Below are positions 1 through 64,000 of a stretch of DNA of 64,000 nucleotides, piece after piece. How positions within the stretch are numbered: position 1 is the stretch's first letter; each line of letters begins with the position of its first letter. The stretch is taken from contig OX597832.1 of NCBI GenBank assembly GCA_951406725.2, positions 14,074,001 through 14,138,000 of the forward strand, given 5' to 3'. Below the pieces are notes generated by a model. It ran no database searches, was not told the origin of the DNA, and was given only the letters and a program-made list of their open reading frames with translations. A program made the position numbers and the translations under genes. Origin of the DNA: Octopus vulgaris (lineage: Eukaryota).

Positions 1-1468
1 ACAAATACTTAGGAATCCATGAACTAGATAAGACACAACACACACAAATGAAAGAGAAAATAAAAAAAGAATATTATAGACGAGTTAGATCAATACTAAA
101 CACAGAGCTCAATGCTAAAAACAAGATAATAGGTATCAACACTTTAGCTGTCCCAGTTATAAGTTACAGCTACAATATCCTTAACTGGACACGAAATGAA
201 CTGACCAAAATAGACAGGAAAACAAGAAAAATAATGAAAGGATCTAGGATGCATCACCCAAAATCTGACATAGAAAGACTATATATACAACGTATAGAAG
301 GTGGTAGAGGCCTTATACAGCTGGAAAACTACTATAAAATAACCACCATAGGACTGCAAAAATATCTACTTCAGAAGGAAGGAAAACTGATCCAGATAGC
401 GGCAAAACACGAGCAAAACAAAAAACTGTTCTCAGTATTTAAGGAAGCTGAGAAATACAAACAAGAAATCATACCACCTAATAAACATGAAGAAGAAGAA
501 GAAGATGAAGAAACAACAAAAGCTATAAAAAAATGAAATCCAAACTAAAAATAGAACAGCAACGAACCATGATAAAACGATGGCAAGAAAAGCCCCTTCA
601 TGGTAAATACTGGACTAAACTAAACGCAAAAGAAATAGACAAAGAAAAATCCCAGCAATGGTTGAGAAGCTCAGGACTCAAAGCAGAAACAGAGGGATTT
701 TTAATTGCAGCACAAGACCAAAGCCTCCCCACAAGAAATTACCAAAAACATGTAATGAAAAGAAATATTACAAGTAACTGCAGAATATGTGGAGATGGAC
801 AAGAAACAATAAATCATATTACCTCTAGCTGCCCAGTCCTGGCTAAGAAGGAATATATTCACAGACATGAAAGAGTTGGAACTTACATACATTGGAAGCT
901 ATGCCAACATTATGGAATAACAACAGAAAAAAGATGGTATAGGCACACACCAGAAAAGGTCACAGAAAACGAGAAAGCAACCATACTCTGGGATATGCCG
1001 ATACACACAGATAGAGAAATTAAGGCCAACAGACCAGATATAGTTGTCAGAGACCATGAAGAAAAAAATGCTTTCTAATTGATGTATCAGTACCGGCAGA
1101 TGACAACGTGTCTCTAAAAGAAATGGAGAAACTCTCAAAATACAAAGACCTGGAAATAGAGGTAACTAGAATGTGGAATCTGAAAACAGAAACAATTCCT
1201 ATCATAGTAGGTGCATTAGGCATGATAAAAAAATATTCAGAAAAATACATAACAAAAACACCAGGACTTACACACACATATAACATACAGAAAATTGCAC
1301 TACTAGGCACTGCACACATCCTACGCAGAACACTTTCCATACAATAACCATCAGAGCATCACAACAAATCACAGCACATACCCAAGGCACACAGAGCTGC
1401 GCTCGGTAGTGAAGTGAAAGCACGCTATAAAAATAAAAATAAAACTACTGAATAATAATAATAATAAT
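1..1468 (+). mobile_element. R4/Dong-clade non-LTR retrotransposon, 3' part (RT end, CCHC zinc knuckle, restriction-like endonuclease, 3' UTR, (AAT)n tail); frameshifted; runs off window start
   Basis: Frame 3 from nt 3 reads KYLGIHE (RT motif 7), then GGRGL, CRICGDGQETINHITSSC (CCHC), RHERV, RPDIV...LIDVSVP...KEMEKLSKYKDL (PD-(D/E)xK RLE). Stop at 1345-1347, then 3' UTR and (AAT)n at 1451-1468. Frameshifts near 530 and 1068. Confidence 0.92.
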
Positions 1469-2497
1469 AACAAAAAACTGTTCTCAGTATTTAAGGAAGC
1501 TGACAAATACAAACAAGAAATCATACCACCTAATAAACACGAAGAAGAAGAAGATGATGATGAAGAAACAACAAAAGCTATAAAACAAATGAAATCGAAA
1601 CTAAAAATAGAACAGCAACGAACCATGATAAAACGATGGCAAGAAAAGCCCCTTCATGGTAAATACTGCACTAAACTAAACGCAAAAGAAATAGACAAAG
1701 AAAAATCCCAGCAATGGTTGAGAAGCTCAGGACTCAAAGCAGAAACAGAGGGATTTTTAATTGCAGCACAAGACCAAAGCATCCCCACCAGAAATTACCA
1801 AAAGCATGTAATGAAAAGAAATATTACAAGTAACTGCAGAATATGTGGAGATGGACAAGAAACAATAAATCATATTATCTTTAGCTGCCCAGTCCTGGCT
1901 AAGAAGGAATATATTCACAGACATGACAGAGTTGGAACCTACATACATTGGAAGCTATGCCAACATTATGGAATAACAACAGATAAAAGATGGTATAGGC
2001 ACACACCAGAAAAGGTCACAGAAAACGAGAAAGCAACCATACTCTGGGATATGCCGATACACACAGATAGAGAAATTAAGGCCAACAGACCAGATATAGT
2101 TGTCAGAGATCATGAAGAAAAAAATGCTTTCTAATTGATGTATCAATACCGGCAGATGACAACGTGTCTCTAAAAGAAATGGAGAAACTCTCAAAATACA
2201 AAGACCTGGAAATAGAGATAACTAGAATGTGGAACCTGAAAACAGAAACAATTCCTATCCTAGTAGGTGCATTAGGCACGATAAAAAAATATTCAGACAA
2301 ATACATAACAAAAACACCAGGACTTACAAACACATATAACATACAGAAAATTGCACTACTAGGCACTGCACACATCCTACGCAGAACACTTTCCATGCAA
2401 TAAACATCAGAGCATCACAACAAATCACCACACATACCCAAGGCACACAGAGCTGCGCTCGGTAGTGAAGTGAAAGCACGCTATAAAAATAAAACTA

Positions 2498-2538
<41 letters not shown>
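1469..2538 (+). mobile_element. Second, 5'-truncated copy of the same R4/Dong element, directly after the (AAT)n tail of copy 1
   Basis: Begins AACAAAAAACTGTTCTCAG (equals nt ~417 of copy 1). Near-identical ORFs 1589-2134 and 2164-2403, same 3' UTR, (AAT)n tail at 2501-2538. Confidence 0.92.
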
Positions 2539-2539
<1 letters not shown>

Positions 2540-3321
2540 TATTATTATTATTATCATTATTATTATTATTTTTATTATCATTATTATTATTGTTTTATTA
2601 TCATTATTAATATATACTATATTATTATTGTCGTTGTTTTTGTGGTTGTTACTGCTGTTGCTATTATTATCCTTGTTAATATTGTCATATAACATGTGCT
2701 AATTTGAGATAGATTTCTACTGCATCACCTGCTACACTTCCGTGTTCCTGAGGTGTGTGCAGATTTGTGTTCTTCGTCTAACACAAAGTACGTTGCATCC
2801 ACAAAGTTGCCAACGTCTCTCCTCGATTCCTCAGATGACTGTGAGGTTTCGTACATATTTTACCTGGAATGCCTTTGGAGCGGGTAATTAGGATGTTAGA
2901 GTGTTTCTTCACTCACGTTTTCATTTGCAGGTCTCTTACCACAGCCCTAGAAACGGCAATTGTAGTGATGTTTTGATCTTTAAGCAACTTTCGCAATCGA
3001 TATTGATGGGTTAAAATAAATCAATCTCTTAAGTCCTGCTAAGACACGAGGTGTGTGTTTCAAGCCACTACGAAAACGTCGAGGCTTTTTGTTTGATAAT
3101 ACACTACAACTTTAAAAACAAACTTTGCGTCTCTAACATTCACTCTAACACATTTGTGCGGAATAAATCGGCAATTACCAATCAATGGTTTCATTCTATA
3201 TTAACATTTATAATTTGTCCAATCGAAAATTATAAATAAATAGTATAAAAGATTCTTCAGGCTGGTAATATTTAAAACTTACCTGTTACACACTGTGTAC
3301 ATACATACACACACACACACA

Positions 3322-3390
<69 letters not shown>

Positions 3391-4717
3391 TTGTGTGTAT
3401 ATATACATATATATGTATGTGTGTTGATAACACGTAAGTGAATGAGGTTTGACCAGGATGATCTGATGTCATCAGACAGCATATATAACGATCATCATGT
3501 GTTTGAACCTTCTGCTTGGTGGTCCAGCAGAGTTGGTTCTCATCTCCTCCTAGTTTCCAGCTTTACTCCTTTATCTGTCTCCATAACCATCAAGAGATAC
3601 TTCTTACTAATTCTCCCATCCTGCGCAGAGCCACCTATCGCTCTAACATCTCCTTCCAGTCGAGATGGATAATCGTTGTAAGCATCATCCATTCCGGCAA
3701 CCTCGGCTTAGAAAAGCCACGAATGCCAAATGTCTGCTTCGCAATCCAGCAGAATGCTCTCGTATTTGGCACACTTCAATCCGTAGGACTAACCCCACTC
3801 GTCTTCTCAAGAGACAATAAGATCGATCAAGATTAAGTTCTTGGTCTTTCCAAACCACCGAACTACATCTAGCCTTAGTGTTATAAGAATGAGCTGAGGT
3901 AGCTGCAGACTGCCTCATAGATCCACTTTTATACCTTATCACTGGGACACATACAGTAAGCATTGTATTACATTTGCTTTCTTTAATGGTGTTTTCTTTC
4001 TTTCGCGCGTTTATTTACTGCTGTTTTGAAATCTAATTATGATGTTTCTTGAGACCTTCCTGCTGTAAGGAATGTGGAAGTGTTGAAAATACATTGTCAT
4101 GGTGCCACTTGCATCTATCTTCATTAAATGCTCATTTAAACCTTAAAGGAATATGTGCCAGAATGTCGCTTTTTCTACAAAGTCTACAAATATTCTTTTC
4201 TCCTTTCTTCTTCCTTCATTTCTTCGTATCTTCTTTTACACTTCTTCCTTCCTTCTTTTTTCCTTTGTTATTTCTTTCTTTCTTTGGCCTTTGCGAATTT
4301 TCTATGGTACCTGAATAACTAACACGCTCATCCAGGGTGTGCCAGTTCATCATCACCATTCGTAATTTTGCGTCTGAAATTTTATAAGAAAATTTTATAG
4401 TATATTACAGCAATTTTTCTTACTTTCAGCACCATCCATATGTCAAATCTTGCAAAATGCTTAAATTACACACCAGAAAAACATATAGTGCATCAAGAGA
4501 AAAATCGCCTGAAGTCATATTGTCATTAGTGAGAACTATTATCATATAAGGAGTAATATTTCAGCTTGGAAAAAGTTAGATTTACAGATTTTCATACACA
4601 CACGTAAACACATTCATGCACGCATATACATACATCTATAAACGTATCACAAATACATACGTACATACTTGCAAGCATGCATACATTCGTAAATATATAC
4701 ATACATACATACATATA

Positions 4718-4819
<102 letters not shown>

Positions 4820-4937
4820 AATGATCACATACGTATACACAAACGCACTAGAAGAATGATAGTCTGATGTGACATTTCAAATTTTAGAGTGTTTGAAGAT
4901 ATCATTCCGTTCCCTAATTTATGTGTGTGTCTTTATC

Positions 4938-4999
<62 letters not shown>

Positions 5000-5205
5000 A
5001 ATGAAATGTCATTTCAGTGAGAAAAGAGAAAAAAAATAAAGTGCGCACAAAGGAAAGAATTCATAATATATATTGTGAAGATGGAAATAGTCACATAATT
5101 ATTTCGAAATTTTCCTTAAAAGAACATAATATATTATATACGACACGGAAACCATTTCCGTATCGGAAATATAACATCTGGATATTACGTGCAATCTATT
5201 AAAAC

Positions 5206-5263
<58 letters not shown>

Positions 5264-5316
5264 TATTAACGGCCTTCCAAGTTTAAGCGCACATGAAAAT
5301 ACATATATACAACCAT

Positions 5317-5351
<35 letters not shown>

Positions 5352-5477
5352 TATATAGATACATATATATATATATAGAGATAGATAGTTAGATATAGAT
5401 ATATATATATATAGATATAGATATAGTTATAGATAGATAGATATGCATATATGTATGTGTATTCGTATGCATACGTA

Positions 5478-5559
<82 letters not shown>

Positions 5560-5763
5560 TATACATAAACGCATACACATTGACATACACCCAAACACCC
5601 TTATATATATGTGCTCAGAAATACGGAGATGTAAGGACCGGAGATACAGAGAAACAAAAAGAAAGATAAATGTATTTATATATATGTATAAGGAGAGAGA
5701 GACAGAGAAAGAGATAAATGGATAGATAGATAGATAAATAGATAGATAGAGATATATATATAT

Positions 5764-5827
<64 letters not shown>

Positions 5828-6142
5828 ATAGATAGAGATTTATTTAGGTGGCCATTGATATAGAGAAATAAGATCTACGTAACTAAATTGTATTTATTTG
5901 CGTGAATGCATGTGTGTAAAAAACAGTTCGAGAAGAGAAAGAAATATTTGCGTGTGCACTGTATCATAGCTAAATATTATAGAACTATTTCTGAATAAAT
6001 ATGTGTGCGTGTATATATATATACATATATATATATATACAGATACATACATAACTACATACATACCCGTATAGTGGTCGATGGAAATCGTGGATTTATT
6101 ACGTACACACTTGTGAACTATCAAGAGGGACATAATCGCACA

Positions 6143-6187
<45 letters not shown>

Positions 6188-6588
6188 GTATATATATATA
6201 AACGTATATTGCCGTTATCCAGAAATGGAAATCAAATCTAACATCAGATTCTAATAATTTATCGTCCTATCTTGTACAAAATATTGCAAATGTGCATAAA
6301 GTTTCATTAAAAGATACCCATTTCCCTGCACGTTTTTAGTGCCAATGTTCGGATCATGTGAATTTTTCATAATTCCATTCTCTACCCACTCGGAAAAATT
6401 CATTCCAACAAATCCCTTTATACTCTTAAGTCACAAATCTAAGCAGTATTTATTGAAAATTTTCATTAAAAGTATCCATTTTTCTGGATGTTATGAGGTA
6501 GCGAATTCGGAGCTGTATAACTCTGTATTAATGCCCTTATATTTCATGTTTATTTCATTATTTGTTTGCAATGTTCTCTCTGCCGCCC

Positions 6589-6619
<31 letters not shown>

Positions 6620-7239
6620 GCTCTCACTGCAAAGCTTACAGATGTGATGCTGAACAGAAATTATGTTGCTTTGAGGGGAATGTAAAACTTGACAAATTGC
6701 TCCCCCTTCATTATTGGACTCCCGTGATGTTTGTTTAAAAAAGAGAGATTATAACTGTGATAACATAATTAAAGCAATATATAGAAAGAAATAATTAGAC
6801 TTAAAATATCATAGAAATTATTAGTGTGGAAGTGTTAAAAATTCGTTAGCAGAAATCCGCTCGGCGGGCGGTCTTTCTTCTAGTGTATATAAAGATCTTT
6901 CTATATCCATATATTCTATTAATGTATGTAGCAATAAAACATACTGTAGCATAAAAACGTCTTTCTCGACGTGCTACATGATATATAGAAAAGCGTCAAA
7001 TTAATCAGAGCATTCTAGAAAAAATTTTCTCGGACTATTGAAATTGCAAGTTATTATTTCACCCTCTCGTTGTAATTTATATATTGGTCATCCGTCTTCG
7101 GCTATCTTCCACGGTACACTCTTTGTTTTTTCGTGTCTCTCCTAGATGTTTTTTTTTATCTCATTTCACCTTCGTGGCTCTTTTTTATTTGCGTACCAAT
7201 GATGACATCTATGAACATAAACTTAGCAATTTATTGAAG

Positions 7240-7653
7240 AATTAAAAAATGCCCAAACTTTGGCCTTCACGTTTACCCCAACCATAGAACGGGGCGCCAC
7301 TGCATGGTGCCAAAGATTCCAAAATCACCATCAAAATACAGGTCCAGATACTGCAACGGCTTGGGTTTCAGAGGACCACAGCTCTTTAACATCCTCCCTA
7401 AATGCCTGAGAGACTTACATGGTTAAATGTGGGTTTCTTTAAAACTAAACTGGATCTCTTCTTGTCGGGGATCCCAGATGAACCTACCTCACGACAGGAG
7501 ACACAGATGCGGGCAGCAGCATCGAACTCCCTTGTTGATCAAGTGCCACGTATCAGAGGTGGATTTACATATTAGTGTAGCTTATTCAGCGGTGGTGCCC
7601 TAGCATGGCCGCGGCCTTCGGACTAAACATTTTTAAGGATTTAAGGATTTAAG
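7240..7653 (+). mobile_element. CR1-group LINE 3' fragment (ORF2 C-terminus and 3' UTR with short tandem tail)
   Basis: Translates GRHCMVPKIP...CNGLGFRGPQLFNILPKCLRDLHG..FFKTKLDLFLSGIPDEP...RAAASNSL, typical of CR1-group ORF2 ends. Ends in TTTAAGGA repeats. Confidence 0.75.
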
Positions 7654-8194
7654 AAAGGAAACTAGGTATCAAATACATGAACTTCAAAAACAAATATACT
7701 ACAATGAAAACGACAATTTGTAAATGATGAGTTGCACAAAATCGGTAAAAAGAATCTGGAGAACGATAAATATTCTTTGTCGCTTGAAAAGCTTCGAACA
7801 GTAGCAAATGTGTCCTCAAATGTCTCCCCTTTGGTTTGAGTGAGAACGTTTACAAGAAATAAAGACCAAACCTAACATTTCCTATAAAGAATGTTACGGT
7901 CTTAGCTGTATTTCTGTATTGAGAACTGCCAGATTTATCAGGGCAGTTGCGGGGGCTAAAATCAAACAACAGCGACAATAACTATAATACGTAAATGAAT
8001 AACACAGAACCTGATGTACATGCATATAGAGCAATAACAAACACTATAGTTATAGAAAAAATAGCGAGAAATACAGACAACAAAATAATTACGGTTGTGA
8101 CAAGAAGCCATAAAATTGAGGAGAAAAATGAAAATTGAAACAATGTAAAATAACTGTAACATTAACTAGTGATCATAAGCAAAAAGTAAGACAG

Positions 8195-8537
8195 CAAAGA
8201 CTGTGGTTTCGATTCCCAGACCGGGCGTTGTGTGTGTTTTTTGAGCGAAAACACCTAAAGCTCCACGAGGCTCCGGCAGGGAGTGGTGGCGACCCCTGTT
8301 GTACTCTTTCGCTCCAACTTTCTCTCACTCTTTCTTCCTGCTTCTTGTCCCCGACTTCCTATGCAACCCTTGAGCCTGGATGCGCATTCATCCATCCGTC
8401 GATGCTCTCAGTGTCGGGGGTTGACATGCTTTAAGTTCTGCGGGTCTTACGAAAAGCAAAGGACAACGTTTCGGACTTCTCCCACTACACTCTGGGACGA
8501 AGACCACTTCGCTCAACAAACAAACAAACAAACAAAC
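8195..8537 (+). mobile_element. tRNA-type SINE (family B head, alternative 3' half, (CAAA)n tail)
   Basis: B-box-like GGTTTCGATTCCC. Body ACCGGGCGTTGTG...AAAGCTCCACGAGGCTCCGGCAGG is shared with the elements at 30261 and 38382. Tail (CAAA)5. Confidence 0.75.
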
Positions 8538-11500
8538 ATCAAAGACAGCATCTATAATATTGATAGAATTAACAAAGTTAGCTAAATATTAAACCATATA
8601 TGATTTTCTCAATGTAGAGAATATGTTCTTTTTAACAGCTGAATGACGCTCTACCGCCATGTGAAAAGACAGATCTAAAAAAAACCTGAGGTGTTGGTGG
8701 CTGCAATGCCTTTAGAATAATTATATATCTAATTGATGTAAGTTTACCTGAGGCTAACAATATCTAACATAAAAATGTTGCTTACAACAAAAACAACAAT
8801 ATTCCGAAGAATACGATGAACAGTATTAGCATGAACATGGTAAAGAACAACATAGAACCAATAGCATTTTTAAATGAATGTATAATTAAGATTTTCAATT
8901 TGAATTAAATCTCCGTTAGAATAATAATTCTTGAAAATAAAAATATTAAGCTTTTATTTTATATTTCTTTGTATGGCGTAAAGAAATAATTATTTCCTCA
9001 GTTGTAATAATGGTTTTCCTATTCTAGCTTTAGGGATAAAATATAAAACAAATCCATTTTGTAGAGTTTGTTGATGCAATGAATGAAATCAAATTTTGTA
9101 TATTGTTTGTAGACAGTTTTTGTTTTCTTTTTGTTATTAATTAATCGTTTCTAACAGAAATTTCAAATTTGTTGAGGGAATGTTAGAAACCTTTCTAGGT
9201 ACTAGGTTTTAGTAACAAGGCCAGGGTAGAAATATATGGTCATTTCAAGTCTAGTGCTTGACTAGGATATATTTATTCAGCGTCGAAAGGATGCAAAGTA
9301 GATTCGACATCGAAGTTATTTAAACTCTGAATCGAAAGAATTGCAATAACAAGCTCATAACACCTTGTCTATTTTATTATCAAGTTTTTCAATCCAAAGA
9401 ACTTCCTTGAGAATCAGTATTAAACGTTGAACTAGCAAAAGTTTTGTGTTTAGCAATGTTTTCAGTTGAAGCTGCCAACATCGTTACAATTTGTAGATGT
9501 AATAATTAGATTACTTCAACAGACTTCAAACACCTCACGTCGAACACCAACAGATGATTCCAGCCGAAGTGGAAAGATGAAACATATCAAACTATTGTAA
9601 AACATGCTATCTGAAAGATAGTGCATTTGCAACTAGTCTCACCTAAGATTAGTTGTGTTGCTGACCTCTGATAATGGGTGGGAGTACGAGAGAGAAATAG
9701 AGAAGGACCGAGAGCAAGGGAGAGACAGATGAACAATTGAAGACAGGTAATACGCCATGAAATTCGATTTTAACTTATTGACGAATTGTTGAGTAAGATC
9801 TCCGATTGCTAAAATTTATAAATTAATATTAAGATGGCTTCTAGTGCACCTTCATCCTTTTAAGCTACAGAAAGCTGATAATTGGTGAAATAGAATTAAA
9901 TGCATTGTGTGAAGTATTAGCAAAAATATATGAAGGAGATTATCATGCAAACATAAATGTTGACTAAACAACAAAGCTGATAGAGACATACGTAAGTGTG
10001 TATACTCTACCCATTGTATCATATCAATGTCAGGTATATTAGTCGATGCAACTTATTATCTGTTACCAGAGAAAACGGTTGCCACGGATATATGTAATGT
10101 TAGCAAAGGTGTGCAAGAGTGGGATATTCTTAAGGTCTAAATAACAATAAGTACAACAATGAAATAAACTGCCCGATCAAGACAATTAGACCTACAATTG
10201 TAAACATATTGGAATATTTCAGAATAAAAAAAAAATTGTAATATAGAATTGACAACGTAGAAATTAAATTGAAACTTCTGTTTCCAAATATAAGTCTCCT
10301 TACATATGAAAATAGTAAACCTAGTAACTATAAAAGAAATGTGATTTCACTAGTGGATGCCCCGTTGTTAATTAATGAATATTTACTCAGGACACAATAT
10401 TTATTAGGAACCAAGCTGGTTGAATGTAATTCAAACAAAAGATGTACAGGTAAGTTCTATGAAGCGTTCAGCAAGAAAGTGCAAATGATTTAGGTTCCAT
10501 ACAGAAATGTGGTCTGGTATAGAGCGCGAAGTTTATCTCTGATAAGAGAAAGGTTCATCAAATTTTTCAGCCAGATCCCCTGGTTCTGCCGGATCTGCGA
10601 GAAATAGTCCGCATTTTCCTCATTGCTGCTCTTATTCCTGATACATTTTTGAGTGGAACACATGTATGACAGTGTATTTCGCTGCCATATATTTCTAGAG
10701 ATAGATCCTCATTGGCTGCCTGCTTTTGATCTGAGTGTTGTGCTTTATTCAGGAACAATTTATTTTATGAAATTCTGACAGAAGATCACCACTACATTCC
10801 TTTTCTGTAGCAATTTCAATTTGATATCAAACATCAGTCAAAACTAAGAGGTGATCATCTATATGTAAGGCAAACGTTATGTCATCCTAATCAAAAACTA
10901 AGCCGCGTGTCATAGAATAAAACGTAAGATCATAAGACACCGTATTTTGCATATATGCATGAAGAACATGGATATAGCGTGTAAACTCCATATTCCTTAC
11001 ACATCTATAAAGATGTAAAAAGACTACGAACTATTGGAAAAGTAATAACGGGTACTGATTAGATGTTCGATTAACGTAGATCACGGTGCATAGACAAACA
11101 TCTAGAGAATAAGCAATTCCTAAGTTCTCATAAGTTCTTTCCTAAGGAATATATGACCCCCGATCAACGATAGCACTAAGTAACGAGAATATAGGTTTTC
11201 AGCACGCAAATTCAGTAATTTTCTCACACTGTCAGAAAATAATATGCATGGAATATATGTGTTGGCCTGTATAATTCAATGTGAGCGAGTTTGTAAATAT
11301 GTGGTAATTTGCATATATGCAGATACTCAAACATATATTGCATAGATAAAAATACACGCACAAGCGCACACACAGAAATACGAACGCACATAAATACATA
11401 TATACATGTATATATATACATATATATGTGTGTGTGTGTGTGTGTGTCTGTGTGTATGTATGTGTGTGTGTCTATGTAAAGAGAGAGAGAGAGAGAGAGA

Positions 11501-11581
11501 AAAACAGATAGACACTCAGACAAATGGGAAGAATCAGAGATAGACAGAGAGACAGAGAGAGATATATTTCCTTGAATATAC

Positions 11582-11612
<31 letters not shown>

Positions 11613-12502
11613 AAAGTTTTATCAATATTAAACAAATTAGAAAAAGCAACGGAGTTACTTAACGACACAAATTTTCGCACATAAATAGGTAGATAGATGG
11701 ATTGATAGATACATAGATAAAATTATAGGTACATGGATAAATAGATAGGTAAATAGATATATAGATACATAGATAGATAGATTGAGAGAGAGAGAGAGAG
11801 ATAGTTGATACATGGTTATCCCTATATATTGAAATACTTATGTATTTCCTACGTACGCACACACACGCGCATACACATCTATGTGTGTTATTGGTTTATA
11901 TGGTAGTACCATATAAATTATATTAATGATATTTCTATTAGGTTACCATGAGGAATGAATTTGTGACATATGGTTTCTTTAAAATTAATTCCTCTCCAGA
12001 AGAAAACTTAAGAAACATCTGAAAATTATCCCATAAGTTAGGAATTTGTAATTACTATACGAAAAGTTAGATTATTGAATTTTATCTGGATTACCGATAA
12101 AAAATATTATGCTATTGGCATCAAAAATGAGGCAGAAATTTTATGAAAATATTTTCTTTTGGCTACGTTGGTAAGAAAGACATGCATTCGAAGCGCACAC
12201 GTGCAAATCTGTTTAATTGTAATCCTGTTTGCACTGATTGCATGCATTCCTGTGACTCTCTGCTTCTCGTAATATCGGAGCGTACACAGAGATAGTTTTA
12301 AATCATTCGGTTCAATCATGACTGCATGACTGCAGAAAGTCATTTGTGTAGAACTGGTAATAGAGATATATTTAACGTTTTTATATCGCATACATGATAG
12401 ATGTAACGTCAACAGAGGAGTCCAGCGTAATCCATAGGCTGGGGAGGTGCAGCTGACGTGTAGAATGTCCAGTAGAAAATCCAGCTTCGAAATTTCCCCA
12501 AC

Positions 12503-12547
12503 ACACCTGATGAAAGCTGGAGGATATACCAACCGAAACGTTGTGTT
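12503..12547 (+). ncRNA. Minimal type I hammerhead ribozyme motif, family 1 (stem II partly degenerate)
   Basis: ACAC-CTGATGA-aagctggaggatataccaacc-GAAAC-GTT-GTGTT; stem I ACAC/GTGT; palindromic stem III ACGT. Confidence 0.7.
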
Positions 12548-13068
12548 AACAACAAACAGGATGAGGACAAATATCCGTCAAATTTAAATAACGTAACTAT
12601 TGTAAATAATACTCATTTTAACCTCTGTTTTTGTCGAAAAGTAAATCATAATGACAATATGACAATCACTTCTAAATTTATCGTCTTTATTAAAGTGTTG
12701 TATCTATGAAGCACACACTTATCGTTTGCGTGAAACATCAAATCCTAATTTAGATTCTATCAATATTCCCAGCTAGGTCAGGGTCATAGAAAGTTTGTTC
12801 AGTAGTGATGTATTCTGTACAGCCTTGTCTCTGTTAGTGTGTAGTTTCCAGCCAGATGCTAAACCGGATTGTTTGAGTCCCACGTGATATCTGATGATGC
12901 GTATTTATTTATTTACATCTGATATACAAAAAAGGTTTGCTTAAACCTGGGTTTTCTCCCTTATAAATAAGCTGTTACGAACTTGGTACTTGTGTGAACA
13001 TTTGCTACCGTGGTAACAATATATTTATTGTCTCCGTGCTGTTTGTAAGCACTGATAAACACACATAC

Positions 13069-13166
<98 letters not shown>

Positions 13167-13214
13167 GCACATATATATATATATATACATACATATATTG
13201 GGGTGTTACAGTCG

Positions 13215-13473
13215 CATAAGCACGCCAACACCTGTTGTCAACTGTTCATGGGGGACAAACGCAGATATTGATATATTCATACCTATATATATATATATAT
13301 GGACGTATAAATACACACGACATGATTCTTTCAGTTTCTTTTTATCAATTCCACTTTCACGCTTTGATGGACCCGAGGTTAGAGTAGGGGTCACCTACAA
13401 ATGCTACCACGCAATGTGACAGAGCATGGAACAATGTGGTTAATAATTTGGCTTCTTACCACACACCTACGCC
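13215..13473 (-). mobile_element. Degenerate SINE family A copy
   Basis: Colinear similarity to 18482-18898 (GGGGACAAAC, TCTTTCAGTTTC, CCCGAGG, CCACGCA, CTTACCACAC). Confidence 0.55.
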
Positions 13474-13897
13474 ACAAAGATATTTTGATATTCACACATA
13501 CAAACTAGCACATGGACGTATACAGGCATACGCACATACTCGCTCCCACTCATAAAAACACAGAATATGAACTGAAATCAATTCCGCCAACTCCTTTCTA
13601 CCAAAGACGAATAACTAACGTTTGTATTGTTAGGTAATAAAAAAAGTATTCTCGCATAGATTTTTACCGGTAAATTTGTGATGTTTCTATAACTATTCAA
13701 CCATTTAATGACCAATATTTCCTGATAATATTATTTTCTACAAAATAACCATATTGAAGCAAAGCGTAATGTGAATAAATTGTTCACGTCCGTATATAAC
13801 CTATATATTGATATATACAAATATACATACATATATACGTATACACAGATACACACACAACAACAAACATATATGTTTATAAATATACATATACAAG

Positions 13898-14016
<119 letters not shown>

Positions 14017-14489
14017 GCATATATATATATATATACATATATGTATGTATACACACACACACACATATATATATATATATCTACAGAGAGACAGAGAAAG
14101 AGAGGGAGATGCACACAATACTATATTATATCTTTATATTTTTTGCGACTATAGTTGAATTCAATATAAACAAGCATAAGAGCATAACAGATGTATTAAG
14201 CACACACACATACTAAGTCCTCATGTATATAAATGTATATGCATGCACACACGCACATACTATATATATATATATATATATATATAAATGTATAAATGCA
14301 TACATACATATATACACATATATAAATATACATGTATATATATATGTATGTATATGTGTATATATTTATATATATTTGTATATATATATATATATATAGA
14401 TATAGGATATATATATAGATATAGATATATAGATATATATATAGTTAGATAGATAGATTGATATATATATATATATACTGTATATATAT

Positions 14490-14497
14490 ATATATAT

Positions 14498-14594
<97 letters not shown>
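14490..14594. repeat. (GATA)n microsatellite; representative of others at 5720-5835, 45095-45326 and 54347-54441
   Basis: Direct inspection. Confidence 0.95.
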
Positions 14595-14595
<1 letters not shown>

Positions 14596-16837
14596 GTAAT
14601 GCAGAAAAATAAATGGAAATCATAGAGTTGGAATGTATGTGTGCAAATGAAGGTGAGATATAGTAAGGGAGAGTGATTGAGAGATTAAATAGAGAGAGAG
14701 AGAACGAGAAAGAGAAAGAGAGTGCGTGAAAGTGTGCTGTCTTCATGAGTGAGAAAGTGAGCGTTTGATGAGGCAGAGAATGTGAGAAGAAGGAAGATAG
14801 AAGGAAAAAGAGAAAGAGAGGTATAGGGGAAGTGAATAATGTTTGAAATTAAACTCTGCGCCTCGTCTTCTTGCTTACATTAGCGTAACACTTCATTGAC
14901 GTATCGCCCGTTATATGGGTGTAGATTGTTTAAGCCATAAATATATATTTCGTATATCCACAGACTATTAAGCAGTAATAATTGTACTCTGTGCTACCTT
15001 AACAGAGAGTGGACAATTTGATGTATTATTTAAAGCAAAATTATGAGGAATTAAGTCTATTACCGTGAATTTATTAATGCATTTTATATATATTCTGGTT
15101 GTCGTTTTCAATGCGATACAATAAATGATAAGTTGACGCAGGGTTTCAAGTCTATTTTCCGTTTTGATGTTGAAATAGCAACAATCATGCAGGGATTTAC
15201 GTCGTGCGGAAATTACTTTTGGGAAGAACTTAGCTAGACTTAATCTTGTACTGAAATTATATTGTCGCCTTTGACCACTTAGCTTATTAATTATACAACT
15301 CGAAAAGAACGTTCAATCGAAGAAGGCCCTATGTGGTCAGACATTCTTCTAGAAGTAGCAGCAAAACTTCCATGAAATGATATAAAATGTTATATCTTTT
15401 GATTTGTCATGTGAAAAAGTAAAGAGACGACAATTGATGATATAATTCAGAAAAAAAAAACTAAGGATTCGTGTTACTCATATTTATAAATGGACATCCT
15501 ATGGACATCGGTCTTATAAACCAGAGGTGAGTTATGTCAAATGATAACAGCATATTTGAAAAAATAAAAGGGAAATTAAGCGATTTTCGAATTTAAAATG
15601 CTTCGAATTGTACTTAATTTAAATCAATGACGATTTAGGCTAACAAAAACAATATGTAAACACCTGATATTGCAATAGTTGTAATTGATTTTTTTATACC
15701 ATAAAAGGGCAGACAGTTTATAAGAATTCCAGCAAACAACTGTATCGGGAATACGATTCTTTGGTTTTGTTGTAATGTTGCCAATATAGACGTTTAAGAT
15801 AATCTGATTTGAAATGTTAAGTTTGTATTTCTCCTTTAAAATCTATTTTATTTTACATAGTTAGTCTTGTTTATATTTTCGATACATATAAAGATTTCTA
15901 AATATTGTAGACGACATTGAGCAAATATGAGTACAGGGCATGGAAAAGAATACAGGCTATTACCTTTCGTTATCATGCAAACAGATAAAATTAATTGGAT
16001 TTTAAAATAGAGGAACGAACCGAAGATCCATTGTCCCTTATTTGTAATCACACACAATACATTTTATTCGTCAGTTTATCTCAACGAATAGAGAATGTTA
16101 CTTCGACATTACTCTATAATGCACTTACAAGCCAGGATTCTTACGGACTAATGGTTTACGTCTTGGCATTCTTAATTAGTTCTTCCTTTACTATTTCTAG
16201 CATTGTTTAGTAATACTGAATAGTCTTACACGTTTATATTCCGAAGTGCATCCCACTAATTTACGTATTATAGGTTTTCAAGATATTTCTGTTGAGATAA
16301 TTACTACATGATCCAAATCATTTAATAATTATTGCTAATTACGTTATAAGAGGAAGCGCAATAGTGAATTCAATTTATTATCCTAGTTGGGAGATAATAA
16401 GTTTAAAAGCTATGCTCTGTATATCTCTGCTGTGTATAGCATCGTCACATGTGTACTGCACTTATACCCGGTTTCATTTATGGTTTTAAATGGATCACAG
16501 CCAATAAATAGCTTCTTAGTATTCTAGACTGTCACAATTAGTCATATGCTCAATTAGTTCTATGAAGAGCATTGGTCCCTCGTTTACACGGTAGACTGCT
16601 TCGGCGAGATGCTGTGCAAATCAATATCGTGTAGAACGAGGGGATAATTTCAATTATATTATTAATAAAAAGGTAACCAGCTAAATTAAAACAATTATTT
16701 ACTGAAATGTGGATAATATAAATGATTACTGCCCCACCTCACGCACACACGACGCATGCGCTCATATCGCACATATACCGAAATATTGTATATTTAGTAT
16801 AAAAAGATTTTAATTTATATATGTATATATATATGTA

Positions 16838-16901
<64 letters not shown>

Positions 16902-16962
16902 GGAGTAAGAACATAAATGTGAAACAAGATGGAAAAAAGAGTAATACCAAATGTAGAGTAAT

Positions 16963-17072
16963 ATGCTTTATTTAAAAGCAGCAGAAATATAACAAATGCT
17001 GTTAGTCGGAGTTTCACGAACGTGAATGTGAAATAGCTTTTGTTATATTTCTGCTGCTTTTAAATAAAGTAT
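16963..17072. repeat. Fold-back inverted repeat, 41-bp arms
   Basis: ATGCTTTATTTAAAAGCAGCAGAAATATAACAAATGCTGTT (16963-17003) matches the reverse complement of 17032-17072 with 3 mismatches. Confidence 0.9.
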
Positions 17073-17152
<80 letters not shown>

Positions 17153-17155
<3 letters not shown>

Positions 17156-17679
17156 GGGCGACGGGCGAATTGTCGCCATGTTATAATTTGTGATTTCGCG
17201 CTTGCGTATTTTTTGTTTTTGATTTTGTAGACCACATAGTTTATTTATTACGGTCAGTTGGGCAACGTCAGTGAAAAGAACAGCACCATGACGCAAATGA
17301 CTCTCCCTGAAATTTGGAAACGACATGCGATCCTGTTTGGCATTCGCACCGGAATCTCCAGTACAAACATTTCAGAGTTCTTGGGTGTCAGTATGGGGAC
17401 AGTGCAACCTGAAAACATGTGTAGTGATTGATAAAAATCCAATATCCACTCAACATCATGCTGTTTGGAGCGATCACTAATGATGGCGGCGATATGCCTC
17501 CATTCATCTTCCCACACGGCCTCAGACGCAACACAGAGGACTATGTCGAATGCCTGCAGGAGATAGTGCTGCCTTTGGTCAAGACGGTGGCTGATAGAAA
17601 AACACTATATCTGGTAATAAAACTCAGGAACCTGACACACAAGCAGGAGAACGTAGTCATGGCTATTAGTAAAGACTTG
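17153..17679 (+). mobile_element. Tc1/mariner (maT-like) transposon relic, 5' end and partial transposase
   Basis: TA followed by a CAGGG terminus. ORF NIMLFGAITNDGGDMPPFIFPHGLRRNTEDYVECLQEIVLP. Homologous to 32170-33081 and 62480-63236. Confidence 0.75.
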
Positions 17680-18040
17680 TAGGCTCGTGGAATTTCGTTA
17701 CGTAATCATAATATATACTGAATGCTATTTTGTGTCAAAACCACATCCTACTGCATTAGCAGTGGTTTTTATATTATTTTCCTAAGGTTATTTCTACCGA
17801 AATTATAGCCGGTACTGATTATTTGCCACAACCTACCTTTCGTATCGAGATGTCAGATGTAAAGAAACAGTGAAATCGGAGGCAAAGAAAATGAGTGCTG
17901 GCTATAATTTCTGTACAAATACCTTCAAGAAATTCATGTAAATTGCACTACTAACGCAGTAGTACTTGGTGCCGGCTCATAAATACATTTCATATATATT
18001 TTAGTATATTACGATTGCGTAACAAAACTCCAGGTGCCTA
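17680..18040. mobile_element. MITE-like element with ~150-bp imperfect terminal inverted repeats
   Basis: TAGGCTCGTGGAATTTCGTTACG...CGTAACAAAACTCCAGGTGCCTA. Inner matches CTACTGCATTAGCAGTG/CACTACTAACGCAGTAG and GAAATTATAGCC/GGCTATAATTTC. Confidence 0.7.
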
Positions 18041-18481
18041 GGAATACGTTTTATATGCAAATTGGTATATCAAATAACTTTGCACAGTTGTAGGCAGTGG
18101 CTATATAAAAATTATGTTCGGAGATAAAAATTGGTTAAGTAGGAGCTGATGTAGGGGCCAAATTCCTCGAAATATGGCATGAATACTCCAATTTTTCTCT
18201 CCGATCTAATTGTTTGTTTACATTTGACGTCGCGATACGAAATGTAGCAAAATATTAGTACTGTATAAATGACCTTAACAAAACCAGTGTTGACTGACAA
18301 GTATTTTCGGCGACCACATCTACGATTTTATTGAATGGATATAGTGTTTAGTATTTCAAGATATGTATATGTAATCTTGGTAAAAATATCTGTTAAAGTG
18401 AGAGTAGTGTTATTTTCATTTTCACATAATTTAGAGGACATCTTGTTCACCGTAACCTGTAAATATATATATATATATACT

Positions 18482-18897
18482 CTTTTACACTTTTCCTCTT
18501 TTACTTGTTTCAGTCCTTTGATTGTGGCCATGCTGGAGCACCGCATTTAGTCGGGCATATTAACCACAGACCTTATTCTTTGTAAGCCTAGTACTTATTC
18601 TATCGGCCCCTTTTTACCGAACCGCTAAGTTACGGAGAGGTAAACACACCAGCATGGGTTATCAAGCGATGTTGTGGGGGACAAACACAGACACACAAAC
18701 AATACACACACATACATATATATATACATATATACGACGGGCTTCTTTCAGTTTCCGTCTAGCAAATCCACTCACAAGACTTTGGTCAGCCCGAGGCTAT
18801 AGCAGAAGACACATGCCCAAGGTGCTACGCATTGAGACTGAACCCAGAACCATGTGGCTGCTAAGCAAGCTATTTACCACACAGCCACTCCTACGCC

Positions 18898-18898
<1 letters not shown>
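18482..18898 (-). mobile_element. tRNA-type SINE family A, near full length
   Basis: Minus strand: A-box-like GTGGCTGTGTGG, B-box-like GGTTCAGTC, internal microsatellite, tail GGTGCTCCAGCATGGCCAC...GACTGAAACAAGTAAAAGA. Several copies in the window. Confidence 0.85.
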
Positions 18899-18989
<91 letters not shown>

Positions 18990-19228
18990 GTGTTGTGAAT
19001 TGATATAAAGAAATCCCATAAAATTCAAAAATTCGGTGAAAATGAAAAAGAGAATTTGTTGAAATATATAAGACGATTTTAATTCATGCAGTCGATCGTT
19101 TTATATCCATGTATGAAACGATTGTCTACATGAATTAAAATTCTCTTATATATTTTAACAACTTCCCTTCTCTGTATTTATCTAAATTGTTCACTTTTAT
19201 GAGATTCCTTTCCATAAATTCACAACAC
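18990..19228. repeat. Long fold-back inverted repeat (~115-bp imperfect arms) centred on hammerhead 3'-half motifs
   Basis: GTGTTGTGAAT...ATTCACAACAC termini; TTTTAATTCATGCAG/CTACATGAATTAAAA inner arms; centre contains GAAACGATTGTC. Confidence 0.8.
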
Positions 19229-19674
19229 TTAGTGTACAAATATTATTTTCATATTCGCAAATTCACGCCTGAAAATTACCAGCAAAATATGAAAAATCAA
19301 TATTAGAAATCTTTTTTCGGAAAACTCCAAATTAAAGGACGAATCTAAATATGTATGTATGTATATATATATATATATACATATGTGTGTGTGTGTGTGT
19401 GTGTATGTGTGTGTGTGAATATGTGTGTGTATGTGTATGTGTGTGTGTGTCAGTGCGTGTGTGTGCGTATGCGTGTGTGTAGGGAATTATAAGTATGAAT
19501 TATGTAGATAATTTATGAGTAATATAAAATTGAATTTTAGATAGCATTTGGGAAATAATTTGTCGCTTGAAATGCTGTCGACAGCAACAACGTTTACACA
19601 ATGAAATTACTCCTTTATAAACAATTTGCATCATTTTATTTTGGAAGATTCAAAAAAATATTTAATACCGTCTA

Positions 19675-19736
19675 ATTGAAGAAATTTTATAACGTATATA
19701 TATGTATATATATATACATTATAAAATTTCTTCAAT
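19675..19736. repeat. Near-perfect palindrome around a TA tract
   Basis: ATTGAAGAAATTTTATAACGTATATA...TATATACATTATAAAATTTCTTCAAT, one arm mismatch. Confidence 0.85.
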
Positions 19737-19940
19737 ATATATATATATATATTCCTTTATTAAAGGCTTTGTCTCCTATCCAAAATAAGACTTTATCAAT
19801 TATATTTATAAATGTTTCAAAGTTCGTTGAATGTATAACAATTCACGTGTATTTTAACGGATTGAAGATTCATCGATCATAGATGTGAAACATTTAATTT
19901 GTCCTAACACCGCTCTAATTTATAAAGATCTTTTTCGAGG

Positions 19941-20075
19941 GAGGTGATCTGGCAGGATCGTTTTTGTGTTGGACAAAAATATTTAGCGGTAGTTCTTCTT
20001 CTCTTTATATTCTGGGTCCAAATGCTACGAAAGTCCACTTTGTGTTTATCCTTTCGAATTGAATAAAATAAGTAA
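19941..20075 (+). mobile_element. Degenerate SINE family C copy
   Basis: Similar to the reverse complement of 53170-53345 (CTGGCAG..CGTT, TTCTGGGTCCAAAT, ACTTTG..TTTATCCTTTCG, AAAATAAGTA). Confidence 0.5.
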
Positions 20076-20269
20076 CAATTCAGTTCCCAAATTAAAATAC
20101 AAGATCTAGCTTTCCTATTAAGAAGGTGTAGTTAACACTTACATCCTTTATGTTTTACATGTTCCCTGAATACAATTCCTCTCATAATTCTGAATATGTT
20201 TTGATAGACGAAGGCTTTCATATTGCCCTAATATGTTTTCCGATACGGTGCTTGTAGTGTTTTCGTTGC

Positions 20270-20655
20270 ATACAAAAGATGTTTATTTATTGACTACCTT
20301 CAAAAAGACCACAGGACCACGCATTCAATGCAGCAGTTACGAAGAGCAATAAATAACCTATGGTCAGGAAAACTGATGAAAGGGGTATTGTTTCATCTGG
20401 ATAATGATCCAGCACAGAGATTGGTGTCAATGGCAGTTGTGCATGTCTGTGGATTTAAACTAGTTTACAACCCCATCCATTTCGTCTGATAACGGATGGA
20501 AAACTCTTGGCTGAGAGCCATTTTTGTTGTAATGATGGTATCATATTTACTGTAGATATTACTTTTATTTACATGAAAGCTTCTTACTAATGGAATCGAA
20601 ACACCATTGGAAGAAGTGAATGGAAAATAAGTGGACTATGTTGAAAAATAAAACA
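20270..20655 (+). pseudogene. Mariner transposase C-terminal relic
   Basis: LFHLDNDPAQ (HDNAPAH-like), VCGFKLVYNP, and a terminal WKK...DYVEK* end typical of mariner. Multiple indels. Confidence 0.6.
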
Positions 20656-20660
20656 CATTA

Positions 20661-20707
<47 letters not shown>

Positions 20708-21061
20708 TATAGGTAAGTTATATTTGTCTCCCTTTGTCTAAAGTCGTAAGACACCTGCTGTTATCATGTTATGAACCATTCTTGTTTTTATTTTTATTTT
20801 TGTTTTCGTTTTTTGTATTTATATTCGTCCCTGTTGCGTTTACATCCGTTCCTTTTTCCAAGAAATCTAATGCTCACAGCTTAGTTTTTCCTTGGGGCTG
20901 GCCGCGTTGGAGCAAATATCAGAATTAATCAGCCGAAATTTGCTACGATGATCCGGTTTCTGACTGAAGATTAAAGGCTTCGAATGACCCGTCTGTTTTC
21001 TGTGTTCGTCCCTTTGTGTATTTCACGTTCTTGTTTCTTTATATATAATTTTTATTCCTAT

Positions 21062-21092
<31 letters not shown>

Positions 21093-23181
21093 TATAGATA
21101 GATATATAGATAGATAGATAGAAAGATAGATAATAGGCACACCAACAGTCAAACATATATTATGCATTGTTCTCTAGGAAGCAACGTCTTAAAATACTAC
21201 TAACGCAAATATTATTGCCTGTATTGTCCTTAATATGTCATGGGACTATGGATAATTTCCTGACTCTTTCCAAAAAGAATATTGTAGTGATATTTAATTC
21301 CAATATTAATTTCATGCCATTTATATATATGAATGTTTTTATAAATTCCCTATTTATTTAGAAAGAGGAATCTTATTTTTAGTGGGCTGTGGCGGCAGAT
21401 GGACACGAGTTACAACTAAAAGTAGATAGTATCCACACGAACCGAACGAATACAAGTTTGTCGTGTTTATCAGTAAATATTTTGTATACAAATTATAACC
21501 AGCACTGATTTTGTTTCGACGCTTCGTATCCGAGACGCCAGATGGAAACAAAAATTGAGATCGTACATGAAAAAATGGGTAAATGGCGTATATGAAAAAG
21601 TTCAGGAATTTTAGTTCCTTTATCAGCTCCCATCCAATACATTAATCACTCACGAACTCATTGCTTAATAAGCAACTAATTATCACAGTGTAGCATTAGT
21701 GGATATGCAGTTGGCAGTATATCGCCGAGTCAATATAGACTTTAACTTCCTTTTCTTAATTGTTCACTGCCAGCTTCACGCGCAACTATTTCTTTGTTCC
21801 CAGGCTTTATGTACAAAGGAAACCGGATTGAATTTGACAAGAGAATATTATTACATCTACATATGTTTTTTATATAAATTATTATTTATTTTAAAACACA
21901 ACCCTTTCAATTTCAATGCAAAGTGCACCACTATTCAAAGGAGATTCGCGCAGCAGAATTTGAATTTCCAGGAAAATCCATGTCCTATCTCCTTCAGGAA
22001 GATAGCGAAATTACGTTTTACGTTTAGGGTTTACGTATACAATCTCTGTTTAGGGTTTACGTATAAAATCTCTGTTTATATTGCAAATATTGCCGCTCAC
22101 AATAAAAACCTCGAGACTACAGACATTTTTAGATGTCTGAAAATACCTGATATTCCAGCCCCTGTTTCAACAAAACGTTCAATATCTTCAAAATAATTAA
22201 AAACCTAATGTTGCCCACGCCTCAGATCTCACCTAGATTTCAGAAAGTACATTACTGCGCTACTCGATCTGGAGAGGCTAAAAGGGGATAAGGACTAGTA
22301 GACGGCTAGGACAATAAACTTGTACGTATCAAACGTTATGGTACAGATGATATCATGTTATTGTTGAACTACACAATTTATACTTCCATGCAAATGATGA
22401 GAAACATGTTTACATTCAAAAGATTATCACGAGGTACTGGCATTATTAAAGTTTGAGAATTTATCTAACATGTTCTAAGTGTATGTATATATATATATAT
22501 ATCGAAGGATGGATACCTTATATCTATGAATGAACGAAATGCGACCTCGGTAGACATACACTTGGAATTTTCCCCCAAAAAAGCAACACAATGTAGGAAT
22601 ATTTCCAGGGGTTTGCAGTACATTTCTCATGTTCTTTAAATCCGCAGACTGTCTAAAGTTGCCCTCAAGTGAGGCATCCACGCATTTCTGTTCCAGCTGT
22701 TACTTCCGTATGTTTGTGTATAAATTCCATTAATTTACTGCTGTACTTCTAAAGATCAGTAACAATGTAGTGACTTAGGAACACTAGTGGATATTGTTGT
22801 TGTTGTTGTTGTTAGTAATGGAAATGATTTGTTCTAGTTATCGAATACTTCTGCTGCATGTATTTTTTAAAATCTTTTGATGTAGTAGAAGACTTATTGT
22901 TTAAGGTTGCTTTGTTGTTTTTTTGCTGATGCAGCTGCTATATTGCTTCTCTCTGTTTCATGTGATCTTAATCGACGTTCTTGTTCATTAGTTATTTGAT
23001 TCATTCATTTTGCAATGCACTTTTGTTTTGCTTTTTGAGACTTCAGGATCAAACGACTTTATCAGATATCGCCAGCTTAACGCCTGCACAACGTGCTTGA
23101 TGTCTTTATTCGTCTGCGTACAAAATATATCACCTGACTCAGCAATGCCTCGAAGTAAAGAACCATATGTATAAAGCATAT

Positions 23182-23212
<31 letters not shown>

Positions 23213-23877
23213 CGCACATACACTCGCACAAACACACAAACACAAGCACACAGACACACATACTCACAAACACACACAGACACACACAATCACACACAAA
23301 TACATATAAATATATGTAAATTTAAAGAAAAATATGATATGGAAAAAATACTGGACAAGAAATGAAAGAGTAATAACTCATTAGTGCATTCCTACAGCTT
23401 AAGCGATTTTCTGGTCTGAGATTTATATAATAAATCATCTGAGAACATTATTAAGATGAAAATTATAATTGTTGATGATAAACTATAACGAGTATACTGG
23501 TATAATTTATGCTCTCAGTTATATACTAACACATATAGAAGTAACACACATTCATATATTTGTGTGTGTATAAATAAAATTCATACATATGGGCTTGCGT
23601 GTGTCTGTCTGTCTCTGTTTGTATATATGTGTATGTGTGTGTTAGACGAACTTGATTAGATGATCATGAATAAATCTTTATCACGTACGTTAGAGGCTTC
23701 CTATCTACTTCATCGTTCAATTTACAGACATAACGTTGTGGCTGTAATTAATTAACAGTCTATATCAATATACGATCATGTTGGGGAAATATCCGCCGCA
23801 CATACTAATTATAATATCAATCAGTGTGCATGTATATATGTGTATGTGTGCACCTCCCTGTCTCTGATTCCGTATAA

Positions 23878-23909
<32 letters not shown>

Positions 23910-24748
23910 ACTTAACGATCGTGTACCAGCATGGACGCATCACTTGAAATAAACCTTGCACAGTTTAATATATATAAATATATATATATATACTAATATA
24001 CTCTTATATACACTTTATATACATTCATACATGTGCCAATAATCTTTGGTACAAATCATTTACGATATAAAATGATATTTAGAAACATGGTTCTCGCTCT
24101 TTTGGGTTGTTTGTTTTAGGTTACTTTGGTAAAAAAAATAAATTAGAAATACCCTCTGGCATTCGTAATTCACAACTAACATTTTAGTATAAGTCACTAG
24201 GCTACTGGTGGTAAGGGCAGAGATTTATCGTTTTGATGAACAAGACTAAATGTTCAAGAATATCTTTTAATATTCATGGTGCATTTCTTAAGGACATGTT
24301 GTTTAGTGAAATTCTCGAAATTTAGATTATGTCCACGTCTGTAGTGGAGTCAAACATTATTTGCATACATGCCATATAAGTCATTCACTCGTTTTTCTCA
24401 TTAGATTGAGACTGTGCTTGCTGTTCCGAAGAAATTTGGTTGGTTGAATAAAGACCTCAGGACTTATTCTTTACTTATATCGGTCTGTTTCTCGCACCGA
24501 TGATCTACATTTATGTAAGTAAAATTAGGTAATATGTTAATAGTGAAACATGTATGCGAATAATCCATATTTTTATTGCTTTTTCTTTTATCTTGCTCGA
24601 TTACGCTTTGGTTGTTTCTTGAGAACATTTCCTAGCGGTAGACCATAGCGGATCTATTTCTAGCAGAAGGGTGTCCACTTACCCGTTTCGCTCTAATATG
24701 TATATAATACAATTTTACTGAACCTTCAATTACTGACTCTCATTTAAA

Positions 24749-24816
<68 letters not shown>

Positions 24817-24872
24817 TATCTACGTGCAAGCAGGCACACACACGAAGCAAACTCAATGCCACACTCACAGAA

Positions 24873-24912
<40 letters not shown>

Positions 24913-24944
24913 TATATATGTATACACACATATATCTATATCTA

Positions 24945-25059
<115 letters not shown>

Positions 25060-28000
25060 GTACCTCGACGGACTTGTTTCACTTTCCGTCCCCCGAAGGA
25101 GCCACTGATTATTTATTTAGCTTTATAGTTTATAATATACCGGATTATAAAATATGTGGAGAATCGAACGATAATTCTTATGTCAAATTTTACATTTTGG
25201 CACACGACTGCTCAAACAAGTTTTGAGAGAGAAAGCGATTTAGCCAATGCAGACAATCAAAGTCTTTTTAGAAGTCGACTTTGATCGTAAAATAAAATGT
25301 GTATGTGATTTGCGTAATCGTGTGTATGTTTTTATCTGCTTTGGAAAGCATGCATGTTCGTTTGTGTGTGTGTGTGCTCGCACGCGCGTTTTTTTCCCAG
25401 GTACGTGACACTCTCTGTGTGTATGTCTTAATGGATTTATTTATTTGAGAGTGTATGTGTACGTGTGAACGGGCGCGGCCATGCATCTGTGAGAAAATAT
25501 AGGTCAAGATATGTGTTTCAAAGAATAGATATCAGAAATAGCTATTTACAGGCAGATGATTCATAACAAAAATATACGATGTTCATACTTGAAGAATACA
25601 AGTTATATGGAAAATAGTTTGTTTTATTGCTTATTGCTATATGTGCTGCTAGAATTTATTTATATAATAAAATATTTATTTATCTATTTATTTCAAAATA
25701 GAATAATGGAAATATATATATATATATATATATGTGTATATATATATAAACAATTGCATACTTTAGCAAGCATAATGGTGATGCTTACAACGATGATATA
25801 GACAAAGACTAATTAATGATAATGGAAATTACAGATGCTGCTGAGGGTGACGAAAATGGTAATGATAATGATAAGCAGAAGGAGGGAAGGGAGCCGAAGA
25901 CAAAGAATCTGGTGTCGCTGACTTTTGCCAAATTAAAGGACCGTAAGTATGAACGTATTTCGTTTCGCTGAAATATAGCAGAACACCACCAGAACCAAAC
26001 TAGTTGTAAGTTATATTTCGTTGAGGAATCACAATTATTTCATGCAAAACATAAAACATTATCATCGTTCCTAACCGCCAAAGACTGTCGGCCGACACAC
26101 AGTGTTTGTGTTTTATTCAAAGTGGATAAACCCATCAATTTACAAGTAATCGGAAAATTTTGTATCAAATGTCTCCTTAAGATTGCCTGAAAATTATTGT
26201 AACAAACCGATGAATTTTGTTTTTATTTAATACTGAGTGCATAAGTGTCTTGACAATGTATAATACATGTAGACGAATAGAAAACGAAGAGGAAGATTGT
26301 GGTGGAAGTGAAGCAAAAAGTGGTAATGAAGGGGTAAGAAATGATGAAAATTAATGAAATCATTATGAGAATGTCGAACTAAACATTGAAATTGTCCAGA
26401 AAGAAATGTTACGAAATGCAGAGTGGAAAATAAAGTGGAGTCAAAAGCGATATTAATGGCATTTCAAGCCTGGTTGAAACAGCATCTCAGTGGACAATCC
26501 AGCTAACCATAGCCGCACTAATTTAAAATCTAACATTATAGCATATAAACGAAAGACGTTTGTATAACGTTAGTGGAATGTAAAGAAAAAAAGACTGCTG
26601 GAAGTGAATACGATCCAAATTGGAAAACGCATTTACCCCTACGCCTTCACTATAATAAAGGATTCTCAAAGAAAAGATAAAGATATATGTGTGTGTATAC
26701 ATATATATATATATATATATATATGCATTCTGTGTGTGTGTCATTGAATGCTTCCGTGTGTATATATATATATATAGTCATTTCAAACTCTCGATCTCGG
26801 GTCACGACTAACCTTATATTTTCTCGAAACTGAAAGTGTGAAATTGAAAATTGATTCCACTGAGATTTGAACCCCAGACGTAGGCAAGTAGAGCATTCAC
26901 CTCTTGAAATGTTTAGGCGTTCACACTATTTGCAAATCCATCACAAAATAACGCTTCCTCTAATAAGTATGCAAAATCATAGACTATTTGTCAGAGAAGC
27001 TAATTGATGAAATCGATCAATGTACTTTAGCTGTGATTGTATACATCGAACATGCAGGGATTAAATGCAAAGTTAACCTCGAAATTATTCGAACCTAGAT
27101 TGGGAAGACAGTATACAGGTAAAAGGAAAAGTGATTCTGAGCATGACATCTGTTCTTTGACATCGGTTTCGATATATGCCTTATGGTAACTTTAGCCTAG
27201 CGTACGATAGAAGATATAAAATGCTGACTTCGAAGAATTGAGGGCTAATTGGCTGATCTTATCAGCAGATCAAACAATAGCTGGAGTTACTTAACAGGTG
27301 TCATTATTAAAAGAGAAGTCGACTCGTGTCGTCATCCTCTCTTTATCTTGCCTAGTATTCAAATAAACTGGAATTTATGGACACTGGATATTCATTTCTG
27401 CATGGACAGTCTAAACTTATACGCTGCAGTTTAAAAAATGAACAATATAAACATTACAGAGGTGTTATACCTTTGTAGAAAAAATATGCGATAATCAACT
27501 TAGGATTATGCGCCAAGAAAACGGAAGTAACGCTCACTCATTAATGCTATATATCATTAATCACGATATAATGCATAAAGAAACAAATGTAGGTGGAAAA
27601 CCTAAATCAATGAAAAGTGTTTCTATTTCAACCACGAGAGGAATTGATATTTTATAATTATATATTTTATAATTACACGACCATAGTTAAACAAGACAAA
27701 ACAAATAAATCACAAGAAGCAATGTAGGGTACAGTGTTTCATGCATCACTTTATGAAAATATAAATATATAATATATATCATTATATATGGACCGTATTA
27801 AAAGTATAAACAATGACGTTATTTTCATTGCCTAGAATACCAAAAGACGTTACAGACGAAAATAGCATTTAAAAAATATTAGTATTCATTTAATCAACTC
27901 AATGTAAAATTAGTCATTGTTTCATTAATGAATTCTATTATAATTTTCTATATTTCTTTAATTCTGTATTCTTCATTCATATTTTTTTCATTTGAATTCA

Positions 28001-28616
28001 TAGCGGTTTCTTGGCGTCTTTCTGTATACCATACGGCATTCATTAGAGATACAATTTCCGATAGACAGACATATAAATGTAGTGAATATAAAATACATCA
28101 TGTTGGATAGTAAAACTGTGCACAAAAATAAGAAAACATACACACTTCGAAGCCTGTAAATCTGTGTTTGAATGTATATATGTGTGAGTACGTGTGTTTG
28201 TGTGTATAAATATAGAGATAGATACATAGACAGTTGCATACACAGACACACAGACATACAGCCATGTATACACGTATACATATATACAGAAATAAAGGAA
28301 CGAACACGAATAATAATTACGTGAATCATAATAGCAACAAAAGTAAAATATAAAATTAAAAGAACCTAAAATATTATCAAACAAGAGGGGACAAACAAAA
28401 TAATTATTAAAAAATATTCAATTAATCTAAAATAAAAATCAAACGAATAAATATTTGTTTTATCATAGTCGCAATTGCCAAGGAATCTTGTATAAAAATA
28501 TAATTAAAAGATAATTATTGATATATAATATATTAGCAAATCTCTTAAAAACACTGATATTACGAGTATTGCATAGTCATATTGTTCTTAGTAAAGATAC
28601 GATTACTATTACTCGT

Positions 28617-28703
<87 letters not shown>

Positions 28704-28764
28704 GGGATAATTACAAACACTATATTAATGTACGGCTCTGACACTCATCCCAATACTATTTCGC

Positions 28765-28920
28765 CTATCTTTCTGTCCTGAGTTCAAATTCCCCCGAGGT
28801 CGACTTTGCCTTTCATCCTTTCGTTGTCGATAAATTAAGTACCAGTTGTATACTGGAGTCAATCTAATCCACTTGCGCCCTCTCTCGAAAAATTACGTGC
28901 TCTGTGCCTAGAGTAGAAAA
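28765..28920 (+). mobile_element. SINE family C fragment
   Basis: GAGTTCAAATTCCCCCGAGGTCGACTTTGCCTTTCATCCTTTCG..GTCGATAAATTAAGTACCAGTT, nearly identical to the reverse complement of 53200-53280. Confidence 0.8.
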
Positions 28921-28966
28921 TAATTTCGTGACGTATCTCTAGATTTACAAAAAATATTTAGAAATA

Positions 28967-29235
28967 TTATAGAAAGTCCAACGATAGAATTAGGTATATT
29001 AATGTAGGCTACCCACACCCGTAATGTTTAAGAATTTACTTAAGAATATTAGTTGGAGAATTTCTAGTCTCTCTTCCAATATAAACATATTTAATAATGG
29101 TTACCCACTATATAAGAATGCCCTTAAATGTAGTGGATTTAAACATGAAATAGCTTATACACCTCCTATTAGGCCAGAAATAAAGAAAAGAAAGCATAGA
29201 CACAGGAAAATTATTCGGTTCACACACCCTTAACT
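28967..29235 (+). mobile_element. Penelope-like element fragment (RT thumb/linker)
   Basis: YRKSNDRIRYINV..HP, then FKNLLKNISWRISSLSSNINIFNNGYPLYKNALKCSGF...KRKHRHRKIIRFTHP. Matches the PLE pattern YRKP..YI...S.HP...ISRRIS.LSS...F......Y..AL..SG...RKR.IIWFNPP. Confidence 0.75.
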
Positions 29236-30260
29236 ATATTCAACTGTATTCAGAGCGTTGCACAAATGACGAAATGATTAAAAATTTAAAATAGTAACTA
29301 TGATTCATCATATAGATATCGATTGAAGAAATTTGAAATCTTAAATATAACGTTATACTTTTAAAAGTGACGCATCAGTCACAAACAGGCTCCAATAATA
29401 TGCTACAGTTGTATATATTCCACGTAGTTGTGAAATAGATATCAGAAATCAATGGCACAAAATGTTATATATAATATTATGGATGGTAGCTGAAATCCAG
29501 AATGATAATACTGATGACAGCCATAAAGAGTATGAATAATTTTCCCGTCTCACTGCAGCAAAAAATGTTTTGCGTTGATTTCACAAATTTTAAGCAAGAC
29601 ATAGGAAAAGAAAGGCATGAGATTCTGTAAAAAATCACCCTTAAAATATATGTTTCATGTCAAATACAAAAGCATGCAGGCACAATTGAGCATACACAAC
29701 CCACTTTGTAATCCATGTCAATATAAATGTATCAAATTAGCTATTAATATATCTATGTATCTATCTATGTATCTATCTATCTATCGGAATATTTCATGCA
29801 AAAAATCAAGACTTGATTGAGAATTTACTAATTTCTATCTCGTTTCTCATATCAACCCACATCGCGGTAGGTCTCACAAGAGCATCTCCGTCCAAATTGG
29901 TTCTTCACGAAAAATCAATTCACAAAGGATACCCAAAGAGCACTAAAACGCCGTAATTCAGCGTTTTATATATATATATGTATATATATGTGTGTGTATG
30001 TGTGTGTACAGTGAAATTTTACGATAACGTCGTACATTATTGACCGCTATTTCCATTACATCAATTTAAATTTTGGCACATTGTTGTACCAGTATATTAT
30101 TTATACTCGAACCTGATATATATATATGTATATATTTATGCATGTATACATGTATGTATTGATCACAGTGGTTTGCTAGCTACTTCTGTAGCTATAGAAA
30201 CACACATATACACAGACCCACATAAATATATGTGTGAATGTATGTATGTATATATACATA

Positions 30261-30653
<393 letters not shown>

Positions 30654-30681
30654 ATGCATATATATATTCATATATACATAT

Positions 30682-30754
<73 letters not shown>

Positions 30755-31298
30755 CAGGCAGACATACACCTGGAGATAAACAAACCGATAGGCAGATCTA
30801 TCGATCAATCGTTCGAAAGGTAGATACATACATAAATACAAACATACATAAAACACAAAGTTACATATGGACATACACACTTCGGTATGTAGGAATGCAT
30901 GTATCTATATAGATAATTGATTATGAAATTAAGTATGCAGAGAAAAGGTGACACACATCGGAGTAGAAAATAAATTGATAATTGGTAATATGCACATGAA
31001 GTGGTGGAGCAAATTAAATCATGAAATCAATTATACCTCTGATGTAATTATCGTTTGACGTTATGTAAAGCTATTTGAACATTTTGTCATTTTATGAATT
31101 ACACACTTGTGATATCCAAAGTTGTATTGAATGTTGTTAGAAATATTTTAAAAAAAACATTAATTTCTCCAAGAACATCTAAGTGTCTCTTTGAGTATTA
31201 ATAATAAATACATATCATATCGTTCTTTTGTATAGCTCAGCATTTATCTGTACCGTTTTATATAATGATTAAAATAATATACTTGTAGCAATAAGTAA

Positions 31299-31344
<46 letters not shown>

Positions 31345-32027
31345 GCACACACACGCACGCGGAAAGAAACGCTCGCTCACACACAAGTATGTTAGTTCAT
31401 AAACGTAGAATACCTTGAAGTGAATTATGATCATTTATATGCAAATATAGTACATGAATATTAAAATTAAATGTTATACTATTACGATCAGCAATTACGA
31501 GACAAAAGAGAACTGAAATATGAATCACAAATAAATAGAAACATCAAGAAAACATCGGTACCAAAAGCAACAATCGACGCCTCATGGTGGTGATAGAAAT
31601 ATGTTTCACTATTCAAATATATGTATTCTCTCTCACAAATAGTTCTAAAATAATGAAATGATAGTAGAAAATATAAAATCAAATAAAATTTCCAGTACAC
31701 ACTGATATGGAATTTTCAATGAAGCTACGGCGTCTAAGTATAACATAATTGATCTCAAATTATTATATGTATTGTGTATATTCAAATATTTCTTACGTTT
31801 AACATTTCAGGACGGATTTGTTCTAGAATTATTTACTCGTTAAGTATAAATTTGTAATGAAGCAAATACACATAACCACAAACACAACACATTCACATCT
31901 CTCATACATACATACATATGGATATATATATATATGTGTGTGTGTGTGTGGGTGTGTATGTATATGTATTTTATATATATATATACATATGAATATTTAT
32001 ATATCTATATATGAGTGTATGTGTATA

Positions 32028-32093
<66 letters not shown>

Positions 32094-32169
32094 TATATGT
32101 ATAGGTATATACACACATACATGCATATATACACACATACATGCATATATATATATATATATATATATT

Positions 32170-33081
32170 AACACCGCGGGGAATAGACAGTCGTCTAAAT
32201 TGCACAGAAATGAAAATAAGCACTTTTGACAAATATTTACCAAAATTACATAAAATATATTGAATTACTAAAGACTAAATTTATTCAGTAGAATCACCAT
32301 TGCCTTCAACCACGGCCTCCACATTACTTCGGAATTATCTGCAACTCTTCTGGACAATCACCTTCTTTAAGTTCATGAATTCTGCCATAATCCTTGCCTT
32401 CAGTTTATTATTGGTGTTACAAGGAGTTTTTTGTTGGTCTCTGGCTCAACTGCTCCCTACACATAATAATGAAGAATGTTGCAGTCTGTGGAGTTACGTA
32501 GGTAGATGTTAGGCTCGATGTGGTAGCCGAAATTGTCTGACAACCAGGACTACGTTCTCCTGCTTGTGTGGCATGGCGTAGACTCCTGTTGCCAGACATA
32601 CGCCTTCCCAGTAGCCACACTCGTGACCCAGGGCAGCACTTCTTCCTCCAGGCATGTGATGAGGGCACTTGATGAAGAGAGTGCAATCTGAGGACATGTA
32701 CCAAGAATGACAACAAATCAAATATCCAGTTAATATCTTGGTTTTCAGAGTGATCACTAGTAATGGCGACGTTATGTCTTAATTCATCTTCCCACACGGC
32801 CTAAGTCCTAACACCATATTAACTGGATATTTGATTTTTTATCACTCTTGGTACATGTCCTCGGATTACATTCTCCTCAGGCTAGCAACAAAAAAATAAA
32901 AAAAACACTCAGAAATATGTGTATTGGAGCTTCCAGCTCAAATGCCAAGCAGTATAGTATGTCATTCCCAACCTTCTTGTACAGTGAATTTCGTCATGGT
33001 GATCTTTTTTCTCACAGGCGGTGAAAGAGCAAGCGTGAAATTAAAAATATGAAGTTGAGTCAATTTACTAATCATGGCCTG
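32170..33081 (-). mobile_element. maT-like (D37D spacing) Tc1/mariner relic with internal inversion
   Basis: Minus strand YVWQQESTPCHTSRRT*SWLSDNFGYHIEPNIYLRNSTDCNILHYYV: 37 residues between the positions of the 2nd and 3rd catalytic Asp, both mutated here. TA-CAGG terminus at 33081. The other end is approximate. Confidence 0.75.
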
Positions 33082-33115
33082 TATGTATGTATGTATGTTT
33101 GTATGTATGTATGTA

Positions 33116-33184
<69 letters not shown>

Positions 33185-33199
33185 TTATAATTTTATAAA

Positions 33200-33404
33200 T
33201 TTACTTGTTTCAGTCATTTGACCACGGCCATGCTGCAGTACCACCTTAAGTCGAGAAAATCCACTCCAGCACTTATATTTTCCTTAGACTAGCACTTATT
33301 CAATCGGTCAATTGGCCGTATCGCTAAGTTACGTGGACTTAAACACATCAAATTAGTTGTCAAGTAATTTTGGGGGAACAGACACAGTCCCAAAAGCATA
33401 CAAG

Positions 33405-33453
<49 letters not shown>

Positions 33454-33618
33454 GTAACACATATATGCAACTGGCTTATTTCAGTTTCCGCCTACTAAAT
33501 CCACTCACAAGGTCGGCCTGAGTCTATAGTAGAAGACACTTAGCCAAGTTGCCATGGAGTGGCACTGAAACCGGAAATATGCAGTTGATAAGCAAGGTAC
33601 ATACTGCATAGCACCCCT
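33200..33618 (-). mobile_element. SINE family A copy
   Basis: Colinear with 18482-18898, with an internal (CA)n. Confidence 0.8.
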
Positions 33619-33653
33619 TGAAAAATATACACATCTATATATTTATTTATGCT

Positions 33654-33731
<78 letters not shown>

Positions 33732-35116
33732 GTGTGTGTGCGTGTGTGTGTTGGTGTGGATATATGTATGTTTGTATATATATATATATATATATACAGA
33801 CACACAGATAGACAAACATTTAGATAGATAGATAGATAGATAGATAGAGAGATATATAAATAGATAGATAAATGTACGTACGTATACAAATGTGAGAGAA
33901 GGACAATGTGATAAAGCTCTGGAATTGGCAGTTCTCCTCCGATCACCAAAGTCACAGATAACTTTCGTAGTTGTTGATTAATAACTTAGAGAGGATATAT
34001 TTAATTTAATCTGTTTAAACGTGCGGCAGAGACAACAGTGAAGTGAACCACAGCACACGTGATTGGCTAAACTTTCCCAAATTTCCCAATTTCAGGGTGG
34101 GTACGTGAAGACCGTCTGTCTGACAACACAAGCATGACAACATGAGGGCCTATTTTCGAATGAACAAGTCTAGATCCTGTTTACCGTATTTTTTTAGACC
34201 TTATTCTTTGGTTTTTATTCTATAGAATATGTATACTCCTACATGGATGATATCTGAATTTTATTACAGATTAATTGTTGAATATTTTTATCATGATGAC
34301 CATAAACATTATGCTTTATGCATAAGCATTATGAGGTTTCGTATTATATAAAATTACCCTACACTTATGACTTAGATTGCTTCATTTATCCTTCTTCTAG
34401 TGAACCCTTCAATCCTTTTCAAAACTTTGATAAGATTAGATGCACATTTTCCCCCGTATTCTTAATGCCGACACTTAGATCTCAATGTGACCTCGTTTGT
34501 TTTCCATTTTAAGTCCCATTTAGTGGATAATCATTATATGTTAAGCCACCCCAGAGCCAACTCTTTCTGGTTATCACCTCAACAATATATCATTTTCTTA
34601 CTAGCCTTTTCGGAGACAAATTCTTTTATGTAGGTATGCCTGATCTTATGGTCATAGTGAAATAAGGGTATGGAGGACGCTCTGATATTAATTTATCACC
34701 GAGAAGAACTTAACTGTCATATCCCAATGGTTTTCACTCTTAGGTGGTGTAGAATGCTTGCTGTATTGGATCTGTTGCATGTGATAAGGAAGTAAATGAA
34801 TGCAGCTATATCACCGTTCCTTTATTTTCCACCATTATTTCACTGTGCCATTCTAAATTATAATAGGCTTAAGGTAATCTTTTCGTAAATTCATTCTGCT
34901 ACACTAATAGAATAATGAAGCAATGCATTTTAATCTCTAATACTGTATGTCGGAAATATATGGAAGACATGACATGATTAAAAGATTTCCTACAAGCAAA
35001 AAGTTTAGAATATTATGAGAAGGACGATGTAAAAAGCACAGTTATAATAGTTACGATGAGAATGCACGGCTGCTATACGACGGACGGTCGTAAATTGTGG
35101 ATATATATATATATAT

Positions 35117-36353
35117 TGTTACGGAATCACCCGTCGTCGCCCGTCCCGAACGGCTCACACAAGTTCCGCCACGGAACCCAAAGAGGCGGAGAGAGGAGAT
35201 ACAGATAGATACTGCCACAACCTCAACAGCACAGAGATACAGAGGCACAACCCGAGATACAACCCAAAGAGGCAAGGCAACAACTGGCAACACTGGCTTA
35301 TATTCAAACAACAGTTTATACGACAATTACAATTGCTACACATCAAATACATTTAAGGCAAACAACAAATCAATACATCATACGGTATACCACAGATCAA
35401 AGCATTTAACAACATGCATGTAACAATATAACAGTGTTCAGTAACGACACAACAAGTCCAGATCAAATAATGTTCACGATACGTCACAGTCCAATCAGAA
35501 CACTTCGATACATTATACAATGTTCGTATCACAACAATTCACGTTACAATTCAACAAGTCCTTTACTCAATTCACAATGTCCTTTATCGACCACATCGAC
35601 AGAGTCCTTGACTGTTCTTTTCTGTCGGTCCGTATACACCGTGACACATATCAATGCACAAACACATACCTTAATTCCTAACTGAATCGCCAGTGTCCCA
35701 TTCTGCACTCATCTCTGAATACTGCCAAATCCTCTGAATACTCTGCTAATTACCCTCTGTGCATATTCCAATCGCTTGCCCCTAGGACTCCTCGCATCCC
35801 AGCTCGCTCCCAGGAATTCCAACGCTTGCTCCTTAAATCCAAGGTTCCATCCACTCGCTCTGACCTCCAGAGTCCGTCTGTCTTCCTCGAGGACCGGCCA
35901 GCGACCGCAAGATCCGTCTGTGCTCCTCGACGACCGCTCAACGACTGCCCTTCTTGACGACCAGCTACCAACTACCAGACCTCACTTCGTCTCTGTCTTT
36001 CTTCCACTCCCCTCATCTCCCTCTGTCTATATCGCTCTTACCCTTTCTAACTGCCCTGGTCCTTATACCCTATCTATATCGCCTGCTGTCTCTTAGACTT
36101 TCTATTTGCTATCTGATTCCTTACTCTATCTATATTTGCCCTCTGCTCTTACTCTATCGCTATTTGCTCTCAGCCCTTAATCTGTCTCTTTTCTTTCACT
36201 TCTCACTGACCCTCTTATCAACCCACGCGGTCACAGGTCATTCCAAAACCCATCAGTCCTCCATTAGACAAAGAACCCGTCACATTTCACCAGACATCAT
36301 GGTGCCATTATTCCTATGTGGGTCACCAGAAATGCACCTAGCCAACCGTAACA
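35117..36353. mobile_element. Probable solo LTR (~1.24 kb) inserted in (TA)n
   Basis: TG...CA ends with 8-bp inverted termini TGTTACGG/CCGTAACA, GC-richer than flanks, TA repeats on both sides, no recognisable coding domain. Confidence 0.6.
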
Positions 36354-36354
36354 C

Positions 36355-36385
<31 letters not shown>

Positions 36386-36421
36386 TACGACTATATATAT
36401 ATTCATATTCTGTACCTCATT

Positions 36422-36475
36422 TATCACTGATGAGGGGAAGGTTCTTATGAACTAACTCTGAAATCGAGTCCGATA
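36422..36475 (+). ncRNA. Type I hammerhead ribozyme motif, family 2
   Basis: TATCA-CTGATGA-GGGG-aagGTTCttatGAACtaa-CTCT-GAAA-tcga-GTC-CGATA. Lies in a ~230-bp element (36400-36625) homologous to 39730-39965. Confidence 0.72.
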
Positions 36476-36911
36476 TGATAATAACGGGATTTTTTTAGAA
36501 ATTTCTGTCGGCTTTCTTTGAAACACGTGCTTGTAGTAACGAATTATAATGGTTATTGATTTTGTGACTATTTTCGGCATATTTTGGCATTGGAGATTTT
36601 TTTCTTTTGCTCTTACTTATAAATTATATATATATATGAATAGGTTTGTATGTTTGTATATGTGTGTGTCATAATTCTTCGTATGTATATGCATTCATGC
36701 ACCTTTATATATGCATTGAATCATTATACACACACACATACACACATACACACACATACACACATACACACACACACATATCTATATATATATATGAATA
36801 CATATATATCTATATGTACATAGAAGTACGTACACCAATGTGCACACACATATAAGAACACACTCATATATGTATAAGATGTAACCTCAGGTGATCTTTG
36901 GTTATTTTTTG

Positions 36912-36956
<45 letters not shown>

Positions 36957-37074
36957 CGGAGTCAGAGAAAGGCAGAATGCCACATATATCTGAACACTAC
37001 TATGGAAGTATTCCTTTAAAAAACCTTTCTTCTAATTTTTCTAAATTTTTCAAAATTTAATTATTTAATCGTTA

Positions 37075-37112
37075 CAGTTGAAAAGGTCTCAAAATGACCG
37101 AAACCGGTACTG
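37075..37112 (+). ncRNA. Minimal type I hammerhead-like motif, family 3 (core mutated to TTGAAAA)
   Basis: CAG-TTGAAAA-GGTC-tcaaaat-GACC-GAAAC-CG-GTA-CTG; perfect stem II, palindromic stem III ACCGGT, stem I CAG/CTG. Confidence 0.6.
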
Positions 37113-37200
37113 AAAGATTCACTATAAAATCATCTTAGCATTTTCTATTTTTGACTTGTTTTTTTCATATATATCAACTCGTGTGTTCCTTTCCACCCTT

Positions 37201-37279
<79 letters not shown>

Positions 37280-37669
37280 ACCATATGCATTGCATTAAAT
37301 GGTTATTTCTTGCATTAACACAGTGACGTATATTCATTAGGATCACTCTCAATATGTTTCGGATATTTTACTCTATACTTGGATAAATTTCAAGTGAATT
37401 TTATACTTTGCTCTCTATATCTGTACGATGGAAATAAATTCATTGAAATAAATATAATGCAGATAATCATTCAACACGGTTCCTTCGTACATGCGTACAA
37501 CATATGCTTGCATGTGATGTGCGTGTGTTTGTGTGTGTGTGTGAGTGTGTGTGTGTGTGTGTGTCTGTGTGTATGTTTGTATGTGGTTTGCGTATATAAC
37601 ACGTATGCAATATTTTGGCGTGTATATATATATGTATACATATAGAAATTTATATATGTGAATATGAAT

Positions 37670-37747
<78 letters not shown>

Positions 37748-37758
37748 ACACATATATG

Positions 37759-37836
<78 letters not shown>

Positions 37837-38320
37837 CTGTGAGAGAGAAAGAAAGAGTCGTAAACACACATGCGCGCACATACATGCGTAGTTATCTGTA
37901 TGTGCATGCGTATATTTGAAATACGATTTAATGAATGAGAAAATACAATTTAATACAAACGCAAAAGATAATAATTATTTATCAGATCAATAGACATCTA
38001 TAAAACTCAAATTTCGTTAGACAAGATCACTGTAGCAATTTTTAACATTGTATATTGCTGACAGAAATAATATATATTTGCTCCATTAAACATCTTTATC
38101 TATGTTATAGGAATTAAATTTGAATAAACAATAAAGTGGAGGAGACTGAATGTTTTCTGTCAGGAATGGATATTTTAATTACCTGATCAATCTTTACAAT
38201 TATATTTTGCTTCGTATTTTTGATGATTTCTGACATGATAATGCATTATACAAAGACACCTACATTCATACAAACATACATACATTCACATACAATACAT
38301 TTATATATACATACACACAT

Positions 38321-38381
<61 letters not shown>

Positions 38382-38388
<7 letters not shown>

Positions 38389-38672
38389 ATCACGTGACCG
38401 ACCAGACCATCAGATGTTGTTACACATCGCTGGTCACAATACGTTCGCATTCTTTTAGCCTTCGAATGACGCCACGCCGCTGGCCAAGCGAGCAGGCCAA
38501 CAGAAGAAAGAGTGGTGAAAGTGGACAGCAGGGATCAGCACCCCCTGTCGGAGCGTCGTGGAGCTTTTAAGTGTTTTCGCTCAATAAACACTCACAACGC
38601 CCGGTCTGAGAATCGAAACCGCGATCCTAAGACAGCGAGTAGCTGCCCTAACCACTGGGCCATTGCGCCTCC
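38382..38672 (-). mobile_element. tRNA-derived SINE family B, full length
   Basis: Minus strand GGAGGCGCAATGGCCCAGTGGTTAGGGCAG (A box), GGTTTCGATTC (B box), ends CACGTGATCACGTGAT. Flanked by microsatellites. Confidence 0.85.
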
Positions 38673-38704
38673 ACACACGCACACACACACACACACACAC
38701 ACAT

Positions 38705-38738
<34 letters not shown>

Positions 38739-38794
38739 TTGAAATGAAAGAAGAAAAATGCACACACTTTACGTAGTTTTAATATACTTCTTAT

Positions 38795-39650
38795 TATATC
38801 AACCGGTTTCGCTTTCACTATTCATGACATTAAGATTTAATTATTTAATTATTTAATTACGCATTTTCTTAAGAAGAAATATTTTGGGTTCCTGTTGTGT
38901 GTGGTATTTTTGAGTGAATGATAGAAACACTAGTAAAACAACGGGGAGGTAATTGATATTTGGTTTGATGTTACCTGCACATTCCTCACTTAGAGGAATT
39001 TGTCTGTATTGCGTGAGCCAGTTCTGCACTTTATATAGTGTGTTTCTCCGTTGCAATGTCATACTCGTCTGTCTAATAAACTGTTATCCATAAATCGAGC
39101 ATGTTATTACATAAATTAGGTTCTCAGAGGCACAAGTGAAACTGATTTTAATTTGAACATCTCTCCACTATTCGGGCGTCCGCATTTTTTAAGCGTTGAT
39201 TTCGTGGTTCTTTTGAAAAGCTTTGCATTTGTTACATGTCTCTTTAGCGATTTGTATTGCTCTTTGCATTTGGTTAGTTTATGCGTTTTCAGGATGTTGT
39301 TAAATTTTGTATCTCTAGTTACTAAAGGGAGATTTTGCACCATAGTCATATATGCCTCACTGTGTCTAGGATTGTGGGTCGATATAAACAGTAGTGTTTT
39401 GAGATATGATGTGGTGGTGTGCTTCATTGTCCTTAGTGCTTTATGGCTAATTTCTTGGCACGCTTAATTCCTTCGTCTAGAAGCCAGCGTTGTTTTGATG
39501 TTTTGAAGACGAAGGTCCCGAGTTGTTCTGTCAGACACTTTTTTGCAAATCCTTTTTGCTAAATTAAGCAAATTAAATGGGACATATAGTTCGACGTCTC
39601 GGTTGGCATGAGCTATAGAGAAGATATTGTTTCGAGTTCGAAGGTTTATA
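38795..39650 (-). mobile_element. Penelope-like retroelement 3' fragment (RT thumb and GIY-YIG endonuclease), decayed
   Basis: Minus strand YKPSNSKQYLLYSSCQP, VPFN..LAKRICKKVSDRTTRDLRLQ, HNP, KCGRP, then FTCASENLIYVITCSIYG*QFIRQTSMTLQRR (GIY-YIG pattern IY.I.C..C...YIG.T...L..R). Confidence 0.85.
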
Positions 39651-39693
<43 letters not shown>

Positions 39694-39777
39694 ACTAATG
39701 TATATATATATATATATTTATAACTAATGTAGGATAACATGGGTATGAGTAAGTATTTCACTTATATCTCACGTATT

Positions 39778-39830
39778 TATCGCTGAAGAGGAGAACATTC
39801 TTTGGAATTAACCCCGAAATTGGACCAATA
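39778..39830 (+). ncRNA. Hammerhead motif family 2, second copy (cleavage triplet mutated to GAC)
   Basis: TATCG-CTGAAGA-GGAG-aacATTCtttgGAATtaa-CCCC-GAAA-ttg-GAC-CAATA. Confidence 0.6.
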
Positions 39831-39966
39831 CGGTAATAACGGATTTTTTTAGAAATCTCTATCGGTTTGTTTCGGGATGCATAAGTTATAATGGTTATTG
39901 ACAATTTTTGTATTTTTTTCGGTATATTTGGCATTGGAATCTTTCTTTTGCCCTTATCTTGTAAAT

Positions 39967-40044
<78 letters not shown>

Positions 40045-40131
40045 AGATCTATATTTAAGAGATGAGGAATTATGTATCTTATTTACATTATTTACATTTG
40101 GCGGATATTTGTCCTCATCTTCTCTGTTGTT

Positions 40132-40176
40132 AACACGACGTTTCGGCTGATATACATTACTCTTTCATCAGGTGTC
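40132..40176 (-). ncRNA. Minimal type I hammerhead ribozyme motif, family 1, canonical GUC site
   Basis: Minus strand GACAC-CTGATGA-aagagtaatgtatatcagcc-GAAAC-GTC-GTGTT. The 5' strand of stem II is degenerate. Lies in element ~40045-40235. Confidence 0.72.
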
Positions 40177-40256
40177 TTGCGGAAATTTCGAGCGCTGACT
40201 TCTCATTCCTAAGGTATTTTTCCATGTTATCATTATGTTTATAATTATTATTATTG

Positions 40257-40314
<58 letters not shown>

Positions 40315-40339
40315 CACTACTACTACTACTATTAATATT

Positions 40340-41018
40340 ATTATTATTATTATTGTCATTTTCTTTTAATCTGCATGTTTGATGCAATCACCTGTCGGGG
40401 CACACCCAGCGGCCTAGGGCAAGTGAAGGTTAAGAGTTGTTGAAATATAGCTGAAAGCTTGGGGAGGGGAAGTAGAGATATATCTCCATGTAATGCAAAC
40501 ACAGACACTTACATTGATAGGGTTTTTTCTAAGGATGTGGGCAGTACTTGTTAGCACAATCTTTTGGATTTCCTTGCGACATGGTTTTCCAGGGATATTG
40601 TCTAGGTGTTTCTGACATCCCTTTTTTATCATACCTAGGGCACCTACAATAACAGGAACAGTTTTTGTTTTAAGATTCCACATCCTCTGTATTTCGATTT
40701 CCAGGTCCTTATATTTACTAAGTTTGTCAAATTCCTTGACAGATACATTTTTATCAGTGGGGACGCTTACTTCTATTAGTCTGCAGGTATTTTCTTCCCT
40801 GTCTTTAACAATTATGTCTGGTCGATTAGCCTTGATCGTTCTGTTGTTGACTGGAAAATCCCAGAGGATGGTGACATCTTTACCTCAACAACTGGCTGAG
40901 GATGGTGTTCATACCAGTTATGTCGGATTTGTAGTGTTTGATATCTTCCAATGTATATACTGTCCTACCCTATCGTGGCGATTTTTGTATTCGTTTGGTG
41001 TCAGCACAGGACATCCCG

Positions 41019-41050
<32 letters not shown>
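40340..41050 (-). mobile_element. 5'-truncated R4/Dong-clade element (different subfamily) in (AAT)n
   Basis: Minus strand RHDRVGQYIHWKI, ILWDF, KANRPDIIVKDREENTCRLIEVSVP..KEFDKLSKYKDLEIEIQRMWNLKTKTVPVIVGALG...TAHILRK. (AAT)n on both sides. Confidence 0.88.
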
Positions 41051-41052
<2 letters not shown>

Positions 41053-41619
41053 TGTCATTTTCTTTTTGTGCCCTATAATTTAACACACTCACCGGTAAAA
41101 TTTCCACTTATTCCTTATTTTTATTTTCCTAAAATTTTCGTTGTGTCTTGCAACATTTTCAATTGTATTGCCTTTGTCCGTTATTTACACTGCTTTCCTT
41201 TCTGTTAGTTTGTGCGCATGTGTGTGAGTCAGAGTGTGTGTGTGTGTAACTATGCATGCATGCTTGGATGTATGCATATATGTGTGCATATATGTATGTA
41301 TATTTTTGTGTTTATACATATGCATATATGTATCTATGTGTGTGTGAGCTTGTGTTTGTATATGTATGTAGCTCTATCTCCTTGTGTATGCATCTCTTTG
41401 TGTTTTGCGACTATGTACAATGTTTGTATGTATGGATGTGCATCTCCATATATGGGGACATGTGTCCCATATGTGCAAGGCAAATAAGGTAGGGATTATT
41501 GTGGATCGAGTTTGTTTTCATGTTGAGTAGCACCTCCAAATGTTTCCCAGTCCAATTTTCATTGCGGGTTTGTTTCATTTTAAAGTGACCTTCATTCCCT
41601 TCTAAAACAATACGCTCTC

Positions 41620-41709
<90 letters not shown>

Positions 41710-41765
41710 CAACAGCAACATCAAAATACCTTACACATTAGAACACAGCTTCAAAATTTTCCCAA

Positions 41766-41811
41766 GACACCTGATGAAGGCTGGATGGCTTATCAGCCGA
41801 AACTTTTTGTT
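41766..41811 (+). ncRNA. Hammerhead motif family 1, third copy (intact stem II, mutated cleavage site)
   Basis: GACAC-CTGATGA-a-GGCTG-gatggcttat-CAGCC-GAAAC-TTT-TTGTT. Preceded by (AAT)n at 41621-41706. Confidence 0.65.
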
Positions 41812-41870
41812 AAAAAGAAATATGGTGAGGACAAATATCTGTGAAATGTAAATAAAGTATGTATGTATAA

Positions 41871-41905
<35 letters not shown>

Positions 41906-41988
41906 TGTTTTATTTATATATATATATATATTGTTCGTTTGTTTTCCACCTGCCTTGTCTTTTGTTTATTTTCATAGCTTCCCGTTAT

Positions 41989-42065
<77 letters not shown>

Positions 42066-45000
42066 TATATGTACATATATATATATACAGATGGATAGGT
42101 ATGTAGATAGATTGAGTGAGAGAGTGAGAGATGTATGTATTTTTGAAGAAATAAGTAGTATCTGATAATGTCAGCATGTTGGCAACCATCTTAAGAGTCA
42201 CCGTATTTTTCATAAGCTCATCACTGCTACTGGCAATGGCCTTTCATGCCCTTAAATATTGTTCTTTCCTTCCTTCAATCACGTGATATTTATTCCCATA
42301 ATTGTTTACATATTATAAACCTTTTAATTTAAATTTCTCTGTCCAACGGTACACTGAATTTTTTCTTCTTCTATTTCATAGAAAGGAAAAAAGGATTTTT
42401 CATTCCTTTCTCTGTAAAATCATGTTAGAAAATCAAGATGCGTAATTCGTATATACCATTGAAAATTATTGTATCAAAAATAAGGAAAGGATTCGTCAAC
42501 ATATCCTATGTCATTTAAAAATGAATAACAAAGTCTGAAGTTCAGTTGAAAACAACTTACTTCATTTTCATGCGTTATATTCTGAAGATGTGTGTATAAA
42601 AATTACATATATATACATATATATCCAGCTTTGTGAATTAGTGTGTGTATATTTACATTTGAGTGCGTGCGTGCTGCAGAAACGCCTTATATATACAGAC
42701 AAATATCAAGTGAAATGACAAATTATAACTTGAATGCCGAAAATAGACCAGGATCGAAGTTGAATAATGTCGCCAATCCACGTCTTGCATGCTCAAGGCG
42801 TTCATCCTACGTCGTGCGGGTTTTACCGGACAACAACATGATGGTTGTTAACCCCCCCCCCCCCCCGGAATCATGGACAAGTTAGGTAACTCACACACAA
42901 TCACACATTCCCATCTTAGAGTGAGTAATATCGACGTAGCTTATCAACATCACGTACCGGGCAAGCTTACGTAATTATATTTAATAGAAAACTTAATATA
43001 ATTCGTAGAATAGCGAAATGATTGCTCTCCGATCGTGCATATGCACAAAGACATAAAGGCGCACGCCCACACACATGGCCACACATGTATACATACACAC
43101 ACATGTCTATATATACATATTTAATTCCCTATTCATGTTTTACTTACCAGTCCTAAATTATTCTTAGTAGTGCAAGCTTTACTGTTCATAAAGTATGCGA
43201 GGATATTGCTATTATAAAGCATGTATTACGCAGTCTTTTGCGATATAGTTTCAGTGGAACGTAAGCTATGTGAAACACACTCCAGAATTATACCAGTGTT
43301 TGCCATTCAAACTGCGGCTGATTATATACGTATAAAATTTACTGAAACTGTATTTCTAAAGTTGTTATTTTTCCGTCGTATATCTACAAATTCAGATCCA
43401 GTTTATATCTGAATTCTCTCATTTCTTCCTTACACCGAACTGCAATTTATGCGTATATGCATAGGCATAGAATGTTTTAATATCTTTGAAGGTTTTTTTG
43501 TTATATATCTGCAAATTGGAATTCAGTTTATTTCTGAATCGTCTGTCAATCTTTCTTCTTCGATGCATGCAATATACGTTGTAGGATGTTCTTGCAACTT
43601 AACCAATTCCTGCGCTGCAGATTTTATCAATAATTTTCTTCGTCGTCACTGAAACATCTAAACTATGATCCATACTGTATTTTAATAATATTCGAAGGAT
43701 ATTAATTAACCTTACCAAAGATATAAGAGCCATTGTTGCCCTAATGTCCCCGCTGTACAAATAGCCTGTTTGTTATATTTTCCTGTTTATTAGTTGATAG
43801 TTTGCACTAATATGACATGACGTTAAAAAAATATCCATTATGCTTCAAAGAGTTTCAAACCATGCACTGGCATAAAAATTATGGTTTATCAAATTGAAAT
43901 ACCCTCATGTGAATTTACCCACGATTTTGCAACACAAATTTGTCTGATTTATCTGGAATATTATACATTGTATAAGAAAAATGTACAATAGTCCGAAAGT
44001 AAAATCATAATATGATGTGAACTAACAGTATATATGTAGGCACAATAAAGTGTACTATGTACGTAGATTTAAACAAACACACACATATAAAAAAAAGATA
44101 TTCTTTTCCAATTTTATTACAAAAATATTTTATCAACCGGTCATCTGGAAGTAATTAGTTTGACTATATTGTGGTTATCACTGAATTTACTGATTTTCTT
44201 TTTCTCAGAACGAAGATGCACATAGAAGCCAATTTAATTTGTTTTTCTAAATTATTTTATTTCAAAAATGATAAGACATCAAATGGTGCATCGTGTACGG
44301 ATCACGTTATTGGTATCTGTTCATTCAACAACAATATAATAGTATAGTTAGTTTGTTCATAAATTGTTGACTATCTGTTTTATATATCTTAAACATGTGT
44401 ATCGTACATCTACGGCTACTTAATTGAAACAGCTCTTTTTGATATTATATGAAATCTTACCAGAAAATAAATCTCTTTTTTTAAATAAACCATCATAATT
44501 TACATACGAAAACCAGGCACATCCAGATAGATTAAGATTAATAATGAGATTTAAATGTCTGCTTCATTTCAAGCAATTGTTTACTTTCTAAGTACAATAT
44601 ACTTGTAAATTACAATGAATATTAGGACGCATTTGAACTGTGCGTTATAGGTAAAGTTAATCACCGTTTCTCCACCCTTATTTGAGACCTAACTGACACC
44701 TAACAACCACTAAGTTGTGTGAATTATATTCCTCCATTCAAGCAAATATGAAGGACGGGCGTAACTAATAGATCTAACATTGGGATCGTAGCCAGTATAA
44801 TATTCGGGTACGTGTGTTATAGTTTTAACAATTGCAAAACTATAATCATACTCTATACATATTATTTAAAATTATTATTAATTCAAGTTTGCAAAAACCT
44901 CGCTAAATACTGAAGTTGCAATTCAGTTTTAGACAATGCAATCTTTGGCAATGTCGCAGAAATTTTTCAAAAAATTAGAGCAAAATATATTAAAAGGAAT

Positions 45001-45160
45001 CCCAAAAAACTTTTATGTATCTCCCATCCCAGATTTTACGTAATAATGTGTAGATGAACAATCTATCCAACTATATATCTATCTGTCTCTCAAGCTATCT
45101 ATCTATCTATCTCTCTATCTATTCATCTATCTAACTATCTATCTATCTGTCTATCTATCA

Positions 45161-45252
<92 letters not shown>

Positions 45253-45259
45253 GTCTATG

Positions 45260-45327
<68 letters not shown>

Positions 45328-45633
45328 GTATTGGCTGTCGTCGCTTTCGTCTGTGTAAGTGCAAACAATTTCTCGTGTTACGTACATTTATATTGAATTT
45401 TTTTTGAAAACATGGTTAACAACATCTGCTTTCGCTGGAGCGAAACTCTCACATGAAAATTTACCCTGTAAAGGTGTATTTTCGAAATTTAAATTTCATA
45501 ATTTTTTTTTTTCTATCTGTGCTGATAAGTGAATAGCTTTTCTGAGCATGCCAATGTTCTCGTGTCCCCATTAGACATGAATGCTTTTCCCCCACTGACA
45601 AACACTACAGGAAAGAAATAAAGCCTAAATTCA

Positions 45634-45711
<78 letters not shown>

Positions 45712-45816
45712 TAGATAGATAGATAAATAGATATAACAGACATGCAGACAGACGGACAAATATAAAAGATATTTACATAATATCGAGGTTTCTTTCTTTT
45801 GTTATCTTACCATTTT

Positions 45817-45874
<58 letters not shown>

Positions 45875-47087
45875 TGTGTGCGTGTGTCTCAGAGTAATGC
45901 AAATGGTCGTGCGTACTTTAAAAGTTAATAGTTCTGCATCAGTGATAATCTGAGTATCTATTATTTTTATTCTCTTGTCTATATTCATTAGAGTTTCACT
46001 GTATCTAAACTGCTATCTGAAGGTAGAATTTGGAGATAGCTTTCAGCAAGAGGCTAAAAATATATACAACCAGCTTTTTCTTTCACACGATAACATTGAC
46101 CAATATCACTTTTTAATGCCCAGAGACTAGTCCTTGTCTTGCATACAACTTCCATTCTATATTTGCAGGAAATCGCCATTCATTACGTCGTTCACGCGTC
46201 CGCCGCCCTGACATAGACACATACAAAAAGATTTCAATGTACTTTTGGAGAATCACCTTCATTAAGAAGTTTACATCCGTATATTTCCAAAAGACATATA
46301 TATGATATCAATGCTTATGAATATGGATGTGTGTTGCTGTGTGATTCCATGCGTGAATCCATGTATATTTTCTCGATTGTACATGCATTTAAATACATAC
46401 ACCCACACACGGACAAGAACAAAAACACACACATGTGTATGCATAAGTATGTGTATGTATGTATATATATATATATATATTTTGTATGTATATACGAAAA
46501 AAACCAATAACCTTCCGTCTCAGTAAACCACTATTGTCTCTGAAAACTGCTTTTTATATTTGCTACGGATTTCTTGAAGCTAAGTTTCTTCCTACACCAA
46601 TCCCTTAATCTCACATTTATATTATATATCTGCATGTATATATATTTAGATATATATATATATGTGCACATTTATACCTATATATACTTATATCGACACG
46701 TATACATTTATACATACACACACACACATATATACAGAGAGACAGAGAGTGAAAAAACGCAAAGCTTTCCTTGGACCAGGGGCAGCTGTAAAATAATGAA
46801 TTCTTTTGTCTTTGCTCAGAGCTCTTAGTTCAGGAAAAGTTATAGCTGATATCCTTTTCGCTTCTCTGTGTCCGATAATTACCTTCGATTCAAAACATCT
46901 CGAAATTTATATCCATTTTTTTTTTTTACTTTTTTTTTAAATACAGAAAGTTGATATCAGAAATTAGTATCTGAAATGATACACATGTACCTAAATACTA
47001 TTACCTCCTATTCACTCCTTTCATACATATTTAACATTGTGTTCTGCACCGTATGTATTCTGAGCCGTACACTGCTATGCGTAAGCG

Positions 47088-47154
<67 letters not shown>

Positions 47155-47325
47155 CATATAAATATATGCGTGCGTGATTGCGTGTGCCCGTGCGTGTGTG
47201 TCTGTGTGAAAGGAAAATAATGTCTGTGCTTGTATGCTGTGCATATATATGTTCAAACATTCAGGCTTCTATTTACATACCGTTCTATATTTAAGAGATG
47301 AGGAATTATGTACATTATTTACAAT

Positions 47326-47710
47326 GTCAACTGGACTTCACGTTCCTCAGACTTGTCTAGCATGGATGTTTTCTTCTGAGAATACTTCAAAAAGAAGGTT
47401 TACGTCAACAAAGTGAAGGCACTGGTGCAACTGAAGGAGAACATCAATAGAGAAATGAAAGAAGTGGAGTTTGAACTTCTTGAAAGTTTTATGGTGCAAG
47501 TTTCGGAATGAATGCGGACGTGCAAACCCGAAAATGGCTGCCATTTAAGCGTTTTTTTATACGTTATATAATGGTGTTGCAACGCTTGAGTTATTGATAT
47601 TAATTCCCATTATTTACTTTATATTGTATCAAAATTTTATGCATTTATTTGTAAAGTTAAAGAATTTATTAAAAGTTGAAATTCATCAGTTACTTTTGGG
47701 ACAGGGTGTA
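47326..47710 (+). mobile_element. Tc1-like transposon 3' relic
   Basis: NWTSRSSDLSSMDVFF*EYFKKKVYVNK..LVQLKENINREM...CKPENGCHL (WPPRSPDL..DFFLWG..K.KVY pattern). Ends TTTTGGGACAGGGTG-TA. Confidence 0.7.
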
Positions 47711-47924
47711 CAATGTGGCTGTAGGTCGTAATAACCGCGCAACGCGGGGGAGCATTCTTCGTATTAGTTAAATGTATATATAGGTCCTAGGCGGTGTTTT
47801 GGGATATGATATAACTATTTCAATAATTAGATGATATCCGAAAACACTGCCTCACAGCTACATATATTTTAAAGTAATATATCAGCTGAAGTAATATATC
47901 ATCCCTTTCAACAATCATGAAGTT

Positions 47925-48245
47925 GCGTGACTCCCAGTGGTTAGAGCGTCGGACTGACAATGATAATGTAGTGAGCTTGATTTCCTGACTGAACTGTGAG
48001 TTGTGAACATGAGCAAAACATTTTATTTCAGGTTACTCCAGTTCACTTAACAGTAGTCATGAGTTGCGACTGGTGTCAAGCCGTAGTTTTTTTTTTTTTT
48101 TTTTTTGCTTTTCACATCCAATGTCGGTGGTGTGGAGAGGCAGGCTGTTTGACTGCATGGTTGACTGATGGTCTTCCGTAAACAAATCTGTCTTGACTTT
48201 TGCTTTAGAGGGTAACTTTCGAGGTACAATCCCATGGACATTTTA
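47925..48245 (+). mobile_element. Degenerate tRNA-type SINE (family D)
   Basis: CCCAGTGGTTAGAGCGTCGGACT head, degenerate B box, CATGAGCAAAACATTT...CTCCAGTTCACTTAAC core. Confidence 0.55.
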
Positions 48246-49472
48246 TGCTATATCGATAATTAGAAGGATCATATTAATAAATGAGTTTGAAGTAAAAGTC
48301 AGGAAGGCTATTTCTAAAGTATAATACTCTGGTGTTGTAGCAAAACATTGATCAAAGCTCGCATTTGCATCTCTACCCTGCAAATAATCTTGTTAATAAA
48401 ATAAATTGACCTAGATTACTTAGGATATGTGCTAACGACATGAATTTTCAATACACCTCTCCCAACTGCAAACACAATACAGCTTTTATTTTTTGCAGTC
48501 ACAATCATGCTGTATCATCAGTTTTTGTTCTATCGTAACTGTAATGGTGCACCACGTATTTTTCGTGGTACGGATAATGCTTTCTCCGCGTAAAATCATA
48601 CTTATTGCATTTATCCCTCTTCTCCCGTTTTCTTTCTAATACTTAATTTCCTTTACCAGAATATTTGTTCTCCGTAATCGCATCACTGTGGTGGTGCGCA
48701 ATGCATTAGGTTCACCGATTACTAAGAATAGTAATCTTTTGTGGCAATGGTAGCCTAGAGGTTACAATTGCTTATGGTATATAGCGAAACTTTATTACAA
48801 GCATGGAAATACTTCCTGAAAAATAAATACCCATTTGAAATATATCACTTTCGATGAAATTCAAAGAATGATACAGATATGACGCAAATTCATCATAAAA
48901 AGGCAAAGTAAGACTATTGTTCTACCATCATCGGCAAAACAGCAGAATTGCGAGAGAAAGTTTGAAATATGTCAATCAAATCTCAAATACGCAAAACATA
49001 ACATCGTACACAATCAAACGGAAGGCAAAATTCCGGAACAAATAACTTGCCGTTTCGGAAGCATTCCTCTCGCTCTCTCTCTTTCTCTCTCACACTCACC
49101 CATCCTTTCCCTTCCCCTTATCTTCTCTCTCACACTTTTGTGTGCATAGATATGTATATACAAATATATACTTACACACACAAGTGTGTACACAGGCATA
49201 CACATCACATATATATTCGTGCGGTTGTGTCTGCATACGACCACAAAATCACATTTTCGCTATTGTTAAGTAATCTAACAATTTTGCTGATGTATAGCAT
49301 AGTTGTCGAATTGCTAAATTATGTAAAGTGCACATTGTTGCTATCAGATTATCGGGAACTGTGTGTTCAATTTGTATACTACTAATGCATTAATGGCGCA
49401 TTAGTGTTTCATACTTCCTTTTATAACCACACCCTCACGCAGGCTAATACATACTTACTCACACAGACAAAT

Positions 49473-49543
<71 letters not shown>

Positions 49544-49560
49544 ACACACATACATATAGT

Positions 49561-49690
49561 TTCTTTTACTCTTTTACTTGTTTCAGTCATTTTGACTGTG
49601 GCCATACTGGAGCACCGCCTTAATAGTTGAGCAAATCGTCCCCAGAGCTTATTCTTTGTAAGCCTAGTACGTATTATAATTGTCTATTTT
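49561..49690 (-). mobile_element. SINE family A 3' tail fragment
   Basis: CTTTTACTTGTTTCAGTCATTTTGACTGTGGCCATACTGGAGCACCGCC, as in 18498-18545. Confidence 0.75.
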
Positions 49691-50002
49691 GCATGTGTCT
49701 GAAATTGCCAGTTCCCATTTTCATCTTTAAAACGCTTTATATAAAACACCCACAGCATTATACTATTGAAATAGAAATATATAGAAAATAAAACGCACAC
49801 TCAAACACGCATAAACGTTCACTCACAAACATACAGCGGGCACGCACACACACATAAACACGAACTTTCACTTACACACTCACGCACACGTATATATGCA
49901 GGCATATGTGTATAAGAACACACCCTCTTGTCTTTCTGTGTTTGTGTAATTATATATCTATATATATATATATATATAAATATTTTCACGTTTATATATA
50001 TT

Positions 50003-50030
50003 TTTTCACGTTTTATTTACTATCTTATAA

Positions 50031-50079
<49 letters not shown>

Positions 50080-50107
50080 TTATAAGATAGTAAATAAAAC
50101 GTGAAAA
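50003..50107. repeat. Perfect 29-bp inverted repeat flanking (TA)n
   Basis: TTTTCACGTTTTATTTACTATCTTATAAT (50003-50031) and ATTATAAGATAGTAAATAAAACGTGAAAA (50079-50107). Confidence 0.92.
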
Positions 50108-50262
50108 TCAGACAAGGCTGGAATTCCTTTTATTAATATATTCTTCTATACACAATCACACACACCCATATATATATCTATATATATATTTATATTTGTG
50201 CATACGCATACACAAATTTAAATATATGCAAATTACGCATATATATAAATACATATATATAA

Positions 50263-50377
<115 letters not shown>

Positions 50378-50663
50378 TGTATATACCCACATATACATGC
50401 ATGACTATACGGTTTACATGTTGGCTTCAATTCAAGAACGGCGTCACATTTTCGTGGCTTGATAAATAGTTGCTCGCCTATGTATATTTTAAATGTAAAT
50501 TGTTTTTCCAGGGGATTTGCATGATGTATTTTCTTTCATATTTTTATTCTTTCTTCATAATATACACGCACATGTGTATGCTTACATGCAATTACACATA
50601 CATAAATGTATACATTTTTTACATGTGTACATACTTACATAAAACATAGGCATATATGTATAA

Positions 50664-50729
<66 letters not shown>

Positions 50730-51272
50730 GTCTATATATATATATCTGTATATATTTGTGAGTGTGATAAAGAAAATGAAGAATGATAAAGGATAAAAGT
50801 TCCAAAGACAAGCAACATGTTATAAAACCCAGAGCAACAATTTGCATTTAAAATAAAAAATACACATATACTAGTAGCTATTTATCAAACAGCGAAAACG
50901 TGACGCCCTTAAGGATTTCTAACCAAAATGTAATCCATTTCGTTCGAAGGAATGTCAACCTATACAAACACATGTGGAATCATCAGCAAAATTCTAAATA
51001 CAACACTGTGTTGCTAAACACGAATCCATGGAGCCAAAGTTATGTTTCCTCTGATTAGGGAAAATGTTTATGGTTTACAACGCTTTCAAAAATGGAGATA
51101 CGCATTGTAGTTATGTTTGTGGCCTTGTACTCCTCTGTAATCGCGCTCATTCACTGAGAAATTTACATAAAATCTCCCCTGTTATGAGTGTGCGTGTGTA
51201 TGTGTGTGTGTGTGTATATACACACACGTGCACATACATATATAATACATTTATATAATACATGTGTGTTTC

Positions 51273-51402
<130 letters not shown>

Positions 51403-52103
51403 CATATACACGAACACACACACATATATGTGTGTTTTTGGACGTCTTAAGACATATGTTAAGAAACATATGGACGTCTTAATTGGACGTCTTAAGACAT
51501 ATGTTAAGAAAGTTCATAGGTAGTACCTGTTTCTCCTGCCAAACAGCACAGTTGTGCAGTATGCAATAGAATATGTAAATCTTTGGTTGGGCTTACAAGT
51601 CATATAAGACTATCATATGGCATGAATAGCGAATAATTTCAGTAATTCTTTTCACGTACACTCACACACACACGACTCAGATGCAACTGAAGTCTGAAAC
51701 ACATGACCATGTACACACACGTGCATGACACACAACTACACACGTACATGCAGACACACACATACAAAAACGCTAAAGCGAACACACAAACACATGAATA
51801 TGCAGAATAAATACAGACAAACGTACACACATGTATACATGTATATACACATGCATTCATACATACAAATGTGTGTTTATGCGTGCGGACACTGAACCAC
51901 ACGCATGCGCACAAAAAAAAATAATGATCGCTGATAGAGATAAGGACTATTTAAAATGTTGCCAGTTGCAACGAAATTTTGGAAAACATAAATAAGCAAA
52001 TGAGTTGAAATTGAACCGATGAGTGTCTTAAATAATAAGATAATAAAAAATAATAACTCCCTCCAAATACAATAATAATGATGATGATAACGATAATGAT
52101 AAT

Positions 52104-52161
<58 letters not shown>

Positions 52162-52182
52162 TAAAATATATATATATGTATG

Positions 52183-52242
<60 letters not shown>

Positions 52243-52619
52243 AATAATTAGAATAATAATGAAATTATTGTATACACTGCTCAGGTGTACCACGACTTGT
52301 CAAAAGCGCGTATAAAGCATATGCAATAATGTACAAATATCTGGAAATGCTTGCATATGTTTTCTTGCATGTGTATGGAGTGGAGAAAATCATGTGTAGT
52401 TATGGTGAATCTCAGAATGCATAGAAGTCTTGAAGAATGCAGTGCTCCGACAAGTAACATCTGATGCCGGCAGTGTGTTCCATACTTCAGCAACTTTTAG
52501 CGTTAAGAAATGTTTCCGAAAGTCATGGGAGCTGTGCTGTTTTCTGACATTTTAAAAATGTCCACGGGTGTTAGACAAGTGGAGTTTGAACAGGTATCCA
52601 GATTTAATGTTAGTAAGTA

Positions 52620-52678
<59 letters not shown>

Positions 52679-52916
52679 CTATCAAAGGCATGATGTGTGT
52701 GTGTGTGTGTGCGTGTGTGTACGTGATTGTAACTTATGCACGTCCACAAATTAGCACGCATATCGCTCCAATTTTAGGAGGACATTCGTCAAAATCCAGT
52801 CAGTTTCTAATAAAATTATAATTAAAGGACTTACAATGCCTTCTATATCCGTAGCGAACCTGATGTTCGGGACGATCATTTACAGAAATATGAAGAAGAT
52901 TTATGAAATGAGAACA

Positions 52917-53500
52917 AATTTCAGGAATCAGTATTCATTTCATCACTATATTTCTCAACATCGGAATACTTCATAAGAATATACGTAAATATAGATATGT
53001 AGATACAATGAACCGGCCGTTATAATTTGAACTGGCACTAGATTTATCCATAGATTCCCGTTGAAATAATTTCTAACCATTCTTTCATCCATTTGATGAT
53101 TACGATAAATGAAATATATTGACCGTCCATGTATAATAATCTTCTTATATATTTTTTATTTACTAACCACAAAGGTATTAAGTCGATTACATCGACCCCC
53201 AGTGCGTAACTGGTACTTAATTTATCGACCCCGGAAGGATGAAAGGCAAAGTCGACCTCGGCGGAATTTGAACTCGGAACGTAACGGCAGACGAAATACG
53301 GCAACGCATTTCGCCCGGCGTACTAACGTTTCTGCCAGCTCTCCGAAAATCCGACATACAGTTTCATATGATGCCATGCGTTTATATTTACGCTTTATAA
53401 TTCTATAATGTATCTACAAATTTATATTTACATAAATTTTTATGAAGTATTCCGATGTTGAGAAATATAGTGACGAAATGAATTCTGACTCCTAAAAATT
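52917..53500. mobile_element. MITE/fold-back element with ~92-bp inverted arms, containing a nested SINE
   Basis: CACTATATTTCTCAACATCGGAATACTTCATAA (left) and TTATGAAGTATTCCGATGTTGAGAAATATAGTG (right); the flanking arm sequence also matches. Confidence 0.75.
53170..53345 (-). mobile_element. tRNA-type SINE family C
   Basis: Minus strand GAGCTGGCAGAAACGTTAG head, GAGTTCAAATTCC B box, core GTCGACTTTGCCTTTCATCCTTCCGGGGTCGATAAATTAAGTACCAG. Confidence 0.82.
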
Positions 53501-54346
53501 ATATATATACATATATAAGTGTGTGTGCGTGTGTATATGCATACATACAGACTCACGGACATTTAAATATCTGGACTTTTTCCTACACTTTTTTAACTGT
53601 ATTATGCATACCATAATTGAATTCCCCTATCTTCTATATCTATCATCGTCAATTCGTGAAATTATGAGACTTCTCTTGTTCTTTTCGTTTTTCGATGTAT
53701 CTATATATATTCATGTCCATATTTCTTGTTCGCAACCTCACCCGTTTGTCGCTAAGTCTAAGAAAAAACTGTATGCAAACCTAATCCTTTTGATTTCTCT
53801 CCGAATTCTATGTTATTCTTCAGTATCATCCAATCAGTTTACTAGGTGTTTTTCTTTTGTATATGTAACATCACACAAGGAATAAGAAACGAATTTTTTT
53901 TTTTTTGATGATATAAATTTCATGCCGAATTTATTCAAAGCCTAAGTGGAAGAAGCTTAAACAACAGAAATACTGAAATAATGGGTTACTTGAAATTCGA
54001 AAGACAATGGAAAACCAAATAAGGCAGAGGAGAACCGATTTCAATAGATTGTATAATTCGCATGCACAGCTGACGTATTATACGCTTGACAAACGTGAAC
54101 AGAACCGCATTCACTTTCGAAAATATCATATCCACTAAGGACTAACAAACACAATATATTCATTCCATTCAGTGGTATATCAGTTGTGGGGAAATTGGAA
54201 GAGAATTGTCCGCAATAAAATTAATACGACTATGAATAACAAATGCCGAAATATCTTTTGAAGATTTCTGAGTAAAGGAGAAAATACGACGTGTATAAAT
54301 ATACATATATAACAAGAAGTATGAGCTGGCGTGAACAAAGAGGAAT

Positions 54347-54442
<96 letters not shown>

Positions 54443-54552
54443 GCATACATACATATAATTTTGTGCATGTGTGTGTGCAATGCAGATAGATAGATGAATA
54501 TGTATACATACATTAACAAATACGAGCTCACACGCCCACGCACGCACTCACA

Positions 54553-54613
<61 letters not shown>

Positions 54614-55545
54614 TGAGAGAGAGAGAAACATATATATATATGTTTGTGTGAGAGTATGGGTGTGAGTGTATGTGTGTTGTGTGTGAAATGTGTGTGTGTG
54701 TGTGTGCGTTTGAATATTTATGCACGTGAACCCATTTTAAAATAATATTCGATTCTTGAATTCAAATTGCATGTTATTCAATATACGGCAGTATAAACAA
54801 AAAATTTTCCAAAGCAACAATTTTGTGAGTTATTAGACACCTGATACTACGTAATTATTCCCTACCCACAATGTAACACAACATTTGTGACATATTCAAA
54901 TTTTCCTTCGTCATACGCAAAACACCTTCTATAATCATTTGTTCATATGCAGGGAAAGAAGTGATAATTTCATGCCTTTTGTGTCATATATGCACAGCTC
55001 AATGAAGAATAGAAAATGACTCGTTTTAATACAGTTTTACACATGGTGAATAACTTAACGTGGTTTGTGAAAAAAAGTCATTATTTCTCATTTCTCAAAA
55101 TATGTTACAGTTTCAGCCGTTTGCTACAAATACACAATATCAATGATATATGATTTATTGAGGAAGAGCTGCACAAACTATACGTACGTGAGGTGGAAAT
55201 ACAAATATTTCATTAAGTGTCTTAGTGCTTGTGCGATTAGATTCGTCCATCATTGATATTAATATGTGTGAAGCAATATTTCCTTAGTCAATATATTGAC
55301 TCATTCATGTTCACCCGAACGAGGAATTGTTGCTTTCTTAGAATATTTCCAACATCATTTGCTTACAAACACATACGCACACGTACATATATATACGTAC
55401 ACACACACATACACGCGCATGCACATTCACATACACATACGCAGAAACACACGTATGCACTCACGCATACACACACACGCACAAATGCACTCTCATACTA
55501 TTACTCATATATGCATACGCTTATACATATATAAGCATGTTTAGA

Positions 55546-55937
55546 AGCAGGCTTGCTTCTCAAACACATCACACCGGCTCCAGTCCCACTGCGTAGCACC
55601 TTGCCGAACCGTATTCTACAGTAAGCTCGGGCCGGCCAATGCCTTGTGAGTAGATTTGTTAGAAAGAAACTAAAGGAAACCCTTCTTATATCTATATCTA
55701 TCAATCTATTTATTTATTGATCTATATTTCTTTCTTTCTGGCTGTATGCATATATGTATGTATATATCTATGTATCTATGTGTGTCTGTACTAGACAATC
55801 GGTGTTGGTGTGTTTACGTTCCCGTAACTTAGCTGTTCTATCAATGTGGCCAGTGGAATAAGTACTAGATATGATACAAAATAAGAACCGAGGTCAATTT
55901 GCTTGACTTAAACCATTAAAAGCGATGCTCCAGCTGG
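55546..55937 (+). mobile_element. SINE family A copy
   Basis: GCTTGCTT...CAGTCCCACTGCGTAGCACCTTG...GCCTTGTGAGTAGATTTG...GGTGTGTTTACGTTCCCGTAACTTAGC...GATGCTCCAGC. Confidence 0.7.
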
Positions 55938-55949
55938 TGAACCTACATC

Positions 55950-57450
55950 TTAGCTTCATCATAATAACTGACTTGGCTTTTGAAACCAGACAATATATTG
56001 GAAAGACACCCACGTATATAGCATATCCGATTTGAAAGCAGAGCTGCAGTTCAATTCAGAAATTTGTAGAACTTCAGTCAGAATTGCAGACCTTATGGCA
56101 TGGACGGTATTGATAGGTGTGTGCAGATATATAGGCAGAATAGGTGGTGGAGGTTCGTTTTCCATGGGTTATCCAATTAGATTTGAGCCAAGCAAAAGAA
56201 TGACGTGTTCTGTCACAATCTGTACACATAAAAACCTGACCGAAATTCATCTTCTCGATCGCAGCATTTTTCTTTAAATATCTCTTGAGTTTTGCATGTT
56301 CTATCTTCAAGCGCTTTCACTCCGCTCCACACATTTTTTTCAGTATTCAGCTCGATGCGAAGCTAGGGTTTGTATGGCTTTTGGATCCTGTCCAAGTGAC
56401 CTCATGTTAGTCCTTACGTCGTCCTTTAACCTCTTCTTAGCTTTAAACCTATTGTGTGTTTTTCCTCTGCAGCTCACCATGAAACAGCTGTTTGGGTGTA
56501 CGTTCAGCCGCCTTTCGAATAATATGACCAGATCATCTCATTTGACTTTTCAGAAACATTGATCTAGTTGAAACGATGCTTGCAAAAGAAAAAAAAAAAC
56601 TTCTATGTTTGTTGCAATTACTTTGCAACATATTTTCCAAGGGTTGCACAGAAACATGAATCATTCAATACCTGAGCATAGAAAAATTTATTAGTGATAT
56701 CTTTCCGTTTGTTTTCCATCGCTGTTTTTATGTAAACCCATCGGAGAATTGCTAATGTGTTCTTGTAAATTCTCTCGTTATCAATGGACGGTGCACTTTC
56801 AACCATAGCGTTCTACAGAAGAAAAGTTGTGGTTAAGAGCGACGAAGACCTCAGGAAAAAATTTGCACAGAGAATATAAAAATGGCCGCTCTCTTTTACG
56901 GAAGATATTTGAGCCGGGGCCCATGAATTCCTTGAAACCACCGATCTGGTAGTGATGCCCTGATTTGAGGGCATTGCCTGTTAGGATAATATATTTAGGC
57001 ATGATAGTGCCGTCAGCCGCACCTGCCCCAAATTTTCTCAGATCATTGAAGCTATCCTATGCACAGTCTTAATATGTACGAGGTTAGCGAACTTGAGTTA
57101 TGTCGAGCATATTGCTAAGACATATAGGACTGGTTAGGCTATCAGCGGACATCCTTCATGATAAACATCCCGCAATCATCTTATGCACGGGAATGAGTGC
57201 GGTTTTCTTCTGTCGACTGTAACGCTAGAAATTGTGTAGTGGAAGCGACGAAAGAGATTTAAAAGAGATACGTTCTTTTCGGGCAACTTCCCATTTTGAG
57301 ATGAGATTAGGGTAGAGACGGGTGTGATTTTCCCGCCCAGTAAAATTCTAATTATTTGCATGAATTTGGGAAGTAAGCGATGAATTAATGGAACCACACT
57401 AAGTATTCAATCGTAAGGTGAAAGTAAGAAGAAGAGTAAGTGAAAGTAAG
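55950..57450 (-). mobile_element. RTE-clade LINE, decayed 3' portion
   Basis: Minus strand QMR*SGHIIR..ERTPKQLFHGEL...KKRLKDDVRTNMRSLG...LASHRAE, then CTDCDRTRHSFAWLKSNWITH (RTE C2H2-like tail). Weaker RT-like fragments at 56650-57400. Confidence 0.7.
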
Positions 57451-58553
57451 TAAGAAAAGACACTTATTACAACAGTGGTGAGCAGTGTCAATCCGTTTGA
57501 GGTTTCTTCTCGACCGGAAGACTTGTATTGTTACTATTTTCGAATAAATATTTTTTGCTGTTATCGTTAACAAGTACCTATCTAAATCCCTTCTAAAGAA
57601 GAAATACTATTATTAATTGTTAATCCGATTACGAGTAGCAAATCGATGAATTGAGAGAATGATTAACGGGTAAGAATAAATTATTTGAAGCTTACATTCT
57701 TTAGTCAAATAACCCTAAGATCTTTGTCTTTAATCCAAACTGGGTCAAGAAAATGAAGAGCTGGATTGTTAAGTGCGATGATCGCTAGTCGATGTAAGCA
57801 ACTAACACTTTTTTACCTAAACCTACATTTTTTTTTTTCGACAAAATAGTAATACCATTACTGAACCGTTTTAGCGCGATCGTTTGCGTGCCGAACGTAA
57901 TTGCTGACTGCTTTTATTACAGTTTTTTTTTTTCTTAATTTCATATTTCAACCAGCATTTATATCGATGTCACTTATTGCTCATTTCGGGGTCGATAAAT
58001 TATAAAACACACAAGCACTAAAGTCGAAGTAATTCCTGGGCTAGTAGTGTAAATTGAAAGTTTTATTATTGTAAATATTTGCAATATAAGTGTAGGGATA
58101 AGAGAGAGCGAAAGAGAGAGAGAGTGATCAGGAACAGTAATGATAAAAACATGCACGCAAACACAATAATAGTGTTGAAATTGTAATGCTTTCTGTATAG
58201 ATTTCAGCACCAACACGATTATAATGAATAAATCAATATCATTAAATACAAAGAAGCGACCACGATCTACACATATAGTATATTATGAATCAGTGCTGTA
58301 TTTTTGTTCTGCTGATGGGGCATATTATACAATACGCTCATGCTCAATGATAAGTTCTATATAGACTAATTAGAAATCTCGAGTGCAAAAACGAAAATAA
58401 AATACTAATAGTTAGAAAAAAAAAACTATGGCTTTTTGATAATCCATTTATATACTACATGAACACGGGCGAACAAGCACACACATGCACACATACACAC
58501 GCACACACTCGCACACATACATAAATATATATGTATGTACATACATATTGCTG

Positions 58554-58935
58554 TTTACTCTTTTACTTGCTTCAGTCATTGAACTGCGGCCATGCTGGAG
58601 CGCCAACTTTAGTCGAACGAATCGACACCAGTACTTATTCTTTGGAAGCCTAGTACTTATTCTATCGGGATCTTTTGCCGAACTGCTAAGTTACGGGGAC
58701 GTAAACACACCACTATCTGTTCTCACAAACACACAAACATATACACTCGCATACACATATACATCTACATATATACGATGGGCTTCTTTCAGTTTTCGCC
58801 TACCAAATTCACTGACAATGTTATGGTCGGCCCGAGGCTATTGTAGAAGCAACTTTTCCAAGGTGCCACGCAGTGGGAATGAACCCAGAACCATGTGGCT
58901 GGTAAGCAAGCTACTTACCATACAGCCACTCCTAT
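58554..58935 (-). mobile_element. SINE family A copy
   Basis: Colinear with 18482-18898. Confidence 0.85.
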
Positions 58936-59006
58936 ATGTGTATATATATATATATGAAATTCAAAAGATATTCTATTTCCTTGAGAATACATGCAAACAT
59001 ATATAC

Positions 59007-59123
<117 letters not shown>

Positions 59124-59915
59124 GTATATGTGTATACACACATATATATACATATATATATATATATATATTTATATGCATATATAAGTATACATATATA
59201 TTTATATATATATATATATATATATATCGTTCGTTTTTCAAGTAATTTATGATTAATGTGTGCATTTACGAATTTATATGTGAAATAAAAATAACGTTCT
59301 TTAACATCCATAATTATCTGTTATATCAAATTCATGATAGCTTTAAACGGTAAAGTCTAGTGTGAATATTTAAATCTTGCTTGTGGGGAGAAACGGTTAC
59401 CTTCTCTACTGAATGAATATAGTTATGTAAAGAGAATAATGGAAAGATAATTAAGGATCTACTATCATGCTTAGCGAACACACACATACATGTTCACTCA
59501 CATAAACACACTGGCACACACATAGGGTAGTTTGCTTATATGGTTATATATATGTAGATTCATACATATACATGTGCATATATATTTGCGTATGTGTGTG
59601 TATATGTGCATGGAATTACAGGTGTATACACACACACACTTTCAGAAACACCCACATATAATTACAGATATATTGAAGCATAGACGTATGATTACATATA
59701 TATTTCAGATAGCACAAACGCATATACATAATAAAGCAACTATCTTTACTGCGAATGTTATTAATAAGTAATGCGCTTATATATAATAATACTTATTTTG
59801 CAGTACAAAATGTTGGATAAATATATTCCGCTGTGCATCTGGTACACTTTGGATCAAACGCATGTATTGTGGTAGAAATGAAGTATCAGCTCAAAATAAG
59901 TCTACATATCTGTGC

Positions 59916-60000
<85 letters not shown>

Positions 60001-60050
60001 CGTGTGTGTGTGTGTGCATACGCATACATACATATATAAAGATATATATG

Positions 60051-60099
<49 letters not shown>

Positions 60100-60101
<2 letters not shown>

Positions 60102-60338
60102 CAACTGAGAAAGATTCCTAAACTTGGAAAATGGGTGGCTCATGAATTTTCCGAAAGCAACTGCAAATCCCGTGTTGACATCTGCTCTTCTCTCCGTTTC
60201 ACCCTTTTTGGATAGACTTCTGAATCGTGACGAAAAATGGATCTTCTATCGAAATGGTAAATGTAGTAAAGAGTAGCTAGTTAAAAGGGAAAAAACTCAG
60301 CCACAACCGAGAATGGAACTTCATGGGGAAAAGATTAT

Positions 60339-60423
<85 letters not shown>

Positions 60424-60830
60424 GGTGGGATTGAAAAGGAGTAATTTACTTTGAATTGTTACCGCCTAATGCAACAATCAATGCTCAAGTCTACTGTCAG
60501 CAATTAGAGCGATTGAACCAAGCTTGGAAGAAAAAAGACCCGCTTAGTGAATAGAAAAGTAGTGATGTTTCATCAGGACAATGCACGGCCCTACACTGCA
60601 ATCATCAGATCACAGAAGATCGAAGAGCTTTGTTGGATAAGAATTCCTCATCCAACTTAGTCCTTGAGACTGCGATTTGTTTCGTACTTCACAGAATCAT
60701 TTGGAGCACATAACTTTCGTAAGCCAGGAGGAGGTCGAAACTGACATATCTAAGTAGGTCTAACAATGGGTTATATGATAGTAAATTGGAGGAAATGTCC
60801 GTTGGTGTATGATATAGGTAATATGTATAG
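60100..60830 (+). pseudogene. Mariner (DD34D-type) transposase pseudogene interrupted by (CT)n
   Basis: KLGKWVAHE (WVPHEL), FLDRLLNRDEKWIFY, WWD*KGVIYFELLPPNATINAQVYCQQLERL, VMFHQDNARPYTA, IPHPT*S. CT expansion at 60338-60422. Confidence 0.85.
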
Positions 60831-60840
60831 ATTGGAGGGG

Positions 60841-60945
<105 letters not shown>

Positions 60946-62044
60946 TATATTTTATAATAATAATATATGCTCCAGTTAGGGTGACTATATATATAAAATT
61001 GATTAAAGAGAAAATGCTGGGAACTGAAAACATCATCAATGAGGGAATAGCTGTGCACGCATCCAACTGAGTCACACAGACCACCCATCAATTTATGGCA
61101 AATTTAATATATAGATATTTTTAGTGTTGTATATGTATCTATAATTAAAAAAAAAAAAGAAAACGTAAATATTCAGGATACGTCATGCCTGGTTCTAGAG
61201 GTGAAAAATAGTTACTTACCACTGATTATAGTTGTAACCTGTTATAGTTATATACAATTACTGACAGTTGACGACATCTTTGCAAACTGATTAGCTGTTG
61301 CAAAATGGTCCCTGTTTAAATAGTGTATGGGTCGGCGAATTCTTTATTTCCGAAACACTTTATTTCCGATGATTACGTGGTGAAGGGTTAGTTATGTGAG
61401 AGACATGACTTTTTTTCTACAAGGATGATAAGTGTTAGCCAATTAGCTTTAACATGTTACGTAATAATAGAACTAAAACATAAGAAACGAAAGGCAAATG
61501 TAGCTGCACATTTAAATTCACGATGTAGAATGACTTCAATAACAGAATGAAAATCTGCTGAATATCCGAAATACGTAACATAATCTCATATTTCATGTGT
61601 GCAGAATCAGTGACTAATTGAACAGTTTTTCGACAATTAGTATCCAAGGTAGTGTTGTACGGATATGTGAGCTTAAATGCAATAGATATCACATGGTTCA
61701 TTATTGGTTTTATTTATATTCGAATCGCATCTACAGACAGTGTGATTGCCTATTTATCATTTGAATAATCTCGACTAAGTGTTTAAGTACATGCCGTATA
61801 TATTGAGCAGAAAGACCCACTGATGCAATTAATCTAAGTGATATTGCATATATATAGAATAAGCATTGCTATTAATACTCCTCTCTATAGACCCCACCCC
61901 ACTTATCCTCATATATATGCATCGTACACATTAGACGGATTTCGAATGAATGCAAATACCAATGTCTTTCCCTACCCCTCCGTCTTCTCTCATCTCAGCC
62001 TGCGTGGCTGTGGTAAGAATTATATAATTATATACGTATAATTA

Positions 62045-62078
<34 letters not shown>

Positions 62079-62479
62079 TAGATAGATAGATAGAGGCAGA
62101 GAGACGGAGAGAGATAGATGAGGAAAAGGAAGAGTGGGTACAGGCTTTCTTTGTGTTTTCACTAAACACATCCGCTATTGGTTTGTTTACACTACCTTAA
62201 CTTAGATATGATACGTTAGAGATAAGTGACCCTTATCTTACAATGCAGTGTATATGACAGCGGTCTGTAACGTGGGACGTTTTGGCGGTCTTGGATATAG
62301 AGTTCATAGCAGCAGAAGAAAGTAAATAAGAAGGAGTTTTACTGAGAATAACAGAATGAAGTACTTGAAATATCACTGATTTCAAAATTGTTTCTGCCAG
62401 TATTAATTATATTTATATTATTACCTTGTTATAATGAAGTAATGGGAATGTCTGAGTTTCTTATCAGGTGGTGCATGAA

Positions 62480-63236
62480 GACATTCGGAATTCCTCATAC
62501 AAGATGAGAAAGGGCCAATATTTAATTCAACGAATCAAGAACAAGAAGAGACATCGCGCTACAAAGATTTAGATCAATATCAAGGGTCTCCTCCTACTGA
62601 ATATGCATCGTTTATTCTCTGATGTGAAAAACTTCTGCTAGAATGAGATGATGAAAGTTTGGCTTGCCGTGTCACCAAAACATGTACTGGGAGTGAATAT
62701 AATCAAACATCCAGTCAACATCATATTGTTTGGAGTCATCACTAGTGATAGCAATATTGTGTCTCTATTGATCTTCCCACACGGCGTGAGATTCAACATT
62801 AAGTAACTGGAGAATGTAGTGCTGCCCTGGGTGAAGGGGGTGGCTACCGGAAGGCCCTACGTCTGGCAAGAGGAAACTGCTCCAAGCCACATGCGACCCC
62901 ATCACTCTATATATCCTTAGACTGTAATGCCCTTGATTATTATGTGTGACGCGCAATTAAGCGAGAGACCAACAAAACTTTCTAACATAAAAGTTGAAGT
63001 GAAGGCAAGAATTATGGCAGCATTCACCAACTTAATCAAGGACATCGTCCAGAAGTGTTTCAGAATATTCCGAAGTCATCTGGAGGCTGTATATGAAGCT
63101 GATGGTGATTTTATTGAATAAATGTATTTCTTATAAGTTCAAGATATTTTTTTACGTAATTTTGGTAAATATATGTGATGTCAGCGTTACTTTCATTTTT
63201 GCTACATTCATACAATTTATTCACTGTACTTTCTAT
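62480..63236 (+). mobile_element. maT-like Tc1/mariner relic
   Basis: IKHPVNIILFGVITSD, IFPHGVRFN, VLPWVKGVATGRPYVWQEETAPSH, DCNALDYYV, VKARIMAAFTNLIKDIVQKCFRIFRSHLEAVYEADGDFIE*. Confidence 0.8.
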
Positions 63237-63665
63237 ATACGACTCAGTGGACAAACGAAAACCGGCACGCAAAACATTTATTGGGAGTTACATGTATGGA
63301 TAAAACATAATTTCATTAAGGTTCGTTGGTACTCCGAGAGTTTCATGCGTGATGCTGGTTTATAGTCATTTTGAATTCGAATTTGAAATTGTGTGTGTGC
63401 AAAATTATTTCGAAAACAGATAATCACTACGTTTCTTTCCCTCGATCTATTTATCTCTCTCACTATCTCCATGTACTTCTGTTTGCTCATGTGTGTGTAT
63501 ATGTGAGCGTGCGTGTATGTATGTGTGTGTGTGTGGGGGGGTTATATATTGATACATACAATCATTACATCAGTAGCCAAAAATGTTGAAATATATGCGT
63601 ATACACGAATCAAAATTATATAAATATATGCATATAAATAAATACATATATATAAACATATATAC

Positions 63666-63727
<62 letters not shown>

Positions 63728-64000
63728 ATATATATTAGTTCTTTTTTCTTTTTTGTATTATTTATGTATTAGCGATCTATACTTCAAGGTATTAAAACAA
63801 GAATATGAGATATAAGACAGACAAGTGAAATGATGGTAAATTTTATTGGAAACACAACAAGTGAAGCGTTCAGTATTGTAATTAGAATCATTGAATGCCA
63901 AGACAGTGATCTATTTGGTTCTTTCCAGTGGCTCGTTTTCACGAAAATTGCCAGAAGTCAAGAGAAATAATTGTATACATATATATTATTCTTTGTGTGA

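Follow-up and report, generated by a model that had tools for sequence, protein, structure and literature searches.

The closest described systems are the non-LTR retrozymes of metazoans, which are non-coding, low in GC and self-paired, carry one canonical type I hammerhead, coexist with Penelope-like elements (PLEs), and are proposed to give tandem cDNA by reverse transcription (RT) from a circular template (Cervera and de la Pena 2020, PMC7229834). In that paper, circles were shown in coral, mussel and axolotl, closure by a host ligase was shown in vitro for other retrozymes, and the stated size is 150-450 bp (350-390 bp in mussel), with units in long arrays (PMC7229834). A preprint on vertebrate retrozymes describes non-LTR units of 51-972 bp, type I hammerheads, many dispersed monomers and a PLE as the proposed mobiliser (Li, Clavereau and Pollet, bioRxiv 10.64898/2026.07.22.740005). 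For PLEs themselves, a purified element (Poseidon PAc) was reported to cut both strands, to extend each of them, and to begin copying at two internal positions of the RNA (PMC11167929); inverted 5'-truncated partners and a (TA)n bias are PLE traits (Neptune and Naiad, PMC8557442). The octopus family described here is probably a new non-LTR retrozyme family that joins a full type I hammerhead to a Penelope-like insertion footprint; the class itself is known. Our literature search found no description of the octopus family, and Repbase, Dfam, subscription journals or supplements may hold one.

The window, that is, the whole stretch of DNA analysed, comprises 64,000 nt of the forward strand of Octopus vulgaris contig OX597832.1 (positions 14,074,001 to 14,138,000); the host genome is 2.8 Gb and microsatellite-rich. 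Two copies, A and B, were the sole plus-strand matches in a scan for the hammerhead core plus stem II. With a probability of about 0.8, we read them as 5'-truncated copies of a non-coding, circularly permuted, 467-478-nt non-LTR retrozyme with a predicted AUA cut, whose RNA ring would enter (TA)n through a Penelope-like RT/endonuclease; the cleavage, ligation, circular RNA and mobilising PLE of this cycle are inferred. The two copies and their surroundings are as follows.

36355..36381, no strand: (TA)n tract 5' of copy A, presumed target site
36408..36627, plus strand: probable retrozyme fragment of subfamily A (copy A), monomer 411-478, then 1 to ~150 of the 478-nt circularly permuted unit
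36626-39: TA tract 3' of copy A, presumed target site
39648-39717 and 39973-40042: TA tracts either side of copy B, presumed target sites
39687..39702, minus strand: second, shorter inverted piece from end site 2, monomer 216-231, within the TA tract
39716..39740, minus strand: short inverted arm of copy B, monomer 207-231 (96%, E 1e-5)
39738..39970, plus strand: probable retrozyme fragment of subfamily B (copy B), monomer 375-467, then 1 to ~140 of the 467-nt unit

An earlier note on this DNA had paired 36400-36625 with 39730-39965 as homologous elements lying between TA tracts, and both points hold: tracts flank each copy, and the two are homologous by blastn (E 1e-30, 71% identity including flanks) and by alignment. 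The intervals do mark homologous stretches, but their ends are truncation points inside the longer 478/467-nt unit. Matched by blastn to natural monomers cut from other loci, copy A is 92.6% and 87% identical (monomer from L015), and copy B 94.6% and 90.7% (monomer from L033). Each window copy spans ~220 or ~230 nt of the unit; because each thus holds one ribozyme and under half a monomer, the window copies would be dead-end products. The family was also said to be unrelated to a first hammerhead family in the window, and no similarity to family-1 elements better than E 0.076 was found. The family-1 cores (12507 and 41771, plus strand; 40171, minus strand) have GAAAC and a short stem II; they bear no relation to family 2 and resemble the minimal type I hammerheads that PLE repeats typically carry. 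The window further contains, at 3-2526 (plus strand) and 40414-40884 (minus strand), what we take from their motifs to be fragments of restriction-like-endonuclease non-LTR retrotransposons; the fragment at 3-2526 carries a 1052-bp tandem duplication.

A pattern of core plus stem II, 35 positions long, gave 912 exact matches in the genome versus 0 for a reversed control; 912 is a lower bound, since the pattern omits subfamilies C and F. Each window copy retrieved its own subfamily at 89-94% identity among the best 40 of 2145 and the best 40 of 2659 candidates, and copy counts rest on the core pattern and these best-40 BLAST lists; the 2074 and 2280 first-look candidates for C and F are not copy numbers. 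Sequence downstream of the copies leads back into their upstream sequence, which defines a circularly permuted unit of 478 nt in subfamily A and 467 nt in subfamily B, with monomers 80.7% identical. Tandem periods agree (478-479 for A, 466-468 for B, mostly 450-530 for C and F), and one locus, L074, has more than three laps. The longest stop-free frame in the unit is 59 aa (A) or 64 aa (B), so that it is non-coding; its GC content is 0.34 (A) and 0.32 (B), and its circular fold has a z of -3.4 (A) and -4.1 (B) against 40 shuffles each, indicating strong self-pairing. There is one type I hammerhead per short unit in tandem, and partial tandems are common; no long arrays occurred in the loci fetched, and no terminal repeats besides the permuted overlap in the loci inspected. 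Non-LTR retrozymes as a class lack an LTR, PBS and PPT, show long target-site duplications where they have any, and are expressed as monomer RNA in both linear and circular form; inside (TA)n a target-site duplication would leave no readable trace.

In being non-coding, low in GC and self-paired, with one type I hammerhead and PLEs in the same genome, the octopus unit resembles the metazoan retrozymes, and in its hammerhead type, dispersed monomers and proposed PLE mobiliser it resembles the vertebrate ones. It differs from the metazoan retrozymes of PMC7229834 in several respects. It exceeds their stated size range, and where they form long arrays it occurs mostly as short partial tandems and dispersed pieces of less than a monomer. 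Its 3' ends fall at fixed sites, its targets are (TA)n, its arms lie head-to-head, its triplet is AUA, and its stem II continues beyond an AA/AA internal loop. Circular RNA, shown for those retrozymes, is predicted for the octopus family.

Two side observations concern transcription. A B-box-like word, GTTCGAATC, lies at ~+280 of monomers A and B and was present in 36 of 59 A loci and 39 of 83 B loci; it was seen in only 1 C locus and 2 F loci out of 30 each, many of which may not cover that part of the unit. The T runs, of which there are many, speak against transcription of a full lap by Pol III. Contigs of four sequencing runs guessed to be RNA cover the unit, though contigs cannot show ends, strand or circles; summed unit depth relative to a PLE ORF was 2.3-5.8 in three guessed-RNA runs versus 5.3 in a DNA-sized run, and contig depth cannot rank them.

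The hammerhead consensus is C3 U4 G5 A6 N7 G8 A9, G12 A13 A14, A15.1-U16.1 and H17. Both window copies carry a core of this kind: CTGA(T/A)GA and GAAA, as had been noted, lie at 36427/36460 in A and 39783/39816 in B, and N7 is T in A and A in B; among the core-pattern matches N7 takes all four bases. After GAA comes a hairpin, AUCG/CGAU in subfamily A and AUUG/CAAU in subfamily B, and this sets the register of the revised fold, in which the triplet is AUA and stem I is UUAUC(A/G) paired with (U/C)GGUAA.

36421..36481, plus strand: predicted type I hammerhead of copy A, cut site taken from the hammerhead consensus
36421-26/36476-81: stem I of copy A
36427-33 and 36460-62: core CTGATGA and GAA of copy A
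36434-37/36456-59 and 36440-44/36449-53: stem II of copy A, with an AA/AA internal loop between its halves and loop TTAT
36463-66/36471-74: stem III of copy A; predicted cut after AUA, between 36475 and 36476
39777..39836, plus strand: predicted type I hammerhead of copy B
39777-82/39831-36 and 39783-89: stem I and core CTGAAGA of copy B
39790-93/39812-15 and 39796-800/39805-09: stem II of copy B
39819-22/39826-29: stem III of copy B, loop GAC; predicted cut between 39830 and 39831

The grouping of motifs in the earlier note implies a minimal hammerhead instead, with a 2-bp stem III, C(G/A)ATA as stem I and a cut after GUC. Copy A alone can be drawn in this way (TATC/GATA, GTC). Across 73 distinct copies, however, that register leaves stems I and III 80.8% and 84.2% paired, against 99.1% and 97.5% in the revised one, with pair 2.1/1.1 unpaired in 49 of the 73; the supposed triplet G(T/A)C is GAC or GAT in 30 of 30 subfamily-B copies, where it lies in the loop of the 4-bp stem III, and the would-be U16.1 is A in all 30. 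The same register fails in subfamilies C and F, and we regard it as scarcely tenable. The fragment 36422-36475 that had been put forward for a cleavage assay stops on the predicted scissile base and so has only one strand of stem I, the 3' one being absent; an assay of it would come out falsely negative.

In the revised fold, 95.4% of 1591 cells are paired over 80 aligned copies (73 distinct), versus 27-44% in slid controls; stems I, II and III reach 99.1, 96.9 and 97.5%. The three stems stand in type I order with stem I open, at 95-99% pairing against 27-51% for the slid controls. Canonical, non-minimal type I hammerheads have a tertiary contact that joins a loop in stem I to loop II. In the octopus fold, stem I has an internal loop with a conserved UAA and a distal 3-bp helix (80.8% paired), and stem II carries the AA/AA internal loop. 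The core is intact in 72 of the 80 copies, and intact with no broken pair in 50. Copy A belongs to the latter kind, and its private changes are predicted to favour a rival hairpin over the core; in copy B two stem II pairs are broken by private changes. The core is less variable than the downstream sequence both in subfamily A (5/324 versus 159/3355, P 0.005) and in subfamily B (1/330 versus 61/3027, P 0.03). When four copies were folded in isolation by minimum free energy, the hammerhead did not appear, and Rfam gave no hammerhead match in 36395-36630 at E up to 10; over the whole window, the 150 of 229 Rfam rows listed were microsatellite-driven miRNA/snoRNA matches.

A compensatory change between the copies had been reported in the inner part of stem II, and it is present as described (GTTC/GAAC at 36441-44/36449-52 in A; ATTC/GAAT at 39797-800/39805-08 in B). 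This paired G-C to A-U change is not private to the window copies but a difference between subfamilies. Subfamilies A and B differ at 10 of 38 paired positions, with four double changes (2.1/1.1, 10.1/11.1, the inner stem II pair and 15.3/16.3), two further one-sided changes that keep pairing, and no breaks. The probability of at least four doubles was 0.0035, and none broken in addition was seen 14 times in 1,000,000, values that are optimistic, since A and B themselves had guided the choice of stems I and III. Subfamilies C, F and G, which came to light once the structure had been fixed, provide an out-of-sample check. In 33 copies selected from seven subfamilies, 99.1% of the 320 cells of stems I and III are paired, 7 of the 10 pairs are double-changed, and A15.1-U16.1 is invariant. 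In a set of 23 copies that includes C, D and E, 9 of 19 pairs change on both sides; F and G were left out of this set because their stem II is in another register.

A pair-count measure did no better than column shuffles (132/500 for 80 copies, 132/500 for 33, 187/500 for 23), and these covariation controls ignore relatedness among the copies; the double changes amount to a handful of subfamily-level events, many of them transitions. The four A/B double changes and the 9 of 19 pairs support the view of an independent hammerhead-bearing family whose RNA structure was under selection: the fold appears to be conserved by compensatory change across subfamilies, so cutting probably matters. Any such selection would have operated on the source RNAs rather than the window copies. 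In subfamilies F (L244-L273) and G (L153:854-932 and 439-517) the triplet is AUC and one additional A separates stem II from G12, and G has the core CCGAUGA with a C-A mismatch at the base of stem II; both are possible core variants. The B unit is present in sequencing runs under four organism labels, and related species could supply more covariation.

The manner of insertion was examined in 96 segments of subfamily B. They come from the first 100, in genome order, of the 366 places that match exactly a 24-base word immediately 3' of the cut. Eighty-five of the 96 end at one of two sites (40 at +135-152, site 1; 45 at +229-235, site 2), and a TA tract follows within 16 nt of the end in 35 of 49 cases at site 1 and 41 of 53 at site 2. 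Both window copies end at site 1 and run into (TA)n. TTATA is present at both end sites, and a short stretch of homology to (TA)n could therefore serve for priming; but no segment of the same sample ends at the TATA word that lies at +327, so that structure or protein binding, not homology alone, probably sets the two sites. The 5' ends are scattered, and 84 of 91 segments read through the predicted cut site. A pile-up of 5' ends at the cut, such as a linear cleaved template would leave and single loci had suggested, was not significant (7/91 versus 4.8 expected, P 0.20).

A head-to-head inverted second arm was counted by eye in 31 of the first 60 loci (two pairs of loci being duplicates), and the second arms themselves end at one of the two preferred sites. 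Copy B is an example: its arm at 39716..39740 lies on the other strand, starts at site 2 and faces the main arm head-to-head, and the piece at 39687..39702 matches at 16/16 positions (E 0.024), which is weak taken alone. Internal RT start sites, 5' truncation, partial tandems, an inverted partner and a microsatellite target together make up a PLE mode of insertion. In PMC11167929 and PMC8557442, PLEs likewise show two internal RT starts, extension of both strands, 5' truncation, partial tandems, an inverted 5' partner and an AT-rich or (TA)n target. The octopus unit differs from them in having no ORF and a full rather than minimal hammerhead, in end sites ~90 nt apart versus start sites 30-40 apart, and in the TTATA at both ends, PAc having started without homology (PMC11167929).

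A scan for GIY-YIG proteins, in which 150 of 6136 candidates were scored, led to a young intact PLE family with a 781-aa RT plus GIY-YIG ORF. Its elements, like those of the retrozyme, are found in this genome inserted in (TA)n, and they show partial tandems. At L307:244-5460 and L304-L311, a separate 479-aa ORF of no clear family precedes the 781-aa ORF; this family has a 504-bp identical partial tandem and (TA)n targets, and an alternative 3' end of the family weakly resembles retrozyme end site 2. Comparison of the 781-aa PLE with the unit gave no meaningful shared sequence and no canonical hammerhead core in the PLE repeat, and the 44 PLE loci were without a family-type hammerhead, except for an independent B insertion next to one element.

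The insertion footprint would also be expected if the unit were the solo pseudo-LTR (pLTR) of a coding Penelope-like element that its hammerhead serves. A broken, 5'-truncated PLE fragment (38859-39647, minus strand; RT end plus GIY-YIG, ~40% identical to the 781-aa family) abuts copy B head-to-head across a TA tract, and Xenopus retrozymes are related to pLTRs according to bioRxiv 10.64898/2026.07.22.740005. Both ends of the octopus unit, however, lead back into the unit and not into an ORF. PLE protein matches were found in the fetched flanks of 8 of 273 family loci, and in 0 of 273 did a PLE C-terminus run into the unit (by coordinates, with two PLE proteins as queries); the RT plus GIY-YIG ORF that an autonomous PLE has between pseudo-LTRs was not found. 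Moreover, PLE hammerheads are usually minimal and without helix III (PMC6155905), and the unit has a 4-bp stem III. We consider a solo pseudo-LTR very improbable. In the vertebrates, the preprint links retrozymes to PLEs through co-occurrence and pLTR homology; no pLTR homolog of the octopus unit was found, and the link here is the insertion footprint.

How a retrozyme could give rise to such insertions may be pictured as follows. A source with two ribozymes would be transcribed and both ribozymes would cut, and a host ligase would close the monomer into a ring. A PLE protein would then nick both strands of (TA)n, and each of the resulting 3' ends would prime cDNA at one or the other internal site. 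Either cDNA would stop early or lap the ring more than once, and the two arms would join head-to-head. Arms and laps of the same insertion are closer to each other than to copies at other loci (126 of 151 pairs below the between-locus median). After 34 duplicate loci had been dropped, rare variants were shared within an insertion 10- to 17-fold above expectation (subfamily A: tandem 52 versus 3.0 expected, inverted 23 versus 2.4; subfamily B: tandem 43 versus 2.8, inverted 72 versus 4.3), in a test whose pairs are not independent and whose B set has a few D-type loci mixed in. Such sharing could also arise by gene conversion, by local duplication, or if the units of a tandem source were themselves identical.

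The main rival to the ring is a linear uncleaved multimer, a read-through transcript of tandem sources that would be copied by the same PLE partner, the ribozyme serving to trim or being slow. The 84 of 91 segments that cross the cut site would arise from uncleaved RNA as well; most copies are under 1.5 units, and two same-strand dimers occur among the 100 core matches listed. PMC11167929 also reports that a PLE used uncleaved RNA in vitro and that ribozyme cleavage was unneeded for insertion, so read-through of the cut site alone is no proof of a ring, and the Xenopus preprint found just 1 of 9 predicted retrozyme dimers to be cleaved (bioRxiv 10.64898/2026.07.22.740005). Against a linear template stand the fold kept by compensatory change, through which cutting probably matters, the private variants shared ~15-fold above expectation by laps of one insertion, the shortening of sources in each generation that 5' truncation would bring without a ring, and the circles known from coral, mussel and axolotl (PMC7229834). 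On this evidence we judge a linear template unlikely. The fullest form of the ring reading is held tentatively, at a little under even odds: each insertion may have been written by a Penelope-type dimer that copied one ribozyme-made ring, with priming from both strands of a cut (TA)n at two starts defined by structure, in a family of at least six subfamilies with an AUA/AUC hammerhead and an internally looped stem II.

The return of animal retrozymes to the genome has been a proposed step, and the octopus family gives it named parts: a unit, a predicted cut, two start sites and a target; the intact PLE proteins of this genome are candidate partners. Its hammerheads, of the full type I form with compensated stems and an uncommon triplet, make up a natural series as well. 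If each insertion does derive from one ring, the rolling-circle copying that has long been postulated for retrozymes of animals would have left a direct footprint in the octopus genome.

Follow-up and report, generated by a model that had tools for sequence, protein, structure and literature searches.

The window, the whole 64-kb stretch of octopus DNA analysed here, is AT-rich and dense in microsatellites. It contains three copies of a hammerhead motif at the places at which an initial annotation of the sequence had located them (Table 1). The three copies share 120-170 nt at 75-82% identity (E values between 1e-23 and 1e-30), and each was found to carry a lesion of its own, as had been noticed before. 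A terminal piece reported to recur near 47281-47326 was traced to a remnant of the tail of the same repeat. For the identification of the family a genome of 2.8 Gb in 227 contigs was searched. The copies in the window are almost certainly pseudo-LTRs (pLTRs) of a Penelope-like element (PLE). The tRNA-like head and the open reading frame, which lie upstream of the (AAT)n tract elsewhere in the family, had no match anywhere in the 64-kb window.

Table 1. Copies of the element in the window and features associated with them.
Feature	Position	Strand	Description
5'-truncated pLTR, 12k copy	12475..12610	+	hammerhead at 12502-12547
Hammerhead, 12k copy	12502-12547	+	GUU triplet; two mismatches within stem II
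5'-truncated pLTR of Poseidon-type PLE, 40k copy	40043..40246	-	(AAT)n tract to tail end; 82% identity to genomic copy L090, E 1e-52
Degenerate minimal type I hammerhead, 40k copy	40132..40176	-	intact core, atypical GUC triplet, stem II 5' arm missing; from sequence and alignment
Predicted cut, 40k hammerhead	between 40137 and 40136	-
ATG, inferred start codon	40204..40206	-	in the family opens the frame through the hammerhead into the ORF; frame aligned to P0128 N-terminus using copy L156, 48% identity, E 5e-25
Expanded AAT/AGT microsatellite	40247..40356	-	where the family has its (AAT)n tract; from sequence
5'-truncated pLTR, 41k copy	41693..41859	+	hammerhead at 41766-41811
Hammerhead, 41k copy	41766-41811	+	stem II kept; G16.2 and ACGU stem III palindrome lost
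Tail-only remnant	47276..47323	-	last 48 nt of the pLTR; 96% identity to family, E 9e-17

The copies at 40 and 41 kb point apart and may be the two arms of one inverted insertion which was later invaded by other repeats. Several other repeats were observed in the window. Between these two copies lies a fragment of a non-LTR element (40360-41015, minus strand), which, like a second fragment at 509-1075 (plus strand), consists of a restriction-like endonuclease end with an (AAT)n tail; Pfam returned only VRR_NUC at an E value of 0.18, and zf-RVT on the 509-1075 piece. We take both fragments to be R4/Dong-like. A second, unrelated family of dispersed hammerheads is present at 36408-36615 and at about 39740-39965, both on the plus strand. 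Its helix II has an internal loop, the triplet is GUC, and the T-rich body ends in (TA)n; a first look gave 2,108 candidates, with close inverted pairs, and the upstream sequence common to them showed no ORF. A third family, presumably Neptune-like, occupies 38750-39690 on the minus strand with a PLE-like ORF fragment containing a Cys-rich linker. A small variant of the hammerhead is located at the 3' end of this fragment; A3 pairs with U8 in its core, helix II has 2 bp and the triplet is GUC.

Exact matches were counted in the genome as a lower bound on the size of the family. A 25-mer of the tail was found at least 4,270 times and a 20-mer of the hammerhead at least 7,380 times, while neither reversed control matched at all; the dispersed motif is therefore not a product of chance. 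In the majority sequence of 90 copies selected by their tail, a 5-bp helix I is followed by CUGAUGA, one additional A and a helix II of 6 bp with a loop of 8 nt; then come GAAA, the palindrome ACGU without a loop and the triplet GUU. Helix II contains the G10.1-C11.1 pair. The core of a minimal type I hammerhead (CUGANGA, GAAA, UH) is present in this majority and is intact in 29 of the 90 copies taken singly; 21 retain the core together with both stems. Either GUC or GUU had been proposed as the cleavage triplet. Scored in 149 distinct copies, 30 of which came from loci picked using a GUU query, the triplet was GUU in 117, AUU in 25 and GUC in 1, and all 29 core-intact, tail-selected copies had GUU. 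As GUU is the triplet of the family, the GUC of the 40k copy has to be regarded as atypical. The AUU triplets are a result of CpG decay. Rfam covariance models returned no hammerhead match for the 12k copy or for the genomic copies L163 and L053, and none was present among the best 150 of 316 matches in the window.

Core and stems had been expected to stand out from the flanking sequence, and their failure to do so had been named as evidence against a ribozyme. Taken formally, this is what was observed: conservation across copies amounted to 0.970 for the core, 0.949 for the stems, 0.927 for the loop, 0.957 for the flank and 0.854 for CpG sites. A core that is no better kept than its flank is expected of dead retroposed copies which decay neutrally. 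The sole excess of variation was located at the free core position N7, where U is changed to A in 13 of 83 copies versus 12 of 1,573 at other U positions (p-value of 1.6e-11), and a restriction of the excess to N7 fits selection acting on the source elements.

The initial annotation had described a short non-coding element. This did not hold, since the family runs upstream into a PLE ORF and does not stand alone. The complete unit of about 2.65 kb consists of an ORF encoding a reverse transcriptase followed by a GIY-YIG-like domain, a tRNA-like head, the (AAT)n tract, the predicted minimal hammerhead and the tail. The reverse transcriptase domain was recognized by Pfam (RVT_1, E value of 1.2e-9) and is 40% identical to the 836-aa protein P0163 of Anolis carolinensis. 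For the endonuclease piece no Pfam match was obtained; a GIY-YIG motif can be made out, and one homologue with 60% identity bears the name 'predicted GIY-YIG'. A CxxC zinc-finger linker between the two domains was not seen by eye. The closest named protein, 75% identical, is from Octopus sinensis. After removal of 2 of 30 loci as duplicates, all 28 loci selected by the endonuclease ran into the head and 24 of them into the hammerhead or tail, which bears out the assignment as a PLE pseudo-LTR. The proposed linkage of the hammerhead to PLE ORFs was likewise found at the other end, where 22 of 30 ORF-start loci had the tail directly upstream, forming pLTR-ORF tandem junctions. All of the long copies that were read carry stops or frameshifts, and no intact ORF was seen among them. 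A hammerhead in the pLTR of a PLE is in itself a known and ordinary arrangement; the unusual part is the tRNA-like segment just ahead of it, which likely lets RNA polymerase III (Pol III) read the whole element.

The insertions show the structures of PLE copies. Counting 83 independent copies, i.e., the 90 without 7 that were dropped as reciprocal arms, an inverted partner was found upstream within 1.4 kb in 47; within 450 nt there were 34 inverted partners upstream versus 1 downstream. Neighbours on the same strand were rare (1 of 83 within 1.4 kb upstream, 2 of 83 within 450 nt downstream), and head-to-tail arrays were absent at these distances. A retrozyme-like non-autonomous element is not supported by this count and by the presence of an ORF in the family. 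The 3' ends of the 90 copies fell into 9-nt repeats in 46 cases, between these in 15 and at the tail end in 28. One genomic copy (L091) is nearly whole and has an inverted arm and a truncated pLTR on its 5' side. Partial tandems, inverted arms and tails are described as PLE features in the accessible text of two articles (PMC8557442, PMC11167929).

At the tandem junction the hammerhead sits inside the start of the ORF. The unspliced frame across the pLTR-ORF junction is open and matches the N-terminus of P0128, an 847-aa relative, through hammerhead and tail (46 of 96 residues identical, E value of 5e-25). From the Cys codon of P0128 at this place it follows that the cleavage position is occupied by U there as well. 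Of 120 long homologues, one contains the in-frame hammerhead peptide; a search with the N-terminus of P0128 matched only P0128 itself, and two metagenome scans and one scan of prokaryote genomes yielded no relatives of the element. A spliced start, in which a short GT-AG stretch in the tail would join a downstream ATG to the ORF, was considered and set aside as unneeded, as the unspliced frame aligns to P0128. As the likely ATG precedes the in-frame hammerhead, we infer that a cut would part the likely start codon from the ORF.

The head comprises 73 nt. It follows the stop codon and precedes the (AAT)n tract, at a distance of about 150 nt upstream of the hammerhead. ARAGORN at relaxed settings folds its majority sequence into a cloverleaf; neither ARAGORN at default settings nor Rfam calls it a tRNA. 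Compared with genomic tRNAs for Arg, Ala, Thr, Cys, Lys and Glu only, it reached an alignment score of 61 with tRNA-Arg, while shuffled sequences scored 28 +/- 4 and 0 of 300 attained 61. Using the consensus of the A and B boxes given in the accessible part of PMC8969392, an A box was detected in 20 of 30 head copies, a B box in 19 and both in 13, and the spacing was 33 nt in 13 of 13. In this respect the head agrees with tRNA-derived SINEs, in which the A and B boxes are separated by 30-35 nt and lie close to the 5' end. Exact 20-mers were counted along the unit: the endonuclease gave 842 matches, the sequence 25-45 nt above the head 963, the head 5,148 and the hammerhead 7,380. The copy number thus steps up at the head. 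In the individual insertions, the 5' ends of 54 of 108 head-bearing arms were located within -10 to +5 of head position +1, with 47 of 102 at new loci. The start of the head lies within a 12-bp palindrome, at whose edge (-7) 23 ends were counted; most of the 5' ends in the cluster are found at -6 to +5, off the palindrome edge. Upstream pLTRs that reach above the head into the endonuclease were encountered at 4 of the 30 ORF-start loci. Two side observations concern the head. Head and (AAT)n tract occurred with no hammerhead or tail within 900 nt in 7 of 30 head-selected copies (L271, L272 and others), and such copies might have been split or might represent a SINE-like head on its own. Moreover, a repeat of about 500 nt was repeatedly inserted in the (AAT)n tract of the pLTR, parting the head from the hammerhead (L021, L036, L057, L157).

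The sense strand of the unit was searched for runs of TTTT. None was common to the copies along the unit, which was covered 14- to 53-fold; eight single copies together contained 7 such runs in 12,400 nt. In eight low-T transposon ORFs of the same genome, which are single decayed copies and several of which probably belong to one family, 10 runs were counted in 5,376 nt; this corresponds to 4.9 expected in the unit and a probability of 0.007 for none. Synonymous shuffles resulted in a probability of 0.015 for none, and the two natural copies used for them carry 2 private TTTT runs. Two other hammerhead repeat families of this genome have 6-14 shared T4 sites. GGGG is likewise never common to the copies of the unit. 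In the codon usage, Phe codons were TTT:TTC 7:17 versus 87:67 for the other NNY codons (p-value of 0.015). A candidate Pol III terminator at ORF +400, where several copies break, was rejected as there is no T-run. Four of the genomic copies (L155, L162, L167, L176) jump at ORF +390 to +450 to a piece of the pLTR, a break without a T-run, and were recorded as internally deleted units.

Transcription by Pol III is inferred from the accumulation of 5' ends at a head with A and B boxes together with the lack of a shared TTTT terminator. We give a Pol III origin of the template RNA slightly better than an even chance. The copies in the window are probably decayed, 5'-truncated pLTRs of an abundant Penelope/Poseidon-type retrotransposon with a unit of about 2.65 kb which is likely read by Pol III from the head. 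Pol III RNAs are uncapped, and translation needs another route; it may rely on read-through by Pol II.

RNA-Seq reads were taken from three raw runs of the same or a related species. Coverage of the pLTR reaches about 4,500-fold with no difference between the orientations, and that of the ORF is about 100-fold lower. No pile-up of read starts or ends was observed at any place in the three runs, including the cut site at which RNA 5' ends had been anticipated, and no splice joints were present among the 15 of 52 RNA-read joints listed. This pattern is the one expected from passive read-through of thousands of copies and speaks neither for nor against Pol III transcripts or cleavage. Among the genomic copies, 11 of 214 arms (10 events) begin at -17 to -13 of the tail anchor, around the predicted cut (p-value of 4e-5 versus the 43 nt upstream), and none of the junctions concerned is a fold-back at the local palindrome. 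A pre-set replicate with 114 new arms, mostly selected by head or hammerhead, did not reproduce the cluster (2 versus 9 upstream, p-value of 0.32); the pooled data gave 13 versus 76 over the 79 nt upstream, with a p-value of 0.002 that is post hoc. In structure predictions, the best fold of the monomer has a mispaired core (-12.6 kcal/mol versus -12.0 for the open-core fold), and a double hammerhead was predicted at -20.2 versus -25.0 kcal/mol for two monomers. GUU is listed among the cleavable triplets in the accessible text of PMC3138052. We consider it likely that the predicted hammerhead cleaves in some context.

In a somewhat unlikely alternative, the element is an ordinary Poseidon PLE driven by Pol II, a captured tRNA-derived SINE head travels as a passenger in its 3' UTR, the 5' ends stem from fold-back of cDNA, and the lack of TTTT is a matter of base composition. 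The palindrome at the head start is in line with this explanation, since many junctions are perfect fold-backs centred on it and fold-back alone could make part of the cluster, namely the ends at its edge; the position of most ends off that edge is not, and no such peak is seen at other palindromes of the pLTR, for example the cut-site 8-mer. Base composition could be invoked because GGGG is absent too, but it has to account for a T4 deficit with a probability of about 0.007-0.015 and for the bias of the Phe codons against TTT. That promoters in PLE pLTRs are known, according to the accessible text of PMC6765202, and that the ORF requires a translatable RNA also favor a passenger head. Highly improbable is an independent SINE or retrozyme, consisting of head, (AAT)n, hammerhead and tail, with master copies of its own and mobilized by the PLE. 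Short copies are about five-fold commoner than ORF-bearing ones, the layout resembles the Schistosoma hammerhead SINEs as described in the accessible part of PMC6765202, and the head-selected copies lacking hammerhead and tail would agree with a free unit. Nevertheless, the head follows the endonuclease at every one of the 28 loci and the unit is the obligatory 3' end of a coding element, tandem arrays are missing, and priming in the anole system needs ORF sequence below the pLTR (PMC11167929, accessible text), which is absent from a solo short copy.

The hammerhead-like motif might also have lost its catalytic activity and persist solely as part of the coding sequence or as a fold bound by protein, which we consider unlikely. 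Its place in a reading frame, the replacement of GUC by GUU, a core no better conserved than the flank and the missing RNA ends at the site would agree with such a loss, as would the report that hammerhead mutants do not impair insertion of the anole Poseidon in vitro (PMC11167929, accessible text). Against it, the core, the extra base after A9, the G10.1-C11.1 pair and ACGU all match the minimal motif as published in the accessible part of PMC4209133, only N7 tolerates variation, the GUU triplet belongs to the cleavable ones (PMC3138052, accessible text), and the pooled 5' ends at the cut site, although post hoc, are in excess.

A bolder reading, offered tentatively and with slightly less than even confidence, is that a coding PLE adopted an internal Pol III promoter of tRNA type in its pLTR and eliminated every TTTT from its 2.65-kb unit, that one Pol III transcript gives rise to both short SINE-like copies and full tandems, and that the in-frame GUU hammerhead serves as a two-copy switch removing the promoter copy and the start codon. 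In the mechanism that we favor, Pol III would initiate slightly upstream of the head, by a few bases, in the first pLTR of a tandem and, as it meets no terminator, would proceed through the hammerhead, the ORF and the pLTR that follows. Reverse transcription would then be primed by the PLE protein about 50-90 nt below the hammerhead, with uncut RNA as the template; priming below the hammerhead was demonstrated in vitro for the anole Poseidon according to the accessible text of PMC11167929. Priming in the first pLTR with run-off at the 5' end of the RNA would produce the dominant head-to-tail copies of about 270 nt, priming farther down would lead to long copies and partial tandems, and fold-back or template jumps would generate the inverted arms. 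Most inserted copies would derive from uncut RNA. The hammerhead, with its GUU triplet and without a stable stem III in the monomer, would act as a slow and conditional switch which cuts only if two copies pair or a protein assists, and the cut would take away the head and the likely start codon. In the anole Poseidon cleavage required protein, and insertion did not require cleavage (PMC11167929, accessible text).

If true, a Pol III promoter on a coding retrotransposon would be unusual and would offer a direct path from an autonomous PLE to short SINE- or retrozyme-like elements, linking PLEs to the repeats of Schistosoma that combine a promoter with a hammerhead. With a defined 5' end of the RNA, thousands of genomic copies could be used to test both where the template of a PLE starts and whether the hammerhead cuts in vivo. 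A search of the accessible literature brought up no PLE with a Pol III promoter; the family may already be catalogued in Repbase or Dfam.

The closest system for comparison is Poseidon_Ac (PAc) of Anolis carolinensis, a member of the Penelope/Poseidon clade, as far as it is described in the accessible text of PMC11167929. In both elements a reverse transcriptase is followed by a C-terminal domain of GIY-YIG type, which is putative in the octopus element; both have pLTR-ORF tandems and more than one 3' end in the tail, and in both the hammerhead overlaps the start of the ORF and insertions derive from uncut RNA. In the octopus element, the hammerhead is preceded by an (AAT)n tract and by a head that carries A and B boxes and at which 5' ends cluster; such a head is not mentioned for PAc in that text. 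The octopus element differs further by a hammerhead that is wholly in frame below the likely ATG and by its GUU triplet. With the minimal type I hammerheads of metazoan PLEs it shares the missing loop of helix III, the palindromic positions 15.2-16.2, the extra base after A9, the G10.1-C11.1 pair, a 5-bp helix I and a distribution mostly as single copies and close inverted pairs; helix II has 6 bp here versus 7-8 in the Schistosoma families, the triplet is GUU, and a Pol III-type head is not described in the accessible part of the article by Cervera and de la Pena (2014; PMC4209133). In the SINE-like hammerhead repeats of Schistosoma a Pol III-type promoter likewise precedes the hammerhead, but these are non-coding and tandem, while the octopus unit is the end repeat of a coding PLE and is not arrayed (PMC6765202, accessible text). 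Animal non-LTR retrozymes also contain a type I hammerhead, related to PLE pLTRs, yet they consist of at least 2 consecutive head-to-tail units and have no ORF, neither of which holds for the octopus element (bioRxiv 10.64898/2026.07.22.740005, accessible text). Unlike in a tRNA-derived SINE, the head is not separate from its coding partner and follows the endonuclease in 28 of 28 loci. Finally, the TRIMp3 elements Helenus, Ajax and Cassandra carry a small-RNA-derived Pol III promoter in their terminal repeats, for which an origin by SINE insertion was proposed; according to the accessible text of PMC10886601 these are non-autonomous LTR elements without ORF or ribozyme, whereas the octopus element is a coding PLE.
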